The notes below the pieces were generated by a model that did no database searches, had not been told where the DNA came from, and was given only the letters and a program-made list of their open reading frames with translations. From a virus: a DNA stretch of 64,000 nt. Positions 1 to 64,000 of the stretch are shown here, piece by piece; the first letter of the stretch is position 1; every line of letters begins with the position of its first letter. A program made the translations under genes and the position numbers. The stretch lies in the IMG/VR virus record IMGVR_UViG_3300023179_000016, positions 64,001-128,000 of that record; one strand, given 5' to 3'.

Positions 1-2
1 CA

Positions 3-143
3 CTACAAGCCAGCATCGTACGCCTATTGCTCACCCAAGACGGATATATCACTCCCAGCGACCCATCGGACGAGCCATGCACCCACACCGCAGACCTCTT
101 GCTCCTGCTATATAAGATGGGCCTAGGGAGACTCCGCGCATGA
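3..143 (+). CDS. Partial small hypothetical protein (micro-ORF array member, 5' truncated)
   Basis: Hand translation LQASIVRLLLTQDG...DLLLLLYKMGLGRLRA*; its TGA overlaps the next ATG (ATGA at 140-143). Confidence 0.5.
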   Translation, partial: LQASIVRLLLTQDGYITPSDPSDEPCTHTADLLLLLYKMGLGRLRA

Positions 144-316
144 GGCTCCACGACACCAGGGACCTGCTCAAGGTACTCGAGAAGCTCAATATCGCCTCCG
201 CCAGCGAAAAGATAATGAGCGAGCTCACCGAGCACATGAAGCTGTGGTTTGGCCATTTTGATCAGGCTCACCCGGGCGCATACGCACCTATAGTCGACAA
301 AAATGAAGAAAACTGA
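140..316 (+). CDS. Small hypothetical protein, 58 aa (micro-ORF array)
   Basis: Hand translation MRLHDTRDLLKVLEKLNIAS...; ATGA coupling upstream; overlaps the next gene by 14 nt. Confidence 0.55.
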   Translation: MRLHDTRDLLKVLEKLNIASASEKIMSELTEHMKLWFGHFDQAHPGAYAPIVDKNEEN

Positions 317-707
317 GTTTGACGAGCATATGTATAGGCGCCTGGCTGGCTTCTTGGGCTGCATGGGCATAGAGATAGACGATTCTATGCTCGACCTGAT
401 AAGGCGACACCACTGGCTCGACATGCGACAGGCGCGGCGCCCGTTCAAGCGCTACGGCGAGGACGACGATCTAGGCGACGAAGACGGCACCCTGTATCTC
501 GCCGCAGCCGCGAGCGACGCACGGGACATAAAGCCGTGCGGATGCGAGTGGAATATAGTGAGACGTGTTCTCTATAAGGGGCAATGGTGTGTAGGCTGCT
601 CGATGCACTTGATAGAGTTGCTAGAGATGCTCGGCGTCATCAGGGGTGAGGGAAGCGTCGAGGCCACCGTCATGTCGGCGCAAAAAGATGAGTGCGGCGC
701 CTGGTAA
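303..707 (+). CDS. Hypothetical protein, 134 aa (micro-ORF array)
   Basis: ORF track; contains CGC...CVGC and the motif LIELLEMLGVI. Confidence 0.6.
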   Translation: MKKTEFDEHMYRRLAGFLGCMGIEIDDSMLDLIRRHHWLDMRQARRPFKRYGEDDDLGDEDGTLYLAAAASDARDIKPCGCEWNIVRRVLYKGQWCVGCSMHLIELLEMLGVIRGEGSVEATVMSAQKDECGAW

Positions 708-891
708 GACCGTACACGTCAGGCTCAGATGTGAGGGCGAGGAGTCGCTCGTCAGGTTGTTGAGCCGTCTAGAGGTGATACAATTATTAGCTATGCTGTA
801 CGAGTACGGCTCTTCGAGAAGCATGTCGAGCCGCGCGTACGATGCAGTGATAATTGTCTCTAGGGGTGACGAGGCAGATGAAAATCGATGA
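688..891 (+). CDS. Small hypothetical protein, 67 aa (micro-ORF array)
   Basis: ATG at 688 within track ORF 646..891; motif LVRLLSRLEVI. Confidence 0.55.
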   Translation: MSAAPGKTVHVRLRCEGEESLVRLLSRLEVIQLLAMLYEYGSSRSMSSRAYDAVIIVSRGDEADENR

Positions 892-1105
892 CGTGCTTAG
901 ATATATCATGGCTTTTGCGGAGCAGGACCGGTGGAATACCAGGATGAATGGGTTGCCGCAGGATGCAGTGGTGCGCTTGCTCATGAAGCTGAGAGTTGTG
1001 GATGGGGTGGGGGCCCTAAGAAGCGTTGATGGAGAAAGATGCGGGGCGTGCGGATCAAGCAATAGACAAGAAGACAAGTATGTCGCTTTTATGGAGAGTA
1101 AGTAG
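878..1105 (+). CDS. Small hypothetical protein, 75 aa (micro-ORF array)
   Basis: ATG at 878 preceded by GAGG; motif VVRLLMKLRVV; CxxC near the C-terminus. Confidence 0.55.
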   Translation: MKIDDVLRYIMAFAEQDRWNTRMNGLPQDAVVRLLMKLRVVDGVGALRSVDGERCGACGSSNRQEDKYVAFMESK

Positions 1106-1129
1106 AAGATAATCTCTTACTTTGTTTTT

Positions 1130-1282
1130 GTGAAGTTTATAGTGGATTTTGAGAGATCTAACGACATGCCGGTTACCAAGGATTTTCTATGTCTTATAGA
1201 GAAGCTTGGTATATTAAAATTTAAGCAGCTTTACAGTCTCGAGCACTGGTTTTCTGACATAATGATAATAGAGTATGACTAG
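1130..1282 (+). CDS. Small hypothetical protein, about 50 aa (micro-ORF array)
   Basis: Hand translation (GTG)KFIVDFERSNDMPVTKDFLCLIEKLGILKF...EYD*; start uncertain. Confidence 0.45.
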   Translation: MKFIVDFERSNDMPVTKDFLCLIEKLGILKFKQLYSLEHWFSDIMIIEYD

Positions 1283-1376
1283 CAACAGGCAGTTCAGTGA
1301 CTGGTATCAGCACGCGCAGAGATTGGCCAAGAAGATATCGTTTAGAAGATTCATATATCGATTGTTAAAAGTGTAA
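1275..1376 (+). CDS. Micro-protein, 33 aa (micro-ORF array)
   Basis: MTSNRQFSDWYQHAQRLAKKISFRRFIYRLLKV*; overlaps the previous stop; TAATG coupling to the next gene. Confidence 0.5.
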   Translation: MTSNRQFSDWYQHAQRLAKKISFRRFIYRLLKV

Positions 1377-1501
1377 TGAGCGACACAGAAGATAGCGATA
1401 CGATAAGAGACACTAAAAAATTCTTTGACTACCTGTCTTGCGCGTTCGCCAAGAAGATGGTCCTCATAGAGTTTCTGCGCAGATTGATGAAGATGCCATG
1501 A
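1376..1501 (+). CDS. Micro-protein, 41 aa (micro-ORF array)
   Basis: MSDTEDSDTIRDTKKFFDYLSCAFAKKMVLIEFLRRLMKMP*; TAATG and ATGA coupling at the two ends. Confidence 0.55.
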   Translation: MSDTEDSDTIRDTKKFFDYLSCAFAKKMVLIEFLRRLMKMP

Positions 1502-1692
1502 GCCACGTCAGCGATAACAATCTCATAAGGGTAAGGGAATATCAGGTGAAGCGCAGACTTGTCAGATTCATATACAAGATGATAGATAAGCCCATCGCGA
1601 CTAGCATGATCGATGCCCTTATGGAGTCGTTTAATATAAGTCTAAATGAAAACTACGAACTGATAGTGAAAGATATAGACGACATCAGCTAG
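1498..1692 (+). CDS. Small hypothetical protein, 64 aa (micro-ORF array)
   Basis: ATG 1498 (ATGA overlap) within track ORF 1438..1692; motif RRLVRFIYKMIDK. Confidence 0.55.
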   Translation: MSHVSDNNLIRVREYQVKRRLVRFIYKMIDKPIATSMIDALMESFNISLNENYELIVKDIDDIS

Positions 1693-1843
1693 TGGCAATC
1701 TCACTCGCCAGCTTTGTCATATAATCTACCCATAGATCATCTGGGTTTGCATTCTTGATGCCTAGAAATCTCAATAGAGATAACATCGACATTGCCGCAT
1801 CTATCTCTCTATATGTTGAGTTCTTGTTCACGGTGGCCGGCAT
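1685..1843 (-). CDS. Small hypothetical protein, 52 aa (micro-ORF array)
   Basis: Hand translation MPATVNKNSTYREIDAAMSMLSLLRFLGIKNANPDDLWVDYMTKLASEIATS*. Confidence 0.5.
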   Translation of the reverse strand: MPATVNKNSTYREIDAAMSMLSLLRFLGIKNANPDDLWVDYMTKLASEIATS

Positions 1844-1967
1844 TTCTGGAATGAGAGAATAGTAGTTTATACATGAAAAATTTAAGCTCTAATGCGTAAT
1901 AGACATTGACCTTGCCATGTCTACTGCCTATATTGAAATTTAATTCTCTGTCAAATATCTTTTCCAT
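1809..1967 (-). CDS. Small hypothetical protein, 52 aa (micro-ORF array)
   Basis: ATG 1967 preceded by GAGGG, within track ORF 1809..2000; motif LKFFMYKLLF. Confidence 0.5.
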   Translation of the reverse strand: MEKIFDRELNFNIGSRHGKVNVYYALELKFFMYKLLFSHSRNAGHREQELNI

Positions 1968-2103
1968 GTGTATTCCCTCGCGTGTTGGCAGAGGAAACAT
2001 TCATAAATTTGTGTTAGCCTCTGCGTTCAAAAGCTATCACTTAATTATATCAGTGAACAACACTAGAGTTAAGATGTTGACTTAAATTAATAATTATTTA
2101 AGT

Positions 2104-2265
2104 TCAATATGGAAATGCGTTTGCAGAAGAGGATGCAACTTCGCCGGATTGGTATTTCTTATATATTTCTTCGCCGACGAGCTTCATCATGAACATGTAT
2201 AGTGAAAATTTTATATTTTCTTCTATATGTCTGTTGAAAAGCAGATTGTTTATTTTCGATCCCAT
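2104..2265 (-). CDS. Small hypothetical protein, 53 aa (micro-ORF array)
   Basis: Hand translation MGSKINNLLFNRHIEENIKFSLYMFMMKLVGEEIY...FPY*; overlaps the end of the upstream gene. Confidence 0.5.
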   Translation of the reverse strand: MGSKINNLLFNRHIEENIKFSLYMFMMKLVGEEIYKKYQSGEVASSSANAFPY

Positions 2266-2489
2266 TTATATTCTTGTACCTCGACGTCTCCTCCCATCAA
2301 GGTGTGATGCATTAAAACATCTACTGCCATTCTGGATCGCTGCTGTGTGGTTGGAGGGACTGTATTCAAGAATTCAGGTAAGCATATGCCTCTAAACGGA
2401 CACTTTGAACAGCGCTGCGATTCCATGCACTTGCCGTCTAATTCAATTATCTGCTCTAATATTTCTACATCTTCTGAATTAAGAGCCAT
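2250..2489 (-). CDS. Small 4-Cys protein (putative Fe-S or Zn binding), paralog of 2479..2736
   Basis: ILEQIIELDGKC-x5-C-x2-CP-x4-C. Confidence 0.7.
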   Translation of the reverse strand: MALNSEDVEILEQIIELDGKCMESQRCSKCPFRGICLPEFLNTVPPTTQQRSRMAVDVLMHHTLMGGDVEVQEYKWDRK

Positions 2490-2736
2490 TGTTTCCTAAA
2501 AGATCGTCTACGGCTTCATCTAATAGCAACTTAGTTGCTATCTCGAGATATTTTGCATCGGCCTGTTCCTCAGTAAGATCTTCGATTCCTACAGCCTCGA
2601 CGCAAGACATCCAGGTGCCATCTGGTTTTTGCTTTAACTTACTCATAGGGCATGTTGCACATATGTTGGGTTTTGCCCAGCAACAGTTGCCTTCCTCTTC
2701 TATTATTTTTTTTAAGATGTTCTTCTTCTGGTCCAT
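2479..2736 (-). CDS. Small Cys-rich protein (putative Fe-S or Zn binding), paralog of 2250..2489
   Basis: ILKKIIEEEGNCC-x6-C-x2-CP...C. Confidence 0.7.
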   Translation of the reverse strand: MDQKKNILKKIIEEEGNCCWAKPNICATCPMSKLKQKPDGTWMSCVEAVGIEDLTEEQADAKYLEIATKLLLDEAVDDLLGNNGS

Positions 2737-2807
2737 TTTATATATATTCGGATAAGGTTAATTATACAATCATATTGTATCGTGTTTAAAGGTATAATTT
2801 AAGTCTA
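2737..2807. promoter_or_regulatory. Divergent promoter region with a central inverted repeat
   Basis: TATAAT on the + strand (2793-2798) and on the - strand (2761-2766); inverted repeat ATACAAT-cat-ATTGTAT at 2764-2780. Confidence 0.5.
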
Positions 2808-3131
2808 ATGATATCAATTACTAAAAATGCTGCACAAGAGTTACTAAGGCTTCTTGAAGGCAAAGACAAGGATACATATATAAGAATTAGAGTTATAGGA
2901 GGCGGCTGCTCTGGCTTAAATTACAAGTTAGATTTTGACAATGAATCTACAGTTTCGTCTGACAAGATAGTCATATTTGATGCTGTCAAGGTGGCCATAG
3001 ATAGTAAGTCAGCACTATTTTTAGACAAGACTGAGTTAGATTATAGTGGAGGTTTAAATGGCAAAGGTTTCACGTTTAATAATCCAAACGCTAAAAGAAC
3101 ATGCGGATGTGGTTCTAGTTTTAGCGTATAA
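2808..3131 (+). CDS. iscA: A-type iron-sulfur cluster carrier (HesB/IscA/ErpA family)
   Basis: GGGCSG motif, NPNA, and C-terminal TCGCGSSF signature; 107 aa. Confidence 0.93.
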   Translation: MISITKNAAQELLRLLEGKDKDTYIRIRVIGGGCSGLNYKLDFDNESTVSSDKIVIFDAVKVAIDSKSALFLDKTELDYSGGLNGKGFTFNNPNAKRTCGCGSSFSV

Positions 3132-3156
3132 GCGCTTTATAGGGTAAAATTACAAT

Positions 3157-3978
3157 ATGAGCATGGATCGTCCAGATAAACCGTATCCCATACCTCCGCC
3201 AGCTTCACCGCTGTCGACTCCTTCTCCAATGCCCTTGTATATTCCCGATCCCAGCATAAAAGGGGTTAGTTTTGATCAATTATTAAATCAACGCGGCATT
3301 AGGATGATACATAAAAAGGCAATACCATGCATGAATATAGGATCTGTCAACTATCAAGCGCATGAGCCAGATTGTTCATTTTGCGACGATTCTGGCATTC
3401 TGTATTACGACAGTAAAGAAACATGGGGAGTATTTACTGGCAACTCAATAGAAAAAACTTTTGAAGCCCACGGTGTATGGGAAATTGGCACTGCTGTTGT
3501 CACTCTGCCGACAGAATATAAAGACGGCACACAAGCCGATTTTAATACATACGATAAATTGGTGATACCAGATTACACGGTGAGATTATGGGAATTAAAA
3601 GAATACGAACCTACAACTGACAATAAGCAGCGTCTTAGATACGATGTAACTAATGTAGAGTATGCCTCTTCTATATCCAATGGAATACAAAAACTGTACT
3701 ATCCTGGCTCAGATTTTAATATTAGCGAAGAAGGTTATATAGAATGGATACCAGGTCAAGAACCATCATATGATTCTGTAAATCAAAGAGGCGAAGTCAT
3801 AGGATGGGCTTACTTTGCTAATCCGGTATACATAGTTCTGCAATCTCTTAGAGAATTAAGAATAACTCAAGAATTAATAGGTGGAGTCAAACAGGCTAGA
3901 AGATTACCGCAGCAAGTTCTAGTAAGAAGAGACTTCATGGCCGATAACTCAGAAAAGATAAACACTTCTCAACCTTAA
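3157..3978 (+). CDS. Virion structural protein, probable neck/head-closure protein
   Basis: N-terminal IPC...CxxC pattern reminiscent of large-myovirus neck proteins; first gene of the tail/neck block. Confidence 0.5.
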   Translation: MSMDRPDKPYPIPPPASPLSTPSPMPLYIPDPSIKGVSFDQLLNQRGIRMIHKKAIPCMNIGSVNYQAHEPDCSFCDDSGILYYDSKETWGVFTGNSIEKTFEAHGVWEIGTAVVTLPTEYKDGTQADFNTYDKLVIPDYTVRLWELKEYEPTTDNKQRLRYDVTNVEYASSISNGIQKLYYPGSDFNISEEGYIEWIPGQEPSYDSVNQRGEVIGWAYFANPVYIVLQSLRELRITQELIGGVKQARRLPQQVLVRRDFMADNSEKINTSQP

Positions 3979-4031
3979 ATTAAGTACAAATATGAGTTAT
4001 AATTACACTATTAATAGGTTTATATCGTAAT

Positions 4032-5618
4032 ATGCCAAAGGTAGTCAGCAAAGCACAATATAGGATGATGCAGGGAATTCTGCATGGTAAACACAAGGGC
4101 ACCAAAAGAGGCGATCATGGTCCACCTAAATGGGCTATCGAGCATTATGATTTTCCAGATTATAAATCTCTTCCAGAATCTAAGGGAAAAGAGTTGGAAG
4201 GTGGTCATTGGGGACATGGGGATGGCAACAGCGAATACCATAAGCACAAAACTAGAAAAGAATATAATAAGCACCATCCGCATCACGGTCATGGAAGAAA
4301 TAAAAAAAATAAAGATGAATCTAAAAAGTCGCATGAAAAGAAGAAAAAATCTTTAAAGAAGACAGATTCTGGCTATGAGTGGGCCGCGATGATACTGATG
4401 GATGACAACAATAGGGTTCTATTGGGTCAGCATACTGACGGTAGTTTAGCATTTCCAGGTGGACATGTTGACTCTACTGATCCAGATACAGAAGTCACTG
4501 CTATCAGAGAAACCAAAGAAGAGACAGGCATTGAAGTACAGACTGCAACTAAAATTTGGAGCTCTAAGGGCAAAAATAAAGGCGATCTGTATATAGCAGA
4601 AAAGTTCACAGGTTCTCCTAAAAACAGCAATGAGCTTAAAAATTTAAAGTGGCATGAGCCTCATGAAATACAGTGGGAAGATGTTAGAGATTGCTGTGTC
4701 AAACCGCTAAAATATTTTATTAAATATAAGCTCGGCAAATCTTTGAAGGGCATGATGGCCCTAGAATCTTTAAATAAAAATATAGTTAGACAGAAGTCAG
4801 GTGTAACACACGAGATAACTCACGGCGATGCACTAAGATTGATTGGCACAGGTTTATTTAAAAAAATTAAAAAAGAAGTCGAGGACATGCAGGATGAGGA
4901 CTTTAGAGATTTTAAATTAGACACTTGCACAGTTAAGATAAGAAAACACATGAACGATGTCTATTCAGGTAACGTTGTAGATGGCCATAAAACCATATAT
5001 CAATTTACTAATAAATCTCTGCCAGAAGTTACTGCTGCACTCATGAGTGTTTTTGAGTGGTACTTGCCAGAAGATGAGGATATTCTAAACACGATCGATG
5101 AGAAGAACATATCTGATGACGATATACATGGTGGCCTATCTGCTCTAATAGATCATTATAAAAAGCACAACATAAGCAACATCTATGCTGAGATGGAAAA
5201 TATTCGCGAAGAGATAAGAAATGGTGTCGCAGTAGATGTTCAGCAGATAGAAGCCAGAATAATGAAGTTATTTGACAAGCTAGAAGATGTAGTGCACACG
5301 ATAGTAGATAAGCACAACACTCTAAAAGATTTAACAGAAAAAGAGTTAGAAGAGATCGATAAAAAATTACGCGAACTACAGTCGAAGATCGACGACATGA
5401 ATAAGAAATCAGAAACTGTAGAGGCTATTTCTGTACATAAAAAGAACCCAGAAAAAATTCTTAGAGAAGAATACTCTTACCTGCCAAGACCCTCTATAGA
5501 GATTTCGCCAGAAGGCAAAATCAAGATAACGTTTGACTCCGAATGGACATCGCTTGAAAAAGAAAATTTCTTGCATGATCTCCGTGCCAAAGTACTTAAA
5601 AAAGAGAAAAGCAAATAA
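4032..5618 (+). CDS. Multidomain protein: His/Lys-rich N-terminus, NUDIX hydrolase domain, coiled-coil C-terminal region
   Basis: Nudix box FPGGHVD...AIRETKEETGI; tract HHPHHGHGRNKKNK. Confidence 0.75.
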   Translation: MPKVVSKAQYRMMQGILHGKHKGTKRGDHGPPKWAIEHYDFPDYKSLPESKGKELEGGHWGHGDGNSEYHKHKTRKEYNKHHPHHGHGRNKKNKDESKKSHEKKKKSLKKTDSGYEWAAMILMDDNNRVLLGQHTDGSLAFPGGHVDSTDPDTEVTAIRETKEETGIEVQTATKIWSSKGKNKGDLYIAEKFTGSPKNSNELKNLKWHEPHEIQWEDVRDCCVKPLKYFIKYKLGKSLKGMMALESLNKNIVRQKSGVTHEITHGDALRLIGTGLFKKIKKEVEDMQDEDFRDFKLDTCTVKIRKHMNDVYSGNVVDGHKTIYQFTNKSLPEVTAALMSVFEWYLPEDEDILNTIDEKNISDDDIHGGLSALIDHYKKHNISNIYAEMENIREEIRNGVAVDVQQIEARIMKLFDKLEDVVHTIVDKHNTLKDLTEKELEEIDKKLRELQSKIDDMNKKSETVEAISVHKKNPEKILREEYSYLPRPSIEISPEGKIKITFDSEWTSLEKENFLHDLRAKVLKKEKSK

Positions 5619-6262
5619 TGAGATCTATTTTTTTAGAATTAGAATCATTGAGAGCTTATTTAAACTCTAGAGAGATGGATGCAGACAGCATAGAAGAAAT
5701 TATATCTGCTGCAGAAAAAGAGATCTCTTCTGCACTTCAAGATAAATTAGATGAAGGTTTAGAATTAGCGGTTCAATCCGGTGTTCAAAAAGATTCATCA
5801 GATTTTATTAATGATTTAAGACCTAGATTTGATGCGTTCATAGTAGATACAAGATCTGGATCCACCGACTTCTCAGATCCTCCTTTTCCAATGCTCGATA
5901 GACTTTTAACTGGCAATGTAAAACCTATGAAAGATGGTTCCGGTGTATATAAAGTGATACCAGTTGGAGCCCCTAGTAAATCAACAAGATCACCTATTCA
6001 CACAAATATATTTGACGCTCAAAAGGCTATCATGGCAGAAAGAAATCAGGCCTCTAGGGAGCGTCTTCGCGGTACGGCGTCAAGAGGGACGGGGGCACAA
6101 TTTAGAACCGCCACCAGCAAACAAGATAGAAATTCGCAGTGGGTTATGCCGGCCAAAGACAAAGACTTTACTGAAGATTTAGATCAAATAAACGAAATGC
6201 TTAGAGAAGAGCGCGAAAAGATAATAAACGATGTTATTCGTTCCTATATGGAGAACTACTAA
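5618..6262 (+). CDS. Probable neck/tail-completion protein
   Basis: Position upstream of the sheath; motifs YKVIPV and FRTATS...W; TAATG coupling. Confidence 0.5.
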   Translation: MRSIFLELESLRAYLNSREMDADSIEEIISAAEKEISSALQDKLDEGLELAVQSGVQKDSSDFINDLRPRFDAFIVDTRSGSTDFSDPPFPMLDRLLTGNVKPMKDGSGVYKVIPVGAPSKSTRSPIHTNIFDAQKAIMAERNQASRERLRGTASRGTGAQFRTATSKQDRNSQWVMPAKDKDFTEDLDQINEMLREEREKIINDVIRSYMENY

Positions 6263-6987
6263 TGTCTTTCGTAATGCCAGAAATAGTGATGCAGAAGATA
6301 TTAGACTATGGCATAAAACAACTTCGTCAAAATAAAGTCGAATTTTATGATCTATTCAGTCAATTCACTCAAGAAGAGCTTAACAGCGACTATGGTGAAA
6401 AATATCTAGAAGAGATATGGAATTGGTTTACTACCACCAAAATACCAGTTGTTAAAGCTTGGACCTTTAATAGGCAAAACATACCCAGTATAAGTGTACA
6501 TCTTGCAAATGAGACCGAAGATGAAAGCAAAGCCAGTCTTCAGGACATTGGTGGATTGACCGATGACGGTGAGACCGGCATGGGCGTATTCACAGTAATG
6601 ATAGATATAGGAATACATGCCAATAAAGCCGGCGATCATGTGTTGTGGCTGTATTACATAGTTGCATACATACTGTTTAAACACAAGAGAATGGCAGAAA
6701 GATTTGGTCTTTCTTTACATACATTTAGTGCTTCCGATTACAATAAAGACGCTAATAAGATGACAGAAAATATATGGACTAGATGGGTAAGATATAGATG
6801 CACTACTCAGAACTTCTGGCCATCGATTAAGTATCTAGAAATTAACGGAATAAATACGGATGTTAGCATCTTAGAAGATCCATCTGGAGACTATGCAACA
6901 GACGATATAGAAAATATGGATACTGAGTATAATGGGGGAATAATGGTGAGCAGTACGGAAAAAGACAACGAAGATGTGCTTATTTAG
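6262..6987 (+). CDS. Probable tail terminator/completion protein
   Basis: Position; IPSISVHL strand pattern typical of tail terminators; TAATG coupling. Confidence 0.5.
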   Translation: MSFVMPEIVMQKILDYGIKQLRQNKVEFYDLFSQFTQEELNSDYGEKYLEEIWNWFTTTKIPVVKAWTFNRQNIPSISVHLANETEDESKASLQDIGGLTDDGETGMGVFTVMIDIGIHANKAGDHVLWLYYIVAYILFKHKRMAERFGLSLHTFSASDYNKDANKMTENIWTRWVRYRCTTQNFWPSIKYLEINGINTDVSILEDPSGDYATDDIENMDTEYNGGIMVSSTEKDNEDVLI

Positions 6988-7023
6988 GCCCAATTAACGG
7001 TTAAAATGTATTTAAGGTGCAAT

Positions 7024-7329
7024 ATGAGAAAAAGAAATAATCACATGGTTCTAGAAAAGAATAACGCTGTTGAACTTAAAACCGCTGACGACACTGTTGA
7101 TGAGGCCGTAAAGACAGAGTCAACTATAGTTGAAGAAGTAGCCGTAGTAGAAGAACCAGTTCAAAAAGTTGACTTTGATACGTGGTATACAGTCCGTAGG
7201 GGTGCAATACCGCTACATCATCACAAAGAAATAATAAAGGCGGACTTTACGGCTAGAAAAGTACCGCAAGTCTGCACTATGTCAGAATTTGACAGTGCAT
7301 TAGAAAAATATGGCCTAAAAGTTAATTAA
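7024..7329 (+). CDS. Hypothetical protein upstream of the sheath
   Basis: Track ORF 7006..7329; ATG 7024 follows TAAAAT and AAGG. Confidence 0.6.
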   Translation: MRKRNNHMVLEKNNAVELKTADDTVDEAVKTESTIVEEVAVVEEPVQKVDFDTWYTVRRGAIPLHHHKEIIKADFTARKVPQVCTMSEFDSALEKYGLKVN

Positions 7330-7389
7330 ACTAACTAAATAGATATGTTATAATTTACAAGAAACTTGTAGAGATCAGGAGATACAGAC

Positions 7390-9630
7390 ATGGCAATCAA
7401 TGTGAGCTTTAACGGCGCGACAATTTACAAACCAGGCGCTTACTCCAAAACCACGATAGATCTAGGCGGTGGATTTCCACTAAGCCCAACCGGTCTAGTG
7501 GCGATTTTTGGCGAAGCAGATGCTGGAGCACCAGGATCCGCAGAAATAAACATAGCTGATAATTACTTTAGCCCAGATCAACTACCACAGATTAGAGCAA
7601 AATATGGCAGAGGCAGTATAGTAGATGCATGCAATCTACTCTTCTCTCCAGGTGCCGATGGAGCTATTCCTGGAGGCGCTCAAGCTGTATACATCTACAA
7701 GACCAATGCTTCTGTGCGCGCTACTCTAGACCCTGTCGCAGCCGGCGGCGGATCAAATGATTACGGAAGATTGCGCGCTAGAGAATGGGGCGCTGGAGGT
7801 AATCAAGTCACCTTCAAAAATACACTCATAGCTGAATCTCCAGCAAATATCACAAGTGCCACAATTACCTTTCCGGTAGTTGTCGTTCTCGGCGCCAACG
7901 ATGAATTAAAATACAGTCTCAATGGAAATCCAGAAGCTACTGCTACAGTAGCTGCCGGCAGCTATGCAAACGTTGCCGCATTAGTTGCAGCGCTTAACTC
8001 TGCATTGGGCGCAGGTACGCTAGTTGCCTCTGCAGGTGCTGCCGCAAACACAGTCAAATTGACTCAGGCAGCTGGTACCAATATACATAGAACTGGTGCC
8101 GGAAGATCTATGCAGATTACCTCTGGCAATATCAATGCAAGTATTGGCATGACAAATAATGAATGGGCTGCAGCAGAATCTGAGACTATGGCTGTGCTCA
8201 CCGTTAAAAATCCAGTATCTACTCTAGAAGAAACAAGCAGTGTCGGTGGAGATATAGTTATATCTATGGGTCGCGATACTAGCGGCAGCTGCACTGCTGC
8301 TAGCGTATCTATATCTGCGACACAGGTAACACTCACTCAAACTGGTGCTTCCCCTGCCTCTATAGCGCTAAACAAATCTGATTTTCCAACTATTCAATCT
8401 CTTGTTGATTATGTTAACACTTTGTCTGGTTGGAGCGCGGCTGCAGCTAGTGTTAGAACCGGACAATTATCTCTTTCTATTCTAGATAGAGTTTCCAGTG
8501 CCGGCGCTCTTCATTACGGAGCATCTGCACTAAAGCCCGCTAGAATAAAACAAGATGCAACAAAAGTCGCTGAATTCTTCGATCTTTCTTCTCAGGTCGA
8601 ACTTGTTCCTCTGACTTCTGCATCTGAAGTTAAAAAAGTTGGCTTACCAGATCAGCAAGGCGTGCCAAGTGCACTCTATCTAACCGGTGGAGTTAAAGGC
8701 GGAACTTCCTCTTCTGAGATCACAAATGCTCTCAGTAAGTTTGAAAAATTCCGCGTCAATTCTGTTGTTCCTCTCTTCTCTAGAGATGCAACAGACGATA
8801 TAAATGATGCTCTTACTGATGGATCTTCTACATACACCATTGATGCGATTCATCAGGCAGTTAAGACACATCTTAGCTTGATGTCAACTACCAAAAAGAA
8901 GTCTGAGCGTCAAGGATATCTGTCGTGTAAGGCCAGCTACTCTGATTGTAAGTCTAAAATTGCAAGCATGTCTAGCGCTAGAATACAGATGACAATTCAA
9001 GACGTAAGACAGGCCGATGCCGATGGCAATATCAAGTGGTTCCAGCCTTGGGCTGGTGCTGCACTACTTGCCGGCGCACGCGGTGGATCTCCTATCGGCA
9101 ATCCAATGACATTTAAATATTTCAATATGTCTGGTGTCAGACAGACTGGACAGCCAATATCAACCGCAGAACAAGATATCGCAACAGACTTCGACCCAGA
9201 TACTCAGTATGATGATGCAATTCAGTCTGGCGTAACCTTCTGGGAAGCTCCTCAGACTGGTGGATTCCGTCTAGTTGTAGATAACACTACATACGGAAAA
9301 GACGGTAATTGGGTCTACAACAGAGCCAACGTTCTTTATGCTGCCGATGTACTCGCATATGATTTTAGAAATCAACTAGAAAATATCTATGTTGGTCTAA
9401 AAAATACTGTGTCTGCATCAGAGATTAAATCTACCTGCGAATCTATACTTTCAACGTATCTTTCTCAAGGTATTACCGTAAACACTGCTGACGCACCAAA
9501 CGGATTCAAGCAGCTTGTCGTTCAAATTAATGGCAACACTGTCAATGTATCTGTTGTGGTCAAGCTAGTTGAGGGAATCGACTTTGTACTTGCAGATATC
9601 ACGCTACAGAGAGCGCAACAGAGCGCTTAA
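7390..9630 (+). CDS. Contractile tail sheath protein
   Basis: N-terminal IYKPGAYS; C-terminal sheath domain (AALLAG...PMTFK...DNTTY...VKLVEGIDFV); AGGAG RBS; followed by tube genes. Confidence 0.92.
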   Translation: MAINVSFNGATIYKPGAYSKTTIDLGGGFPLSPTGLVAIFGEADAGAPGSAEINIADNYFSPDQLPQIRAKYGRGSIVDACNLLFSPGADGAIPGGAQAVYIYKTNASVRATLDPVAAGGGSNDYGRLRAREWGAGGNQVTFKNTLIAESPANITSATITFPVVVVLGANDELKYSLNGNPEATATVAAGSYANVAALVAALNSALGAGTLVASAGAAANTVKLTQAAGTNIHRTGAGRSMQITSGNINASIGMTNNEWAAAESETMAVLTVKNPVSTLEETSSVGGDIVISMGRDTSGSCTAASVSISATQVTLTQTGASPASIALNKSDFPTIQSLVDYVNTLSGWSAAAASVRTGQLSLSILDRVSSAGALHYGASALKPARIKQDATKVAEFFDLSSQVELVPLTSASEVKKVGLPDQQGVPSALYLTGGVKGGTSSSEITNALSKFEKFRVNSVVPLFSRDATDDINDALTDGSSTYTIDAIHQAVKTHLSLMSTTKKKSERQGYLSCKASYSDCKSKIASMSSARIQMTIQDVRQADADGNIKWFQPWAGAALLAGARGGSPIGNPMTFKYFNMSGVRQTGQPISTAEQDIATDFDPDTQYDDAIQSGVTFWEAPQTGGFRLVVDNTTYGKDGNWVYNRANVLYAADVLAYDFRNQLENIYVGLKNTVSASEIKSTCESILSTYLSQGITVNTADAPNGFKQLVVQINGNTVNVSVVVKLVEGIDFVLADITLQRAQQSA

Positions 9631-9638
9631 CAATAAAC

Positions 9639-9668
9639 GGGAGGGGATGGTTCCCCTCCCATTTATTT
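9639..9668 (+). terminator. Rho-independent terminator after the sheath gene
   Basis: GGGAGGGGA-tggt-TCCCCTCCC followed by ATTTATTT. Confidence 0.75.
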
Positions 9669-9673
9669 AAAAT

Positions 9674-10192
9674 ATGTATACTAACTTAATTAAAAAATTA
9701 AATAGTTTGTTAAGTCTAATTAAAGCCGAAAATAAAAAGGGTTTTAATATAGATATTGCTCCTACACCAGGCGTAATAGATCCAGAAAAAGATAACAGAA
9801 TAATAGCTCTTAGAGCTGCATGGTCTCAGGCTCATGCGCAGGGCAAACATGATTTAAAGCAGGAAGTAGATAAGCACATAAACTTAAGACTTTCTGAAAT
9901 AGCTGAGCAAAATAAAAAACTCAACGAAGCAATGGGTAAACCAGAGCAAACCATACAGAGGTCTAAGATTAAATCTCCTTTTACCATGGAGGATGCCCAT
10001 AGCGTTTTATTAATGCCGCACGAAGATGCAAGAAAATTCGCTGAGTCTAAAGTTCACAAGCATGTCGGAATTTCATCAGCCCATAAGGGCGAAATATTAT
10101 ATAAAATATTAAGGGCTAAAAATCCCACAGAATTATCTAGATTCATAGCGTATCATGTATCAAACCCTAGAAGAACTATGGGAAAAGATTAG
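9674..10192 (+). CDS. Hypothetical protein inserted between sheath and tube
   Basis: 172-aa ORF; N-terminal LLSLIKA. Confidence 0.65.
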   Translation: MYTNLIKKLNSLLSLIKAENKKGFNIDIAPTPGVIDPEKDNRIIALRAAWSQAHAQGKHDLKQEVDKHINLRLSEIAEQNKKLNEAMGKPEQTIQRSKIKSPFTMEDAHSVLLMPHEDARKFAESKVHKHVGISSAHKGEILYKILRAKNPTELSRFIAYHVSNPRRTMGKD

Positions 10193-10271
10193 TTTAACTT
10201 CATGTGTGATATATTATATTAATTACTTAAAATGAATGGTATAGGTCAACCTCAAGACCAGAAGGAACTTT

Positions 10272-10829
10272 ATGGCTAAAAAACCGATTTTTATAACAGG
10301 CGCAAATGCTAAACTTAAAATAGACGGTAAAACATTTGCATATGCACAAGATGTCAGCTATAGTGTCGCAGTAGATACTATCCCGATTGAAACAATGGGT
10401 CGCTATGAAGCTGTAACCAATGAACCAGTAAATTATTCTGTCGCTGGCGAGTTTGCTATTGTTCGGTACACTTCTGCTGCTGTTGCCGCACAGGCAGGAA
10501 TAGATGCTGCGGCATCTGGCGGTAACGGATTAGGTAACGTCAAGGGTAACAATAACAGCACCAACGGTTTATCTTCCCATGTTAATCCAGGTAAACTATT
10601 GGACTCTGTGACATGGGATTTAGAAGTTTTTCAAAAGGGTGCAGGAGCGGGTACCAATGCTCCGGTAATAAAGGTCTTAGATTGTCGCATCACTAGAAAG
10701 AGTGGTGGCCTCAATAAAAGAGGTATTTTAGTCGAGAGAGTTTCATTTGTTGGTCTACTACATGCCGACGAATCTATGACAGGTCAGCAGGCAGTTTCCA
10801 ATTCTGGTGACACTGATCTTAGCGGCTAA
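10272..10829 (+). CDS. Tail tube protein (major)
   Basis: TGANAKLKIDG...DVSYSV...IETMG pattern; AAGGA RBS and its own terminator. Confidence 0.8.
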   Translation: MAKKPIFITGANAKLKIDGKTFAYAQDVSYSVAVDTIPIETMGRYEAVTNEPVNYSVAGEFAIVRYTSAAVAAQAGIDAAASGGNGLGNVKGNNNSTNGLSSHVNPGKLLDSVTWDLEVFQKGAGAGTNAPVIKVLDCRITRKSGGLNKRGILVERVSFVGLLHADESMTGQQAVSNSGDTDLSG

Positions 10830-10858
10830 ATTAACAATAACAATAGTTTGAATATAAG

Positions 10859-10889
10859 AAGGACGTCCTCAAGGCGTCCTTTTTATTTT
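10859..10889 (+). terminator. Rho-independent terminator
   Basis: AAGGACGTC-ctcaa-GGCGTCCTT followed by a T-tract. Confidence 0.75.
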
Positions 10890-10905
10890 ATGATACAATA
10901 TATTT

Positions 10906-11460
10906 ATGGGCAATAAACCATTTTTTTTAACGGGCGCAAATGCCAAAATTAAAGTCAATGACATGACCGTTGCTTTCTGCACCGATGTATCTTATTCTGT
11001 TCAAATAATGCATCAGACACCTAAAATTTTAGGTATGTATGAAGGCACATCTGTAGAACCTATTGGTTATAATGTTTCTGGCTCATTTAGAGTTGTTAGA
11101 TATGTTAGAAACGCTGTAGATAATTTAGGTGCCCCATCTGGATCTAAGGCTAAAAATAGTGGCAATGGTATAGGTAATATGTCGTCTAGTGGACCTTGGC
11201 TCACTAACGATGCGCAAACACATCTATCTCTTGTTCCTGCTGATTTAGAAAACGCTATGGGTTTTGATCTAGAGATACATCAAAAATTATCAACTGGCGA
11301 ATTTTTAGGCGTCGCTAAGATAAGAAATTGTAGAATAGTTCAAACAGATTTTTCTTTGTCTAAGAGAGCAGCAGCAATACAAACTTATAATTTTGTTGCT
11401 CTATATGCAGACGAAGATAGCTTTATCGCAGATTTTAGTGGCAGAGGGCAGCACTTCTAA
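10906..11460 (+). CDS. Tail tube paralog 2
   Basis: KPFFLTGANAKIKVN...DVSYSV, clearly homologous to 10272..10829. Confidence 0.78.
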   Translation: MGNKPFFLTGANAKIKVNDMTVAFCTDVSYSVQIMHQTPKILGMYEGTSVEPIGYNVSGSFRVVRYVRNAVDNLGAPSGSKAKNSGNGIGNMSSSGPWLTNDAQTHLSLVPADLENAMGFDLEIHQKLSTGEFLGVAKIRNCRIVQTDFSLSKRAAAIQTYNFVALYADEDSFIADFSGRGQHF

Positions 11461-11462
11461 TT

Positions 11463-12044
11463 ATGGCTAAAACAGGCTTTGATAACGGCAGCGGATTTAA
11501 AAATGTTGGAGAAAATCTAACTAGTTCTTTTGGTAGTTTATTGTCTGCTAGACCTACAGCCAAATATGCTTCTGGTGCTCGATGTTTATTAAAAATAAAC
11601 AATAAATTGTGTGGTTTTGCGTTTGCTATTTCTTGGAGAATAACTACACAATCTACCGAAATTAACACAATAGATGATCCATTCGCATATGAACTTGCTC
11701 CTCAAAGAATTACAGTAGATGGCACTATATCTGCCTTACATATACCGGGTGAAGGTATTGGAGTTAAGTTATGGCAACCAGATTCATTAAATTTTTTATT
11801 TCAACAGTATATAACGATAGAGGTTAGAGATTCTGCCACTGATAACTTATTGTTTTTTACTGATAGAGCTATGATAGTTAGTAGACAAGAAGATATAAAA
11901 GTAGATTCTTTGGCCAATGTTCAATTAAGTTGGAGAGCAATAGGATTCAAGGATGAAAGAGAACCTAAATTGCCGGATGGACTCGACAACGGTACGCCTT
12001 TAGAAAACGCCTCTAAATTCCTTAAAAAATTAACATCATTTTAA
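11463..12044 (+). CDS. Tail tube paralog 3 / tube initiator-like protein
   Basis: SGARCLLKINN...ISWRI...INTID, a diverged tube pattern. Confidence 0.65.
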   Translation: MAKTGFDNGSGFKNVGENLTSSFGSLLSARPTAKYASGARCLLKINNKLCGFAFAISWRITTQSTEINTIDDPFAYELAPQRITVDGTISALHIPGEGIGVKLWQPDSLNFLFQQYITIEVRDSATDNLLFFTDRAMIVSRQEDIKVDSLANVQLSWRAIGFKDEREPKLPDGLDNGTPLENASKFLKKLTSF

Positions 12045-12089
12045 TATATAGTGATTTAGTTATTTTGGTATAATTATATTGAGGTGTTT

Positions 12090-12470
12090 ATGGATTTATT
12101 GACTAAAGAACGCACAGTAGATATAAGTTGCACAGGTGAGGTAACTGGCAAAAAATATGAAGGTAGTTTTACCGTTCTGTGCTCTCTCAATATAGGTCAG
12201 AGACACGCTTTAGCGTTAGAAAAGACTAGACTTTTAGGCAATCATTCTAATCCTACAGATGACCTTATAGGTTTATCTGTTATCCTGGCTAATTTAAGAA
12301 TTAAAGTAGTCGATGGACCAGAATGGTGGAAACAAAGTAAGGGTGGATCTACATTAGAAGATGAAGAGGTCATAGTGACTCTTTTTGAAAAAATTCAAGA
12401 GGCAGAACGCTTGTGGAAAGATTCTTTGAAGCAGAAAGCACAGAAGCTACCAGAGCAAATTTCTCAATAG
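12090..12470 (+). CDS. Probable tail assembly chaperone
   Basis: Between tube and tape measure genes; GAGGTG RBS before ATG 12090; DGPEWW motif. Confidence 0.65.
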   Translation: MDLLTKERTVDISCTGEVTGKKYEGSFTVLCSLNIGQRHALALEKTRLLGNHSNPTDDLIGLSVILANLRIKVVDGPEWWKQSKGGSTLEDEEVIVTLFEKIQEAERLWKDSLKQKAQKLPEQISQ

Positions 12471-12907
12471 CAGAAGCAGTACAAAAGATAGCAGCCTATA
12501 ACGCAAGAGCTGATCTCGACAACGAGCATCAGCTTTTGCTTTTTTTACAGAGTTGGTGGTCAAATTTATATAATAAACCATTAAAAGACCCAATATTGGC
12601 CTCATATACATTAGAAGAGCTATTATATGAATTTTATGACAGATTAGAGCGGCAAAGAGCCAGAGAAGAGAACATTCAGACAGAAAATGATAGAATAGAA
12701 GAGGCCAAAGATAAAGCGGTTGAGGATTGGATCAGAGAAGAAGAGAATAAAGAATTATTAAAAGATGATCAAAAAAACACAGACGACAAACAATCAGATC
12801 CAACCAAAGACCCAGAAAATATAAAATGGATGCAAGAGCAGATAGATAAAGCCAAAAATGAGTATGGTGAAACTTTTGGTGAAGATATAATAGAAAATTT
12901 TGAATAG
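12413..12907 (+). CDS. Probable second tail assembly chaperone (possible -1 frameshift extension)
   Basis: Overlaps the previous ORF in the -1 frame; GTG start; acidic; directly before the tape measure gene. Confidence 0.55.
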   Translation: MERFFEAESTEATRANFSIAEAVQKIAAYNARADLDNEHQLLLFLQSWWSNLYNKPLKDPILASYTLEELLYEFYDRLERQRAREENIQTENDRIEEAKDKAVEDWIREEENKELLKDDQKNTDDKQSDPTKDPENIKWMQEQIDKAKNEYGETFGEDIIENFE

Positions 12908-12909
12908 TT

Positions 12910-15870
12910 ATGGCAAATAAAAAAGACGACGATTTAAGAAAAAGAATACAAGAGGCTAAAAAACCTACTCTTGGTGAGGAAGAACTCTCTAGAAGAATAG
13001 AGCAAAGTATAGAGCTTCGTGAAGCTTTAACTGCTGGTCTAGAATCTGGTCTAGGATCTGGGGATCCTAAACTTTTAAATCAAACGCTTTCTGCGATAAA
13101 CAAATCTGCTAAGGCTATTGCTAGAGATGAGCCGAGATTAGAGCTAAAACAAGCAGCCAGATTAGAGCGTCAAGGTTCTTTGATAGCATCTACAGTTCAA
13201 AGTATGTTTTCAGCAGAATCATCTAGTACACGCGGACGAATTTCGCAGATGGCTAGAAGCTCCGATATCATAAATGGTTCATTATCACTAACAGATGCTC
13301 CGTATGAAGAACTTGAAGAAAGACAAAGACAACAAGAAATTAGATTGGGTAAATTGGGTCAAAGAGCAGGTAGCGCCGCATCTGCCTTAATATTAGACCC
13401 CAACAATCCTAAATCAACTAAAATAGAACAAAAATTACAACGAACCCTACAAGAAAGAGAAGAAGTTCTTTCTAGTATGGCAGTCAATGAAGTGACATTA
13501 AAGAGAAAAAAGTCTTTAGGCTTAGACCCAGAATCTAAAATAGAAGATTTATACAAAACATCTTTTTTTGCTCAATCTTTGTTGAATGAAAATAAAATAG
13601 CGCAGAACTACGGATCAGATCAGATAAAAATTAAGGGTGAAAAACCTGGAGAAGAAATTTCTGTTAAAAAAACAGAAATAGATTCTAAATTAGTTGAAGA
13701 ATCAAAAAACTTATTAGAATCTATGAAAAAATTAGCAAAAGAAACTGATCACACTTCTGAAAGTTTTAAAAAACAAAGAGCTATAGCAGAACAACACAAA
13801 GAAAACATTGAGACACTTAGAGGAGCACAAAAAGCTAAAAGAGATTATGATGAGCAGACATACACCGATGCTGTCAGTAAAGCTCAAAAATATGCCGCTT
13901 ATGGTTCTTTTGCTAATATAGCCGGCGGAGCAGCACAAGAATTGTTTGTAAACCAAAGAAAACAAACAATGGCGAATCAGCGCGGATTTGCTCAATTTGA
14001 AAATATGAAATATGATACATATAGGGCTGCACTTTCTGGCGATGTGCAATCTATGATGATGTTGGGTCAATTTTCGGGAGCTGAAGATTTTGGTGGACAA
14101 TTGAAAGCTGGACAAACAGCTGCATTAGGACTTAAAGGAGTCGGGGCTGGGTTTGATATCAAGGCGGGAAGCGCATTAATTGGTGCTGGTGCAGCTGGTT
14201 CAGTTGGGGGTACTTTTACTGGAGCTGTTGGTCAAAGTGTCAATGTCGCGCGAGAAGGCGCGCAGATGGTCGCGGGCGGTACAGCAAATCTTATAACAAT
14301 AGGTGAAGATATAAGAAAGTCACAGTTCGGTCCTGGAGGCTCTGCCAATACCGAAAAACTTCAAGGTGCCTTCGCCAATGTAGAAACAATGAAAGCGATA
14401 ACAAAAATACCTGCTTTTCAGCAACAACAGTTACTAGATTTTTCTAGGGGAATGGGAGAAGTTGCTAGAGGTATGGGTGGTCAAGGGGAGGCATTTCTAA
14501 ACGAGTCGCTTGGGTCCAATAAGATGTTAGATAGAATGCAAAGTTTACGCATGTCTCCGGAAGAAATGACTAAAATGATGTCCTTTGGTGTAAACGAGGT
14601 CGGTAGTACATTTACAGCACAATCTGCATTTGCCGCTAGAGGCCTTGAAAAATCTGGTATAGGGACTAAAGAACAAAATCTACAGAGAATGGCCATGCTG
14701 TCTCAAGCTGGTGCCAACAATCCAGAAACTGCACTTTCAAATGTCTTAGAGGCCGCAGTGGGTAGAGGTTTTGATAATTCTAAATCTATGTCAGTTTTAG
14801 TTCAAAATACCGCAGAAATGGCAAAACAAAGTGCTACTTCTATGGCTGCAGGTTTAGATGTTACCGGCAGTATTTCTACTATATTGGCTGCCGGCGCAGA
14901 CAAAAATATGCCCAATAGAGAATTTGCACTTGAAAGATCTAGAACAGTTCAAGAAGCAATACAAGGAACTACGGCCAACACGGGGACCGATTTATTGGGT
15001 TTGATGAACACATCTACCATATCGTCGTTAACAGGACTTAGCGGCAAATCTGCGACATTTGCAGCTAAAATATCAATGTCTGAATTGAGGTCTCTAAAAG
15101 GGAAATCTAAGGGAGAAATAGAAGACTATTTTGCAGAAAGAGGCGTCGATCCAAACGAATTTGGATCTGGTGCAGTTGAAGGCATCAATCAATTGATGAA
15201 ATCTAAAGCAGAAGCATTGCTTCGCGGCAAAACTGGAATGGGTTTAGTTGCAGATTTAAGTGAAAAAGATAAAGATAAAATATTAAGTGCCTTTACAACC
15301 GGCGATCCTTCTAAGTTGGGTGGAGATAAAAGACTACAAGCGATTGTAAGTCAATTACAAGAAGGCATAGGCAGTAAAGAATTAATTAGGGGCGTTGGTG
15401 CTGGATTTATAGGAGAAAATGAACCTAATTCTAAAGCTAAAGTTGAAGGACTTAAAAAGGGCGAAGGTGGAGGAGAACTTCAAAAAGCCTTTGATGCAAT
15501 GTCTACAAGCGGCGCTGCTCAATTAACCGATGCCGCGAAAAGAGCTACTGATTCTTTAGGCAGTGCAGCAAAAGCGTTAAAAGGTTTTGCACAAATAGCT
15601 GTAAATCTTAGAGCCTCTGATTATGAAAAAATTGCAACAGACGCGGCAGCTAAAGCAGCAGGTACAGGTGAATTTTCTAAAGCAGCAAATGAGATGTTTA
15701 GTAATTCTGTTGGTAAATTTGGTGATTTTGTTCAAGAATTAACAGATTTATTAAAAACAGCAGATATATCTGGTAGAAATAGTGTTGCACCTGCAGGCGC
15801 TATAAGACAGCTAAAGAGCGCCACAGAAAAACAAAGATTTATGAAGACCTCACCGGGAGGCAAAAAATAA
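12910..15870 (+). CDS. Tape measure protein
   Basis: 986 aa, helical and Ala/Gly-rich; canonical position after chaperones and before the baseplate hub. Confidence 0.8.
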   Translation: MANKKDDDLRKRIQEAKKPTLGEEELSRRIEQSIELREALTAGLESGLGSGDPKLLNQTLSAINKSAKAIARDEPRLELKQAARLERQGSLIASTVQSMFSAESSSTRGRISQMARSSDIINGSLSLTDAPYEELEERQRQQEIRLGKLGQRAGSAASALILDPNNPKSTKIEQKLQRTLQEREEVLSSMAVNEVTLKRKKSLGLDPESKIEDLYKTSFFAQSLLNENKIAQNYGSDQIKIKGEKPGEEISVKKTEIDSKLVEESKNLLESMKKLAKETDHTSESFKKQRAIAEQHKENIETLRGAQKAKRDYDEQTYTDAVSKAQKYAAYGSFANIAGGAAQELFVNQRKQTMANQRGFAQFENMKYDTYRAALSGDVQSMMMLGQFSGAEDFGGQLKAGQTAALGLKGVGAGFDIKAGSALIGAGAAGSVGGTFTGAVGQSVNVAREGAQMVAGGTANLITIGEDIRKSQFGPGGSANTEKLQGAFANVETMKAITKIPAFQQQQLLDFSRGMGEVARGMGGQGEAFLNESLGSNKMLDRMQSLRMSPEEMTKMMSFGVNEVGSTFTAQSAFAARGLEKSGIGTKEQNLQRMAMLSQAGANNPETALSNVLEAAVGRGFDNSKSMSVLVQNTAEMAKQSATSMAAGLDVTGSISTILAAGADKNMPNREFALERSRTVQEAIQGTTANTGTDLLGLMNTSTISSLTGLSGKSATFAAKISMSELRSLKGKSKGEIEDYFAERGVDPNEFGSGAVEGINQLMKSKAEALLRGKTGMGLVADLSEKDKDKILSAFTTGDPSKLGGDKRLQAIVSQLQEGIGSKELIRGVGAGFIGENEPNSKAKVEGLKKGEGGGELQKAFDAMSTSGAAQLTDAAKRATDSLGSAAKALKGFAQIAVNLRASDYEKIATDAAAKAAGTGEFSKAANEMFSNSVGKFGDFVQELTDLLKTADISGRNSVAPAGAIRQLKSATEKQRFMKTSPGGKK

Positions 15871-17658
15871 ATGGAAAACAATTTTCATGTGGATACTCCG
15901 CATGCCGCCGTCGTTATATGGAACTATAAAGATAGACTAGGCGCCGATGGTAGCAATATATCTACAGTAGACGACACAGAGAAAGAGATAATAATAAATA
16001 CATCTGATTGTATTTCCATTGAGACGACAAAAGCAAAAGGGAATCCTCAGGGGTCTTTTAGATTTGTTTTGGCACCGTCGACAAATTGGGTCTCAGCAAT
16101 AACAGCTGGAAGTTGGTGCTGCATCTTCATGTCTACGAAAGAAATAAAACCTTGGGACTTAACTACTGCAAACGATACTCGTGAATTTAAAAAAAATAGT
16201 CTGAAGATGATAGGAAAGATAGAGTCGGTGAGAATTGAGACTCAAGTAGATCAGTCTGGCGCTAGAAGAAGTTTATACTATGTTAGTGGTGTCGATTGGG
16301 GTTGTGTTTTTAATACTAATATTTATATCGATCCAGCAATACCTGCTTCTGGTGATCCTAGTACTCAGGGGAACATTCTATTTGTAGCGTTAAGAAAACT
16401 ATTTGAAGATAAAAATAATCACATGCAGTACATATCAACTGACGATGTCATAACAGGTTTAAAAGATATTTGTGGCGTAAATCTTACAGATATAAATAAA
16501 GGCGCACAGAGTGTGGGTAAATTAGGTAAATCCGTATATGAGTTTAAGTTCCCGCAGGGACTAAAGAATTATTTGGGTTTGTCCTCTGACAAAATAATGT
16601 CTAACATAAACCTAAAGTCTGGCTCTTTACAAAAACTTCAAAATAAATATGAACCTGTAGTAGAGGCAGTGAGTGTACCCTCTGTATTAACTCTTCAGGG
16701 TCAATTTAGTCTATGGCAAGTAATGATGGAAAATTCAAATCCATCGTTAAACGAAATGTTTTGCGAAATAGATTGGGACGATGAGATGAGCGATGCGCCT
16801 AATTTTATCTTATATAAAAGAATAAAGCCTTTTTCATTTAAGGAAGGAAAGAAGTCTAATACTATATCGTCGAATATTAGATCATATTTTCAACTCGTAA
16901 AACGACACGAAATACATAATATAAATGTCGTATCTATAAATGCAGGCACAAACTCTAGAGATAAATTTAATTATGCGCAAATAAGATTTGATACTCAGCA
17001 ATTGCAGGCCCTAGACAATATAATAAGAAGAGGTCTAGAGACATTTGACGAAGTTGCATTTCAGCGAGAAGGTTTCAAAGCATTCATCGAATCGACTAAA
17101 CAACTACCGATCGTCCCTAAAAAAGATAAAAATATAACACATAAGGAGATTGGGGTTACAAAAGAAGTTGCAGCTGGATGGGTAGGTCTTCTTAGAGAAT
17201 GGTATTTTGACACACACAGAATGTTAAATGGCACCATTAATATGGTTGGTGTTTCTGAATATATGGCAGTAGGAAACAATATACAGTTTGATCTAAGTCT
17301 AATAAATCCAACCCTTAACATGACAGAAACAACCTTAAAAGGTAAAAATAAATATTATGTATTAGCTCATATAGAGTCAATATCGCATAAATTCTCTATA
17401 GAGGGGGATGGAGCTAGATCTTACATGACAAACATACAATTCTCCAGAGGTGTAATAATAGAAGGCGGAAAAGAAAACAAAAAAGGTCACGACGATAAAA
17501 ACAAATCTGAACAAAAAACCTTTATCTTAGATCAAGATGCGACTCTTATTCCGCGAGTCTATGACATAAACAGTATCAATACTGTATTGACCCAACATGA
17601 AAAAGATCCAGGTCCACCACAAACTACCATTGAAAAAGATTTAAAGGGTCAGTTGTAG
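15871..17658 (+). CDS. Probable baseplate hub protein
   Basis: Position after tape measure; GSFRFVL...GVDWG...NGTI...HIESISHKF pattern of hub/gpD-like proteins. Confidence 0.6.
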   Translation: MENNFHVDTPHAAVVIWNYKDRLGADGSNISTVDDTEKEIIINTSDCISIETTKAKGNPQGSFRFVLAPSTNWVSAITAGSWCCIFMSTKEIKPWDLTTANDTREFKKNSLKMIGKIESVRIETQVDQSGARRSLYYVSGVDWGCVFNTNIYIDPAIPASGDPSTQGNILFVALRKLFEDKNNHMQYISTDDVITGLKDICGVNLTDINKGAQSVGKLGKSVYEFKFPQGLKNYLGLSSDKIMSNINLKSGSLQKLQNKYEPVVEAVSVPSVLTLQGQFSLWQVMMENSNPSLNEMFCEIDWDDEMSDAPNFILYKRIKPFSFKEGKKSNTISSNIRSYFQLVKRHEIHNINVVSINAGTNSRDKFNYAQIRFDTQQLQALDNIIRRGLETFDEVAFQREGFKAFIESTKQLPIVPKKDKNITHKEIGVTKEVAAGWVGLLREWYFDTHRMLNGTINMVGVSEYMAVGNNIQFDLSLINPTLNMTETTLKGKNKYYVLAHIESISHKFSIEGDGARSYMTNIQFSRGVIIEGGKENKKGHDDKNKSEQKTFILDQDATLIPRVYDINSINTVLTQHEKDPGPPQTTIEKDLKGQL

Positions 17659-17662
17659 TTTT

Positions 17663-18676
17663 ATGTTATTTGATGATCCATTTGATATCGTAGATGATAG
17701 CTCTATCTGGAGAGATAGCGGCAGTTTTGTGGCCGTAGAGGATAAAGATCCGTATTTGAGAAGGGGCATCATTAAAAAAGTAATCAAAGACAACTCAACT
17801 AATAAATTAAAATTTCTTGTCGAGGTTTATCATTTAGGTCGTCAATTAGAAACTATATGCGATCTAATGTTGAGAAGCGGTGGGGTTTTTAACTATGAAG
17901 AAATAGTACCTAGGGGATACAAAATAGAAGACAAGCTAGATGAATTTGCTTCTTATAACGCAAAACCAGGGGACATGGTGATAGTTGCATCACTCAATGG
18001 GCAATTTAGAGAGGGCATCATTTTAGGTTTTATGATGCACACCTCTAGAAAAGCCACTTTAGATTATGAAAAGGGTCCACAACACATACAAGAATTTAAT
18101 GGTGTTGAGACACATATAAACGAAAATGGTGAATATAAATTAACTTTTAAAGGTCTTCAAAAAAACATAGATAAGCTAAAAGAAAAACCTACTAGTGAAG
18201 CACCTAAACCACAATATGATGATTCTATAGGCGGTTCGTATCTTAAATTTGACAAGACTGGTAGTTTTTTATTAACCGACTCTGCCAAAGAGAATCCTCA
18301 ATCTATTAATATAGATAAAACTAATGGATCATTGGTGATTACATCTGGAAAAATAGTTTTAACTATGAGCAAAAACGATGAAAAAATATCTATAAAAAAT
18401 AAAATAACAAACATTGACTCAGAGACCAGTATATCTCAAAATACAAAAGAGTTTAGCGTGTCTGCAACCGGCTCTACAAAACTAAAAAGCCCTAAAATAG
18501 CGATAGGTAACGATGGAACAGAGTTATTAGATCAGTTAGCTAAATTAATCGATGGATTAGGAAAAGTTCAACCAATATCGCCGCTTGGCCCTTGTACACC
18601 GTTACAGGCTACGCCCCAATGGGCAGAAGTAATGTCTATAAAATCTAAAATAAAAGACATAACAGGCGCTTTGTAA
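17663..18676 (+). CDS. Probable baseplate central spike (gpV/gp5-like)
   Basis: OB-fold-like PGDMVIV...GIILG followed by beta-rich repeats. Confidence 0.6.
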   Translation: MLFDDPFDIVDDSSIWRDSGSFVAVEDKDPYLRRGIIKKVIKDNSTNKLKFLVEVYHLGRQLETICDLMLRSGGVFNYEEIVPRGYKIEDKLDEFASYNAKPGDMVIVASLNGQFREGIILGFMMHTSRKATLDYEKGPQHIQEFNGVETHINENGEYKLTFKGLQKNIDKLKEKPTSEAPKPQYDDSIGGSYLKFDKTGSFLLTDSAKENPQSINIDKTNGSLVITSGKIVLTMSKNDEKISIKNKITNIDSETSISQNTKEFSVSATGSTKLKSPKIAIGNDGTELLDQLAKLIDGLGKVQPISPLGPCTPLQATPQWAEVMSIKSKIKDITGAL

Positions 18677-18714
18677 GATAAATGGACTAACGCAATATAG
18701 TTTATAATAAGTTT

Positions 18715-19662
18715 ATGTCTATACAGAATCTTGCCAACATATTAGATAACTCAGTTAAATCACTATTAAATAAATCTTCAAATACTGCTAAAGGGCCAGA
18801 TGTTGCCCAAGAAGATGTTAAAAAGACTTTAGATGATATATATTCAATTTCATCAGATGACTGGTATTCTGCTAAACCATATGGTTTTAAATTTCAATAT
18901 AAACAAAAAAATAGATATATGGTCATGTTTTTGCCAATAGGGCCTAGCAACATCAATATAAATACAAATTTTGCTACTAATATCATACCTACATTATATG
19001 GAACTGTAGAGGAACACTCGCCTGTTAGGTATTACGATATATCTATAGAAGGCACCACCGGAATGGCGCCAAAATACATTAGCCCAAAACATGTAAGCGA
19101 TCCGGCAGAGGCCAGTAAGATATCAAAAGATAGAACGACAGGTAGATCCTCCTTTACAGTAAGTAAAAATGCACTAGGCATTTTTCCTAAAACGCTCAAT
19201 CTAGTTCAACAAACCATTGATAAAGCCGCAGATATTTTAAGTTCACCTAAAACTGAACTTGGCGTCAATAACGACAATAGCGGGTATGTTGCATTTCACA
19301 ATCTATATAGATTTTTATTACTTTACAAGAAAAACATACTTGAGGAATCCGAGGAGAAAGAACCGCTAATATTCTTCAATTATAAAGATAATAATGAATA
19401 TTATGTAACTATTAAAAATTTCTCATTAAGAAGATCTGCCGAAAACCCAATGTTATATTATTACAGCATACAAATGCGTGCGTATAATCTTAGGTCAATA
19501 GGCGGCAACAAAATAGAATACGACTTAAAGAACAGAATTAAAGAATTAGGTTTAGATGGCGTCACTTCATCGTCGTTGTTTGGCGAATTTAAATCTGTAA
19601 GCAATAAGGCTAAATCTGGCATGGCTTTAATTAAAGGTGTTGGTAGATCGGTAGGTAGATAA
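18715..19662 (+). CDS. Baseplate / tube-initiator-like structural protein
   Basis: LPIGP...ISIEGTTG...FSLRRS...YYYSIQM pattern; position. Confidence 0.5.
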   Translation: MSIQNLANILDNSVKSLLNKSSNTAKGPDVAQEDVKKTLDDIYSISSDDWYSAKPYGFKFQYKQKNRYMVMFLPIGPSNININTNFATNIIPTLYGTVEEHSPVRYYDISIEGTTGMAPKYISPKHVSDPAEASKISKDRTTGRSSFTVSKNALGIFPKTLNLVQQTIDKAADILSSPKTELGVNNDNSGYVAFHNLYRFLLLYKKNILEESEEKEPLIFFNYKDNNEYYVTIKNFSLRRSAENPMLYYYSIQMRAYNLRSIGGNKIEYDLKNRIKELGLDGVTSSSLFGEFKSVSNKAKSGMALIKGVGRSVGR

Positions 19663-19665
19663 ATA

Positions 19666-21267
19666 ATGTCTACTATAAATAAAGCATATTCTGCCATTGC
19701 AGACATTAACTTATGGTATAAAAATAAGTCTAATGACGATTTAGTTTTAGCAGATATACCTAGTTTAATACCATTGAGATGGGCGTATTTTAGAGATAAT
19801 TGGGAGTTTATCAAGCAAACATTGGTAAATTCTATTAGTAGCAATGACGATCCAGATTTTTTTAATAGTCAAATAAAAGATTTTTCTAATTTTATTTATT
19901 ATCAAAGAACAATTACAGCTAAAATCAATCCGTTTTCAGATTCAAATAATTTTTATAGGTTTTACTACATATTTAATCAAATATCTGTACAGTCTATTAA
20001 CTTAAACAATGAAGAAATAAAAATAATAGAAAATGAAAAATTAAGAGTTAGCGCTTTTTCTAGAAATAATTTCATAAGTGCAAAAAACGATATAATAGAG
20101 TATAGAGATAGATTAGCAGATACATGCGGTTTAAGCGATGATGCCTACAATACTGCATTTAATAAAAGCTCTATACCTGCGCAAACAACAGCCACAATAG
20201 ACGACATAAATTTAATAAACACGCTACAGCAAAGTGTGAAAACAATAGATTTTATATTAGCAAATCTATTTGCTGTAGATGTGGCAGTAGATCCATTTGC
20301 TATTGCTAGAGCCAACGCAAATAACCCTAATATAAATATTGGTCAATATAGTTCTGGTACACTTGTTAAAATTAACTATGGTGAAAGCTTGCAATCTTTA
20401 GCTAATAGATATCTAGGCAATCCAGATAAATGGTTGGATATAGCTATAGCCAATGGCTTAAAGCCTCCATATATAGACGAAGTGGGTGAAAAATTACCGT
20501 TACTATCTAACGGAAGAGAGAATCAAATAAATCTTTCTGAAACTGATCTTAATGGTTTATTAAACATAGATAAGCTCTACATAAATCAACCCGTGTTTTT
20601 GCAGTCCTCAACTCAAGTAACTATAGATCAAAGAACTATAGTTAACATAAGACAGATACCGATATCCGGAGAGATAATATTAGAGTTAGACGGTGCTAGA
20701 GATTTAGATAAATATCAAGTAGCTGATAATGCCAGAATCAGGGTATTTAAGCCAAACACTATAAATAGTTCTTTTTATGTACTGATACCATCCAATGCAC
20801 CATTGGACACCAATAGAAAGGAAGAAGTGCCATGGTTTTTGGCAAAAAAAGCAGAAGATGAGAAAAAAGCAAGAATAGACTTCTATATCGACGACAACAA
20901 TGACCTATCCTTCGATACCAACGGTGATTTAAAACTTAATTTTGGCATAGATAACGCAATACAGGCTATAAAACTTAAACTATCTACCGAATTAGGCACA
21001 TTAAATCGCCATCCAAATTTTGGTTTAGTAAATGTCATAGGTGAAAACAGTAATAATATAAGCGGCATAAAAAAGACGTTGACTCAATCAATAGTTGATC
21101 AAATAGCTCAAGATGCCAGATTTGATAGGGTAGAACAGTTATCTGTCAGTTATTTAGTAAATAAACTTACTAATGAGGGGGTAGCTGGCTTTATCATAAA
21201 CCTTTCGGTACGCCTAGCAGGCAGTAAACAAGTAATTCCTATAAGTTTTACTATAAATAACACTTAA
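19666..21267 (+). CDS. Baseplate wedge protein, LysM-like domain fused to a gp25-like domain
   Basis: GESLQSLANRYLGNPDKWLDIAIANGL (LysM-like); GIDNAIQAIKLKL...HPNFG...DARF (gp25-like). Confidence 0.7.
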   Translation: MSTINKAYSAIADINLWYKNKSNDDLVLADIPSLIPLRWAYFRDNWEFIKQTLVNSISSNDDPDFFNSQIKDFSNFIYYQRTITAKINPFSDSNNFYRFYYIFNQISVQSINLNNEEIKIIENEKLRVSAFSRNNFISAKNDIIEYRDRLADTCGLSDDAYNTAFNKSSIPAQTTATIDDINLINTLQQSVKTIDFILANLFAVDVAVDPFAIARANANNPNINIGQYSSGTLVKINYGESLQSLANRYLGNPDKWLDIAIANGLKPPYIDEVGEKLPLLSNGRENQINLSETDLNGLLNIDKLYINQPVFLQSSTQVTIDQRTIVNIRQIPISGEIILELDGARDLDKYQVADNARIRVFKPNTINSSFYVLIPSNAPLDTNRKEEVPWFLAKKAEDEKKARIDFYIDDNNDLSFDTNGDLKLNFGIDNAIQAIKLKLSTELGTLNRHPNFGLVNVIGENSNNISGIKKTLTQSIVDQIAQDARFDRVEQLSVSYLVNKLTNEGVAGFIINLSVRLAGSKQVIPISFTINNT

Positions 21268-21305
21268 TATGTTAAAATCATAGTATAAACTAATAAAGGG
21301 CGTTT

Positions 21306-24300
21306 ATGGCTATAGAGATTAGAAGTTATAATCAAATATTAGGTGACATGATAAGAAAGGTAATCGCTGAGACTGCCTTAAACGATATCAATACTGGTTC
21401 AGTTCTTCTAACTCTGTTAGAGGCAGTAGCCTCTAATGACTTTGAAAATAATGCTGCAGTATTAAATATATTAGATTTATTAAACATAGATGCAGTAATA
21501 AATAATGACTTAGATGCTAGAGCGGCTGATTATAGTTTAGTAAGAAGAACAGCAATAAAGGCATCTGGTTTAGTAAACATATACAACAGCAATATAGTAA
21601 AGCGCAGCACTGGTTTGTATGTTATTAAACCACCACCAATAGCTGGACAAACAAAATTATACGTAAATGACACAGACGGCTGGTCTTCTACTGGATCTCT
21701 TTATATAGGTAGAGGGACTCAAAGCTTTGAGGGACCAATATCATATACCAATATAACTGTCTATTCAACGTATTCAGAGATAACATTAGCATCAGCATTG
21801 CAAAAAGATCATTTGATATCAGATGTAGTAATAGATTCTCAGGGAGAACCAGATAGAACTATTGCTGCTGGCACTATTGTAAAGATACCAGCTAACAATC
21901 AAAATCCAGAGACAAAGTACGCTACTCTTAGAGATGCGGTAATTCCATCAGGAGAAGATTCTATCGATGGCGTAGAAGTTATTGCGCTGGTTGCCGGCTC
22001 TTCTGCCAATGCTGGAATAAATACAATCACTGAATTTGACTCTATTCCATTTTCTGGCGCAAAGGTTACAAATACGACTGCATTTTCCAGCGGCAAAGAT
22101 ATAGAAACAGATACCGAATTAAGAAACAGGATAAAATCCTATACTGTAACGCTAGCGAGAGGTACTGCCCCAAGTATCGTATCATCCATAATAGGTGTAT
22201 CTGATCCGGACGAGAGCAAGCAGATTGCCTCTGCAGTGTTGACAGAGCCGATTGATGTAGGCGAACCGTCCATATTGTATGTTGACGATGGATCTGGATT
22301 CCAGCCATCTTATGCTGGACAATCGGTGGACATATTGCTAAGTGAAGCCAATGGCAGTGAAGAGTTTCTTCAACTGGCAAACTATCCGGTTCCAAGACCA
22401 CAAGTAGTTAACGTTGCGGATGGACCGTTTAATATTCAAGATGGTTCGTTCTTGCGCGTAAATATCGACGGAACAGAAGAGACTGTATATTTTAGCTCTA
22501 GTCAATTTTTAAATATGTCTGCCGCAACTGTTGCAGAAATTGTTGTCGCTATCAATACATCATCCACATTATTTAAGGCCAGATTTACCAACAATTCTAA
22601 AAATATACTTATATATCCTGTCGCGCACAATGCAGAAATAATACAGGTTGCGGCCCTTAGAGCCACAGATGATTCCTCCTTATATATTAATACTCTATTA
22701 AAATTCCCAACAGATGAATTTAGTTATATATCGCTATATCAAAATAGCACTCGTCTAAGGGAAAAATCGAAGACTGCAGAACTGACAACGACTCCATATG
22801 CTCAATGGAATATCGCGGTAGAGAGCAATATAATAATATCTGTAGATGGCACTCCAGCTCAAGATAGAAGTTTTGCGCTCAGCGATTTTCCCGGCTCTCC
22901 GTCTTTTTCCTCGTTAACGTTAGAAAATTGGATAACCGCATTCAATAATAAGTTTGCAGGTCTTACAGCGATATCTACGCCAAGCCAAACAATGTTGATC
23001 AGATCAAACAAGGAGGGTGCTTCTTCGAGTATACAAATAGTAGGAGGCACTCTATTGAATAAGTGGTTTGCAAATCTAGATAAAGAATCTGTCGGACAGA
23101 CCGCTCAATTTCAATTAAATAGACAGACCGGCAATCTTAGAATATTGACAGACATCGAGCAGGGCGATATAATCTCTGCCGGTGTAGAAGATGCTAAAGG
23201 TTTTGTAATTTCTAGCGTTACTACTTCAGGCACATATAATTTCGGCACTGATTCTTTTGGTAGGCCTGCCAACATGGTAGTAGTTGTAGATTCCACATAT
23301 TGCAATCAGATTTCTGTTCCATTGTTGATAGGAAGCACTTTGGTGATTTCTTCTGCCGGTGCCTCGACAATGAGAATTATGTCTAGTTCTTCAGATTCTT
23401 TTGCTGCCTTAAAACCATCAGATTATGTATATCTCACACCAAGAAATTCTTGGTTAGATCCTGCTAATACTGGTCTATTTAAAATAAAGGCAAAAGGTAG
23501 TCATACATTAGCTGGGAGCGATACATTTATTGACGTTGAAAACCCTGGGATGATCGCGGAGGGGGTATCGCCTCCAATAACTATAGCAGACTCTTTAGAT
23601 ATAAAAGGTTTTGAGACGGATGGGTATCCTCAGGTCTGGCGTGGATCTTATTTAGATAACCCCCCTGCTGAACCGATCAGTGGCGTAATAGATTCTCTTA
23701 ATAGCGATCTTGCTGGTGTGCTGGCCACATTATATAAATCAAACTCAATCAAGATAACATCGACAAGCGAAAAAAATGGCAATATAGCTATACCTGTATC
23801 TATAAGCAATGCGTCAGTTATATTTGAAGAAACTTCGACAGCACAAACAGGAAACCCCGCACATGTAGCTACAAGAGTCTCCGATAAATCATTGGTTGGC
23901 ATGTTTAAAAGAACAAATCCGACAACTACTAATGTATTTCTTGATAGACATGTATATAGCGATATTAAGGGTTCTTTAACCTCTATCAGCTATCCAGATT
24001 CTCCACCCTTTTCTGGCCCATATAGCGAAAATATAGAATCTACGGGTGTACTAACTGATGCTAACGTCTCGTATGACGATTACGTCTCGTTTACAAGAGG
24101 CAACAATAGAGGCCAGATTAGAGAAATAAACACTAAAATTTCTGGCGATATGGTTGGCACTCAACAAGGGGTTGCAAGAACAGAGAGAGATCATGTAGTC
24201 GGAGACGAGATTCAGCTTATGAGACCTCTTTCTCTATCGACAGATGATAGCATTGTCGTCGTCATGGACAAAGATCCGACTACTAAGACTGTTGATATAA

Positions 24301-27300
24301 AAATGGCCAGAACCGCAAGAACAAATTCTGGCTCTATTGGTTCATTCTTACCTACAACTACAGAATTTTCAGCAGATGACGAAGATAATGAACCTGGAAT
24401 AAATTTTGGTAATACAAACGTTTGGGGAACAACGATCAATGGCACCAATTTTAATGATTACGCTATCTGGATGCGCGCTAGGAATTGGTATTCCACGGGT
24501 GGAGTAAGCGGATCCGGCGGCAAAATGCTGGTTAGATCTGCTCAATATGGACCCAATGGCGAAAAATTAAGATTTAGCATAGAGTATCCTACCGCAGCTA
24601 ATCAGTCACCCACTACAACATATACGAATACGCCCTCGTATAGCTTAAATTCTTATTTCTTTGGCTCAGGCCCACAAAAGGCTAGTGCCTTATCTGCCGG
24701 CGATGTTGTCACTATATATGGACCATATCCAGATGATAGCACTAATTTTCCAAGCGGAGCTGCCTCTTCTGGTAATTTCTATGACTATGAATTTTCTGCT
24801 GGCTCTCTAGCAAGTATCGCTGTAGGTGATGTGGTCTCTATAGGAAGCGATTCTGGCTTGCAATCTTCTAATTGCGGTCAATTTAGCGTATTTAATAAAA
24901 GTGGACTAACTATCAGAGTATTTAATCCTAGTGCTGTAGCGTCTTTTGCTGGTGCTCAAGAAATCACTAATATAACATGCGTGGCTGATATCGTAGGTAG
25001 TCCTACTATATATGAGATAAGTGCATCCGGCGACTCAATGATGACACCAATCAATCAAAAATATTTTGTTATTTATGACAGTGCTGGTTCAGTTGGAGTA
25101 TGGTATGACGTAAATAATACCGGTTCTATGCCACCACCAATGTTTGGAATAAATAGGACTATAAAAGTTGCCTCTGTTATAAGCGGTGATCTTGCTGACG
25201 ATGTTGCATCAAAGACTGCCGCAGTCTTAAATCTAGATGGTGCCTTTACTGTAACTAACTTAGGTGGAATTTTTTATGTTACTAATGTAGTCAATGGGGC
25301 TTTCACGAGCGGTAACGGTGGCACATTAATATGGCCAGTTACCACTACAGTAGGATCGCCGGATATCACTGTAGATGGTAAGTATTTTACATTAAATGAC
25401 TCTTCTGGCTCTGTGGCATTCTGGTATGATGTCGGTAATGATGGAACACCAGAGCCGTTTCACGGAGCAGATAGATCGGTAAAAATAGATTCTGTTGCTT
25501 ATGGTGACAGCGCTGCAAATGTTGCAGCTGCAACTGCAGCTGCAATTAATTCCGATCCTCAATTCAACGCAATTAACGTTGGCGATGTTGTCACTGCAAC
25601 CAATGTCTCTATAATGGACGTCAATGATGCGTCTGCTGGGACATCTGGTTTTGCGATTAATGTGGTCGATGGTTCCTCTCCTATCAATGAAACTATATCA
25701 AATCCAGGCGATATAGTGTTTTTCTCGCTCACTGGAACTGACGTGTCTACGATACAATCTACTGTAAACGATAAAGAAATATTAGAGATTGCCGCGGCAG
25801 GAAGCACTTCGTCAACCATAACTAAAGCAACAAAAGAAGATGTATATGCGTATTCTGGTAATTCTAGTGCTCTAGCATATAATCATAACCCTAATTCTAA
25901 CTCTTTAAGAGGTTTTATTAGTCTATATGATGGCGTAAATTGGGTAAAAGAATTTAAAAATACTGATCCTAATTTTACAGTAAAAAAGACTTTCACTCTA
26001 AATAACGTCGCTCCCAGCGTATATCAAATGAACACCGCGCCTAATTATAATTCTAGTTCTTTAGGTGAACTATTTAAACTTATACCAGTTACAGTAACAA
26101 ATATACACCATCATTTAACACAAAAAGCTCTATCACAGCTGCCTATTATCTCCAATATTAGAATATGCAATGATAGAAAAAATGTACAAATAACATCTAA
26201 AAATCTAGGTTCTTCTGGCGCTATAGAGATAATAGGCGGCAATGCCAATAAATCTCAAGCATATCTCGAGAGTGAATCTGAAGTTGCCACAGATACGAGT
26301 GGTCAGTATCTATTAGCTAAAATACCCGCATACCCAGATACATTTAATATAGGTGATTATGTAAAATTAGAGAACGATTCTGGTGTTAAAAGATATTCTA
26401 GATTAATATCTAGCGACACCATCACGGTTACAAATACTACAACCGGCATAGTCGAATATAATTTTAATCCTAAAACAACCAATATATCTAGCTCTACTGC
26501 TTTTACTATTACTGATGTATCTTCTTCATATGGAAGACCTTCTGGATTTATATGGCGCTGGACACATGATGGTTCTGCTACACTCGCACAAGTGAAAGCA
26601 GGCGACCTAGTATACGCATTTGGCGCTACATTAAGTTGGGATCAAGGTAACAAGGTTAGAGTTACCGGCGATGACAATGTATCTGGTCTTCCAATAATAA
26701 ACGTGAATGATGCCTTAAATTATTTTGATGTTGTTAATTCTTACGGCAAAAGTATGTCCTCTACTGTAGTCGGCGTAAACAATGTAGTGCAAATATGTCC
26801 AACTCCAGTAATTAAATGGAATCTAAGCCACAGAACAAGAACCAATATATTATCTATTGTTGGTAATGGCACTACTGCAACTATAACCTGCGTAAATGCC
26901 CATATGCTGAACACTGGGGACGTTGTAGATATAATAGACAGCGACAACATACCGGATGGTATCTATGGGCCCATAGTTGCAATAGCAGAAAATAAATTGA
27001 CAATAGCTTATGTATCTTCTCCTTTTATCGAGACCAGTTCCGGCGCAACTGTAATTAAAGATGGCATAACACCTACCAGATACAGAGTAGAAAAATTAGG
27101 CTATAACGGCATGACTAGAATATCTAGGCAAGACGGGCAGTCACCGCGTTTTGCCGATAACGGTGTTGCCGTGGATGATTATGTTGTGGTGGGCGGTAAT
27201 ACTTTTGCATCTAATAATAATGGTAGATTTAGAGTAGTTTCTGTCGACAATGATTCAATAATCATCATTAATGACACTGCTACAGATGAACTAAATACCG

Positions 27301-28436
27301 TAACACCGTTTAATAATAAAAATAAATATGCTGTTTGGACTTCCAATACAAATATAGTGACAGGGGATCCAGGGACCTTTAAGAACGTGTTTGTTGGTAC
27401 TTGGGTTAAAAAACCAGAAGACCCAGACTCGTACTATAGACAAGTTGTATCTATGTCTCCTATTACACCATCATTAGCCACTACTATAACCTTAGGTGCA
27501 AACTATAGTGGTTCTAGTGCTACAGCATCTGGCGTTAAATATGACATGTTAAATGATTATGATAAAGGGGTGATATTGCAGAGCATAGACGATATAAAAA
27601 TATATGAGGGCGATTCTGCTGTAGTTGGAGACACACTGTACGTTCAGAATATAGTTAATTCTAATTGGTTCAGTGTTGGCAATGTGGGCAGTTTTGCTGT
27701 AACTGGCATTGGAACTAATGAAGTTAGACTTAATCCTCTTTCTGATGTAATTGCACACAAACCGTTTTTGAGAGTCAATAATGCTGCTGGTTCATCGCAA
27801 TCAAACAGATTGATGTCTGTAAACACGTCTGGTTTCTATCTTATAGAGAGTAACGCTAATAAATTTAGCACTATCAGACAACTATCGCATGTCGCAATAG
27901 ATGATTTAAATAGCTTAAGAAGATCGCTATATATATCGCCACACAATAGGTCGTATAAATTCAGTAATTCAAATAATACAAGTGTGACCCATATGGGTAA
28001 ATTAGGTTATAGCACAGACGTCACTACCGGCATAGATGGATATCTATACTATACTGGTCTTCTTAGAAGAGCACAAAGGATAGTCGACGGGTATGAACCA
28101 GATCCCGATAATTATCCCGGCAGAAGAGCAGTAGGTGGTTTAATAGAGATATTACCGCCACTGAATCGTAAGATTTCTGTGTCTGTAAACATAACTACAA
28201 ATGAGGGTGTAAATCTTGGCGACATATCTAACAATATAAAATCTGTAGTGATTAATTATGTCTCTACACTGGGAGTCGGAGAAGACGTAATATTGTCAGA
28301 AATAATAGCGTCGATAATGCAAATAAAGGGAGTGGGGGCAGTAACGTTCTCATATCCATCGCCATCTACGGAAAGAATCACTATTGCGGACAACGAAAAA
28401 GCAACTGTCGATCCTAACGATATTGGTATTTCATAA
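21306..28436 (+). CDS. Giant baseplate J/gp6-like wedge protein (2376 aa)
   Basis: N-terminal LDARAADYSL.R...GKDIETDTELRNR...RGT; C-terminal YVSTLGVGEDVILSEI...IKGV; about 1900-aa beta-rich insert. Confidence 0.85.
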   Translation: MAIEIRSYNQILGDMIRKVIAETALNDINTGSVLLTLLEAVASNDFENNAAVLNILDLLNIDAVINNDLDARAADYSLVRRTAIKASGLVNIYNSNIVKRSTGLYVIKPPPIAGQTKLYVNDTDGWSSTGSLYIGRGTQSFEGPISYTNITVYSTYSEITLASALQKDHLISDVVIDSQGEPDRTIAAGTIVKIPANNQNPETKYATLRDAVIPSGEDSIDGVEVIALVAGSSANAGINTITEFDSIPFSGAKVTNTTAFSSGKDIETDTELRNRIKSYTVTLARGTAPSIVSSIIGVSDPDESKQIASAVLTEPIDVGEPSILYVDDGSGFQPSYAGQSVDILLSEANGSEEFLQLANYPVPRPQVVNVADGPFNIQDGSFLRVNIDGTEETVYFSSSQFLNMSAATVAEIVVAINTSSTLFKARFTNNSKNILIYPVAHNAEIIQVAALRATDDSSLYINTLLKFPTDEFSYISLYQNSTRLREKSKTAELTTTPYAQWNIAVESNIIISVDGTPAQDRSFALSDFPGSPSFSSLTLENWITAFNNKFAGLTAISTPSQTMLIRSNKEGASSSIQIVGGTLLNKWFANLDKESVGQTAQFQLNRQTGNLRILTDIEQGDIISAGVEDAKGFVISSVTTSGTYNFGTDSFGRPANMVVVVDSTYCNQISVPLLIGSTLVISSAGASTMRIMSSSSDSFAALKPSDYVYLTPRNSWLDPANTGLFKIKAKGSHTLAGSDTFIDVENPGMIAEGVSPPITIADSLDIKGFETDGYPQVWRGSYLDNPPAEPISGVIDSLNSDLAGVLATLYKSNSIKITSTSEKNGNIAIPVSISNASVIFEETSTAQTGNPAHVATRVSDKSLVGMFKRTNPTTTNVFLDRHVYSDIKGSLTSISYPDSPPFSGPYSENIESTGVLTDANVSYDDYVSFTRGNNRGQIREINTKISGDMVGTQQGVARTERDHVVGDEIQLMRPLSLSTDDSIVVVMDKDPTTKTVDIKMARTARTNSGSIGSFLPTTTEFSADDEDNEPGINFGNTNVWGTTINGTNFNDYAIWMRARNWYSTGGVSGSGGKMLVRSAQYGPNGEKLRFSIEYPTAANQSPTTTYTNTPSYSLNSYFFGSGPQKASALSAGDVVTIYGPYPDDSTNFPSGAASSGNFYDYEFSAGSLASIAVGDVVSIGSDSGLQSSNCGQFSVFNKSGLTIRVFNPSAVASFAGAQEITNITCVADIVGSPTIYEISASGDSMMTPINQKYFVIYDSAGSVGVWYDVNNTGSMPPPMFGINRTIKVASVISGDLADDVASKTAAVLNLDGAFTVTNLGGIFYVTNVVNGAFTSGNGGTLIWPVTTTVGSPDITVDGKYFTLNDSSGSVAFWYDVGNDGTPEPFHGADRSVKIDSVAYGDSAANVAAATAAAINSDPQFNAINVGDVVTATNVSIMDVNDASAGTSGFAINVVDGSSPINETISNPGDIVFFSLTGTDVSTIQSTVNDKEILEIAAAGSTSSTITKATKEDVYAYSGNSSALAYNHNPNSNSLRGFISLYDGVNWVKEFKNTDPNFTVKKTFTLNNVAPSVYQMNTAPNYNSSSLGELFKLIPVTVTNIHHHLTQKALSQLPIISNIRICNDRKNVQITSKNLGSSGAIEIIGGNANKSQAYLESESEVATDTSGQYLLAKIPAYPDTFNIGDYVKLENDSGVKRYSRLISSDTITVTNTTTGIVEYNFNPKTTNISSSTAFTITDVSSSYGRPSGFIWRWTHDGSATLAQVKAGDLVYAFGATLSWDQGNKVRVTGDDNVSGLPIINVNDALNYFDVVNSYGKSMSSTVVGVNNVVQICPTPVIKWNLSHRTRTNILSIVGNGTTATITCVNAHMLNTGDVVDIIDSDNIPDGIYGPIVAIAENKLTIAYVSSPFIETSSGATVIKDGITPTRYRVEKLGYNGMTRISRQDGQSPRFADNGVAVDDYVVVGGNTFASNNNGRFRVVSVDNDSIIIINDTATDELNTVTPFNNKNKYAVWTSNTNIVTGDPGTFKNVFVGTWVKKPEDPDSYYRQVVSMSPITPSLATTITLGANYSGSSATASGVKYDMLNDYDKGVILQSIDDIKIYEGDSAVVGDTLYVQNIVNSNWFSVGNVGSFAVTGIGTNEVRLNPLSDVIAHKPFLRVNNAAGSSQSNRLMSVNTSGFYLIESNANKFSTIRQLSHVAIDDLNSLRRSLYISPHNRSYKFSNSNNTSVTHMGKLGYSTDVTTGIDGYLYYTGLLRRAQRIVDGYEPDPDNYPGRRAVGGLIEILPPLNRKISVSVNITTNEGVNLGDISNNIKSVVINYVSTLGVGEDVILSEIIASIMQIKGVGAVTFSYPSPSTERITIADNEKATVDPNDIGIS

Positions 28437-30967
28437 TGGCAGATAATAAAGGCAAAATAGATCAACTACATGATCTTCTACCTAGAGGCTTTAATAGCCG
28501 CAACAATGCCAATTGGAAGGCAATGGTAGAGGCCTTTGGCGAACAAGATCAAAAGATATTCGATCTGATATCGGAAGTTAGAAAACAATTCTTTGTTAAG
28601 ACAGCGTCTCGTCCATATCTTGATAGGTTAGGTGCAAATAATAAGATTGCTAGACCTAAATTAGTCGGCATGGATGATCCGTCTTTTAGACAGTATATAC
28701 CGATACTTTCTTATCAACCTAAGCAAGTAAAACTGATAATAGATAAATTACTAGACGTATTCTTCTTCAAAGAATCAACCACTGCATTTATCACTACTCA
28801 GAACTTTGGACCATTTAATTTCGACGACGGATGGGAATTAGAGTTATTTATCGATGAGCAATATACAGATCGAGTCGTTTTTACTAATGCAGACTTTACA
28901 GATATACATGCTGCAACAGCAAATGAAACAGTGGCGGCAATTAATAGACAAACAAAGCACTGTTATGCCACATCGTATTATGATAGTATCACTAAAAACA
29001 CATATATAAGAATCTTTACTAATACTATAGGTTCTAAAGGTTCACTACGTATTAAGGGCGGAAGAATAAATACTGCAATTAGATTAAACGGTTTTATCGA
29101 TGCTGCAGGTGTCGGATCAAATACGCAGTGGAGTGTCACAAAAGTTGGAGATGAGGTTGTTTTTCAATATGTTGGAGGCACATCGCCTGCGATAGATCAG
29201 TTGCAAGTCGGCGACATAGCCATAATCAATATTCCGGGAAACGTTGGATCGTTTGAGATTAAAAGCATAGATCTAGTCAATAATAATATAAGTTTTAAAA
29301 ATCTTTTTGCCACAGTTGGTCTATATACTCAGACATCTGAATATGATATAAAGTTTATAAGACCTAAAAAATATGTCGCATACACGAATGTGCGTAGAGC
29401 AATGACTTGGGAAACCACTTCTGGAGAAGTAGTGGTAGAGATACCTACCTCTCCACCGGTCGTTAAGAGATCATTAAGGGGATCGTTCCACACTAATGGT
29501 GTATTTAGTCAAATGTCTAATAGAGACTCAGATAACTCTATGACATTAGTAGATGCATATCTATTCCCAGAATCTGGTTCTTTTGTAATGGAAGAATCTA
29601 GAGAAATGTTGACTAGAATGCTAACAAGTTCTGAAAACGAGATAGTTTCTAAAAAGAATCAATATAGATTACAGCATCCAGTTACTGTATATGAATTTTC
29701 TAGCAGAACTGTTTTAAATACCACTGGAGATATTCTAGCTGGAACAACGCAGATTACGAATCTTGCTAGTACTGTCGGAATTCAAATAGGGCAACAAGTA
29801 TCGATGGATGGTGTTCCGGGTTATTCTCGTGTCGTAAGCATATCTGGTTCCACCGTCAATATTTCTTTCCCCGCAAGCTCTACAATATTAGGCGGACAAA
29901 TAAAATTTTTAGGTAACACGCTAAACGGAATAACCCCAAGTTTACCAAAATTAGCGTCATTAAACGAATATTCGCTATCTTCAATAACTAGGGTATCAGA
30001 TGTCGTAACAGCTACTACATCTATGCCTAATGATTATGTAGTGGGCGAATATACTGTAATATATGGGTGCGATGGGATCTTAGTTGCATCTGAAACAGGT
30101 GACACAACAAATCTATCGAACACTATACTTAATTTAAGTAGCACATCTGGAATAGTTCCGGGCATGCTAGTAGCAGGTCCTGGAATTCCAATTGGCACAA
30201 CCGTAGTATCTGTAGGCATATCTTCTATAATTATAAGTGATTTTGCCACTGCAACATCGATAGGTGTTAATTTAACTTTTAGTGAGAATTTAAACGGAGC
30301 ATATAAGATAGAATCGGTATCTGGTTCTACTTTTAGTTTTACTGCACCTGGGTCCAATGGAACACCCTTGATCCCTGGTTCAGTTAGAGTAGAAAGAATG
30401 GGTTTATCAAACTCTGGTTCCAAAATAATAGTCCTTGACGCGATACATAGTGAAGTCAGTAGAATATCTGGCTCATATGTTTGGGATAAAACGGCGCCCT
30501 ATGTATTATCTTCTAGTGCTTCAGAAATAACAGATGAGATTAAGGCTGGAAAAATAGTTAGATTGCTAAATACAACTGCCAACACTATGCCAGATTCTGG
30601 CGGATATGTCATATTTGACTATGGGAGAGAGAATCAAGAGGGTCCTGTAAGATATTTATATAAGCCAACCGATAATACTTTGGCCATAGATCCATCTTAC
30701 ACATTTCAACATGGTCATTCGGTAGGGTCACCGGTTATAGCTATTAGTAAAAAGGGCCCTCATGCAGTCAGTACTAGCGGCAAGGAGTATTCACCATATA
30801 TCACAGATCCATCTGAGGCCAGATTCATATTGCAGGACCTAGTTAAGTCTATAAAGAGTGCTGGCATATTCGTGAATTTCTTAGTTAGATATCCAGAACA
30901 GCTATACGGCGTACTAGATGTATATAATGAGCAAAATCTAGGGGCTGGAGCTCCATTTAGTGACTAA
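28436..30967 (+). CDS. Baseplate wedge subunit (gpI/gp7-like) with insertions
   Basis: TASRPYLDRLG...MDDPSFR; C-terminal IKSAGI; TAATG coupling to the J gene. Confidence 0.7.
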   Translation: MADNKGKIDQLHDLLPRGFNSRNNANWKAMVEAFGEQDQKIFDLISEVRKQFFVKTASRPYLDRLGANNKIARPKLVGMDDPSFRQYIPILSYQPKQVKLIIDKLLDVFFFKESTTAFITTQNFGPFNFDDGWELELFIDEQYTDRVVFTNADFTDIHAATANETVAAINRQTKHCYATSYYDSITKNTYIRIFTNTIGSKGSLRIKGGRINTAIRLNGFIDAAGVGSNTQWSVTKVGDEVVFQYVGGTSPAIDQLQVGDIAIINIPGNVGSFEIKSIDLVNNNISFKNLFATVGLYTQTSEYDIKFIRPKKYVAYTNVRRAMTWETTSGEVVVEIPTSPPVVKRSLRGSFHTNGVFSQMSNRDSDNSMTLVDAYLFPESGSFVMEESREMLTRMLTSSENEIVSKKNQYRLQHPVTVYEFSSRTVLNTTGDILAGTTQITNLASTVGIQIGQQVSMDGVPGYSRVVSISGSTVNISFPASSTILGGQIKFLGNTLNGITPSLPKLASLNEYSLSSITRVSDVVTATTSMPNDYVVGEYTVIYGCDGILVASETGDTTNLSNTILNLSSTSGIVPGMLVAGPGIPIGTTVVSVGISSIIISDFATATSIGVNLTFSENLNGAYKIESVSGSTFSFTAPGSNGTPLIPGSVRVERMGLSNSGSKIIVLDAIHSEVSRISGSYVWDKTAPYVLSSSASEITDEIKAGKIVRLLNTTANTMPDSGGYVIFDYGRENQEGPVRYLYKPTDNTLAIDPSYTFQHGHSVGSPVIAISKKGPHAVSTSGKEYSPYITDPSEARFILQDLVKSIKSAGIFVNFLVRYPEQLYGVLDVYNEQNLGAGAPFSD

Positions 30968-31034
30968 TAAATATAAATATTGATATTTAAACTAACATCT
31001 AACGCAGTATAATTTAATCACATAGGAGCTAAAC

Positions 31035-34000
31035 GTGGCTGTATTAGGAAGAGTTCTAATTAGTTCTGGTGAGCGCTTAGATTTACCAGATTTACTCAGT
31101 GTTGATTCATATACTGCAGGTGATTTTAAATTTCTATTAAAGGGTCTAGTAGGCGAAGATACGCCCTATATCTTAAAAGGCTTTGACATAATAGATCCTG
31201 AAAATGCTATCGGTACTCAAAGCTGCTCTATTAGAGTGGCAGATTCCGTCGTATTTTATCCTGGTTCTGGTGCTGGATCTTTTTATCACGGTCTAGAAGA
31301 AGGAAATACGCTTTCTGCACCGCTAGTTCCAGAACTTAGAAAAAATGCAGTCAACTATATATATTTAACTTTTTCTACCACAAATACTTCCATAGATACT
31401 AGGGCATTCTGGGATCCAGACAAGGACGGCGGCAACGGTGGAGAGTTTACACAAGACGTTAATACAGAGTCTGTCTTAAAAGTAGAAGTAAACGTATCGG
31501 TAGGATCGTTCCCACAAAATACTATACCGATTGCAAAAGTTACAGTTGGCGCTGTCGTAATATCCTCAATAGAGGATGCCAGAACCATGCTGTTCCGTTT
31601 AGGGACTGGTGGTATAAATCCAAATCCGTTTAATACGTATGCTTGGAGATCTCTTCCTGCCACTGCGTATCAAAGAACAGAACCACCTACAAAAACAACA
31701 GCGGGTGGAGTTAATCCATTTCAAGGTGCAGATAAAAACATCTATACTCTAAAAGAATGGATGGACGTAATAATGTCTAAACTCCGAGAAATCGGAGGCA
31801 CAACATATTGGTATGAAGACATATCTACGTATAGTTTAATATCTAGCTTTGTAGACGCAACAAGCACCGCCTTTAAATCAAAGGGTAAATGGCTACACGA
31901 TTCTTCGACTCCTGGTTTATTAACCTGGACAGAAGATGTTCACATTAAAACCACATCTGATTTAAGAACATACATCGTTAGAAGTGGCAGTAAAACATTA
32001 ACTGATGAGCAGGTAATGTATCTGCCATTGACTAGAAATCAACCAATAAACACAACAGATGATGTAGTTGATTGGGTCAATGGACAGGCGTGTGTTAATA
32101 CAATTGGCGGATCAGTTGGATTATTTTCTCAATTATCAAAAGGCGATTACGTAAAAAAAATAAACGACTCAAATGATAAGTTCTTAAGAGTCGAAGAATT
32201 CTACGATTCCATCAACTTAAGCGGATCGACCACTACATCATCTTTAGCAAAATCAATTAGATTAAGCTCTAATTATCTTGGCACCAGCGGTGCTGAAAAG
32301 GGCCGATACGATAAGGGCATATACGCCGTATCAGACGTTATTGTTTCTGACAGAAATCAAACAACCATAAGCTCAGTCGGTGGTAATTTCCACTGGATGG
32401 CTATGCGTAGTGACTCTATACAGAATATTTCTTCTATATCTACTACATATCTAAGCATAAATATAGAAGAACATGATGGAGCAACTGCATTAGTGACATC
32501 TACTAGTCCTCATGGTCTTGTAGATGGAGATAGAATCACTATAACTGGTTCTGCAAACTTTAATGGGACGTATACAGTAGAGGTGGAAACAACCACCACT
32601 CTCTATATCGCAAAGACTGGTGGAACCTTTGCAGATGAATATTCAAGATCTGCTCAATACGCGACGGTAACCACTTCAGCAAGATACACACCATACAGTC
32701 TTCAATTAGAATCTGCAAACCACGGTTTTAAGACAAACGACACGATTACGGTTTCTGGTACTACAAATTACAATGGGTCTTATAAGATCAGTGTAAGAAG
32801 CGATAATACGTTTACCATACCTGTGCCGTCTTATCTTTCATCTGAAAGTGTCGGCTCTGCTACATTAGCTAAAACTATAGTTAGAACAGAAGGGTCTGTA
32901 ATTCAGGTAGTTCAAGGTGAAGGAGCCGCAATAGGCGGGGATTCTGTGGAAAGCATCAGACAGTTTGTCGGAATGCAGTCTCTTACAGAAACAAATCCGT
33001 CGTATGCCGTGCCTGCATCTTACAATACCATAGACGGTTTTGTAAATTATAATTCTTCTGCCAGCGAAAATCTTACTGCAAGAGTTTCTAAGCTAACCGC
33101 AATGATGGCAGATAAAGCTCAAGACAAGACCATCAAATTAATGCCATCTGGCTATCAGAGTATTACTAATACTACCAGCGGCGCATATCAACAGATCACT
33201 TTCAACGCATTACCATCAGGAACTCCTCGTTTAGATGTTGTATTGCCTAGTTCTACAAACAATGGATATGCGCTGCTAAGCGGCAATATTTCATTACAGA
33301 CAAATCAAGCGGCCTATATACAGATTGACAGAAATGCAGCATTTTCTTATGCAAATCTAGCAGCTGTCACTATTGCAAACATAAAATCAGTTCCATTAGA
33401 TGAAAATGTCTTAGTGTTGGCGCTTAGAACTACCGGTACAAATGTTTGGCTTTGGGACGGCTTAAATGTTGTTGCAGGAGCTACTGTTCCCACGCTGTCG
33501 TATTTGGACACCATAGTAAGACAGAATCGCACACTCAAGATGATCGGAAATGGCCAGTGGCAATGGAATTTAGCCACTAATACGCTATCTTGGTCAGATG
33601 ATGTCTATATACAGATACCTTCACTATCAGATGCTAGAAACACTATACCTGCAGGCAGCGCAGTATTATCTGGCAATGATATAGTTGCATACGTAGATAT
33701 CAATAGAAGTTCTGGTGCAACTACTAATTTAACTGTCAATACTGCCAATATAAGTTCTCTGACATTAAATGACGACAGGGTAATAATTGCAAGAAGATAT
33801 CAGGATGACGTTATAGTAGGTAGTAACTCCATGCGTCTAGTCCACGGAGATCTTAAGGGACTAGACTCTGACGATAAAATCGTAAAAGTAACTGTTGTCG
33901 ACAATATAAATTTTGCTTTACCTACGGGTACTTCTATTACTGTAGATGGAATAAGTCTAGCCAACGGGGACACAGTCTTATTCACTAAAGCAAATAAAGT

Positions 34001-37000
34001 ATGCATGCTAACAGGCGTTGGCACTTCGTTGACATGGACGCAATTAAATTCGTTTAATGGTGCTACTACTCCACCAGAAGGAGCACTAGTATTCTCTAAA
34101 AATGGCACTAGCGCATACAATACGCTATGGATGAGATCTGGATCTGCTTGGAGACAAGTAGAGCACACCCAAATAACAAAAGAACCAACCGGATTTCCGA
34201 ATAGAACAGATACCACTATAAGCTTCAACAATAGCACTAGAACATTTACAATAACTCCAACAGGCGCTTTCTTTGAAGTATATCAAAAAGGTAAACCATA
34301 TAGATTTGACTCTGCTCAGAGCAAGACGATAACTAATACAGAAGGCCTGCACTACATATATTTTGATAATGGTATTCTTCAGTCTACTCAGACATTTGAT
34401 ATAGCTATAATAAAAGAATACGTATTTGTCGCAACTATTCAGTGGGATGCAACTAATCAAGTCAGAATAATGTTTGGCGACGAACGTCACGGTCTCACTA
34501 TGGATGGCGAGACGCATTCATATCTGCATCAATCTATAGGTGCTAGATATATAAGTGGACTATCTGCTGGTAATTTTACTACCTCAGGTACTGGTTCATC
34601 TAATTCAGACGCTCAACTCTCTATAGCGAATGGTACAGTCAGAGATGAAGACCTATCGTTTGACTACACAAATTCTGCTACACCAACTCAACCATTTCAG
34701 CAGATACTAAGTCCAATCGCTAATATACCGATGTACTACAGAAGTGGTGCTAGCGGCAATTGGAGAAAAGATACAGCCACAGCATATTCATTAAAACAAG
34801 GAACTAGCAGGATCAAATGGAACAATCCCGCGGGTCCATGGACCACGCCAGATGCGTCATCTGACGATAACTATGTGGCTGTTTGGCTTTTTTCAAGTAA
34901 CAGCCAAGAAGAACCAATTATAGGTATTGTTGGCCAAAGAGAAGACACTACATTAAATAATGCTCTAGCGAATAACACGTATGAATCTATTTCTTTTGGA
35001 AGTCTTCCATCTCTAGAATTGAAAGTGCTATATCGCCTAATATTCCAGACCTCATCTGCATATACCAACGCCGTCAAAGCAAGACTTGTAGATGTTAGAG
35101 ATCTTCGTAGAGCAGTAGATGTATCATTAGGTGCATATGCTCCTAGTGATCACGGTCTATTAACTGGGTTGACTGATCAAGATCACCCGGATTATTCTAT
35201 ATTTGTGAATAGTCCTTCATCTTATGTTGGTGCCCTAAAACAGATTCAAGTATCAGACAATAATGATGTTCAAAAAGCCCTTAACAGCCTAGATAGATTT
35301 TTTGCTCAGATGAGGCTTGCACCGCACCCAAGCAATGGCAATAGGGTGATAATGTCTGGGGCAGATCAGGCTCTAACTAACGGCATAACACTCACGCAGA
35401 ACATCAAGGATCTGATGATATCGTTTGATGGTGCGCAGATAGATTTCTCTACTGGCGCTGTATATAAAGCAGATGGATTAACAGCGCTCGGCGTCAATTT
35501 TACGCCTGCTACCATAACATCTAATCAGTATCGCTGGTATTCCATTACTGGAATAGCATCTTCGATAAATTCTGATAACACGATAAATCTTCAGTTAATA
35601 GTGTTACCTGCGTCAGGTGATGGAGCTACTCCAACTGCAGCACCAAAAGCTGCCTATGCAAAAGGTATACAAATAGGTTCAATTGTAGTTCGTGAAAATG
35701 GTTTAGGCGGCATAACCGCAATTACTGCCTCTAGCATAAGACAGCTTGGTATAGGTGGAGGCGGTAGCAGTAGTGATACTGGTAGCGGTCTAGGCGACGA
35801 TATAAATACACTTCGCTTTAAGGCAAGTTTCAGCGATGATTTTTCAGATAGTCCAACTAGCTCATCAAGCGCAGTCAATAGCTCTCTTACTACAGCATCA
35901 TATAATACGGCAAATACACTATATCGTCTGAGCTATGACGCATCGAGAACCGTTACTGGTACAGGCACATCGATGACGCTATCTGGCACACCATCATACA
36001 CCGTTGTAGCAGGAGACATGTTGGTTGTTGGATCTGAAGCTCGGCGCATAGTAACAGTATCTACTCAGACTTCTTATATTATAGAATCAGCATTCAGCTC
36101 TAATCCATCTGGTGCAGCCGCTTGCGTTTCTCAGGCTGTTCACACCAATGATGTTAGAGCCCATAATGAAAATTCTACAGGTCTTGCACTTAACTCGGTA
36201 ATAACAGACTCTGTAAATACTTTCATGCTTCGCTACAGAGATAGCGCCGCATCTGGTGACACTATCTGGGATTTCCCAAGCTCGGCACTGATTGCTGCCA
36301 GCGCCTCTGCAGATAATTCAAATTGGACTGCACCATTCACACGTGTAACTTCATTGAGCGCACAAGAACCAATACGCACCGTATCTGTATCTGGTTCTCA
36401 ATTTAGAGTAAGATTCTTCGCCAACGCAGTAAGCGGAACGGGCGCTGTAAACATACTAGATTATAAGGCGTATCTCCATGAAGATATCGGCACTGTATCT
36501 GGCACCACTATGGATCAAGCATATTGCTTGACTAACGGTACAGGCACCAGTGTAAATTGTTCTGTATCTTCTGCGACAGGTAAAACTCGCATCACTACTA
36601 CTTGGGCCTATGCCACCTCTGTTAATCCTGGTACCCAGCAAGGTCAAATAATGGTGATATTGGACGGCAAAATATTGCCGCGCTATATCGATGCCACTTT
36701 GACTCCTAGCGGTTATTATAAAGAGATATCTGGCCAAGTGATAGAGTTAGATTCTAATTATAGCAGCGTCGCTCTTGAGATTGATATCAAGAAGATGGTC
36801 AATGCTGTTGATACTACGAGTCAAAACAGCACTAATATAAGCTATATACAAGACATGAGCACCGCTGGTCTTCAAGGGTTTGTTGACGAGAGTTCTGTAT
36901 TAATTGCCTCTAGTACTATGACTGCTGGCCAACTTGGCGGTAACGGTATATTTAGAAGCACCATTACAAATCGCGCTTCTATTCCCGATCTAGCGAATGA

Positions 37001-39281
37001 TTTAAAAGTTAGAATCGGCGTAGACAGAATAATAACTCAGGGCATATATCAGATACAGAATGAGTCTGGTTCAAACGGTGAACCAGTTTGGGGGGTACTA
37101 AACGACGATAGAAATCTAATTAGATTTATTGGCGGTGGTTGGGGTAGCTATGTAGGAACAGAGTCTGCATCGATAAGCAACAACAATACGGCAAATTCTT
37201 CTATAGAAATTACTTTTTATGGTACTGGTTTAAATATACTAATGGTAAGAGATGTTGGACAAGCACCAGCATTAAGTTATCAATTAGACGGTCAGCCGCA
37301 AGTTTCATTCTTGTCTGGAACATTTTCTCAAGTAATTAACTTTAAGAATTATGCGTCAAATTCTATAGTTTCTGTTGTATCCAATCAGACTTTAGGTTTA
37401 CATACTGTAAAAATAAATCAAACCAATACAGCATATTGGGAAGTATACGGATTTGAAGTATTAAACGAGTCTGCAAATGTAAATGTTCGTCCAGGTATCG
37501 CATATGGCGGCGGTAAAAAATTAATATCGTCTTCTGCATCAAGTGTCGCCTATAATGGCGGAACATTTGATTCTGTTACACAAGATGGAGTATCTACATC
37601 GTTCTCTACTACTCGTGGAGCCCGAGTATTAACTTATATCAAATCAGATGGAACTATAGGTAAATCAGCTTATCTTACTAATGCTTCTTCACTTGAATTG
37701 ACATCAGCAAATCATACTTACGAAGAAGTAGCTAGAACGTACTATCCCAGAGAATTTGGCAGCGGTAGAACGCTAGACGATTCTTCTAACCTGCTTGCCT
37801 TTAATAATTTATTTGATACTGCAGGACCAAGGGGTTTTACGCTAGATGATGGCGTAACCACACTAGTTGCAAGTAAATCAATTATAGCAACTACAGGCGG
37901 CGTTGAAGTATTAAGGGTAGGTTATCAAAGTACGGCAAATGATTATGTAATGTTTACTTTCGTAGGTACCGGTCTAGACATTATGCATGTGGAAGCTAGT
38001 TCTCAATCTAGTCCAGATTCATATACATATTCTATAGATAGTTCTAGTCCTCAACCGCTATTAACTACTGGTATAACTACTCCAACTATTCAAAAAATAG
38101 TATCTGGCTTACCATATGGCACGCACACGTTAATAATTAAACGTTCAAATACGAATCCTACTTATTGGGACTATGGTATAGTAAAATTTATAGTGTATCA
38201 ACCTAAAAAACCATCTATTCCTGCGGGTGCGATAGAACTAGCAGATCACAATATAATGGCTAATTTTGCCTTTGCCGGTGCTGGTCAATATACCGTATCT
38301 ACCGGCACCTTAAGAAGAAACAACATGAGAGAGGCCATATATAGTGGATCTAGTTGGGTACTTGGAACAAGCTATACTAGCACATGGGGCACTGGAATAT
38401 ATACTGAAACTAATAGTCAAAACGCATATATAGAGTATACGTTTTTTGGTACCGGTTTTGATTGGAAGCATATAACTAATACAACTCAAACATCTAATTG
38501 CACAGTAACGTTAAATGGATCGCCATTAAACAACACATATCCTGGAGCAGCATCTATAACGGTAAGACATGCAGGTAACGGAGGCTTTTCAAGTTCTCCA
38601 ACATTAAGCAATAGTAGTGCACTTTTAAGTACACTTACTTCAAACATTTTAAACAAAAACGGAAGTCTCGCTTCTGCAAGTTTTGGTATTTCTGGTCTTC
38701 CTTTGGGTCTATATAAACTTAGATTTACTCAAAGTGCTGCCACATCTGCAAGCACATATATGACATCACTTTATCTAGATGTGATCACTCCGATACATTC
38801 ATTAAGATCCAATACAAATTCCAGTATTCAAAATGCTCTTACTGTGGGTAATTGTTCTGTCTCAGACAGCAGGCTTACATCTCCCATAAAGACAGAAAGT
38901 CCAAAAAAGAATATAAATAAGGCGCAAGGCATCACGGGTGGATTAACGCTCACAACAACAGCCAATACATATACAGCTATGACAGATATGATTTTAACTG
39001 TAAAATCTGAAGGTAGTTGGTTCTTAGTTGGTTATAGCGTTAATATGCAAATGAACGGTGCATACGTAGGATGGACTTCAATATATTTAAACGGTGTAAT
39101 AGTTCAAGAAACTGAACAAAGAATATACAGTATAACTGGTGAAATACCTCAATCATGTTATGCCCCAGTATATCTTCCAAAGGGAACACATAATTTAGTA
39201 CTTATGTGGAAAATAAATAATGGAGCTGGCACATTGACTAGTAATTTCACTAACAGAGTAATCACAGCAATCAGCATCTAA
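31035..39281 (+). CDS. Giant tail fibre / baseplate-attached adhesin (2748 aa)
   Basis: AGGAG RBS with GTG start; Ser/Thr-rich beta modules; HGLLTGL.DQDHP fibre motif; three C-terminal F.GTG...HT jelly-roll-like repeats. Confidence 0.75.
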   Translation: MAVLGRVLISSGERLDLPDLLSVDSYTAGDFKFLLKGLVGEDTPYILKGFDIIDPENAIGTQSCSIRVADSVVFYPGSGAGSFYHGLEEGNTLSAPLVPELRKNAVNYIYLTFSTTNTSIDTRAFWDPDKDGGNGGEFTQDVNTESVLKVEVNVSVGSFPQNTIPIAKVTVGAVVISSIEDARTMLFRLGTGGINPNPFNTYAWRSLPATAYQRTEPPTKTTAGGVNPFQGADKNIYTLKEWMDVIMSKLREIGGTTYWYEDISTYSLISSFVDATSTAFKSKGKWLHDSSTPGLLTWTEDVHIKTTSDLRTYIVRSGSKTLTDEQVMYLPLTRNQPINTTDDVVDWVNGQACVNTIGGSVGLFSQLSKGDYVKKINDSNDKFLRVEEFYDSINLSGSTTTSSLAKSIRLSSNYLGTSGAEKGRYDKGIYAVSDVIVSDRNQTTISSVGGNFHWMAMRSDSIQNISSISTTYLSINIEEHDGATALVTSTSPHGLVDGDRITITGSANFNGTYTVEVETTTTLYIAKTGGTFADEYSRSAQYATVTTSARYTPYSLQLESANHGFKTNDTITVSGTTNYNGSYKISVRSDNTFTIPVPSYLSSESVGSATLAKTIVRTEGSVIQVVQGEGAAIGGDSVESIRQFVGMQSLTETNPSYAVPASYNTIDGFVNYNSSASENLTARVSKLTAMMADKAQDKTIKLMPSGYQSITNTTSGAYQQITFNALPSGTPRLDVVLPSSTNNGYALLSGNISLQTNQAAYIQIDRNAAFSYANLAAVTIANIKSVPLDENVLVLALRTTGTNVWLWDGLNVVAGATVPTLSYLDTIVRQNRTLKMIGNGQWQWNLATNTLSWSDDVYIQIPSLSDARNTIPAGSAVLSGNDIVAYVDINRSSGATTNLTVNTANISSLTLNDDRVIIARRYQDDVIVGSNSMRLVHGDLKGLDSDDKIVKVTVVDNINFALPTGTSITVDGISLANGDTVLFTKANKVCMLTGVGTSLTWTQLNSFNGATTPPEGALVFSKNGTSAYNTLWMRSGSAWRQVEHTQITKEPTGFPNRTDTTISFNNSTRTFTITPTGAFFEVYQKGKPYRFDSAQSKTITNTEGLHYIYFDNGILQSTQTFDIAIIKEYVFVATIQWDATNQVRIMFGDERHGLTMDGETHSYLHQSIGARYISGLSAGNFTTSGTGSSNSDAQLSIANGTVRDEDLSFDYTNSATPTQPFQQILSPIANIPMYYRSGASGNWRKDTATAYSLKQGTSRIKWNNPAGPWTTPDASSDDNYVAVWLFSSNSQEEPIIGIVGQREDTTLNNALANNTYESISFGSLPSLELKVLYRLIFQTSSAYTNAVKARLVDVRDLRRAVDVSLGAYAPSDHGLLTGLTDQDHPDYSIFVNSPSSYVGALKQIQVSDNNDVQKALNSLDRFFAQMRLAPHPSNGNRVIMSGADQALTNGITLTQNIKDLMISFDGAQIDFSTGAVYKADGLTALGVNFTPATITSNQYRWYSITGIASSINSDNTINLQLIVLPASGDGATPTAAPKAAYAKGIQIGSIVVRENGLGGITAITASSIRQLGIGGGGSSSDTGSGLGDDINTLRFKASFSDDFSDSPTSSSSAVNSSLTTASYNTANTLYRLSYDASRTVTGTGTSMTLSGTPSYTVVAGDMLVVGSEARRIVTVSTQTSYIIESAFSSNPSGAAACVSQAVHTNDVRAHNENSTGLALNSVITDSVNTFMLRYRDSAASGDTIWDFPSSALIAASASADNSNWTAPFTRVTSLSAQEPIRTVSVSGSQFRVRFFANAVSGTGAVNILDYKAYLHEDIGTVSGTTMDQAYCLTNGTGTSVNCSVSSATGKTRITTTWAYATSVNPGTQQGQIMVILDGKILPRYIDATLTPSGYYKEISGQVIELDSNYSSVALEIDIKKMVNAVDTTSQNSTNISYIQDMSTAGLQGFVDESSVLIASSTMTAGQLGGNGIFRSTITNRASIPDLANDLKVRIGVDRIITQGIYQIQNESGSNGEPVWGVLNDDRNLIRFIGGGWGSYVGTESASISNNNTANSSIEITFYGTGLNILMVRDVGQAPALSYQLDGQPQVSFLSGTFSQVINFKNYASNSIVSVVSNQTLGLHTVKINQTNTAYWEVYGFEVLNESANVNVRPGIAYGGGKKLISSSASSVAYNGGTFDSVTQDGVSTSFSTTRGARVLTYIKSDGTIGKSAYLTNASSLELTSANHTYEEVARTYYPREFGSGRTLDDSSNLLAFNNLFDTAGPRGFTLDDGVTTLVASKSIIATTGGVEVLRVGYQSTANDYVMFTFVGTGLDIMHVEASSQSSPDSYTYSIDSSSPQPLLTTGITTPTIQKIVSGLPYGTHTLIIKRSNTNPTYWDYGIVKFIVYQPKKPSIPAGAIELADHNIMANFAFAGAGQYTVSTGTLRRNNMREAIYSGSSWVLGTSYTSTWGTGIYTETNSQNAYIEYTFFGTGFDWKHITNTTQTSNCTVTLNGSPLNNTYPGAASITVRHAGNGGFSSSPTLSNSSALLSTLTSNILNKNGSLASASFGISGLPLGLYKLRFTQSAATSASTYMTSLYLDVITPIHSLRSNTNSSIQNALTVGNCSVSDSRLTSPIKTESPKKNINKAQGITGGLTLTTTANTYTAMTDMILTVKSEGSWFLVGYSVNMQMNGAYVGWTSIYLNGVIVQETEQRIYSITGEIPQSCYAPVYLPKGTHNLVLMWKINNGAGTLTSNFTNRVITAISI

Positions 39282-39296
39282 TTAAGAGAGATACAT

Positions 39297-39635
39297 ATGG
39301 TTAAATACACTATTGAAATTAAATGGAAAGATCACTCGATAAATCTTGAATCTTTAGAAAAATGGCTAAGAGAAAATGCTGGCGAGCATTATTGCGGCAA
39401 CTCTGCAGATATTAATCTTAGATTGCACTTTTTAGAAGAACCATCTGAAGATGTAAAAGACGCAATCATGGCAAAAATGGAAGAACTAGATGATCCAGAG
39501 CATGAGATGTGCAAGTCTTATATGTCTCATGCAGAAAAGACAGAGGCGAAGAAGAAAGCAAAAGAATCTGCCATTAGGGCACTTGCAGATGTATCTGGTC
39601 TATCTAAAGAACAAGTAGAGGCCTTATTGGGATAA
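39297..39635 (+). CDS. Hypothetical protein, possible fibre assembly chaperone
   Basis: Small acidic ORF directly after the fibre gene. Confidence 0.45.
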   Translation: MVKYTIEIKWKDHSINLESLEKWLRENAGEHYCGNSADINLRLHFLEEPSEDVKDAIMAKMEELDDPEHEMCKSYMSHAEKTEAKKKAKESAIRALADVSGLSKEQVEALLG

Positions 39636-39638
39636 TTT

Positions 39639-40190
39639 ATGGCTAGGATAGCTGGTATTCATTACAATCCTGACGTCATCGGATCAGTTAAACCTTTTGC
39701 AGGATCAGATCTGCCGATTGGTTTTCTTTTCTGCGATGGTTCCCCAATATCCAGAACCGCCTATCCCTTATTGTTTGCTGCAATTGGAACTACTTATGGC
39801 GTTGGTGACGGTTCTACAACCTTTAATTTACCTGATTTTCGTGGTCGAGCTGCAATAGGTAAAGATAATATGGGTGGCACAGCCGCAAATAGAATCACTG
39901 CTGCAGGTTCTGGTATAACTGGTACTACCTTAGGTGCTACAGGTGGCGCAGAAACACATACACTAAGTATTGCTCAAACACCGTCTCATTATCACCATTT
40001 AACTACAGCAAATAACAACGGATGGGCATACGATAACAATTTCTCAAATCCTAATAACAAGTGGTCTTCTGTTGTAGCCATAAATAGCGGCTTATATTCT
40101 GCGGATAGATCTGAATCAATTGGAGGAGATGGGCCTCACAACAATACGCAACCATCATTAGTTATTAATTATGTCATTAAGGCATCGTAA
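39639..40190 (+). CDS. Phage tail collar domain protein
   Basis: IGSVKPFAG...GFLFCDG...YPLLFAAIGTTYG.GDGSTTFNLPDFRGR...GGAETHTL...HNNTQP...NYVIK. Confidence 0.9.
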   Translation: MARIAGIHYNPDVIGSVKPFAGSDLPIGFLFCDGSPISRTAYPLLFAAIGTTYGVGDGSTTFNLPDFRGRAAIGKDNMGGTAANRITAAGSGITGTTLGATGGAETHTLSIAQTPSHYHHLTTANNNGWAYDNNFSNPNNKWSSVVAINSGLYSADRSESIGGDGPHNNTQPSLVINYVIKAS

Positions 40191-40246
40191 TATAAACTTA
40201 TATGATCATAAATTACCTTATTAAAATTAACAATTAAGAGAAGACA

Positions 40247-42970
40247 ATGCCAATAACTACCGATCTAAATAAAAAAAGCAATGTGCGGTTCAATTCGGCA
40301 GCAGATTTGAGTGCAAATCTTAGTCAGCCAGTTATAGCTCGTTATAATGCTATCTCTACAGCCGGTCAAACTACCATATCTCTCCCATTCTTAGTGGATC
40401 AATCTAATACCGACGCATGCTTTGTCTTTGTAAACGGTCAGAAACTCACGATCGGTTCATCTAATGACTATATATTTTCTGCGATAGATGGGGCAAATTC
40501 GTCATCGTTGATCACTTTAAGCTCTGCTCTTACCGCGGGACTAAATATTGAAGTATTCAAGATGGGTCTCAAGAGAGAAATTGAGTTTCAGACTGACTCT
40601 CGCTTCACGCAGATGTATGATCTATATGGTGCCGGCTTTCAAGGTTTCGTAGATGAGAGTTCTCGCCTAACTGCGACAAGCGGCACACCAACATCTACGC
40701 AATTTAAATCTACCGTAATTAACCGCGCATCTATCCCAGATATAGCAAACGATCTAAAAGCTAGAATTGGCATAGAAAGAATAATAACCCAGCAAATATA
40801 TCAGATACAAAATGAGTTTGGACCAAATGGTGAACCCGTATGGGGAGCATTAAATGACGATCGCGGGTTGATAAGATTTGTCGGAAATTGGTTCAATCAA
40901 AATGATAATTATGGCATTCGCGCATATTCTTCTAACAGCACATCTGATTACGTAGAGATTACATTTTACGGGACAGGGTTGAATCTATTGCATGTTGCAA
41001 ATCCGACAGGTTATGCGTATGCTGTCTCTATTGACAACAATATAGGTGTATCAGAAACTACATATGTCACTCCAACTACCACATCAAATATTCTTGGAGT
41101 GAGAAATTACTCCTCTAATCAACAAATAAATGTAGGATTGGGTTTGACACTTGGTCTTCACACTGTAAGAATAAGAAATGCCACAACTACAAGTTCTAGT
41201 ATTAACTGCTATGGTTTTGAAGTTTTAAATGAATCCTCAAGCGTTAATGTGCGGCCTGGCATAGCTTATCAAAACAATAAAAAAGTAGTCTCAAGTGCTG
41301 TAAACTCTATTGCATATAATTCTGTAGCCACTGGCACTAAAGGTGGACGCGTTCTTGTATATCAGAAATCAGACGGCACTGTAGGCCAGAGTTGGCAAGC
41401 GGTAGATTCTGGTTCTCCACTTTATCTCACTAATGCTAACCATACCAATGAAGAGGTAGTTAGAGCATATCATTTGCGCGAATTTGGTGCCGGTAGGGGT
41501 TCTAACGTATCCAATAACTTCACCGGAGATGATTTTAGTACGCTTACCTCTAGCGTTTCGAGTAGGGCATTTACATTAGATGATGGAACTACTACTCTTG
41601 CCGGTAATGCTGTAAATACAAATCAAGGATCAGGGCTTCCAGAAGGACTTTATTTGAACGCTTCGGGTAGTTTTTGGACTTTTACTTTTATTGGTACTGG
41701 TATAGATATAGTTCAATATGACTCAGGTTCAGGAACAGATACTACGTTGCAGATGACTATAGATGGCAGTTCAGTTGGAACTTATACTACTGGAAGCACA
41801 TCTATGAGAACGGTAAAAATCGCATCTGGACTATCTTATGGAACACATGTGTTAAGGTTGACTAGAGCCGCAGGTAGTACTCTAATTCCCACCGTTGTTA
41901 GATTTATTGTATATCAACCTAAAAAACCTTCTTTACCTTCCGGCGCAGTAGAGCTTGCTGATTACAACGTGATGGCTGATTATGTTCTTAATTCAACTGC
42001 CAACGTATTAAATTTAGGTACAGGGGTCTTAAGAAAAGTTATTACTAGAGAAGCCACATATGTTGGAACTTGGTCTATATCTTCCGTTGCGACAAGTGAA
42101 ATAAGTGGTTTTTCTACTAATTCTTCTACTACTGGGGACTATGTACAGTTTGTTTTTTTTGGTACGGGGTTTGAATATAGGTTTTCGACTGACGCATCTA
42201 CGCCTACTTGGCGGATTACAATAGATGGATCGTTTAACCTATCAACTTCTAACTCTTCTCCTGTAGGTGGTGCTGGATGGAGTGGCGCGGTATCGGCAGA
42301 TACCAATAAATATGGAACCGGTATATCCACATGGACATCTAGCAGTGGAACATTGGTATTAGCAGCTTCTGCTAGCAATAGCAATGGCATAAGAGTTAAC
42401 GGATTATCTATAGGTCTTCATACTGTTAAAATTGAAAAGACAGCAGGCACTGGCAATATTTATAATACAGGTTTTGATATTGTCACGCCTATTCATTCTC
42501 ATAAGCCTAATTTATACGCTGATATACAAAACACCTTACTAATTGGATCTCAGGGTATTACCGACAATAGAAGATTTACTCCGATTAAAGAAGCCCTGCC
42601 TTCTCAGAAATCTTGGGTTCAGGCAGTTGGTGTTACAGCTAATCCTACAACCACTGTCTCTTCATATGTTCCGTGCCCCGACATGAGTGTTACTATAAAA
42701 ACTAATGGACAGCCTATACAGATACAATATTCGATCTCTATAACTAACAATGGGGGCTCATATTCTGCCTTTAGAGTTTACGTTGATGGTATTGCCGTTG
42801 GAGTTAGAAAAGGTGCGCATACAGGGTCAGGATTAAACACGAATCTTGGCGATACAATAATCGTTCCTGTGTCTGCAGGCACGCATAAAGTAGATATTTA
42901 TTGGTTAACTTTTGGTAACATATTAACTGCAGAAACTATAGATAGAGGTCTCATAGTACGAGAACTTTAA
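40247..42970 (+). CDS. Tail fibre/receptor-binding protein, paralogous to the C-terminal ~800 aa of 31035..39281
   Basis: Shared blocks QGFVDESS, NRASIPD.ANDLK, GEPVWG.LNDDR, FTLDDG, FIVYQPKKP. Confidence 0.75.
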   Translation: MPITTDLNKKSNVRFNSAADLSANLSQPVIARYNAISTAGQTTISLPFLVDQSNTDACFVFVNGQKLTIGSSNDYIFSAIDGANSSSLITLSSALTAGLNIEVFKMGLKREIEFQTDSRFTQMYDLYGAGFQGFVDESSRLTATSGTPTSTQFKSTVINRASIPDIANDLKARIGIERIITQQIYQIQNEFGPNGEPVWGALNDDRGLIRFVGNWFNQNDNYGIRAYSSNSTSDYVEITFYGTGLNLLHVANPTGYAYAVSIDNNIGVSETTYVTPTTTSNILGVRNYSSNQQINVGLGLTLGLHTVRIRNATTTSSSINCYGFEVLNESSSVNVRPGIAYQNNKKVVSSAVNSIAYNSVATGTKGGRVLVYQKSDGTVGQSWQAVDSGSPLYLTNANHTNEEVVRAYHLREFGAGRGSNVSNNFTGDDFSTLTSSVSSRAFTLDDGTTTLAGNAVNTNQGSGLPEGLYLNASGSFWTFTFIGTGIDIVQYDSGSGTDTTLQMTIDGSSVGTYTTGSTSMRTVKIASGLSYGTHVLRLTRAAGSTLIPTVVRFIVYQPKKPSLPSGAVELADYNVMADYVLNSTANVLNLGTGVLRKVITREATYVGTWSISSVATSEISGFSTNSSTTGDYVQFVFFGTGFEYRFSTDASTPTWRITIDGSFNLSTSNSSPVGGAGWSGAVSADTNKYGTGISTWTSSSGTLVLAASASNSNGIRVNGLSIGLHTVKIEKTAGTGNIYNTGFDIVTPIHSHKPNLYADIQNTLLIGSQGITDNRRFTPIKEALPSQKSWVQAVGVTANPTTTVSSYVPCPDMSVTIKTNGQPIQIQYSISITNNGGSYSAFRVYVDGIAVGVRKGAHTGSGLNTNLGDTIIVPVSAGTHKVDIYWLTFGNILTAETIDRGLIVREL

Positions 42971-43058
42971 TAAGCATTTATGACTAAAATTTTAAATAAT
43001 TATATTAAGACAACATATCTACACAGTTATAAATCTAAGAATTAGGTAACCATAACAT

Positions 43059-45752
43059 ATGGCAATAACAAATTTAAATTACGGTTCGTTAGCTTCTCCT
43101 ACGCAGCAAAAATTTACTATAACCGGTTCGGGTACATACTACACACCGCCTAATTGTCTATATATACGTGTGAGAATGGTCGGCGGCGGCGGTGGTGGCG
43201 CGGGCGGTGGTGGTGGTTCCGCTGGAAGCGGCGGCTCGGGTGGTAACACTACTTTCGGTTCATCCTTGCTTACAGCTAACGGAGGAACGGGCGGCGCACC
43301 GGCTGCTACTAGCGGCGTTGCTGGTGGTGGTGGCGCGACAATTAACTCTCCCGCCTATGGATCGGCACTCGGTGGTGGTGCGGGGTCTGGAGGAAATAGT
43401 TATCTTGTGGCCGGTTATGCTGCCGGTATGTCTGGCGGCGTCAATCCACTCGGTGGGGCCGGCGCGTCAGCGGCCAACGCTGCTGGCGGGGCTGCGGCGA
43501 CTAATAGCGGCGCGGGCGGCGGCGGTGGTGGTAGTAACCAGTCGGGCGGCGGAACAGGCGGTGGCGGTGGTGCCGGCGGTTATATTGAGGCAATCATTCC
43601 CAGTCCTTCGACGACCTATTCTTATTCGATTGGAACAGGAGGAACAGCGGGGACAGCCGGAACCAACGGATTTGTTGGCGGTGCTGGCGGTTCTGGTGTA
43701 ATTATAGTCGATGAATTCTATACCTTTACCGGTGGAGTTTCTAGTGGAACTACTGTAGTAGGTTCAGGTCTTAAAAATTATCTTGCTTCTGTTACAACGT
43801 CAAATGGTGCAAATTCTCTATCTGGTAATTTTGAAGGCGGTTCGACAGCCTCATTCTCTCTAGCAAATACAGCACTATCTTCACAGTTGGCTCCTACATC
43901 TGTTGCTTCAGCCGGTATAGAATTTAGTTCTTCTAACGGCGGTACCAATGCTAATGCAAATCTTAGCCTAAGTTCTACTGGTGCTAATCAACTTACAGGT
44001 CTATATTCTGCATTATTGTCTTCTAGTGCTTCATCTACTGCAGGCAATATGTTAGTGTCTAAAGCTTTTTACATAGACAAGAGCGATCAGGCAAAAATAT
44101 TGCAGATAAGTTTTAATTATAGCGTAATAAGCGGTGGAACTAATTTAGTTCTTTCGGGCACGTCGACGAACTCATTTGCAATATGGGCATATGACGTTAC
44201 AAATGCTGTATGGATACAGCCTGCAGGCGTATATAATATAACTCAAGGTACTGGTGTTGGGACATGCACGGCAACTTTTCAAACTACATCTAATAGTACT
44301 CAATATCAAATAGCGCTGATAAATGTAAATGCTACATCTGGGGCGTATACTTTAGCCTTAGATGAATTTTCTGTTGGACCGCAAATAAAGTCTATCGGTC
44401 CTGCCATGTCGGATTGGCAATCTTATACACCCGCATTTACAGCATCAACAGTTAATCCATCGCTTGGATCTGGCGGAAACTTTAATCAGCAAGGTCGCTG
44501 GCGACGTGTTGGCGATACCATGCAAGTGCAAGTTTCTCTAACTTGGGGAACTTCTGGTACTTCGTTCGGCACTGGGACTTATCGCATCGGATTGCCATCT
44601 GGTTATAGCATGGATACAGCCAAGATCGCGACATCCGGCCCAGGCGGTGTTGGCGTTTTGCAAGGACAGGCAGCCTATTGGGACGCTTCTCCAGGAACAG
44701 GAGCATCTGATCTCTTAGCGGTATATGATGGCTCGGGGACCGGCTATATATCTCTCTCGCGCCTTGGTGGCGGCAGTAACGTCAACCCGACGGCGCCTAT
44801 CACTTGGGCGAACGGGGACACGATCAACGCTGAGTTTTTCGTACCCATCGCGGGCTGGTCGTCCAATACGCTGATCTCCGACTCGGCGGATACGCGGGTG
44901 GTGGCGTTTAATGCCGCAAATACTTCAAATCAAGCGGTCACGGCGAGTGTCACAACGCTTGCTTTCCCTAATAACGTATCAGACAGCCATGGAGCATTCA
45001 GCGGAACCAATACCTACATCGTTCCAGTTCCGGGAGACTATGTAGTCAATGGGATCTTTGTAGTCATCGGAACGACAACTGATATCTACGTTTATCTAAA
45101 CGGTTCAAGCAGCGTGCACCTTGTCGGCGTTGCTAATACTTCCCAAGCATTTAATGGATCGGCCCTGCTTAGAAACCTAAAAGCAGGTGATGCAATTACT
45201 CTTCGCGCAAGCAGCAACACAACGATTGCCGGTTCCACCGATAATTGTAGGCTGCAAATTTACCGGCTCTCCGGCCCATCGCAGATCGCAGCGAGTGAGG
45301 TCATTGCATGCAGAGCCTATCTGAGCGCCGGTAAATCTATTTCAACGACAAACTTCAGCACGATTGCTTACGATGTAAAACTTTACGACACTCACAACAC
45401 CTATAACACAAGCACCGGCCTCTTTACTTGTCCTTCACCCGGCTACTATCGAGTCACCGCTGCGTTAGGGGCTGACGCGACTGCGGCAGCCAGACATTTT
45501 GAAATTCGCATTATTCAAAACGGCACATCTGCGACACCGCCAGTTGGCGGGACAATTCAAGCGATTGCAACCGGGACAAAGCCGTCAGGAACCACTTCTT
45601 ATCGTTTGAATGCAAACGGTACGGCAACATTTTTATGTAACACAGGCGACACGATTCAGGCGGCAGCAGCGGCCCATGACACGGCTTTTACGTCGGATTT
45701 CGGAAGCTATAACAACTCGATCATGATCGAGCGAATCGGCGGTGTGATGTAA
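43059..45752 (+). CDS. Tail fibre/receptor-binding protein with a Gly-rich domain and C1q-like C-terminal domains
   Basis: MVGGGGGG...GGSGVIIV Gly-rich domain; SDWQSYTP/WRRVGD module; YNTSTGLFTCPSPGYY C1q-like motif. Confidence 0.72.
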   Translation: MAITNLNYGSLASPTQQKFTITGSGTYYTPPNCLYIRVRMVGGGGGGAGGGGGSAGSGGSGGNTTFGSSLLTANGGTGGAPAATSGVAGGGGATINSPAYGSALGGGAGSGGNSYLVAGYAAGMSGGVNPLGGAGASAANAAGGAAATNSGAGGGGGGSNQSGGGTGGGGGAGGYIEAIIPSPSTTYSYSIGTGGTAGTAGTNGFVGGAGGSGVIIVDEFYTFTGGVSSGTTVVGSGLKNYLASVTTSNGANSLSGNFEGGSTASFSLANTALSSQLAPTSVASAGIEFSSSNGGTNANANLSLSSTGANQLTGLYSALLSSSASSTAGNMLVSKAFYIDKSDQAKILQISFNYSVISGGTNLVLSGTSTNSFAIWAYDVTNAVWIQPAGVYNITQGTGVGTCTATFQTTSNSTQYQIALINVNATSGAYTLALDEFSVGPQIKSIGPAMSDWQSYTPAFTASTVNPSLGSGGNFNQQGRWRRVGDTMQVQVSLTWGTSGTSFGTGTYRIGLPSGYSMDTAKIATSGPGGVGVLQGQAAYWDASPGTGASDLLAVYDGSGTGYISLSRLGGGSNVNPTAPITWANGDTINAEFFVPIAGWSSNTLISDSADTRVVAFNAANTSNQAVTASVTTLAFPNNVSDSHGAFSGTNTYIVPVPGDYVVNGIFVVIGTTTDIYVYLNGSSSVHLVGVANTSQAFNGSALLRNLKAGDAITLRASSNTTIAGSTDNCRLQIYRLSGPSQIAASEVIACRAYLSAGKSISTTNFSTIAYDVKLYDTHNTYNTSTGLFTCPSPGYYRVTAALGADATAAARHFEIRIIQNGTSATPPVGGTIQAIATGTKPSGTTSYRLNANGTATFLCNTGDTIQAAAAAHDTAFTSDFGSYNNSIMIERIGGVM

Positions 45753-46112
45753 TTAAAAAAGAAGCATATCGCCGACATCAATATATACTTGCGAGTCTAT
45801 GTTGTGAGATATAGCAAAACGAGAATTCCAAGTAATCGTGACTCCGCTCACGTTATTATCAGATGTCATGTGTATGTTGATCTTACATTTGGGGTCAATT
45901 ATGGACAGTCTTTCTAACAAAGATCTTTTAGCCATCATTAGCCAACTATCATCTGTCTTGATCAGATCGCCAGAATCTTCAAAGTTTCTAAAAAAATCAA
46001 AGACTGCCGCCCTATAGTCTTTAGGGTCTATAGAGTTTTCTTTCTTTTCTCTTCTGTCTTTTATCTTCTTGTCTATCTCATTTAATAGATTTGATTTAAT
46101 ACTTGGACTCAT
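45753..46112 (-). CDS. Hypothetical protein
   Basis: 119-aa ORF, ATGA-coupled; stop abuts the convergent fibre gene stop. Confidence 0.65.
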   Translation of the reverse strand: MSPSIKSNLLNEIDKKIKDRREKKENSIDPKDYRAAVFDFFRNFEDSGDLIKTDDSWLMMAKRSLLERLSIIDPKCKINIHMTSDNNVSGVTITWNSRFAISHNIDSQVYIDVGDMLLF

Positions 46113-46438
46113 GTGTTTACTCTAGATACAACTATATGATTACCAAATTTAATCGGTATCTTGTCGCCTATGTTTAATTTCATAGTGGTGCTATATGTAT
46201 AATTAGATACAGTTGTCGTGGGTGATGTATGTGCGCTATATGTCACGATATATTCGCCGCTCATAGGTACTTTATAATAATAAGTAGCTGGAAATTCCCC
46301 TATTACCTTTAAAGATCTAAGCAATTTAGATAGTCTCCAGGATTCGGTCAAAACTTCCATGCTTCCGGCTGTGACGCCGCCGTGTGTGTCTATTCCATAT
46401 CTACTATCAAAATAGATGGTGGTTCCCTTAGAAATCAT
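46109..46438 (-). CDS. Hypothetical protein
   Basis: 109-aa ORF, ATGA-coupled to the primase gene; motif LSKLLRSLKVI. Confidence 0.6.
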   Translation of the reverse strand: MISKGTTIYFDSRYGIDTHGGVTAGSMEVLTESWRLSKLLRSLKVIGEFPATYYYKVPMSGEYIVTYSAHTSPTTTVSNYTYSTTMKLNIGDKIPIKFGNHIVVSRVNT

Positions 46439-47310
46439 CGCGATGCTCCTTTTAAATTCTTCATGAAGACGCTAACTAAATATTGCGAATTGTTCTCTTT
46501 TAAGAGATCATTCCAGTCTTTATTAGTCTCTTCTGTGAGAGAATAATGAGTAATACAATTAAAATCTAACATCTTCTTAAGACCTTTTAGGCCAGCCTCA
46601 TCAGAGTCAAATGCAGATATTACTTTGTATCCCTTTTCTTTAAGTTCTTTAAGAGCGCCTGCTTGATGCTCGGATACGCCAGAGCCAGAAGAACAAATGA
46701 ACTTCCAGGGATTACGAGAAAAGCCATCATACTTAACATTAAACGCTTGTTGCAGAGATAGCGCGTTAAAATACCCTTCACAAACCACCACAGCTTTTAC
46801 ATGGGGCATCATCTTAGATTGATTCCACATGCCAAAAAGTAAACCTAAACGAGTACCTGGTAAAGTAGTAATCTTCCAAGGATCCCCGTCGCTATTTATT
46901 CTTTCTTCTATAAATCTTATCTGTGCACCGCAGAAATGATTTTCATAATAATACGGAAATACTATACCATCCATGTCTAAATCATAGTACATGTCGCCTT
47001 CTAGATTTAGACCTCTACTCTTTAGATATAATACACCGTTATTTGCCCTAGGATCTGACAAAGGTATGAAGGAACTTGGCCATGCCATTGCTCGGACCTC
47101 GTTGTCAGAATCCGTGGCAATTTCTATCCCTCCCTTAATAAACTCGTGTATGTCTATGCCAGCTGTCTCGCAATATTGCTCTAATGAATAGCCTCTCTGG
47201 CATTTTCCAGCACACCATGTCCACGGCAGATTTGTCTTTTCATCTATATGCCAGTATAAGCAATCGTTCTTTCTTCCACCTTTGCATATATAGCATTTCT
47301 TGCTTAACAT
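46435..47310 (-). CDS. DNA primase (Zn finger + TOPRIM)
   Basis: CYIC...WCAGKC; YLKSRGL; VVVCEGYFNA; FDSDEAG; KDWND. Confidence 0.88.
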   Translation of the reverse strand: MLSKKCYICKGGRKNDCLYWHIDEKTNLPWTWCAGKCQRGYSLEQYCETAGIDIHEFIKGGIEIATDSDNEVRAMAWPSSFIPLSDPRANNGVLYLKSRGLNLEGDMYYDLDMDGIVFPYYYENHFCGAQIRFIEERINSDGDPWKITTLPGTRLGLLFGMWNQSKMMPHVKAVVVCEGYFNALSLQQAFNVKYDGFSRNPWKFICSSGSGVSEHQAGALKELKEKGYKVISAFDSDEAGLKGLKKMLDFNCITHYSLTEETNKDWNDLLKENNSQYLVSVFMKNLKGASR

Positions 47311-47570
47311 AAGTCACCTAACACCTCATTTATCCCGGTAATTTCTGTATACCCATAAAACTTAATTAGATTATCTATATTCTTCTGAATGTTTGCATTT
47401 AAATTTTTTATATATGCCGCATAATAATATGCGGCAGCTATCACTGGTGCACCTGACGCTATCGATATAAGCGATATCAACTCTATATCATCTTTAGCAT
47501 AGGGATTATTCTTGCAGACAGATTCTGTTATCGTAGCTAAATGTCTATAACTTGTTAGATCTATTTTCAT
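47304..47570 (-). CDS. Hypothetical protein
   Basis: 88-aa ORF between helicase and primase, abutting both. Confidence 0.65.
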   Translation of the reverse strand: MKIDLTSYRHLATITESVCKNNPYAKDDIELISLISIASGAPVIAAAYYYAAYIKNLNANIQKNIDNLIKFYGYTEITGINEVLGDLC

Positions 47571-48584
47571 TTAATCTGGTTGTCCAAGCATGGCTTCAAG
47601 TTTATCTAGCTTCTCTTCTTGCTGCTTTAGCTTACCTCTTTTTTCTCGCTCTACTATCTCCTCCATCGAGATCTTCACATATCGACCCTTCTCGAAACCG
47701 CATACTATTTTGTTGCCGGCTCGACCAAATCGGTCTTTATGAATTATGAATTCAGACGTTTGAGCTTCAAAATTAGGGACCACTTCGATAATAACCGTCG
47801 CAGGTTCCACTATCGCAGTGCAATCTTTTATTCTAGTGTCTATATCTTTTGCACCGCCCTTTTTAGAGACAGAATACAGCTGAGCAAACAGCACTACCGG
47901 CATAGTAGAAGATTTTATATATTGACCCAACCATACTCTTATATCGTTTAGATTGTCATATGCAGTCTTTTTAGAATCTTTAAGAGAATATTTGATGAGT
48001 TGATAGTAGTCAATAAGAACACAGCTATAACTAGCTTCTTTCTTAACCGCTTCTAGTGCCTTTTTGATACCTTCAACTTTAGTAGTTAATCCATCTTTAT
48101 AGGTTACATCTATAACCTTTACATATTTTGTAATTTCTGGAAACAGATAGATTACTCTCTTTTGGTCTTCGATGGGCATATGGCCCTTCTTGTAATCGTT
48201 GAAATTTAATCCTAATTCTAGACATGCAATCCTGAATATGACATCGTGCTCAGATTCTTCATTAGAGAGCACAAGTGTCTTCTTATTCTGCTTCCACAGT
48301 GGATATGTTATGTTAGCAGCAACAGTAGATTTACCTGATCCTGTATAGGCACAGAACAGATATAGATTTTCTCTTGTAAATGGTATTGTAGCGCTAAGAG
48401 GCTCATTGATGAGCGTAATTCGCTCTTTGAGCATCTCGTTGTATCTATGGATGTTTGTCAACATCCCGCGCAATGAGTCTTTATCGCCAAAAGATTCGAT
48501 CTCATCTAAAGAAACTTCTAGATCTGAACCGTCTTTTTTAGATAACTTTAATTGGAGCTCAATTTGCTCCGCTGTCAGTTTCAT
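47571..48584 (-). CDS. DnaB-like (SF4) replicative helicase
   Basis: Walker A AYTGSGKS; LSNE; VLIDYYQLI; FAQL; KDRFG; GGAG RBS before ATG 48584. Confidence 0.88.
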   Translation of the reverse strand: MKLTAEQIELQLKLSKKDGSDLEVSLDEIESFGDKDSLRGMLTNIHRYNEMLKERITLINEPLSATIPFTRENLYLFCAYTGSGKSTVAANITYPLWKQNKKTLVLSNEESEHDVIFRIACLELGLNFNDYKKGHMPIEDQKRVIYLFPEITKYVKVIDVTYKDGLTTKVEGIKKALEAVKKEASYSCVLIDYYQLIKYSLKDSKKTAYDNLNDIRVWLGQYIKSSTMPVVLFAQLYSVSKKGGAKDIDTRIKDCTAIVEPATVIIEVVPNFEAQTSEFIIHKDRFGRAGNKIVCGFEKGRYVKISMEEIVEREKRGKLKQQEEKLDKLEAMLGQPD

Positions 48585-49104
48585 CTGTTTCTCCAAAAAC
48601 GTTTTTTATCATATCTTGTACATCAAGATTATACTGCTGCTGTCGCCATCTCTCTTCTAATTCTGATGTATCTAATACAGGGAACTGGTCTGCATATCGA
48701 CGCTGTGCTCGATATTCTGCAGCACTCATGTTTCCGTGAGAAGTTTCTTTCTTAGAATTTAGTTTAGCCGGAGATTTAAACAGTTCAAGAAATGTCAGTA
48801 GAGCAATATTATTTATGTTTTCGATCCATTGATCGGCAAACTCTTTTTCAGTTTTGTCGAAATTTGGTATGCATCTTTTGAAGGATTTATATGATTTTTT
48901 AATTATGTGGGTGTTTGGATGATGGGCCTTTATCGCCTTCTTAAGAAGCGAATCATATAGGTCGTCGAAGGTTGCGCCAGCCTCTTTCCAAGACTGGAAC
49001 AACTCCTCAAAGTTATTCTTCATATTCTTATGAGAGCGATCCTTAGTTGGAAGGAGGGCTATCCACTCATCTAAGATGATATCTAATAGTTTAGATTTTT
49101 CCAT
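48559..49104 (-). CDS. Hypothetical protein in the replication operon
   Basis: Track ORF 48559..49110, overlapping the helicase start. Confidence 0.65.
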   Translation of the reverse strand: MEKSKLLDIILDEWIALLPTKDRSHKNMKNNFEELFQSWKEAGATFDDLYDSLLKKAIKAHHPNTHIIKKSYKSFKRCIPNFDKTEKEFADQWIENINNIALLTFLELFKSPAKLNSKKETSHGNMSAAEYRAQRRYADQFPVLDTSELEERWRQQQYNLDVQDMIKNVFGETDETDSGAN

Positions 49105-49312
49105 GGCCAATCTCAGCGCCTGATTCGATACCGTCTATAATTTCACCAGTTTTTAGGTTAGTTATACGGATCTTAGCGGAGTTATTGACCTTATCTAAGA
49201 AGAGAAGTTCTAACTTATATTCGTCGTTTATTATGAATGGTCTAGCTCTACCCAACCACCAATAAAGACTAGTCTTAAGTTTACCAGCATACTCGTTAAA
49301 GGAATCAGACAT
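49091..49312 (-). CDS. Hypothetical protein
   Basis: GGAG RBS and TATAAT upstream of ATG 49312. Confidence 0.65.
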   Translation of the reverse strand: MSDSFNEYAGKLKTSLYWWLGRARPFIINDEYKLELLFLDKVNNSAKIRITNLKTGEIIDGIESGAEIGHGKI

Positions 49313-49400
49313 AAAATATTTCTCCAAATTATTGATTTATTATACTGATCGATAAAAATGAGTCAAATAAGGTATCTATTACCTTTAGTAGAATATACTC

Positions 49401-50798
49401 ATGAAAATATTCGTATATAATGACTCTATAAAAATTGAAAATCCAACTCAAGACACGTTAAATATTATAAAATCGGATCTTGTTTATAGAGACAAATCTA
49501 AAGATTATCAACTCAGAAAAATGGCAAGAAATCCTTGGCATCGTAATTCTGTCTTATACAAAAAATTACAAAAAGAAGTAGAGGGTGTTCTATATAAAGA
49601 ACAAGACGATGTCATCGTCGTGTCTTCCGCCTTATTCGATGAATATAAATCCATATTCAATGGGTGTCACGTAGAAGATTTAAGAAAAGAGACAGGGTCT
49701 AAGATAAGCCTTCCGTGGACAAACAAGCCATTTGATCTCAGAGATTATCAACGAGAAGCAGTAGATGTGATGATGGTCTCTAATAGAGGCATAATAAATT
49801 ACGCTACCGGTCTAGGAAAGACATTACTGGCGACGCATCTGATAAAGCAATACAAGAGAAAAGCATTAGTAGTTTGTCCAAGTGAATCTGTCGCGAAGCA
49901 GTTCTACGATATTTTAGAAAAATCATTCGGAAAGACAAGAGTAGGCTTTTACGGAGGCGGGAAGAAAAAGATAGAAGATATAACGGTAGGTATTGCCGCA
50001 TCGATATCATTAAATATCCACGAATTCAAGAATAAAGATTTAGGTCTCGTCATAATAGACGAATGCCATCATACTCCAGCAAATACCTTCATGCAGATAG
50101 CAGAAGGTCTTTCACACGTAGGTAAGATGTTCGGTCTAACTGCAACTGATTATAGATCCGACGGCAAAGATCTCTTGATAAAGGCAGGATGCGGGTCTGT
50201 TCTCGTCAAGAGAGATATAAAATGGGGAATCGAGAATGGATGGCTCGCTGAACCTTATTTTATAGTGAGAGAGGTTCTTACTCACGGCAAGGACTATAAA
50301 GACGATAAATTAAAATCATATAAAGAGCACGTGTTGAACAACAACGAGATGAAATCTAGAATCGAATCGGACGCACGGGCGATGATTAGCGCCGGCAAGC
50401 AGGTACTTATCCTTGTAGATGAAGTAGCCCACGGCAAAGAATTATCTAAGAATTTAGGAATACCGTTTGCGACCGGACAAGATAAGAAGTCGCAAGAATA
50501 TGTAGATGCTTTGAATAAAAAGAAGATATCTGCATTGGTAGGAACCTCAGGAAAAGTGGGGGAGGGAACAGACACTAAAAATGTGGATGTGCTTATATTA
50601 GCAGATTTCACGGCCTCTAAGGGTCCTGTAATACAGGCAGTAGGTAGAGCTCTTAGAAAGCAAGATGATAAGACTAAGGCCCTAATATTGGACTATATTC
50701 CTTTAGGATCTTCTATGTTGACTAGACATGCCAAAGGCAGAATTAAGTACTACCAAGAGATAACAGACAAGATTAAGATAATACAGCACAATTCATAG
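49401..50798 (+). CDS. Superfamily 2 DNA helicase (UvsW/Rad25-like)
   Basis: LRDYQ; ATGLGKT; DECHH; GLTAT; QAVGRALR. Confidence 0.9.
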   Translation: MKIFVYNDSIKIENPTQDTLNIIKSDLVYRDKSKDYQLRKMARNPWHRNSVLYKKLQKEVEGVLYKEQDDVIVVSSALFDEYKSIFNGCHVEDLRKETGSKISLPWTNKPFDLRDYQREAVDVMMVSNRGIINYATGLGKTLLATHLIKQYKRKALVVCPSESVAKQFYDILEKSFGKTRVGFYGGGKKKIEDITVGIAASISLNIHEFKNKDLGLVIIDECHHTPANTFMQIAEGLSHVGKMFGLTATDYRSDGKDLLIKAGCGSVLVKRDIKWGIENGWLAEPYFIVREVLTHGKDYKDDKLKSYKEHVLNNNEMKSRIESDARAMISAGKQVLILVDEVAHGKELSKNLGIPFATGQDKKSQEYVDALNKKKISALVGTSGKVGEGTDTKNVDVLILADFTASKGPVIQAVGRALRKQDDKTKALILDYIPLGSSMLTRHAKGRIKYYQEITDKIKIIQHNS

Positions 50799-50811
50799 TA
50801 TAATAGTCTGC

Positions 50812-51351
50812 ATGAGACAGCCCAATAAAGCGTGTATAGATATAATCAAGTCATTTGAAGGTCTTTTTCTTAAGCCTTATCTATGTCCAGCTGGAATACC
50901 AACTATAGGTTACGGCACCATTAGATACCCTGATGGCACATCTGTCTCTTTAAAAGATTCCCCAATATCTGAACAAGATGCAGAAAGATACCTGATGCAT
51001 GAGATAAACGAGAAAGCAAACGGCGTCGAGTCGCTTTTAACTATAAAAGTATCCGACAACGAATTTGGTGCTCTAGTGTCTTTTGCCTACAACCTTGGTC
51101 TAGGTAATCTTAAAAAATCCACTCTATTAAAGATATTAAACGCTGACGCAGACAGACAAAAAATCGGAGATGAATTCTTAAAATGGAATAAGGCTGCCGG
51201 TAAAGAACTATCTGGTCTTACTAGACGTAGACAGGCAGAGAGAGCACTTTTTCTTCAACCAGACACTTCTCCATCTAATTTGCCAGAAGGTCCTTCAGAT
51301 AAAGAGATAGAAGAAAAACTCGAACAGATAGAAAAAGATATAACATCTTAA
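50812..51351 (+). CDS. Lysozyme/endolysin, GH24 family
   Basis: FEGL...YLCPAGIPTIGYG; ALVSFAYNLG; GLTRRRQAERALF. Confidence 0.92.
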   Translation: MRQPNKACIDIIKSFEGLFLKPYLCPAGIPTIGYGTIRYPDGTSVSLKDSPISEQDAERYLMHEINEKANGVESLLTIKVSDNEFGALVSFAYNLGLGNLKKSTLLKILNADADRQKIGDEFLKWNKAAGKELSGLTRRRQAERALFLQPDTSPSNLPEGPSDKEIEEKLEQIEKDITS

Positions 51352-51677
51352 TGCAAAAGATCGGCAATATCTTCATTAATCCATTAGAATTAAATCTGAT
51401 CCCGGGCTTGTTATTAACTAAAGGTCTATATCAAGTCACAATGAGCTCTACATTGATCAGATTAGATGATCCATATTCTTTTGAGACACAAAATTCATCT
51501 TGGCATTCTAGATCAGACATGAATGTAATGTTTGGCGATGATGTGCATAGTGTTGTTTACACTATAAATTCTATAGATGGTTATAGTGGGGTCTATAAGC
51601 ATTTTAGAATGACAAAGTCAGAACTTATACTATTGAATCTAGCCAATAGATTTTTAAACAAGCCTCTTGTTCCTTAA
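51351..51677 (+). CDS. Hypothetical protein
   Basis: 108-aa ORF, TAATG-coupled to the lysozyme gene. Confidence 0.6.
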   Translation: MQKIGNIFINPLELNLIPGLLLTKGLYQVTMSSTLIRLDDPYSFETQNSSWHSRSDMNVMFGDDVHSVVYTINSIDGYSGVYKHFRMTKSELILLNLANRFLNKPLVP

Positions 51678-51698
51678 AAACAAACCAAATCTTCTTGC

Positions 51699-51786
51699 TC
51701 GCGCGCTCTTAGCGCGCGAAGTGTGTGCGAAGCACACACGTAAGCTTAGAGTAAGCTTAGATAAATTTTGTAAGCTTAGAGTAAGC
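51699..51786. repeat. Two tandem hairpins plus 11-bp direct repeats (candidate replication origin)
   Basis: TCGCGCGCT-ctt-AGCGCGCGA (51699-51719); GTGTGTGC-gaa-GCACACAC (51721-51739); GTAAGCTTAGA at 51740, 51751 and 51770, partial at 51781. Confidence 0.85.
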
Positions 51787-51910
51787 AAGTAGTGGGAGTT
51801 TCTTCTATTATGATACCCGCGACAGCACACTTTTTAACTTAGATATAAAAATATTTTTTAACTTCATAAAAATATAAAATCAGTACAATTAGCCAAATTA
51901 GGAGATTTAT

Positions 51911-52432
51911 ATGCTTACCATTAAAAATGAAGAGGCTAAAGATATTGTTAAAAAAATATACGAAGAGACATATAAGATAGAAGTTAAAATTGAAGAGGGC
52001 GGTAAATTACCTTCTAAGGTAAGACAGACTGATGCTGGCTTCGACGTATATTCGACAGAGGATATTTCACTTTACCCAGGTCAATCTGGAAAAACGCCAT
52101 TAAATATAAGACTTAAATTACCAAAATCTACCTATGCAGAGATCACTACTAAATCTGGTTTAGGCTCAAGAGGTCATTCAGTCAGAGCTGGCATAATAGA
52201 TGAAGAATATAGAGGCGTAGTTCACGTCATTCATTCTAATGTGAGCCTATTTGATGGTACAGACTATCCATATTCGATGAATCAGCAGCCGCTTCTAATA
52301 AAGAAAGGCGAGAAAATAGCTCAGATGATAATTCATCCCTATAGTTCTAACTATTATATAGAAGAAGTCACTGAACTTGACACCGCTACGTCGCGAGGAG
52401 AAGGCGGCTTTGGCAGTACAGGTAGTCACTAA
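51911..52432 (+). CDS. dut: Trimeric dUTPase
   Basis: AGFDV; KSG; GIIDEEYRG; IAQMI; RGEGGFGSTG; AGGAG RBS. Confidence 0.92.
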   Translation: MLTIKNEEAKDIVKKIYEETYKIEVKIEEGGKLPSKVRQTDAGFDVYSTEDISLYPGQSGKTPLNIRLKLPKSTYAEITTKSGLGSRGHSVRAGIIDEEYRGVVHVIHSNVSLFDGTDYPYSMNQQPLLIKKGEKIAQMIIHPYSSNYYIEEVTELDTATSRGEGGFGSTGSH

Positions 52433-52460
52433 TATTCTGTGAACTAAGTACAATTAGTAC

Positions 52461-53228
52461 ATGAAATTAGATAATCTATCAAGTCTCTTCAATACCACGA
52501 TAAGAATACAAGAGAGATCGCCTCTCAGCCAAGATGCTATATGGCCAGCTAATATAGAGATCTGTCTGACCCGCGTACCTATAAGAAAGAGAGACGGATG
52601 GGACCCGGAAGAATTCACTAAATTTGCCAAAAAACTTAAGACAAATATGGTGACAAATGGAGTTGTATTCTTGATATGCTATGCTCCAATAGAGGCCAAA
52701 TGGCGCCCATTTGAGATAGCAAAGATAATGGTCGATGCAGGATTCAATCATGTCGACAATATCGTAATCAAAAAGACCTGGTTTCCTGGAAAAAGATCTG
52801 AGACTAACCTAGTAAACTCTCACGAGTATGTTCTGCATTTTTGCAATGGGAGTGTTTGGAAATTAGATCGTCTTCCTGTTAGACAGTATCTAGACATCGA
52901 CGACGATCTGTCGTGCCCCGGAAACACGTGGGAAGTAGAGACCGGTTCACTAGATGAATCTTATCCAGTAGATCTCGCGGAGCTCCTTATAAGGATGACT
53001 AATTGCTTGCCAGGTTCAGTTGTCTTTGATCCATATGGAGGGGGAACTGGCGCATTAAAGGCCGCCCTTAAATTAGGACATAGTTTTTTTGGATTTGAGA
53101 CAGACAAGAAGCAATTAAAAAAATACGAAAAGATAGTAGAAAGCTTTAACGACAGAAAGAAAAACAACAAAAAGAGAATTAACACGGTCTTGAAACAAAA
53201 AGACTTAATGGACGATGACGATATTTGA
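52461..53228 (+). CDS. Beta-class N4/N6 DNA methyltransferase-like protein with a degenerate catalytic motif
   Basis: HEYVLHF; YPVDLAELLI; VVFDPYGGGTG; FFGFE; the SPPY/DPPY position reads RVPI. Confidence 0.75.
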   Translation: MKLDNLSSLFNTTIRIQERSPLSQDAIWPANIEICLTRVPIRKRDGWDPEEFTKFAKKLKTNMVTNGVVFLICYAPIEAKWRPFEIAKIMVDAGFNHVDNIVIKKTWFPGKRSETNLVNSHEYVLHFCNGSVWKLDRLPVRQYLDIDDDLSCPGNTWEVETGSLDESYPVDLAELLIRMTNCLPGSVVFDPYGGGTGALKAALKLGHSFFGFETDKKQLKKYEKIVESFNDRKKNNKKRINTVLKQKDLMDDDDI

Positions 53229-53236
53229 GGTTAAAT

Positions 53237-54964
53237 ATGTTATATGAAAAATCCAAGGCCAAAAGAATACTAGTAGATAAGAATAAAGTTAGGAGCATAG
53301 TTCATTCCACAATAAATGATATGGCGACTATTGTGGGAGCTACTCTAGGTCCAGGTGGAAATCCTGTCTTGATCGAGAGAGACGGTCTATCTCCATTAAT
53401 AACAAAAGATGGGGTCACTGTAGCTAAATCTTTAGGTGTGGACAACGCAGAGGCCAATATCATAGTAGATGCGGCAAAAGAGATATGTCTCAAGACTGCC
53501 AAAGAAGCCGGCGATGGCACAACTACTGCTATTGTTCTAGCTAATAGCATAACTAAGCATGGCTCGCTGTTCTTAGAAAAAAACCCAAAATATAATCCCC
53601 AGCGGATGATAACCGAACTGCAGGATCTTTATAAAACTATAATTGTGCCCTATCTAAAAGATAAGGCTAGAGTAGTAGATAGCAGACACGAATTAATTAA
53701 TGTGGCAAAGATCTCTGCCAATGGCGATCAAAGAATTGCAGAGGCGGCAGTAGATGCTGTTCTAGCAGCAGGGGACGATGGACATGTCTTGATCGAAGAG
53801 GCTCAAGGTGATCAGTTAAGAGTTGAAACTATGGACGGTTTCATAGTGACTACTGGCCTAAGAGATATCGGCTCTGTCGGTCGAGTATTCATAAATGACA
53901 GGGCAAATCAGCAAGTCAAGATGGATAGAGGGCTTGTCTTTCTATTTGATGGCTCTTTAAACGACTTAAAGATTCCAAGCGCTATACAGCAAGCCGTAGA
54001 GGGAACAGAACTGTACGGTCTACCCATAATGGTTTTTGCTCATGGATTTGCCGATGTCGTAACAGATGCATTTGCTAAAACTACTAAAGGCGGCTATACC
54101 GTAGTTCCAGTCAAAACTCCTATGAGTGGAATAGCCAACTCTAGATCTTCATTCTTGTTAGATATGGCGGCATATACCGGAGCAACGGTGTTTGATCCAG
54201 GATCTGTAGATAAATTTATAGAAGACGAGGATCATGTAGGATTTGGTTTTTTCAATTCTGCAAAGGTAGGCATGTACGAATCTGTTGTTCAATCTGAATC
54301 AAATACAGATGTTTTAGATGCCAGAATAAATGAACTTAAGCACCTGATGGAGGTTAGTCCGAGTGATTTTGATAAGATGCATATCAAGGCCTCTATCGGT
54401 AAATTAACAGGCGGAATATCGACTGTGTGGGTCGGCGGTGGATCAGAATTAGAAGCAAGAGAAAAAAGAGATAGAGTAGAGGATGCGGTAGAAGCTGTTA
54501 AATCTGCAATTGCAGAGGGCATAGTTCCAGGTGGATGTGCGGTTCAATTAACGCTATCTTGGATCATAGCGACCCACCCTAATAAAAAACCTTCCTGGGA
54601 AATAATGGCTCTAGCTTTAACAGAACCATTTAATCTATTGCTTAATAATTGCGGTGAAACCGTAGATGAGGTGTGGCCTCATTTAAAAGAGCATATACAG
54701 GATTGCGCCGCAAGCAATCTCTTACCTAAGATGGTATTTGACGCCAATCAGCATACCATAGTTGATCCTATGGTGAGCGGAATTGTAGAACCAGCTAAAG
54801 TATGTAGAGTTACAATTGGTAATGCTTTATCTGTCGCCTCATTATTGGTAACATTAGGTGGTATTGTAGTAGTACCAAGAGATTCTGCACTAGAAAATCA
54901 ATTGGCTCTTAGTAAACAGGCCTTTAAAGATATGATGACTGGTGCAGGCGTTGGAGCAGAATAA
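53237..54964 (+). CDS. groEL: GroEL-like (Cpn60) chaperonin
   Basis: TLGPGG; ITKDGVTVAK; AGDGTTTA; DRVEDA; EGIVPGGG-like EGIVPGG; GAGG RBS before ATG 53237. Confidence 0.92.
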   Translation: MLYEKSKAKRILVDKNKVRSIVHSTINDMATIVGATLGPGGNPVLIERDGLSPLITKDGVTVAKSLGVDNAEANIIVDAAKEICLKTAKEAGDGTTTAIVLANSITKHGSLFLEKNPKYNPQRMITELQDLYKTIIVPYLKDKARVVDSRHELINVAKISANGDQRIAEAAVDAVLAAGDDGHVLIEEAQGDQLRVETMDGFIVTTGLRDIGSVGRVFINDRANQQVKMDRGLVFLFDGSLNDLKIPSAIQQAVEGTELYGLPIMVFAHGFADVVTDAFAKTTKGGYTVVPVKTPMSGIANSRSSFLLDMAAYTGATVFDPGSVDKFIEDEDHVGFGFFNSAKVGMYESVVQSESNTDVLDARINELKHLMEVSPSDFDKMHIKASIGKLTGGISTVWVGGGSELEAREKRDRVEDAVEAVKSAIAEGIVPGGCAVQLTLSWIIATHPNKKPSWEIMALALTEPFNLLLNNCGETVDEVWPHLKEHIQDCAASNLLPKMVFDANQHTIVDPMVSGIVEPAKVCRVTIGNALSVASLLVTLGGIVVVPRDSALENQLALSKQAFKDMMTGAGVGAE

Positions 54965-55665
54965 TGGACATCAAGTCTCTATTAGAAAAAGAACCAATTA
55001 GATACGTTTTGTTTCTTATAGTAGGAATAACTATAGGAACGATTTTTTATCCAACAAAGAGCATAGAAGAAACGCTTAATCAAAAGCATCAACAGGAAAT
55101 TGCTCAACTTAAGCAAACTTTTTCTACTGAGAAAAAATCACTAAACGAACAAATAGATTCTATTAATTCACAGTTTTCTTCTTACAAGAAAGAAACAGAT
55201 ATTCAACTTACAAAAAATGTAAATGAAATAAAAGACTTAAAAAGAAAGCAAAAAACTTCATATTTTAAAATAATTAAGCCGGATGGAACCATAGAGATAA
55301 AGAAATTTTCTGAGTCTGAAGAGACTGAATCTCAGAGAGTTGTTGAGCAGGTTCAACAAGAATTTAAGATTAAATTAACTCAAATAGAGCAAAAATGGGA
55401 ACAAGTGCATAGAGACAGAGTTGAACAGTTAGATAAATCGTTCAAACAAAAAGAAAGTAATTACATAAAAACCATAGAAGAATTAGAAAAGTCTAAGACT
55501 ATTCTAATAAATTCTAAAAAATTTACAGTTGAGGCTGGCATTATGACTAATAAAGACTATTATGGCCACGCTACAATGGATGTCTGGGGACCAATGGTTT
55601 TAGGAATACATGGTCAATTTAATGTAAATAATGCCATGGGAGCAGGCATAGGTATCAGATTCTAA
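54964..55665 (+). CDS. Membrane-anchored coiled-coil protein with C-terminal amphipathic beta-strands (spanin-like candidate)
   Basis: YVLFLIVGITIGTIFY hydrophobic segment; long charged helix; ends GAGIGIRF. Confidence 0.55.
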   Translation: MDIKSLLEKEPIRYVLFLIVGITIGTIFYPTKSIEETLNQKHQQEIAQLKQTFSTEKKSLNEQIDSINSQFSSYKKETDIQLTKNVNEIKDLKRKQKTSYFKIIKPDGTIEIKKFSESEETESQRVVEQVQQEFKIKLTQIEQKWEQVHRDRVEQLDKSFKQKESNYIKTIEELEKSKTILINSKKFTVEAGIMTNKDYYGHATMDVWGPMVLGIHGQFNVNNAMGAGIGIRF

Positions 55666-56012
55666 TGCCAAAATATTATTTTTTCTGTGAAAAGTGTGAT
55701 ATTAAGGTGCATAGATATGTGGCATCTAGTGTATTAAGTACTGTTTGTACTTGTGGCAATAAGACTACCCGTTTGCTCCCTAAAATAGACGGACAGACTG
55801 AAGTCCGCGAGATAGTTGATCCTTATCTAAATAAGACGCATCAAAAGGATCAAAAAGAAATATTAGATGAACGTAGAGAGCAATACTATTGGGAAATAGA
55901 AGTGCCCAGATTGATAGAAAAATACTCTTTAGAGACATGTTTAGAACAAAAATGGCTTGTCTATAACGACAAGGGCGAATTAGTAATAAACAAAGCTCCG
56001 TCAAAACGCTAG
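55665..56012 (+). CDS. FmdB-like zinc-ribbon protein
   Basis: MPKYYFFCEKC...CTCG. Confidence 0.65.
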   Translation: MPKYYFFCEKCDIKVHRYVASSVLSTVCTCGNKTTRLLPKIDGQTEVREIVDPYLNKTHQKDQKEILDERREQYYWEIEVPRLIEKYSLETCLEQKWLVYNDKGELVINKAPSKR

Positions 56013-56024
56013 TATAAAAATACT

Positions 56025-57737
56025 ATGCAAATAATATCTGTAAATATAGAAAATATTTTAAGTTTTGAGAAGGCTTCTTTGTCTTTTGAAGACAAGGGAC
56101 TATGTTTAGTAGAGGGGTGGAATTTTGACGCCGAGAGATCCAATGGCGCAGGGAAATCTGCTATATTTAATTGCATAAGTTTTGCCCTATATGACAAGTT
56201 TCCAAGAAAAATCACTGCTACAGAAATTTTAAGAAGAGACACTAAGAAAGGTCAAGTCACTGTAAAAATTCTATGTGGCGAAGACGAATGGACCATAATT
56301 AGAAAAAGACCAAAAGAAGTTAAATTCTATAAAAACAATATAGAGCAGACCCTTACTCAAAGCGAATTCGAGTCTCTAATCGGATTAAACTATGATCAGT
56401 TTATCATTACAGTTTATAATAGTCAAAATGTTGGAAATAATATTAGATTTTTAAACTGCTCGGATTCCGATAAGAAAGGTTTTCTTTTAAAGCTACTTAA
56501 TTTAGAAAAACTTGATCTTTACAAAAAGAACTCAGACTTAAAATTTAAAGAATTAAGCTCGCAGATAGAAGAACACACCAATAAGATATCTAATCTAAAT
56601 GCAAAAATAGATGCTTACAGGGAATCTCTAATAGATGAGAATGAAGTCAATATTAACATTGTTGAGATTAAACAAAAAATAGAAGATTTAAACTCTAAAC
56701 TGATTCAGTTAAGTCTAGTTGAAAAACCAGATATTGATAAATTTTATAAATTAGAGGAAGACATTAAAAACAAGATTCTAGTGATAAATAAGGTCAAATA
56801 TAAAAGAGAACTGTTGTTTAACGAATATCAAAAGATCGACAATACTGCAATAGAAAAAACTTGCATGCATTGCGGCAATACTATTAGTGCAGATACTGTT
56901 GAACTACATAAAGAAGAAAAAGATAGAACTTTACAATCTATAAAGAAACAATTAGATCAATACGATTCTGACTGCGTCAAGGAAAATGAACTAAATGACT
57001 TACTATCCAAGATAAAACTAAAGAAAAACTCCAGTACTGCAGAATACGATAAGGCTAAAGAGCAAAGTTTAGATATTAAAAATATTATAAATATTTATAA
57101 TTCGGAGTTGAATAGTTTAAATTTAAAACTTAAAAATAATTCAATATATTTAAACAAGATCAATGATTTAGTCAATTCATGTAACAACATGTCGACATTG
57201 GTTGATGAAAATAAGCGCGAATTAGAGTTTTATAAAACCATATCCAACATTTACTCCTCTACCGGAGCGCAAGCCTATATCCTTGATTCTATTATAGATT
57301 ACTTCAACGAGAGTGTCCAAAAATATATGCAAATATTGTGGCCTAATATGGATTACACTTTAAATTCTTATAAGGAAACCTTAAAGGGCGAAACTGTTGC
57401 AAAGTTTTCAGAAACACTGACTATGGATGGTAAGCAGATCTCTATAGGAAGTCTGTCCGGTGGCGAATATCGAGCTGTGTCCTTGTGCATCGATTTTGCT
57501 TTATTAGACGTAATAAATAATCAATTTAATATTAATATCAACCCAATTATATTAGATGAACCTTTTGATGGATTAGACTCGGCAGGGAAAGAGATAGTAA
57601 TTTCTCTATTAGAGGGAACAGCTAAAGATCGTCAAATACTTGTAGTAGATCATGCTAGTGAGTCTAAGTTATTGTTTTCTAAAGTAATAAGCGTTGAAAA
57701 GAAAAATGGCATATCTTCTATTAAACTAGAAGTATGA
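56025..57737 (+). CDS. SbcC/Rad50/gp46-like ATPase
   Basis: Walker A SNGAGKS; zinc hook CMHC; LSGGE; IILDEPF; VVDH. Confidence 0.92.
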   Translation: MQIISVNIENILSFEKASLSFEDKGLCLVEGWNFDAERSNGAGKSAIFNCISFALYDKFPRKITATEILRRDTKKGQVTVKILCGEDEWTIIRKRPKEVKFYKNNIEQTLTQSEFESLIGLNYDQFIITVYNSQNVGNNIRFLNCSDSDKKGFLLKLLNLEKLDLYKKNSDLKFKELSSQIEEHTNKISNLNAKIDAYRESLIDENEVNINIVEIKQKIEDLNSKLIQLSLVEKPDIDKFYKLEEDIKNKILVINKVKYKRELLFNEYQKIDNTAIEKTCMHCGNTISADTVELHKEEKDRTLQSIKKQLDQYDSDCVKENELNDLLSKIKLKKNSSTAEYDKAKEQSLDIKNIINIYNSELNSLNLKLKNNSIYLNKINDLVNSCNNMSTLVDENKRELEFYKTISNIYSSTGAQAYILDSIIDYFNESVQKYMQILWPNMDYTLNSYKETLKGETVAKFSETLTMDGKQISIGSLSGGEYRAVSLCIDFALLDVINNQFNININPIILDEPFDGLDSAGKEIVISLLEGTAKDRQILVVDHASESKLLFSKVISVEKKNGISSIKLEV

Positions 57738-57743
57738 TAGTAT

Positions 57744-58049
57744 ATGTATATGGATCAGATGCAAGATAAAATTGATGAACTGATAAAGGCATTAAAACAG
57801 TCTAAGAATATCATTTCTCCTGCTCCTCTTGCCACGATTCCAGCCTTAAAACCTATTAAGGCACCATCTATGGTCGTATCCAGCACTTCTAATCCTAAAT
57901 TGCCAGCGCCGGCGCCTGATGCTAAAAAAGACCCAAAAAAAATTGCTCAACAAATAAGAGATGGCGCCATGTCTACAAAGACGCAAAAAATAATGTTAAA
58001 GAGTGAAACATTACACATTTCACCCAATGGGCAATGGACCTTAATATAA
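57744..58049 (+). CDS. Pro-rich hypothetical protein
   Basis: 101-aa ORF with LIKA, MLKS and C-terminal NGQW. Confidence 0.65.
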   Translation: MYMDQMQDKIDELIKALKQSKNIISPAPLATIPALKPIKAPSMVVSSTSNPKLPAPAPDAKKDPKKIAQQIRDGAMSTKTQKIMLKSETLHISPNGQWTLI

Positions 58050-58090
58050 AAACATAAATTTATATTTTTAAAATAAGGTATCATCAATAG

Positions 58091-58645
58091 ATGAAGAAAA
58101 AACCTTCTTTTAATCAAGAGATGGCTATACGTGGAGCCAATAGAAGGCTTTTTGCCAGAAGCCCGCTAGTGATACAAAAATTAGAGCAGTCTAGACAAGA
58201 ATTTCCTAGATTTAAAAAAGATGGATCTAGGCATAAAAAAAATTGGGTCAAAAGACAGTGTGAAGTTTGTCAAGAATGGGTCAGCAGCTCAAAGATAGCT
58301 GTTGACCATATTGATCCAGTTGTTCCACCCGAAGGATTCCCCGTAGAATTTGATATGTGGGATAGGATAACTCTTTTTCTTAAAAGACTCTGGTGCGATA
58401 TTTCAAATCTTCAGAGAATTTGTAGCGAATGCCATGATAAAAAAACCTACAAAGAGCGAATAGATAGATTGTCTAAAAAATACATAGATGAGCTTAACAT
58501 AATCGAAATAGAATTAAAGTCAAATAAAAAACAATATTTAGATTTTAAGAAACAAATCAAAAAATATCTTGCAAAAAAGAAAATAGTTGGTTTAGAACCT
58601 GTGGTACAAAAGGCATTGGCGATCAAAAATAATTTTGAAAAATAG
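58091..58645 (+). CDS. HNH endonuclease
   Basis: CEVC...VDHIDP...NLQRICSECH. Confidence 0.85.
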   Translation: MKKKPSFNQEMAIRGANRRLFARSPLVIQKLEQSRQEFPRFKKDGSRHKKNWVKRQCEVCQEWVSSSKIAVDHIDPVVPPEGFPVEFDMWDRITLFLKRLWCDISNLQRICSECHDKKTYKERIDRLSKKYIDELNIIEIELKSNKKQYLDFKKQIKKYLAKKKIVGLEPVVQKALAIKNNFEK

Positions 58646-58653
58646 GAGAAAAT

Positions 58654-58953
58654 ATGGCCAACATGGAATCTGTTAAAAAAGTGCTCAGTAAATCTTTTGT
58701 CGACAATCATGACAATATAAATGAAGATGTCGCCGGTGAATTAATAATTAAGGCAGAACAAAAGATTAAAGAAATTGAAGAAGAAAAGGCAGCCGATGAA
58801 AAGCTTATGGCGGCAAAACAAATAGTCAAAGATATCAATAGTGCATATACTAGCGCAGTAAAGTATGAACGGGCTAAAATATCGTTCTTGCTAGAAAAGA
58901 TCAATGAGATACAGACAGGTCAAGTAAACCCTAGTTCAGGCGCCAACTCTTGA
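58654..58953 (+). CDS. Hypothetical coiled-coil protein
   Basis: AGGAG RBS; 99 aa. Confidence 0.7.
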   Translation: MANMESVKKVLSKSFVDNHDNINEDVAGELIIKAEQKIKEIEEEKAADEKLMAAKQIVKDINSAYTSAVKYERAKISFLLEKINEIQTGQVNPSSGANS

Positions 58954-58974
58954 TATAATAATTAAGAGGTTAAT

Positions 58975-59334
58975 ATGAGTTTAAAAACAGATTATTTTGA
59001 TGGCTTAACTGGTTTACACCAAAAAGAGATTGATGCATTTAACGCCGGTGTTACATTCGTTAATGTAAGCAATCTCAGCACTATTAGTGCTGAGATGGTA
59101 AATGCTGCCTCTGCAGGTAAAACTTCTTTCGTGGTCAGCATTACTACGTCCTATTTACCTAATGTCTTAAGAGGCAGTAGAGGCGATAATCTAATCGCTA
59201 AATCTTATCTAGCGGGCGTAAGAAAGGCACTATCTGATCAATCCGTGTTTGAATACGAGTGTACTCCTACCCTAAATATCGCTGATCCTCTTAATGTTAA
59301 GATAGATCTAAATTTCAATTTTCAAACAACTTAA
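58975..59334 (+). CDS. Hypothetical protein
   Basis: TATAAT plus GAGG RBS; followed by a terminator. Confidence 0.7.
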   Translation: MSLKTDYFDGLTGLHQKEIDAFNAGVTFVNVSNLSTISAEMVNAASAGKTSFVVSITTSYLPNVLRGSRGDNLIAKSYLAGVRKALSDQSVFEYECTPTLNIADPLNVKIDLNFNFQTT

Positions 59335-59356
59335 TTTTTATATAAAATTTAATTAT

Positions 59357-59389
59357 AAAAGGCCGGCGCAATGCCGGCCTTTTCTTTTT
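59357..59389 (+). terminator. Rho-independent terminator
   Basis: AAAAGGCCGGC-gcaat-GCCGGCCTTTT followed by a T-tract. Confidence 0.8.
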
Positions 59390-59402
59390 GTATAATTCGT
59401 TC

Positions 59403-62400
59403 ATGTCATCCGGAAAAATAAATTATCTTTGGTTGGACGTCGAAACAACAGGTTTAGACTCTGTTAGAAATGACATTGTGCAACTTGCCTGTATACCTGT
59501 CATCGATGGGGTTGAAAATTCTCATTTTAATGAATACTGTCAGCCACATGATTGGTCTACCGTAGAAGATGGCGCAATAGCAGTTTCTGGTATCACAAGA
59601 GATCAATTAAAGACATTTCAAGACCCAAAATTACTAATCAGTAAACTAATATCATTCTTGCGTAAGTTTAATACTAAATTTACTATAGCAGGATACAACG
59701 TGTCTTTCGATAAAGACTTCCTTTCTTCTGCCTTTAAGAAGGCAAATAAAGAAAGAGAGTATTTTGAGCTATTCACTTCAGATGTAAGAGATACATACAA
59801 AAGGGCTAAAAGATTAAAGAGTCAATTACAGACGCAAAATCTAAAATTAGCCACATTAGCCAAACACTTTGATCTTCCAATACAAGCACACAACGCTATA
59901 TCGGACATTACTGCTACCATGAAGGTAGATAAGATATTAGCTAACATGCTTGGTGAGACTGAAATAAAAATAGATGACAGTTATGAAATAATTGATATAG
60001 AGTTGCCAGAACCTGCGCAACTCCATTGTCATTCAATGTTTAGCCATACAGACTCCCTTAACTCTGTCAAAGAGTGGGCAGAATGGTGCGAGACCAATAA
60101 AATACCAGGATTCTCAATAGTCGATCACGGAAATGCGACGTCTCTGTTTGATATGGTGCGGATCACTAATTCGGTTGTTGGTGTGCCGGGTTGCGGTATA
60201 CTTGTTAATCATAATAATTTTAAATTTTATTTAAATGCTTGGGCAACTTCTAACACTGGATACAGCAATATTTTAAAATTGGCCTCTATAGGTTGGTCAT
60301 CGAGAATAGAAGATTCTTCTATAGAGTTTCCAGTTGTTTCTTTAGAGCAGATCATAAAATATAAAAACGGCATTGTATTCGGTGTTCCTGGGGCAAACGG
60401 ACCAATTAAAGAATTGCTTATTTCTAGGCAGACTGAACAGGCTCAAGAAATAATAGAGATGTTAAATTCTAATCTTGATATTAGATTAGAATTAGCCGCA
60501 GTAAACATCCATCATTTCTTTGATTCGACTATAGGTTTTGTGGGATACAATGTCGATGGTGGAAATATACAAAAACATATAAATCAGTTCTATTACGACA
60601 TCGGAACTAAATTAGGCATCAAGCTGGTCCCTGTCACAGATGCCCATTTTATAAATAAAGAAGACAAGATAGTACAGGATTGCATATCCAAGAACTCCTA
60701 CAAAGACAATAGATATTTCTTTGAAAGTCGCCATCAGATAAAGTCTAGAGAGATGTATTCTATATTAAGATCTCATATAGGCGATTCATTTACTGTAGAA
60801 ATCTATAAACAGCTAGTATCTAACACTATAGATATAATTGAATTAGCTAGATCAATCAAGATAAAGCATGAATATCATTTACCAAATATTCAGATACCAG
60901 AAGAAATAAAGCAAAAAACATCTGATTATGGTCAGCAGTGCTATTACTACACCTTACAGAAGATAAAAGAACACGGTAGATGGAACAACTCTAAAGAGTA
61001 TGTTGAAAGATTTAAAAAAGAAATAGATGTTATTACTAAAAACGACACCCTCAACTTCCTACCGTACTTCCTCATATATGAAGATGTCTGTAGACACGCT
61101 AGATCTTCTGGTTTTTTACAGGGAATTGCGAGGGGGTCCGCCGGTGGATCACTATTAAGTTTTTATTTAAAGATAATTCACGTCGATCCTGTAAAGGCAA
61201 ATCTTCCCTTTGAAAGATTTTTAAGTAAGGCCAGAATCAGAGCCGGATCCTTTCCTGATATTGATCTTGATATCGCGGATAAGGCTAGATCATTGGTAAT
61301 GAAATTCTTAAAAGATAAATATGGTCTTGGTTTTGCTCAAATCTCTACCTTTAATAAAATGAAGACTAAAAATGCCATAAAGGACGCCATGTACGCTCTT
61401 TATGGCAGAAATCGCAACGACCCTGAAGTTAAAGCCGTATGCGATCAGATAGATGACAGCCCTCAAGGCGTCGACGAATATGATTTTTTGTATGGATATG
61501 CAGATCAAGAGGGAATAGAACATCAAGGCGAAATACAGAAGAAACAGATCTTAAAAAATTTCTTTGAGCAGCGCCCTGAAGTAGAGTCTATGGTTAAAAA
61601 ACTAATAGGTTCTATTAGAGGATGGTCCAGACACGCATCTGCATTCATCATATCTACCTTAGACCTATCGATGGATCGCGTGCCTACCATGATTATGGAC
61701 GATAAAGAATTGGGTGAAATATTGGTGACTCAATTCGATGCCTCTATGGTCGAAAAATCAGGTCTAGTAAAGGCGGACATATTAGGCATTAAAACGTTAA
61801 CTACTACTTCAGATGCCATAGAACTAATAAGACAAAATCACTCTATAGATCTATTAGCAGAAGACAATGGCGTCCCATTGGTATATAGACTGCCCGATAA
61901 AGATTCAGGTGTTTTCGCAGACTTTTATAATAAAGATACTGACTCTTCGTTCCAATTTAACACTGAATTAATTAAAGGGTACGCAAGAGAGTTTGCTCCA
62001 CTATGTAAAGCAGATTTGGCATCTATGACTTCACTTTGTAGACCTGGAGCACTTGATGCTCCACTATATGATACTACAGCAACTCAATATTACATGGATG
62101 TTAAGAATGGAAAAAGAGATATAGAGTATCTGCATGAAGACTTAAAACCCATATTAAAAGACTCCAATGGTGTCTTTCAGTATCAAGAAGAGGTCATGAA
62201 ATTCCTCGTGGATATAGTTGGATATTCATGGGAGGAATCTGACATGATCAGGTCTGCTATCGCCAAAAAGAAACATGAAGTCATCATGAACACTTTTTCT
62301 CGTATTAGGCAATCCTGTTCTGAGAGAGGTTGGGAACTAAATGCCATAGAGACTGTATGCCAACAGATCCAAGCCTTCTCCAGATACTCTTTTAACAAGA

Positions 62401-63359
62401 GTCACTCTTATGCATATGCTGAACTTGGATATATTACTTTATATTTAAAGCATCACTACCCGTTAGAGTGGTGGTGCAGCGTATTAAACAATGAAGATAA
62501 AGAGGACAAGATAAGAAAATATATCTCTTATCTAGGTGACAAGATAGCTGCACCTAGTCTTAAAAAACCAACTAATAAATTTACTATTTCTAATGGAAAA
62601 ATAGTTGCACCTATATCTGCTATAAAAGGAGTCGGTCCAGCAGTTGTCGCTGAAATAGTGAATAAAGGGCCATTTGAGTCAATAGATCATTTTATGTCGA
62701 TAATAGACCATACAAAGGTTAATATAGGCTCTATGAGCGCTTTAATAAAGGGTAGAGCGGCAGATACATTGATGGACGAATCGATAGACAACTATATTGA
62801 TAGAAGAAAAGCATTCATGAAAAGATATTCGTCTCTTAGAAAGAGTAAGACTAAGTTTAAAGACGAGATGTATGATCTAGACTCTATTAATATTTTCTTG
62901 CAAGAAAAAGAATATAACCAGGTATTTAATAAATCTCTGCTTTCTTTTTCTGAAATAACCGCTGTCCTACAAACAAGGTGGCCAGGATTAAAAAGAACTG
63001 GTAGAAAGGGAATACCTTTCTATATGCAGTCCAATGGCTCAAAAGAAACATATGTATTGGGCAGTATTAAGGTTGCAGAGGGTCTTTTAAAGAAAAACTT
63101 TGAAGATGATGTTGGTATCATACTATTGTTTGAATCTTCTAGCTACAGTAACGGCATTTCAAAGAAAAGTGGAAGACCTTGGCACAAGGTTTCCGTCATG
63201 TTGTCAGATGGATACAACGTAATGGAAGCTGTAATGTGGGACGTTAAAAAATCATTGGGGTGGAATAAAAATACAATAGTTTATGTTAGTGGAAAGTTGA
63301 AGCAAGGGTGGAAGACACCTATTAGTATAGATGTAAAAGAAATAACGAAAGTTGAATAA
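59403..63359 (+). CDS. dnaE: DNA polymerase III alpha (DnaE) with an N-terminal DEDDh 3'-5' exonuclease
   Basis: WLDVETTG/GYNVSFD/HNAISD exonuclease; LHCHS...DHG PHP; RGSAGGS; FPDIDLD; KADILG; YSFNKSH; IKGVG. Confidence 0.93.
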   Translation: MSSGKINYLWLDVETTGLDSVRNDIVQLACIPVIDGVENSHFNEYCQPHDWSTVEDGAIAVSGITRDQLKTFQDPKLLISKLISFLRKFNTKFTIAGYNVSFDKDFLSSAFKKANKEREYFELFTSDVRDTYKRAKRLKSQLQTQNLKLATLAKHFDLPIQAHNAISDITATMKVDKILANMLGETEIKIDDSYEIIDIELPEPAQLHCHSMFSHTDSLNSVKEWAEWCETNKIPGFSIVDHGNATSLFDMVRITNSVVGVPGCGILVNHNNFKFYLNAWATSNTGYSNILKLASIGWSSRIEDSSIEFPVVSLEQIIKYKNGIVFGVPGANGPIKELLISRQTEQAQEIIEMLNSNLDIRLELAAVNIHHFFDSTIGFVGYNVDGGNIQKHINQFYYDIGTKLGIKLVPVTDAHFINKEDKIVQDCISKNSYKDNRYFFESRHQIKSREMYSILRSHIGDSFTVEIYKQLVSNTIDIIELARSIKIKHEYHLPNIQIPEEIKQKTSDYGQQCYYYTLQKIKEHGRWNNSKEYVERFKKEIDVITKNDTLNFLPYFLIYEDVCRHARSSGFLQGIARGSAGGSLLSFYLKIIHVDPVKANLPFERFLSKARIRAGSFPDIDLDIADKARSLVMKFLKDKYGLGFAQISTFNKMKTKNAIKDAMYALYGRNRNDPEVKAVCDQIDDSPQGVDEYDFLYGYADQEGIEHQGEIQKKQILKNFFEQRPEVESMVKKLIGSIRGWSRHASAFIISTLDLSMDRVPTMIMDDKELGEILVTQFDASMVEKSGLVKADILGIKTLTTTSDAIELIRQNHSIDLLAEDNGVPLVYRLPDKDSGVFADFYNKDTDSSFQFNTELIKGYAREFAPLCKADLASMTSLCRPGALDAPLYDTTATQYYMDVKNGKRDIEYLHEDLKPILKDSNGVFQYQEEVMKFLVDIVGYSWEESDMIRSAIAKKKHEVIMNTFSRIRQSCSERGWELNAIETVCQQIQAFSRYSFNKSHSYAYAELGYITLYLKHHYPLEWWCSVLNNEDKEDKIRKYISYLGDKIAAPSLKKPTNKFTISNGKIVAPISAIKGVGPAVVAEIVNKGPFESIDHFMSIIDHTKVNIGSMSALIKGRAADTLMDESIDNYIDRRKAFMKRYSSLRKSKTKFKDEMYDLDSINIFLQEKEYNQVFNKSLLSFSEITAVLQTRWPGLKRTGRKGIPFYMQSNGSKETYVLGSIKVAEGLLKKNFEDDVGIILLFESSSYSNGISKKSGRPWHKVSVMLSDGYNVMEAVMWDVKKSLGWNKNTIVYVSGKLKQGWKTPISIDVKEITKVE

Positions 63360-63369
63360 AGGAAAAATT

Positions 63370-63888
63370 ATGGCTAAATTTCTAATTGTTAAAAATAAAC
63401 CAGAAGAGCTAAAAAAGGGCGAATATGTGATAGATGCACCCTCTTTCATGGAAGAGATTGTATCCAATAAAACTAAAGCACCTAAAAATGGTCTTACCGG
63501 CGCATATCATTTGCGAGTAATAGCAGACACCATAGCCCAAAACTATGATCCGGAAAACATGAACGGATTCTCCGTTAAAGTTCATTCCTATGAAGGAAGA
63601 CCTTTTGCTACCGATGAAGATCTCAATACAATAGTTGTAGAGATGCTAAAAGAATCTTGTCCGTCTGTGTTTTTGAAATACGTGGATAAAAAAATACGCA
63701 ATAGACCATTCGGGACTAACTTAGTTTATTATGTTGATTCAAATTTGAAAGGAGCATATGAACTGTTTTATAAACATGGATTATCTGACGCTAGAGAGGT
63801 AGAACCGGATACTCAAAAACTAAAAAAGACCGTAGGAAAACCTGCATTAACAAAAGAACAAGCTGAAGCTGTATTAAAACAATCTTAA
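63370..63888 (+). CDS. Hypothetical protein
   Basis: AAGGA RBS before ATG 63370, within track ORF 63352..63888. Confidence 0.7.
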   Translation: MAKFLIVKNKPEELKKGEYVIDAPSFMEEIVSNKTKAPKNGLTGAYHLRVIADTIAQNYDPENMNGFSVKVHSYEGRPFATDEDLNTIVVEMLKESCPSVFLKYVDKKIRNRPFGTNLVYYVDSNLKGAYELFYKHGLSDAREVEPDTQKLKKTVGKPALTKEQAEAVLKQS

Positions 63889-63954
63889 TAATTTTAAGGT
63901 ATAATCGGAATATGGCTAATTGCCATATAATCAATAACCTATGAAGGAATATCT

Positions 63955-64000
63955 ATGACTCCAGTTAATAAAATCAAAATCAATCTAGACTCTTTAAAAG
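63955..64000 (+). CDS. Start of a CDS truncated by the window end
   Basis: AAGGA RBS; MTPVNKIKINLDSLK, open to the edge. Confidence 0.55.
   Translation, partial: MTPVNKIKINLDSLK

What the first reader, a model, noticed from the sequence alone, without database searches (positions are those of the whole stretch)
3..2265. Array of about 12 coupled micro-proteins that share one amphipathic helix motif
Seen in sequence: hand translation shows a nearly gap-free chain of 33-134 aa ORFs, joined by ATGA/TAATG or short overlaps. Nine are on the + strand and three converge from the - strand; several fall below the track cutoff. They show no other evident similarity, yet each carries roughly h-x-x-[LF]-[LIM]-x-[KR]-[LM]-x-[IVL]: LLLLYKMGL, LLKVLEKLNI, LIELLEMLGVI, LVRLLSRLEVI, VVRLLMKLRVV, FLCLIEKLGIL, FRRFIYRLLKV, LIEFLRRLMKM, LVRFIYKMIDK, MLSLLRFLGIK, LKFFMYKLLFS, LYMFMMKLVGE. 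Two neighbours also share the extension AKK. Inference: this is a diversified library of small effectors with a common docking or sorting helix (LxxLL-like) fused to variable cargo, for example competing for one host or phage hub protein, or anti-defence peptides. I know of no described system of this form.
Basis: partly seen in the sequence, partly recalled or inferred. Interest (0 to 1): 0.8.

Follow-up and report, generated by a model that had tools for sequence, protein, structure and literature searches.

The report
Phage microprotein array sharing one helix
An uncultured 153-kb tailed phage carries a row of about 13 real, tightly packed genes for tiny proteins that share nothing detectable except one short helix-plus-turn motif; relatives have the same motif at the same place, its job is unknown and I found no published description of it.

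Summary
The ORFs exist as described. The chain starts 131 bases before the window and has 13 motif-bearing ORFs, followed by two conserved Cys-rich genes. Nine or more ORFs have collinear orthologues in two related contigs, with non-synonymous change below synonymous change, so they are genes.

The shared motif is far above chance. An unsupervised motif search recovers it (z 5.9 against shuffles, 3.3 to 5.7 against real proteins). Leave-one-out scoring gives p<0.025 for 12 of 13 ORFs. Only 2 of 95 other small ORFs of this genome, and 1 of 42 in T4, reach the same score. Codons under the motif vary freely, so the constraint acts on the protein.

In about 20 related contigs a sharper 13-residue form (L..[LF]L.[KR]LG-I-K-S-A) marks at least 18 sequence families, at the same genomic position. 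Some of those proteins also carry copies of tail-sheath, tail-tube or capsid segments. I detected none of these in this window.

Predicted folds differ around the motif: a helical hairpin in one protein, beta-alpha-beta-beta in another. This favours a portable module. Whether it docks onto a common partner was not shown.

The scan found this motif before on other DNA (note e1-5291028). I found no Pfam or PHROG family, no cultured phage and no paper that describes it.

The parts
1..143 (+). o01, 50-aa ORF (true start at window -9, ATGA-coupled to an upstream 41-aa ORF at -131..-6); motif core at 96-119, 7 residues from the C-terminus
   Evidence: homologue in L002 (E 1.6e-6); leave-one-out p<0.0005
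140..316 (+). o02, 58 aa; motif core 164-187 followed by N-I-A-S-A, the closest match in the + strand set to the relatives' L-[GN]-I-K-S-A cap
   Evidence: orthologue in L077 (pN/pS 0.79); hhalign 52% and 43% to motif families 154 and 9
303..707 (+). o03, 134 aa; motif core 609-632 near the C-terminus; conserved CGC...C...CGAW cysteines
   Evidence: GC3 0.70-0.77 in this frame; orthologues in L002 and L077
688..891 (+). o04, 67 aa; motif core 748-771
   Evidence: 65% identical orthologue in L077, 44% in L002
878..1105 (+). o05, 75 aa; motif core 968-991
   Evidence: orthologues in L077 and L002; hhalign 82.6% over 42 columns to family 9 of relatives
1130..1282 (+). o06, 50 aa, GTG start; motif core 1184-1207 forms the C-terminal half of the only helix of a predicted beta-alpha-beta-beta fold
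   Evidence: AlphaFold2 pLDDT 86.6; orthologues in L077 (66%) and L002 (38%)
1275..1376 (+). o07, 33 aa; motif core 1341-1364, 3 residues from the C-terminus; found only in this genome
   Evidence: paralogue of o08 (BLASTP E 5e-4; 14-nt DNA repeat 1323 and 1445, spacing 122)
1376..1501 (+). o08, 41 aa; motif core 1463-1486, 4 residues from the C-terminus; found only in this genome
1498..1692 (+). o09, 64 aa; motif core 1558-1581
   Evidence: orthologues in L077 and L002
1685..1843 (-). o10, 52 aa; motif 1763-1786 plus G-I-K-N-A cap; member of a conserved family (family 10) of the relatives
   Evidence: hhalign 95.9%; 14-sequence alignment A1; predicted helical hairpin with the motif at the end of helix 1 plus the loop; 73 cluster representatives, all but one 37-77 aa, among 1.84 billion
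1809..2000 (-). o11, 63 aa (probably 52 aa from the ATG at 1967); motif core 1863-1886
   Evidence: family in 29 related loci; orthologue in L077
2104..2265 (-). o12, 53 aa; motif core 2179-2202
   Evidence: family in 31 related loci; pN/pS 0.34 against L077
2250..2736 (-). o13 (2250-2489) and o14 (2479-2736): paralogous Cys-rich proteins without the motif; first genes of the - strand operon that runs into o12-o10; o13 occurs in the same clade as the motif arrays
   Evidence: 94.4%; invariant C-x5-C-x2-C-x5-C in o13; CCGA-N3-TATA box directly upstream of o14 at 2751

Best explanation
This is the variable accessory-gene cluster of an uncultured myovirus lineage. It lies between a GC-rich early-gene island and the virion structural module.

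It encodes at least 13 translationally coupled microproteins (33-134 aa). Each contains one copy of a lineage-specific, portable helix-plus-cap module. In this genome the module is h-x-x-[LF]-[LIM]-x-[KR]-[LM]; in relatives it is sharpened to L-x-x-[LF]-L-x-[KR]-L-G-I-K-S-A.

The array grows by tandem duplication and by joining the module to new sequence. The module is kept by selection on the protein.

Inferred mechanism: the module is a common handle. It is an amphipathic helix end with a basic residue and a Gly cap that binds one shared partner or a sister module. The variable remainder of each protein supplies a different target-binding part. In some relatives that part is visibly copied from assembly-interface segments of sheath, tube and capsid proteins.

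Shown: the genes are real, the motif is non-random, acts at protein level and is shared across families and relatives, and it appears in different predicted fold contexts.

Inferred: that it binds anything.
For: Genes are real:
- Collinear orthologues of 9-10 ORFs in L002 and L077.
- pN<pS for all 9 comparable pairs.
- Coding-type GC3 pattern on the + strand.
- The antisense long ORFs have no homologues.

Motif is real. A T4 control gives 1 of 42 small ORFs.

The constraint is on the protein: synonymous codons vary at every motif position.

The motif is localised in relatives:
- 56 of 60 pattern hits lie within 7 kb upstream of the structural gene, and 2 lie downstream.
- Hit density peaks at 8.5 per 10 kb against about 1 elsewhere.

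Portability:
- At least 18 BLAST families carry it.
- Its position ranges from residue 9 to 103, and in o01, o07 and o08 it is almost C-terminal.
- The predicted context is a hairpin in o10 and beta-alpha-beta-beta in o06.
- In relatives it sits before or after copies of sheath residues 1-22, tube about 3-35, capsid 43-91 and giant-protein 1-39.
- The similarity to the sheath gene starts at the start codon and not in the upstream DNA.

Duplication: o07 and o08.
Against: - No partner is known.
- In both predicted structures the helix is part of a compact fold. Its hydrophobic face is therefore probably buried within the protein (inferred).
- The sequence pattern (hydrophobic 1-4-5-8, basic residue, Gly, hydrophobic) is also what a generic amphipathic helix with a Schellman-type C-cap looks like (established structural knowledge). 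Part of the conservation may therefore be purely structural.
- Profile comparisons sometimes extend to 35-45 columns, as expected for diverged paralogues rather than a shuffled tag.
- In this window the motif is degenerate, and no virion-protein copy was detected in any ORF.
- Expression is not shown.
Confidence: 0.45

Rival explanations
1. The proteins form one old, very fast-evolving paralogue family produced by tandem duplication. The motif is just the best-conserved folding nucleus (helix end plus Gly cap). Each member acts on its own, with no common partner.
For: - o07 and o08 are tandem paralogues.
- hhalign gives a network of weak to moderate links, some over 35-45 columns.
- The helix is part of the compact fold in both models.
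- The pattern matches generic helix-capping rules (established knowledge).
Against: - Predicted folds around the motif differ: hairpin versus beta-alpha-beta-beta.
- In o01, o07 and o08 the protein ends 3-7 residues after the motif, leaving nothing to pack against.
- In relatives the flanks are demonstrably of different origin, being copies of different virion proteins on either side of the motif.
- Most inter-family links cover only 13-19 motif columns.
Confidence: 0.35
2. The helix is a sorting signal that loads the microproteins into the virion or onto an assembly intermediate. This would be analogous to the capsid targeting sequence of T4 internal proteins, with the proteins delivered into the next host.
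For: - The cluster abuts the structural module.
- Cargo is diverse behind one conserved short element, as described for T4 internal proteins (PMC3012670).
- Relatives join the helix to virion-protein segments.
Against: - The motif is not N-terminal and is not followed by an evident protease site.
- The - strand half shares the CCGA-N3-TATA box of the neighbouring cassette genes, which an unverified first-reader note calls early, rather than anything seen in the structural module.
- There are no virion proteomics data.
Confidence: 0.08
3. The motif is helix 2 plus the turn of small helix-turn-helix DNA-binding regulators.
For: h-x-x-h-h-x-x-L-G-[IV]-x-S resembles the classic HTH signature (my own knowledge).
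Against: - No HTH family in Pfam matches any of 20 proteins tested, even at E up to 0.1-1.
- There is no conserved recognition helix after the turn.
- o10 is predicted as two helices and o06 as beta-alpha-beta-beta.
- Three members end right after the motif.
Confidence: 0.04
4. Artefact: these are chance ORFs in GC-rich or AT-rich DNA, and the motif reflects leucine/lysine-rich composition.
For: - The ORFs are short.
- The first 1.1 kb is GC-rich, which produces long spurious ORFs.
- Shine-Dalgarno sequences are weak or absent.
Against: - The ORFs are conserved in order, frame and ends in L002 and L077, with pN<pS.
- An independent gene caller called the same genes on L077.
- Controls with real small proteins of the same genome and of T4 give about 2% hits against 60-90% in the array.
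Confidence: 0.02

Closest known systems
T4 internal proteins (IPI, IPII, IPIII and relatives) with the capsid targeting sequence (PMC3012670)
   Same: A set of highly diverse small phage proteins that share only one short conserved peptide, which acts as an address label. The set is polymorphic between related phages.
   Different: - The T4 signal is N-terminal, directs the protein into the scaffolding core and has proven function.
- Here the motif is internal or C-terminal and has a different sequence.
- Here there is no evidence of packaging or cleavage, and the genes sit in coupled arrays on both strands.
Hyperplastic regions of T4-type phages and their mobile promoter/stem-loop cassettes (PMC2839356)
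   Same: Dense runs of small, fast-turnover genes of unknown function that differ between close relatives, next to conserved modules.
   Different: - Those cassettes are defined by repeated DNA (promoter plus stem-loop) that mediates shuffling.
- This array has no repeated DNA modules, and the shared element is a peptide with free synonymous codons.
Earlier finding of this scan on another genome (note e1-5291028; also e1-5661203)
   Same: The same helix (L..FL.KLGIKSA) in a run of about fifteen tiny genes of an uncultured phage, some joined to the first residues of capsid, tail-tube and baseplate proteins. I reproduced both points independently on 75 related contigs.
   Different: In this window the motif is more degenerate. 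Only o10 and o02 keep part of the G-I-K-S-A cap, and no virion-protein copy was detectable.
Generic amphipathic helix with a Schellman-type glycine C-cap (structural motif, established knowledge)
   Same: Hydrophobic residues at 1, 4, 5 and 8, a basic residue before the last turn, then Gly followed by a hydrophobic residue. In both models the motif is the C-terminal end of a helix followed by a turn.
   Different: A generic cap would not be about 30-fold enriched in one gene cluster. It also would not keep the I-K-S-A extension across 18 families.

Membership tests
T4-type internal proteins with capsid targeting sequence | Conserved targeting peptide at the extreme N-terminus | tested here: not met
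   Motif starts at residues 9-103 of 33-134 aa. It is never at the N-terminus, and in three cases it is nearly C-terminal.
T4-type internal proteins with capsid targeting sequence | Presence in the virion and cleavage by the prohead protease | not testable with these tools
   There is no cultured phage and no proteomics.
LxxLL (nuclear-receptor box) type docking motif | Strict L-x-x-L-L core that binds a defined hydrophobic groove of a known partner class | tested here: not met
   Only a minority of the 13 cores read L-x-x-L-L; F, I, M and V replace L at positions 4 and 5. The partner class is eukaryotic. The similarity is a resemblance only.
Helix-turn-helix DNA-binding domains (Pfam HTH clans) | Significant match to an HTH profile, and a three-helix core with a recognition helix after the turn | tested here: not met
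   No HTH family at E up to 0.1-1 for 20 proteins. The models show two helices or beta-alpha-beta-beta.
Promoter/stem-loop gene cassettes of T4-type hyperplastic regions | Repeated regulatory DNA module flanking each small gene | tested here: not met
   The repeat search over 1-2800 finds only 14-21-nt chance-level repeats, plus the o07/o08 duplication. The one CCGA-N3-TATA box lies upstream of o14 only.
Lineage-specific 'L..FL.KLGIKSA' microprotein module (undescribed; seen in relatives and in scan note e1-5291028) | One copy per small ORF of the helix-plus-cap motif, scored by leave-one-out matrix or profile | tested here: met
   12 of 13 ORFs have p<0.025. o10 joins family 10 at 95.9% and o05 joins family 9 at 82.6%.
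Lineage-specific 'L..FL.KLGIKSA' microprotein module (undescribed; seen in relatives and in scan note e1-5291028) | Location in the variable cluster just upstream of the structural module, next to the o14/o13 genes | tested here: met
   Same order as in L002, L077, L004, L005, L011, L021 and L033. There is a positional peak in 75 loci.
Lineage-specific 'L..FL.KLGIKSA' microprotein module (undescribed; seen in relatives and in scan note e1-5291028) | Fusion of the helix to copies of virion-protein segments (in some members) | tested here: not met
   Found in relatives. No ORF of this window matches the genome's own proteins (best E 0.054) or the structural-protein profiles.

The most novel reading that the evidence does not exclude
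This is a bait-and-handle system. The phage lineage keeps a fast-evolving library of microproteins in which one common helix (the handle) is joined to short baits. Some baits are copied from the strand-exchange or N-arm interfaces of its own sheath, tube and capsid proteins. The library would let the phage time or poison virion assembly (its own or that of co-infecting relatives), or occupy host sensors that recognise these structural proteins. This window's array would be a diverged set whose baits are no longer recognisable.
Probability: 0.15. Interest if true: 0.85.

Novelty: new variant of a known kind. Interest (0 to 1): 0.6.

Why it matters
Small phage genes of unknown function make up much of phage 'dark matter', and most have no handle for study. 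Here a single 8-13-residue peptide ties together dozens of otherwise unrelated microproteins across a whole uncultured lineage.

This gives one concrete experiment: mutate or pull down on the helix. That experiment could reveal a common partner and with it the role of an entire gene cluster.

If the relatives' fusions to sheath, tube and capsid interface segments are functional, they would be the first natural case I know of where a phage encodes tagged fragments of its own structural proteins. That would bear on assembly control, competition between phages and evasion of host sensors for structural proteins.

If the helix turns out to be only a folding nucleus, the cluster is an ordinary, though unusually traceable, fast-evolving paralogue family.

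Tried and rejected
- **DNA-level element** (promoter or recombination joint) under the motif: rejected. All six Leu codons, both Ser codon families and all four Gly codons are used at the conserved positions, and there are no repeated DNA modules.
- **Capture of the sheath gene's promoter and leader** as the reason for sheath-N-terminus copies in relatives: rejected. Identity is 52-70% in the first 66 coding bases but 27-30% in the 60 bases upstream.
- **Copies of this genome's own virion proteins in the window's ORFs**: none. The best phmmer E is 0.054, and structural-protein profiles hit none of the window's ORFs.
- **Antisense long ORFs** (2-448 and 787-1077 on the - strand) as the real genes: rejected by codon-position GC and by lack of homologues.
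- **Family searches**: Pfam and PHROG gave nothing usable. The weak RpbA (E 0.017) and phrog_13288 (E 7e-4) hits of o09 were not pursued.
- **Wider searches that gave nothing**:
  - megablast against phages;
  - related loci of o03;
  - tblastn of family 10 and o14 against cultured phages;
  - ESM Atlas look-alikes of o03, best score 0.78;
  - Rfam;
  - paper search for the motif string and for decoy or fragment ideas.
- **Fold search with the o06 model** against PDB and viral models: no match at E<=0.001, only generic small alpha/beta hits.
- **Complex prediction of o13 with o10**: no verdict.
- **Look-up of earlier notes** by sequence and by relatives: nothing.
Full report
**Context**

The window is bases 64,001-128,000 of a 153,399-base IMG/VR virus record. 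The record is a myovirus: it has a tail sheath and virion structural proteins. Its closest cultured relative is only distant (Myxococcus phage Mx1, 32% identity in the sheath protein).

The first 1.1 kb of the window is the end of a GC-rich island. That island spans genome 57-65 kb at 52-58% GC, against about 38% for the backbone. Its genes are small and lie on the - strand; I did not test when they are expressed.

From window 2808 onwards everything is + strand: an IscA/HesB-like gene followed by the structural module.

The finding lies between these two blocks.

**Anatomy**

- Reading the genome upstream shows that the + strand chain starts after a 300-nt divergent intergenic region, with a 41-aa ORF at window -131..-6. 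The first ORF of the finding really starts at -9.
- Ten + strand ORFs are joined by ATGA or TAATG junctions or by 8-20-nt overlaps.
- This + strand chain converges on a - strand operon. The operon starts at a CCGA-N3-TATA box upstream of o14 (2736) and runs through o14, o13, o12, o11 and o10.
- That box occurs 19 times on the - strand of the genome and never on the + strand.

**Are they genes?**

- Codon-position GC supports the + strand frame of 303-707 rather than the long antisense ORF.
- The closest IMG/VR relative, L002 (81% identity in the structural protein), has homologues of o01, o03, o04, o05, o06, o09, o10, o12, o13 and o14 in the same order and orientation.
- A closer contig, L077, was found through the one database homologue of o04. 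It has orthologues of o02-o06 and o09-o14, and an independent gene caller called them as genes.
- Synonymous sites are saturated. Non-synonymous change is nevertheless lower in every pair (pN/pS 0.25-0.79, against about 0.1 for the structural protein).
- o11 and o12 belong to families present in about 30 related loci.
- o07 and o08 occur only in this genome. They are tandem paralogues of each other (BLASTP E 5e-4, plus a 14-nt DNA repeat with 122-nt spacing).
- The ORF at -131..-6 has no confirmed homologue.

**Is the motif more than chance?**

- Its log-likelihood exceeds all 60 shuffled sets (z 5.9), all 60 sets of length-matched pieces of the genome's long proteins (z 3.3) and all 60 sets of its other small ORFs (z 5.7).
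- With a matrix built from the other twelve ORFs, 12 of 13 score at p<0.025.
- In the 45,738 windows of the genome's other proteins, only 5 reach 10 bits.
- Only 2 of 95 other small ORFs reach 10 bits, against 8 of 13 array ORFs on their leave-one-out scores (Fisher p 1.5e-7). Among the small ORFs of the first 50 kb of T4, 1 of 42 does.
The core h..[LFV][LIM].[KR][LM] fits 10 of 13.
- The codons under the motif differ freely, so the constraint is on the peptide.

**Relatives**

I fetched 75 loci through the neighbouring structural protein.

- Matrix hits peak 1-3 kb upstream of that gene: 5-8.5 per 10 kb, against about 1 elsewhere.
- The relatives show a sharper, longer form of the motif: L-x-x-[LF]-L-x-[KR/D]-L-[GN]-I-[KR]-S-A.
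- 56 of 60 matches to its cap lie within 7 kb upstream, and 2 lie downstream.
- The full 13-residue pattern occurs in 46 ORFs of 21 loci, in at least 18 BLAST families, with up to 5 copies per locus.
- Synonymous codons again vary at every position.
- Profile comparison places o10 in one of these families (95.9%). It links o05 to another family (82.6% over 42 columns) and links o02 weakly to two more. Most links between families cover only the 13-19 motif columns.
- The clade most distant in the structural protein has o14 but neither o13 nor any motif ORF. This co-occurrence is confounded by descent.
- The o10 family has 73 cluster representatives among 1.84 billion. All but one chance-like hit are 37-77 aa.
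- The o10 family and o14 have no homologue in cultured phages.

**Earlier notes of this scan**

After I had found the long form of the motif, a look-up showed that the scan had met the same helix on another genome (e1-5291028). That note claimed fusions to the first residues of virion proteins. A similar case is e1-5661203.

I tested the fusion claim. In relatives, small motif ORFs carry copies of:

- tail-sheath residues 1-22;
- residues about 3-35 of the tube-like proteins;
- capsid residues 43-91;
- residues 1-39 of the 2376-aa protein.

These copies lie before or after the helix. Profiles of the structural proteins confirm them. The similarity begins at the start codon and not in the upstream DNA. 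So a peptide is retained, not a captured promoter or leader.

None of this window's own ORFs shows such similarity.

**Structure**

- o10, with a 14-sequence alignment, is predicted as a helical hairpin (pLDDT 69). The motif forms the end of helix 1, and the G-I-K-N-A stretch forms the loop.
- o06, with three orthologues, is predicted with pLDDT 86.6 as beta-alpha-beta-beta. The motif forms the C-terminal half of its only helix.
- Fold searches gave nothing specific.
- The same peptide therefore ends a helix in two different predicted folds. In o01, o07 and o08 the protein stops 3-7 residues after the motif.

**Reading**

The shared element behaves like a portable helix-plus-cap module. A fast-evolving gene cluster keeps it while everything around it changes.

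Three points favour a function of its own, most simply binding to a common partner or to sister modules:

- the different flanks and predicted folds;
- the variable position within the protein;
- conservation across many families.

Three points argue against:

- its resemblance to a generic capped amphipathic helix;
- its integration into compact predicted folds;
- the paralogy signals.

These fit a diverged family whose folding nucleus is the last thing to change. I put the handle model at 0.45, the folding-nucleus model at 0.35, a virion-sorting signal at 0.08, HTH at 0.04 and artefact at 0.02.

Nothing here shows binding, expression or timing.

**Known systems**

- The nearest analogy is the capsid targeting sequence shared by the diverse T4 internal proteins (PMC3012670). 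The position, the sequence and the evidence all differ.
- The T4-type hyperplastic regions with mobile regulatory cassettes (PMC2839356) share the genomic behaviour but rest on repeated DNA, which is absent here.
- No paper in the library contains the motif string.

Noticed in passing
genome 57,000-65,100 (window 1-1100 is its end): An 8-kb island at 52-58% GC in a 38% GC phage genome. It is filled with small - strand genes. These include three copies of a 160-208-aa family (genome 57851-58333, 62021-62647, 63085-63567) and four or five small genes that share two constant peptide blocks. L002 and L077 are also GC-rich at this place.
   Followed up: partly
window 2250-2736 (-) and 2808-3131 (+): o13 and o14 are paralogous 79- and 85-aa proteins. 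o13 has an invariant C-x5-C-x2-C-x5-C cysteine set. In this genome, L077 and L003 they sit beside an IscA/HesB-type iron-sulphur assembly gene (PF01521). They may be metal- or cluster-binding proteins. They have no Pfam family and no homologue in cultured phages.
   Followed up: partly
whole genome; window 2751: CCGA-N3-TATA occurs 19 times on the - strand and never on the + strand. One copy lies directly upstream of o14. It may be a strand- or class-specific promoter box, as first-reader notes on this genome also suggested.
   Followed up: partly
L001:1195-1310 (window -305..-190): A 15-nt box (AAAATAGGGCCCGCC) occurs twice, 99 nt apart, in the divergent intergenic region ahead of the + strand array. 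The second copy overlaps a terminator-like hairpin on the - strand.
   Followed up: no
L021:5059-5244, L033:3428-3568, L052:7314-7448, L051:7471-7695, L011:150-401, L011:800-1024, L011:1054-1323, L044:5990-6214: Small ORFs of relatives that join the shared helix to diverged copies of sheath, tube, capsid or giant-protein segments. The sheath copies are more diverged than any real sheath N-terminus in the set.
   Followed up: yes
window 10272-12044: Three consecutive genes of 184-193 aa are paralogues: their profiles hit the same small ORFs. They lie just after the sheath gene and are probably tube-like proteins.
   Followed up: no
window 4032-5618: A 528-aa protein in the structural module carries a NUDIX hydrolase domain (PF00293, E 9e-14). 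It also gives a weak hit to a portal-protein PHROG.
   Followed up: no
motif positions 7-8 in relatives: The Lys-Leu pair of the motif is often written AAG CTT: 17 of 37 for each codon. This is more than at the other Leu positions. It is minor and unexplained.
   Followed up: no
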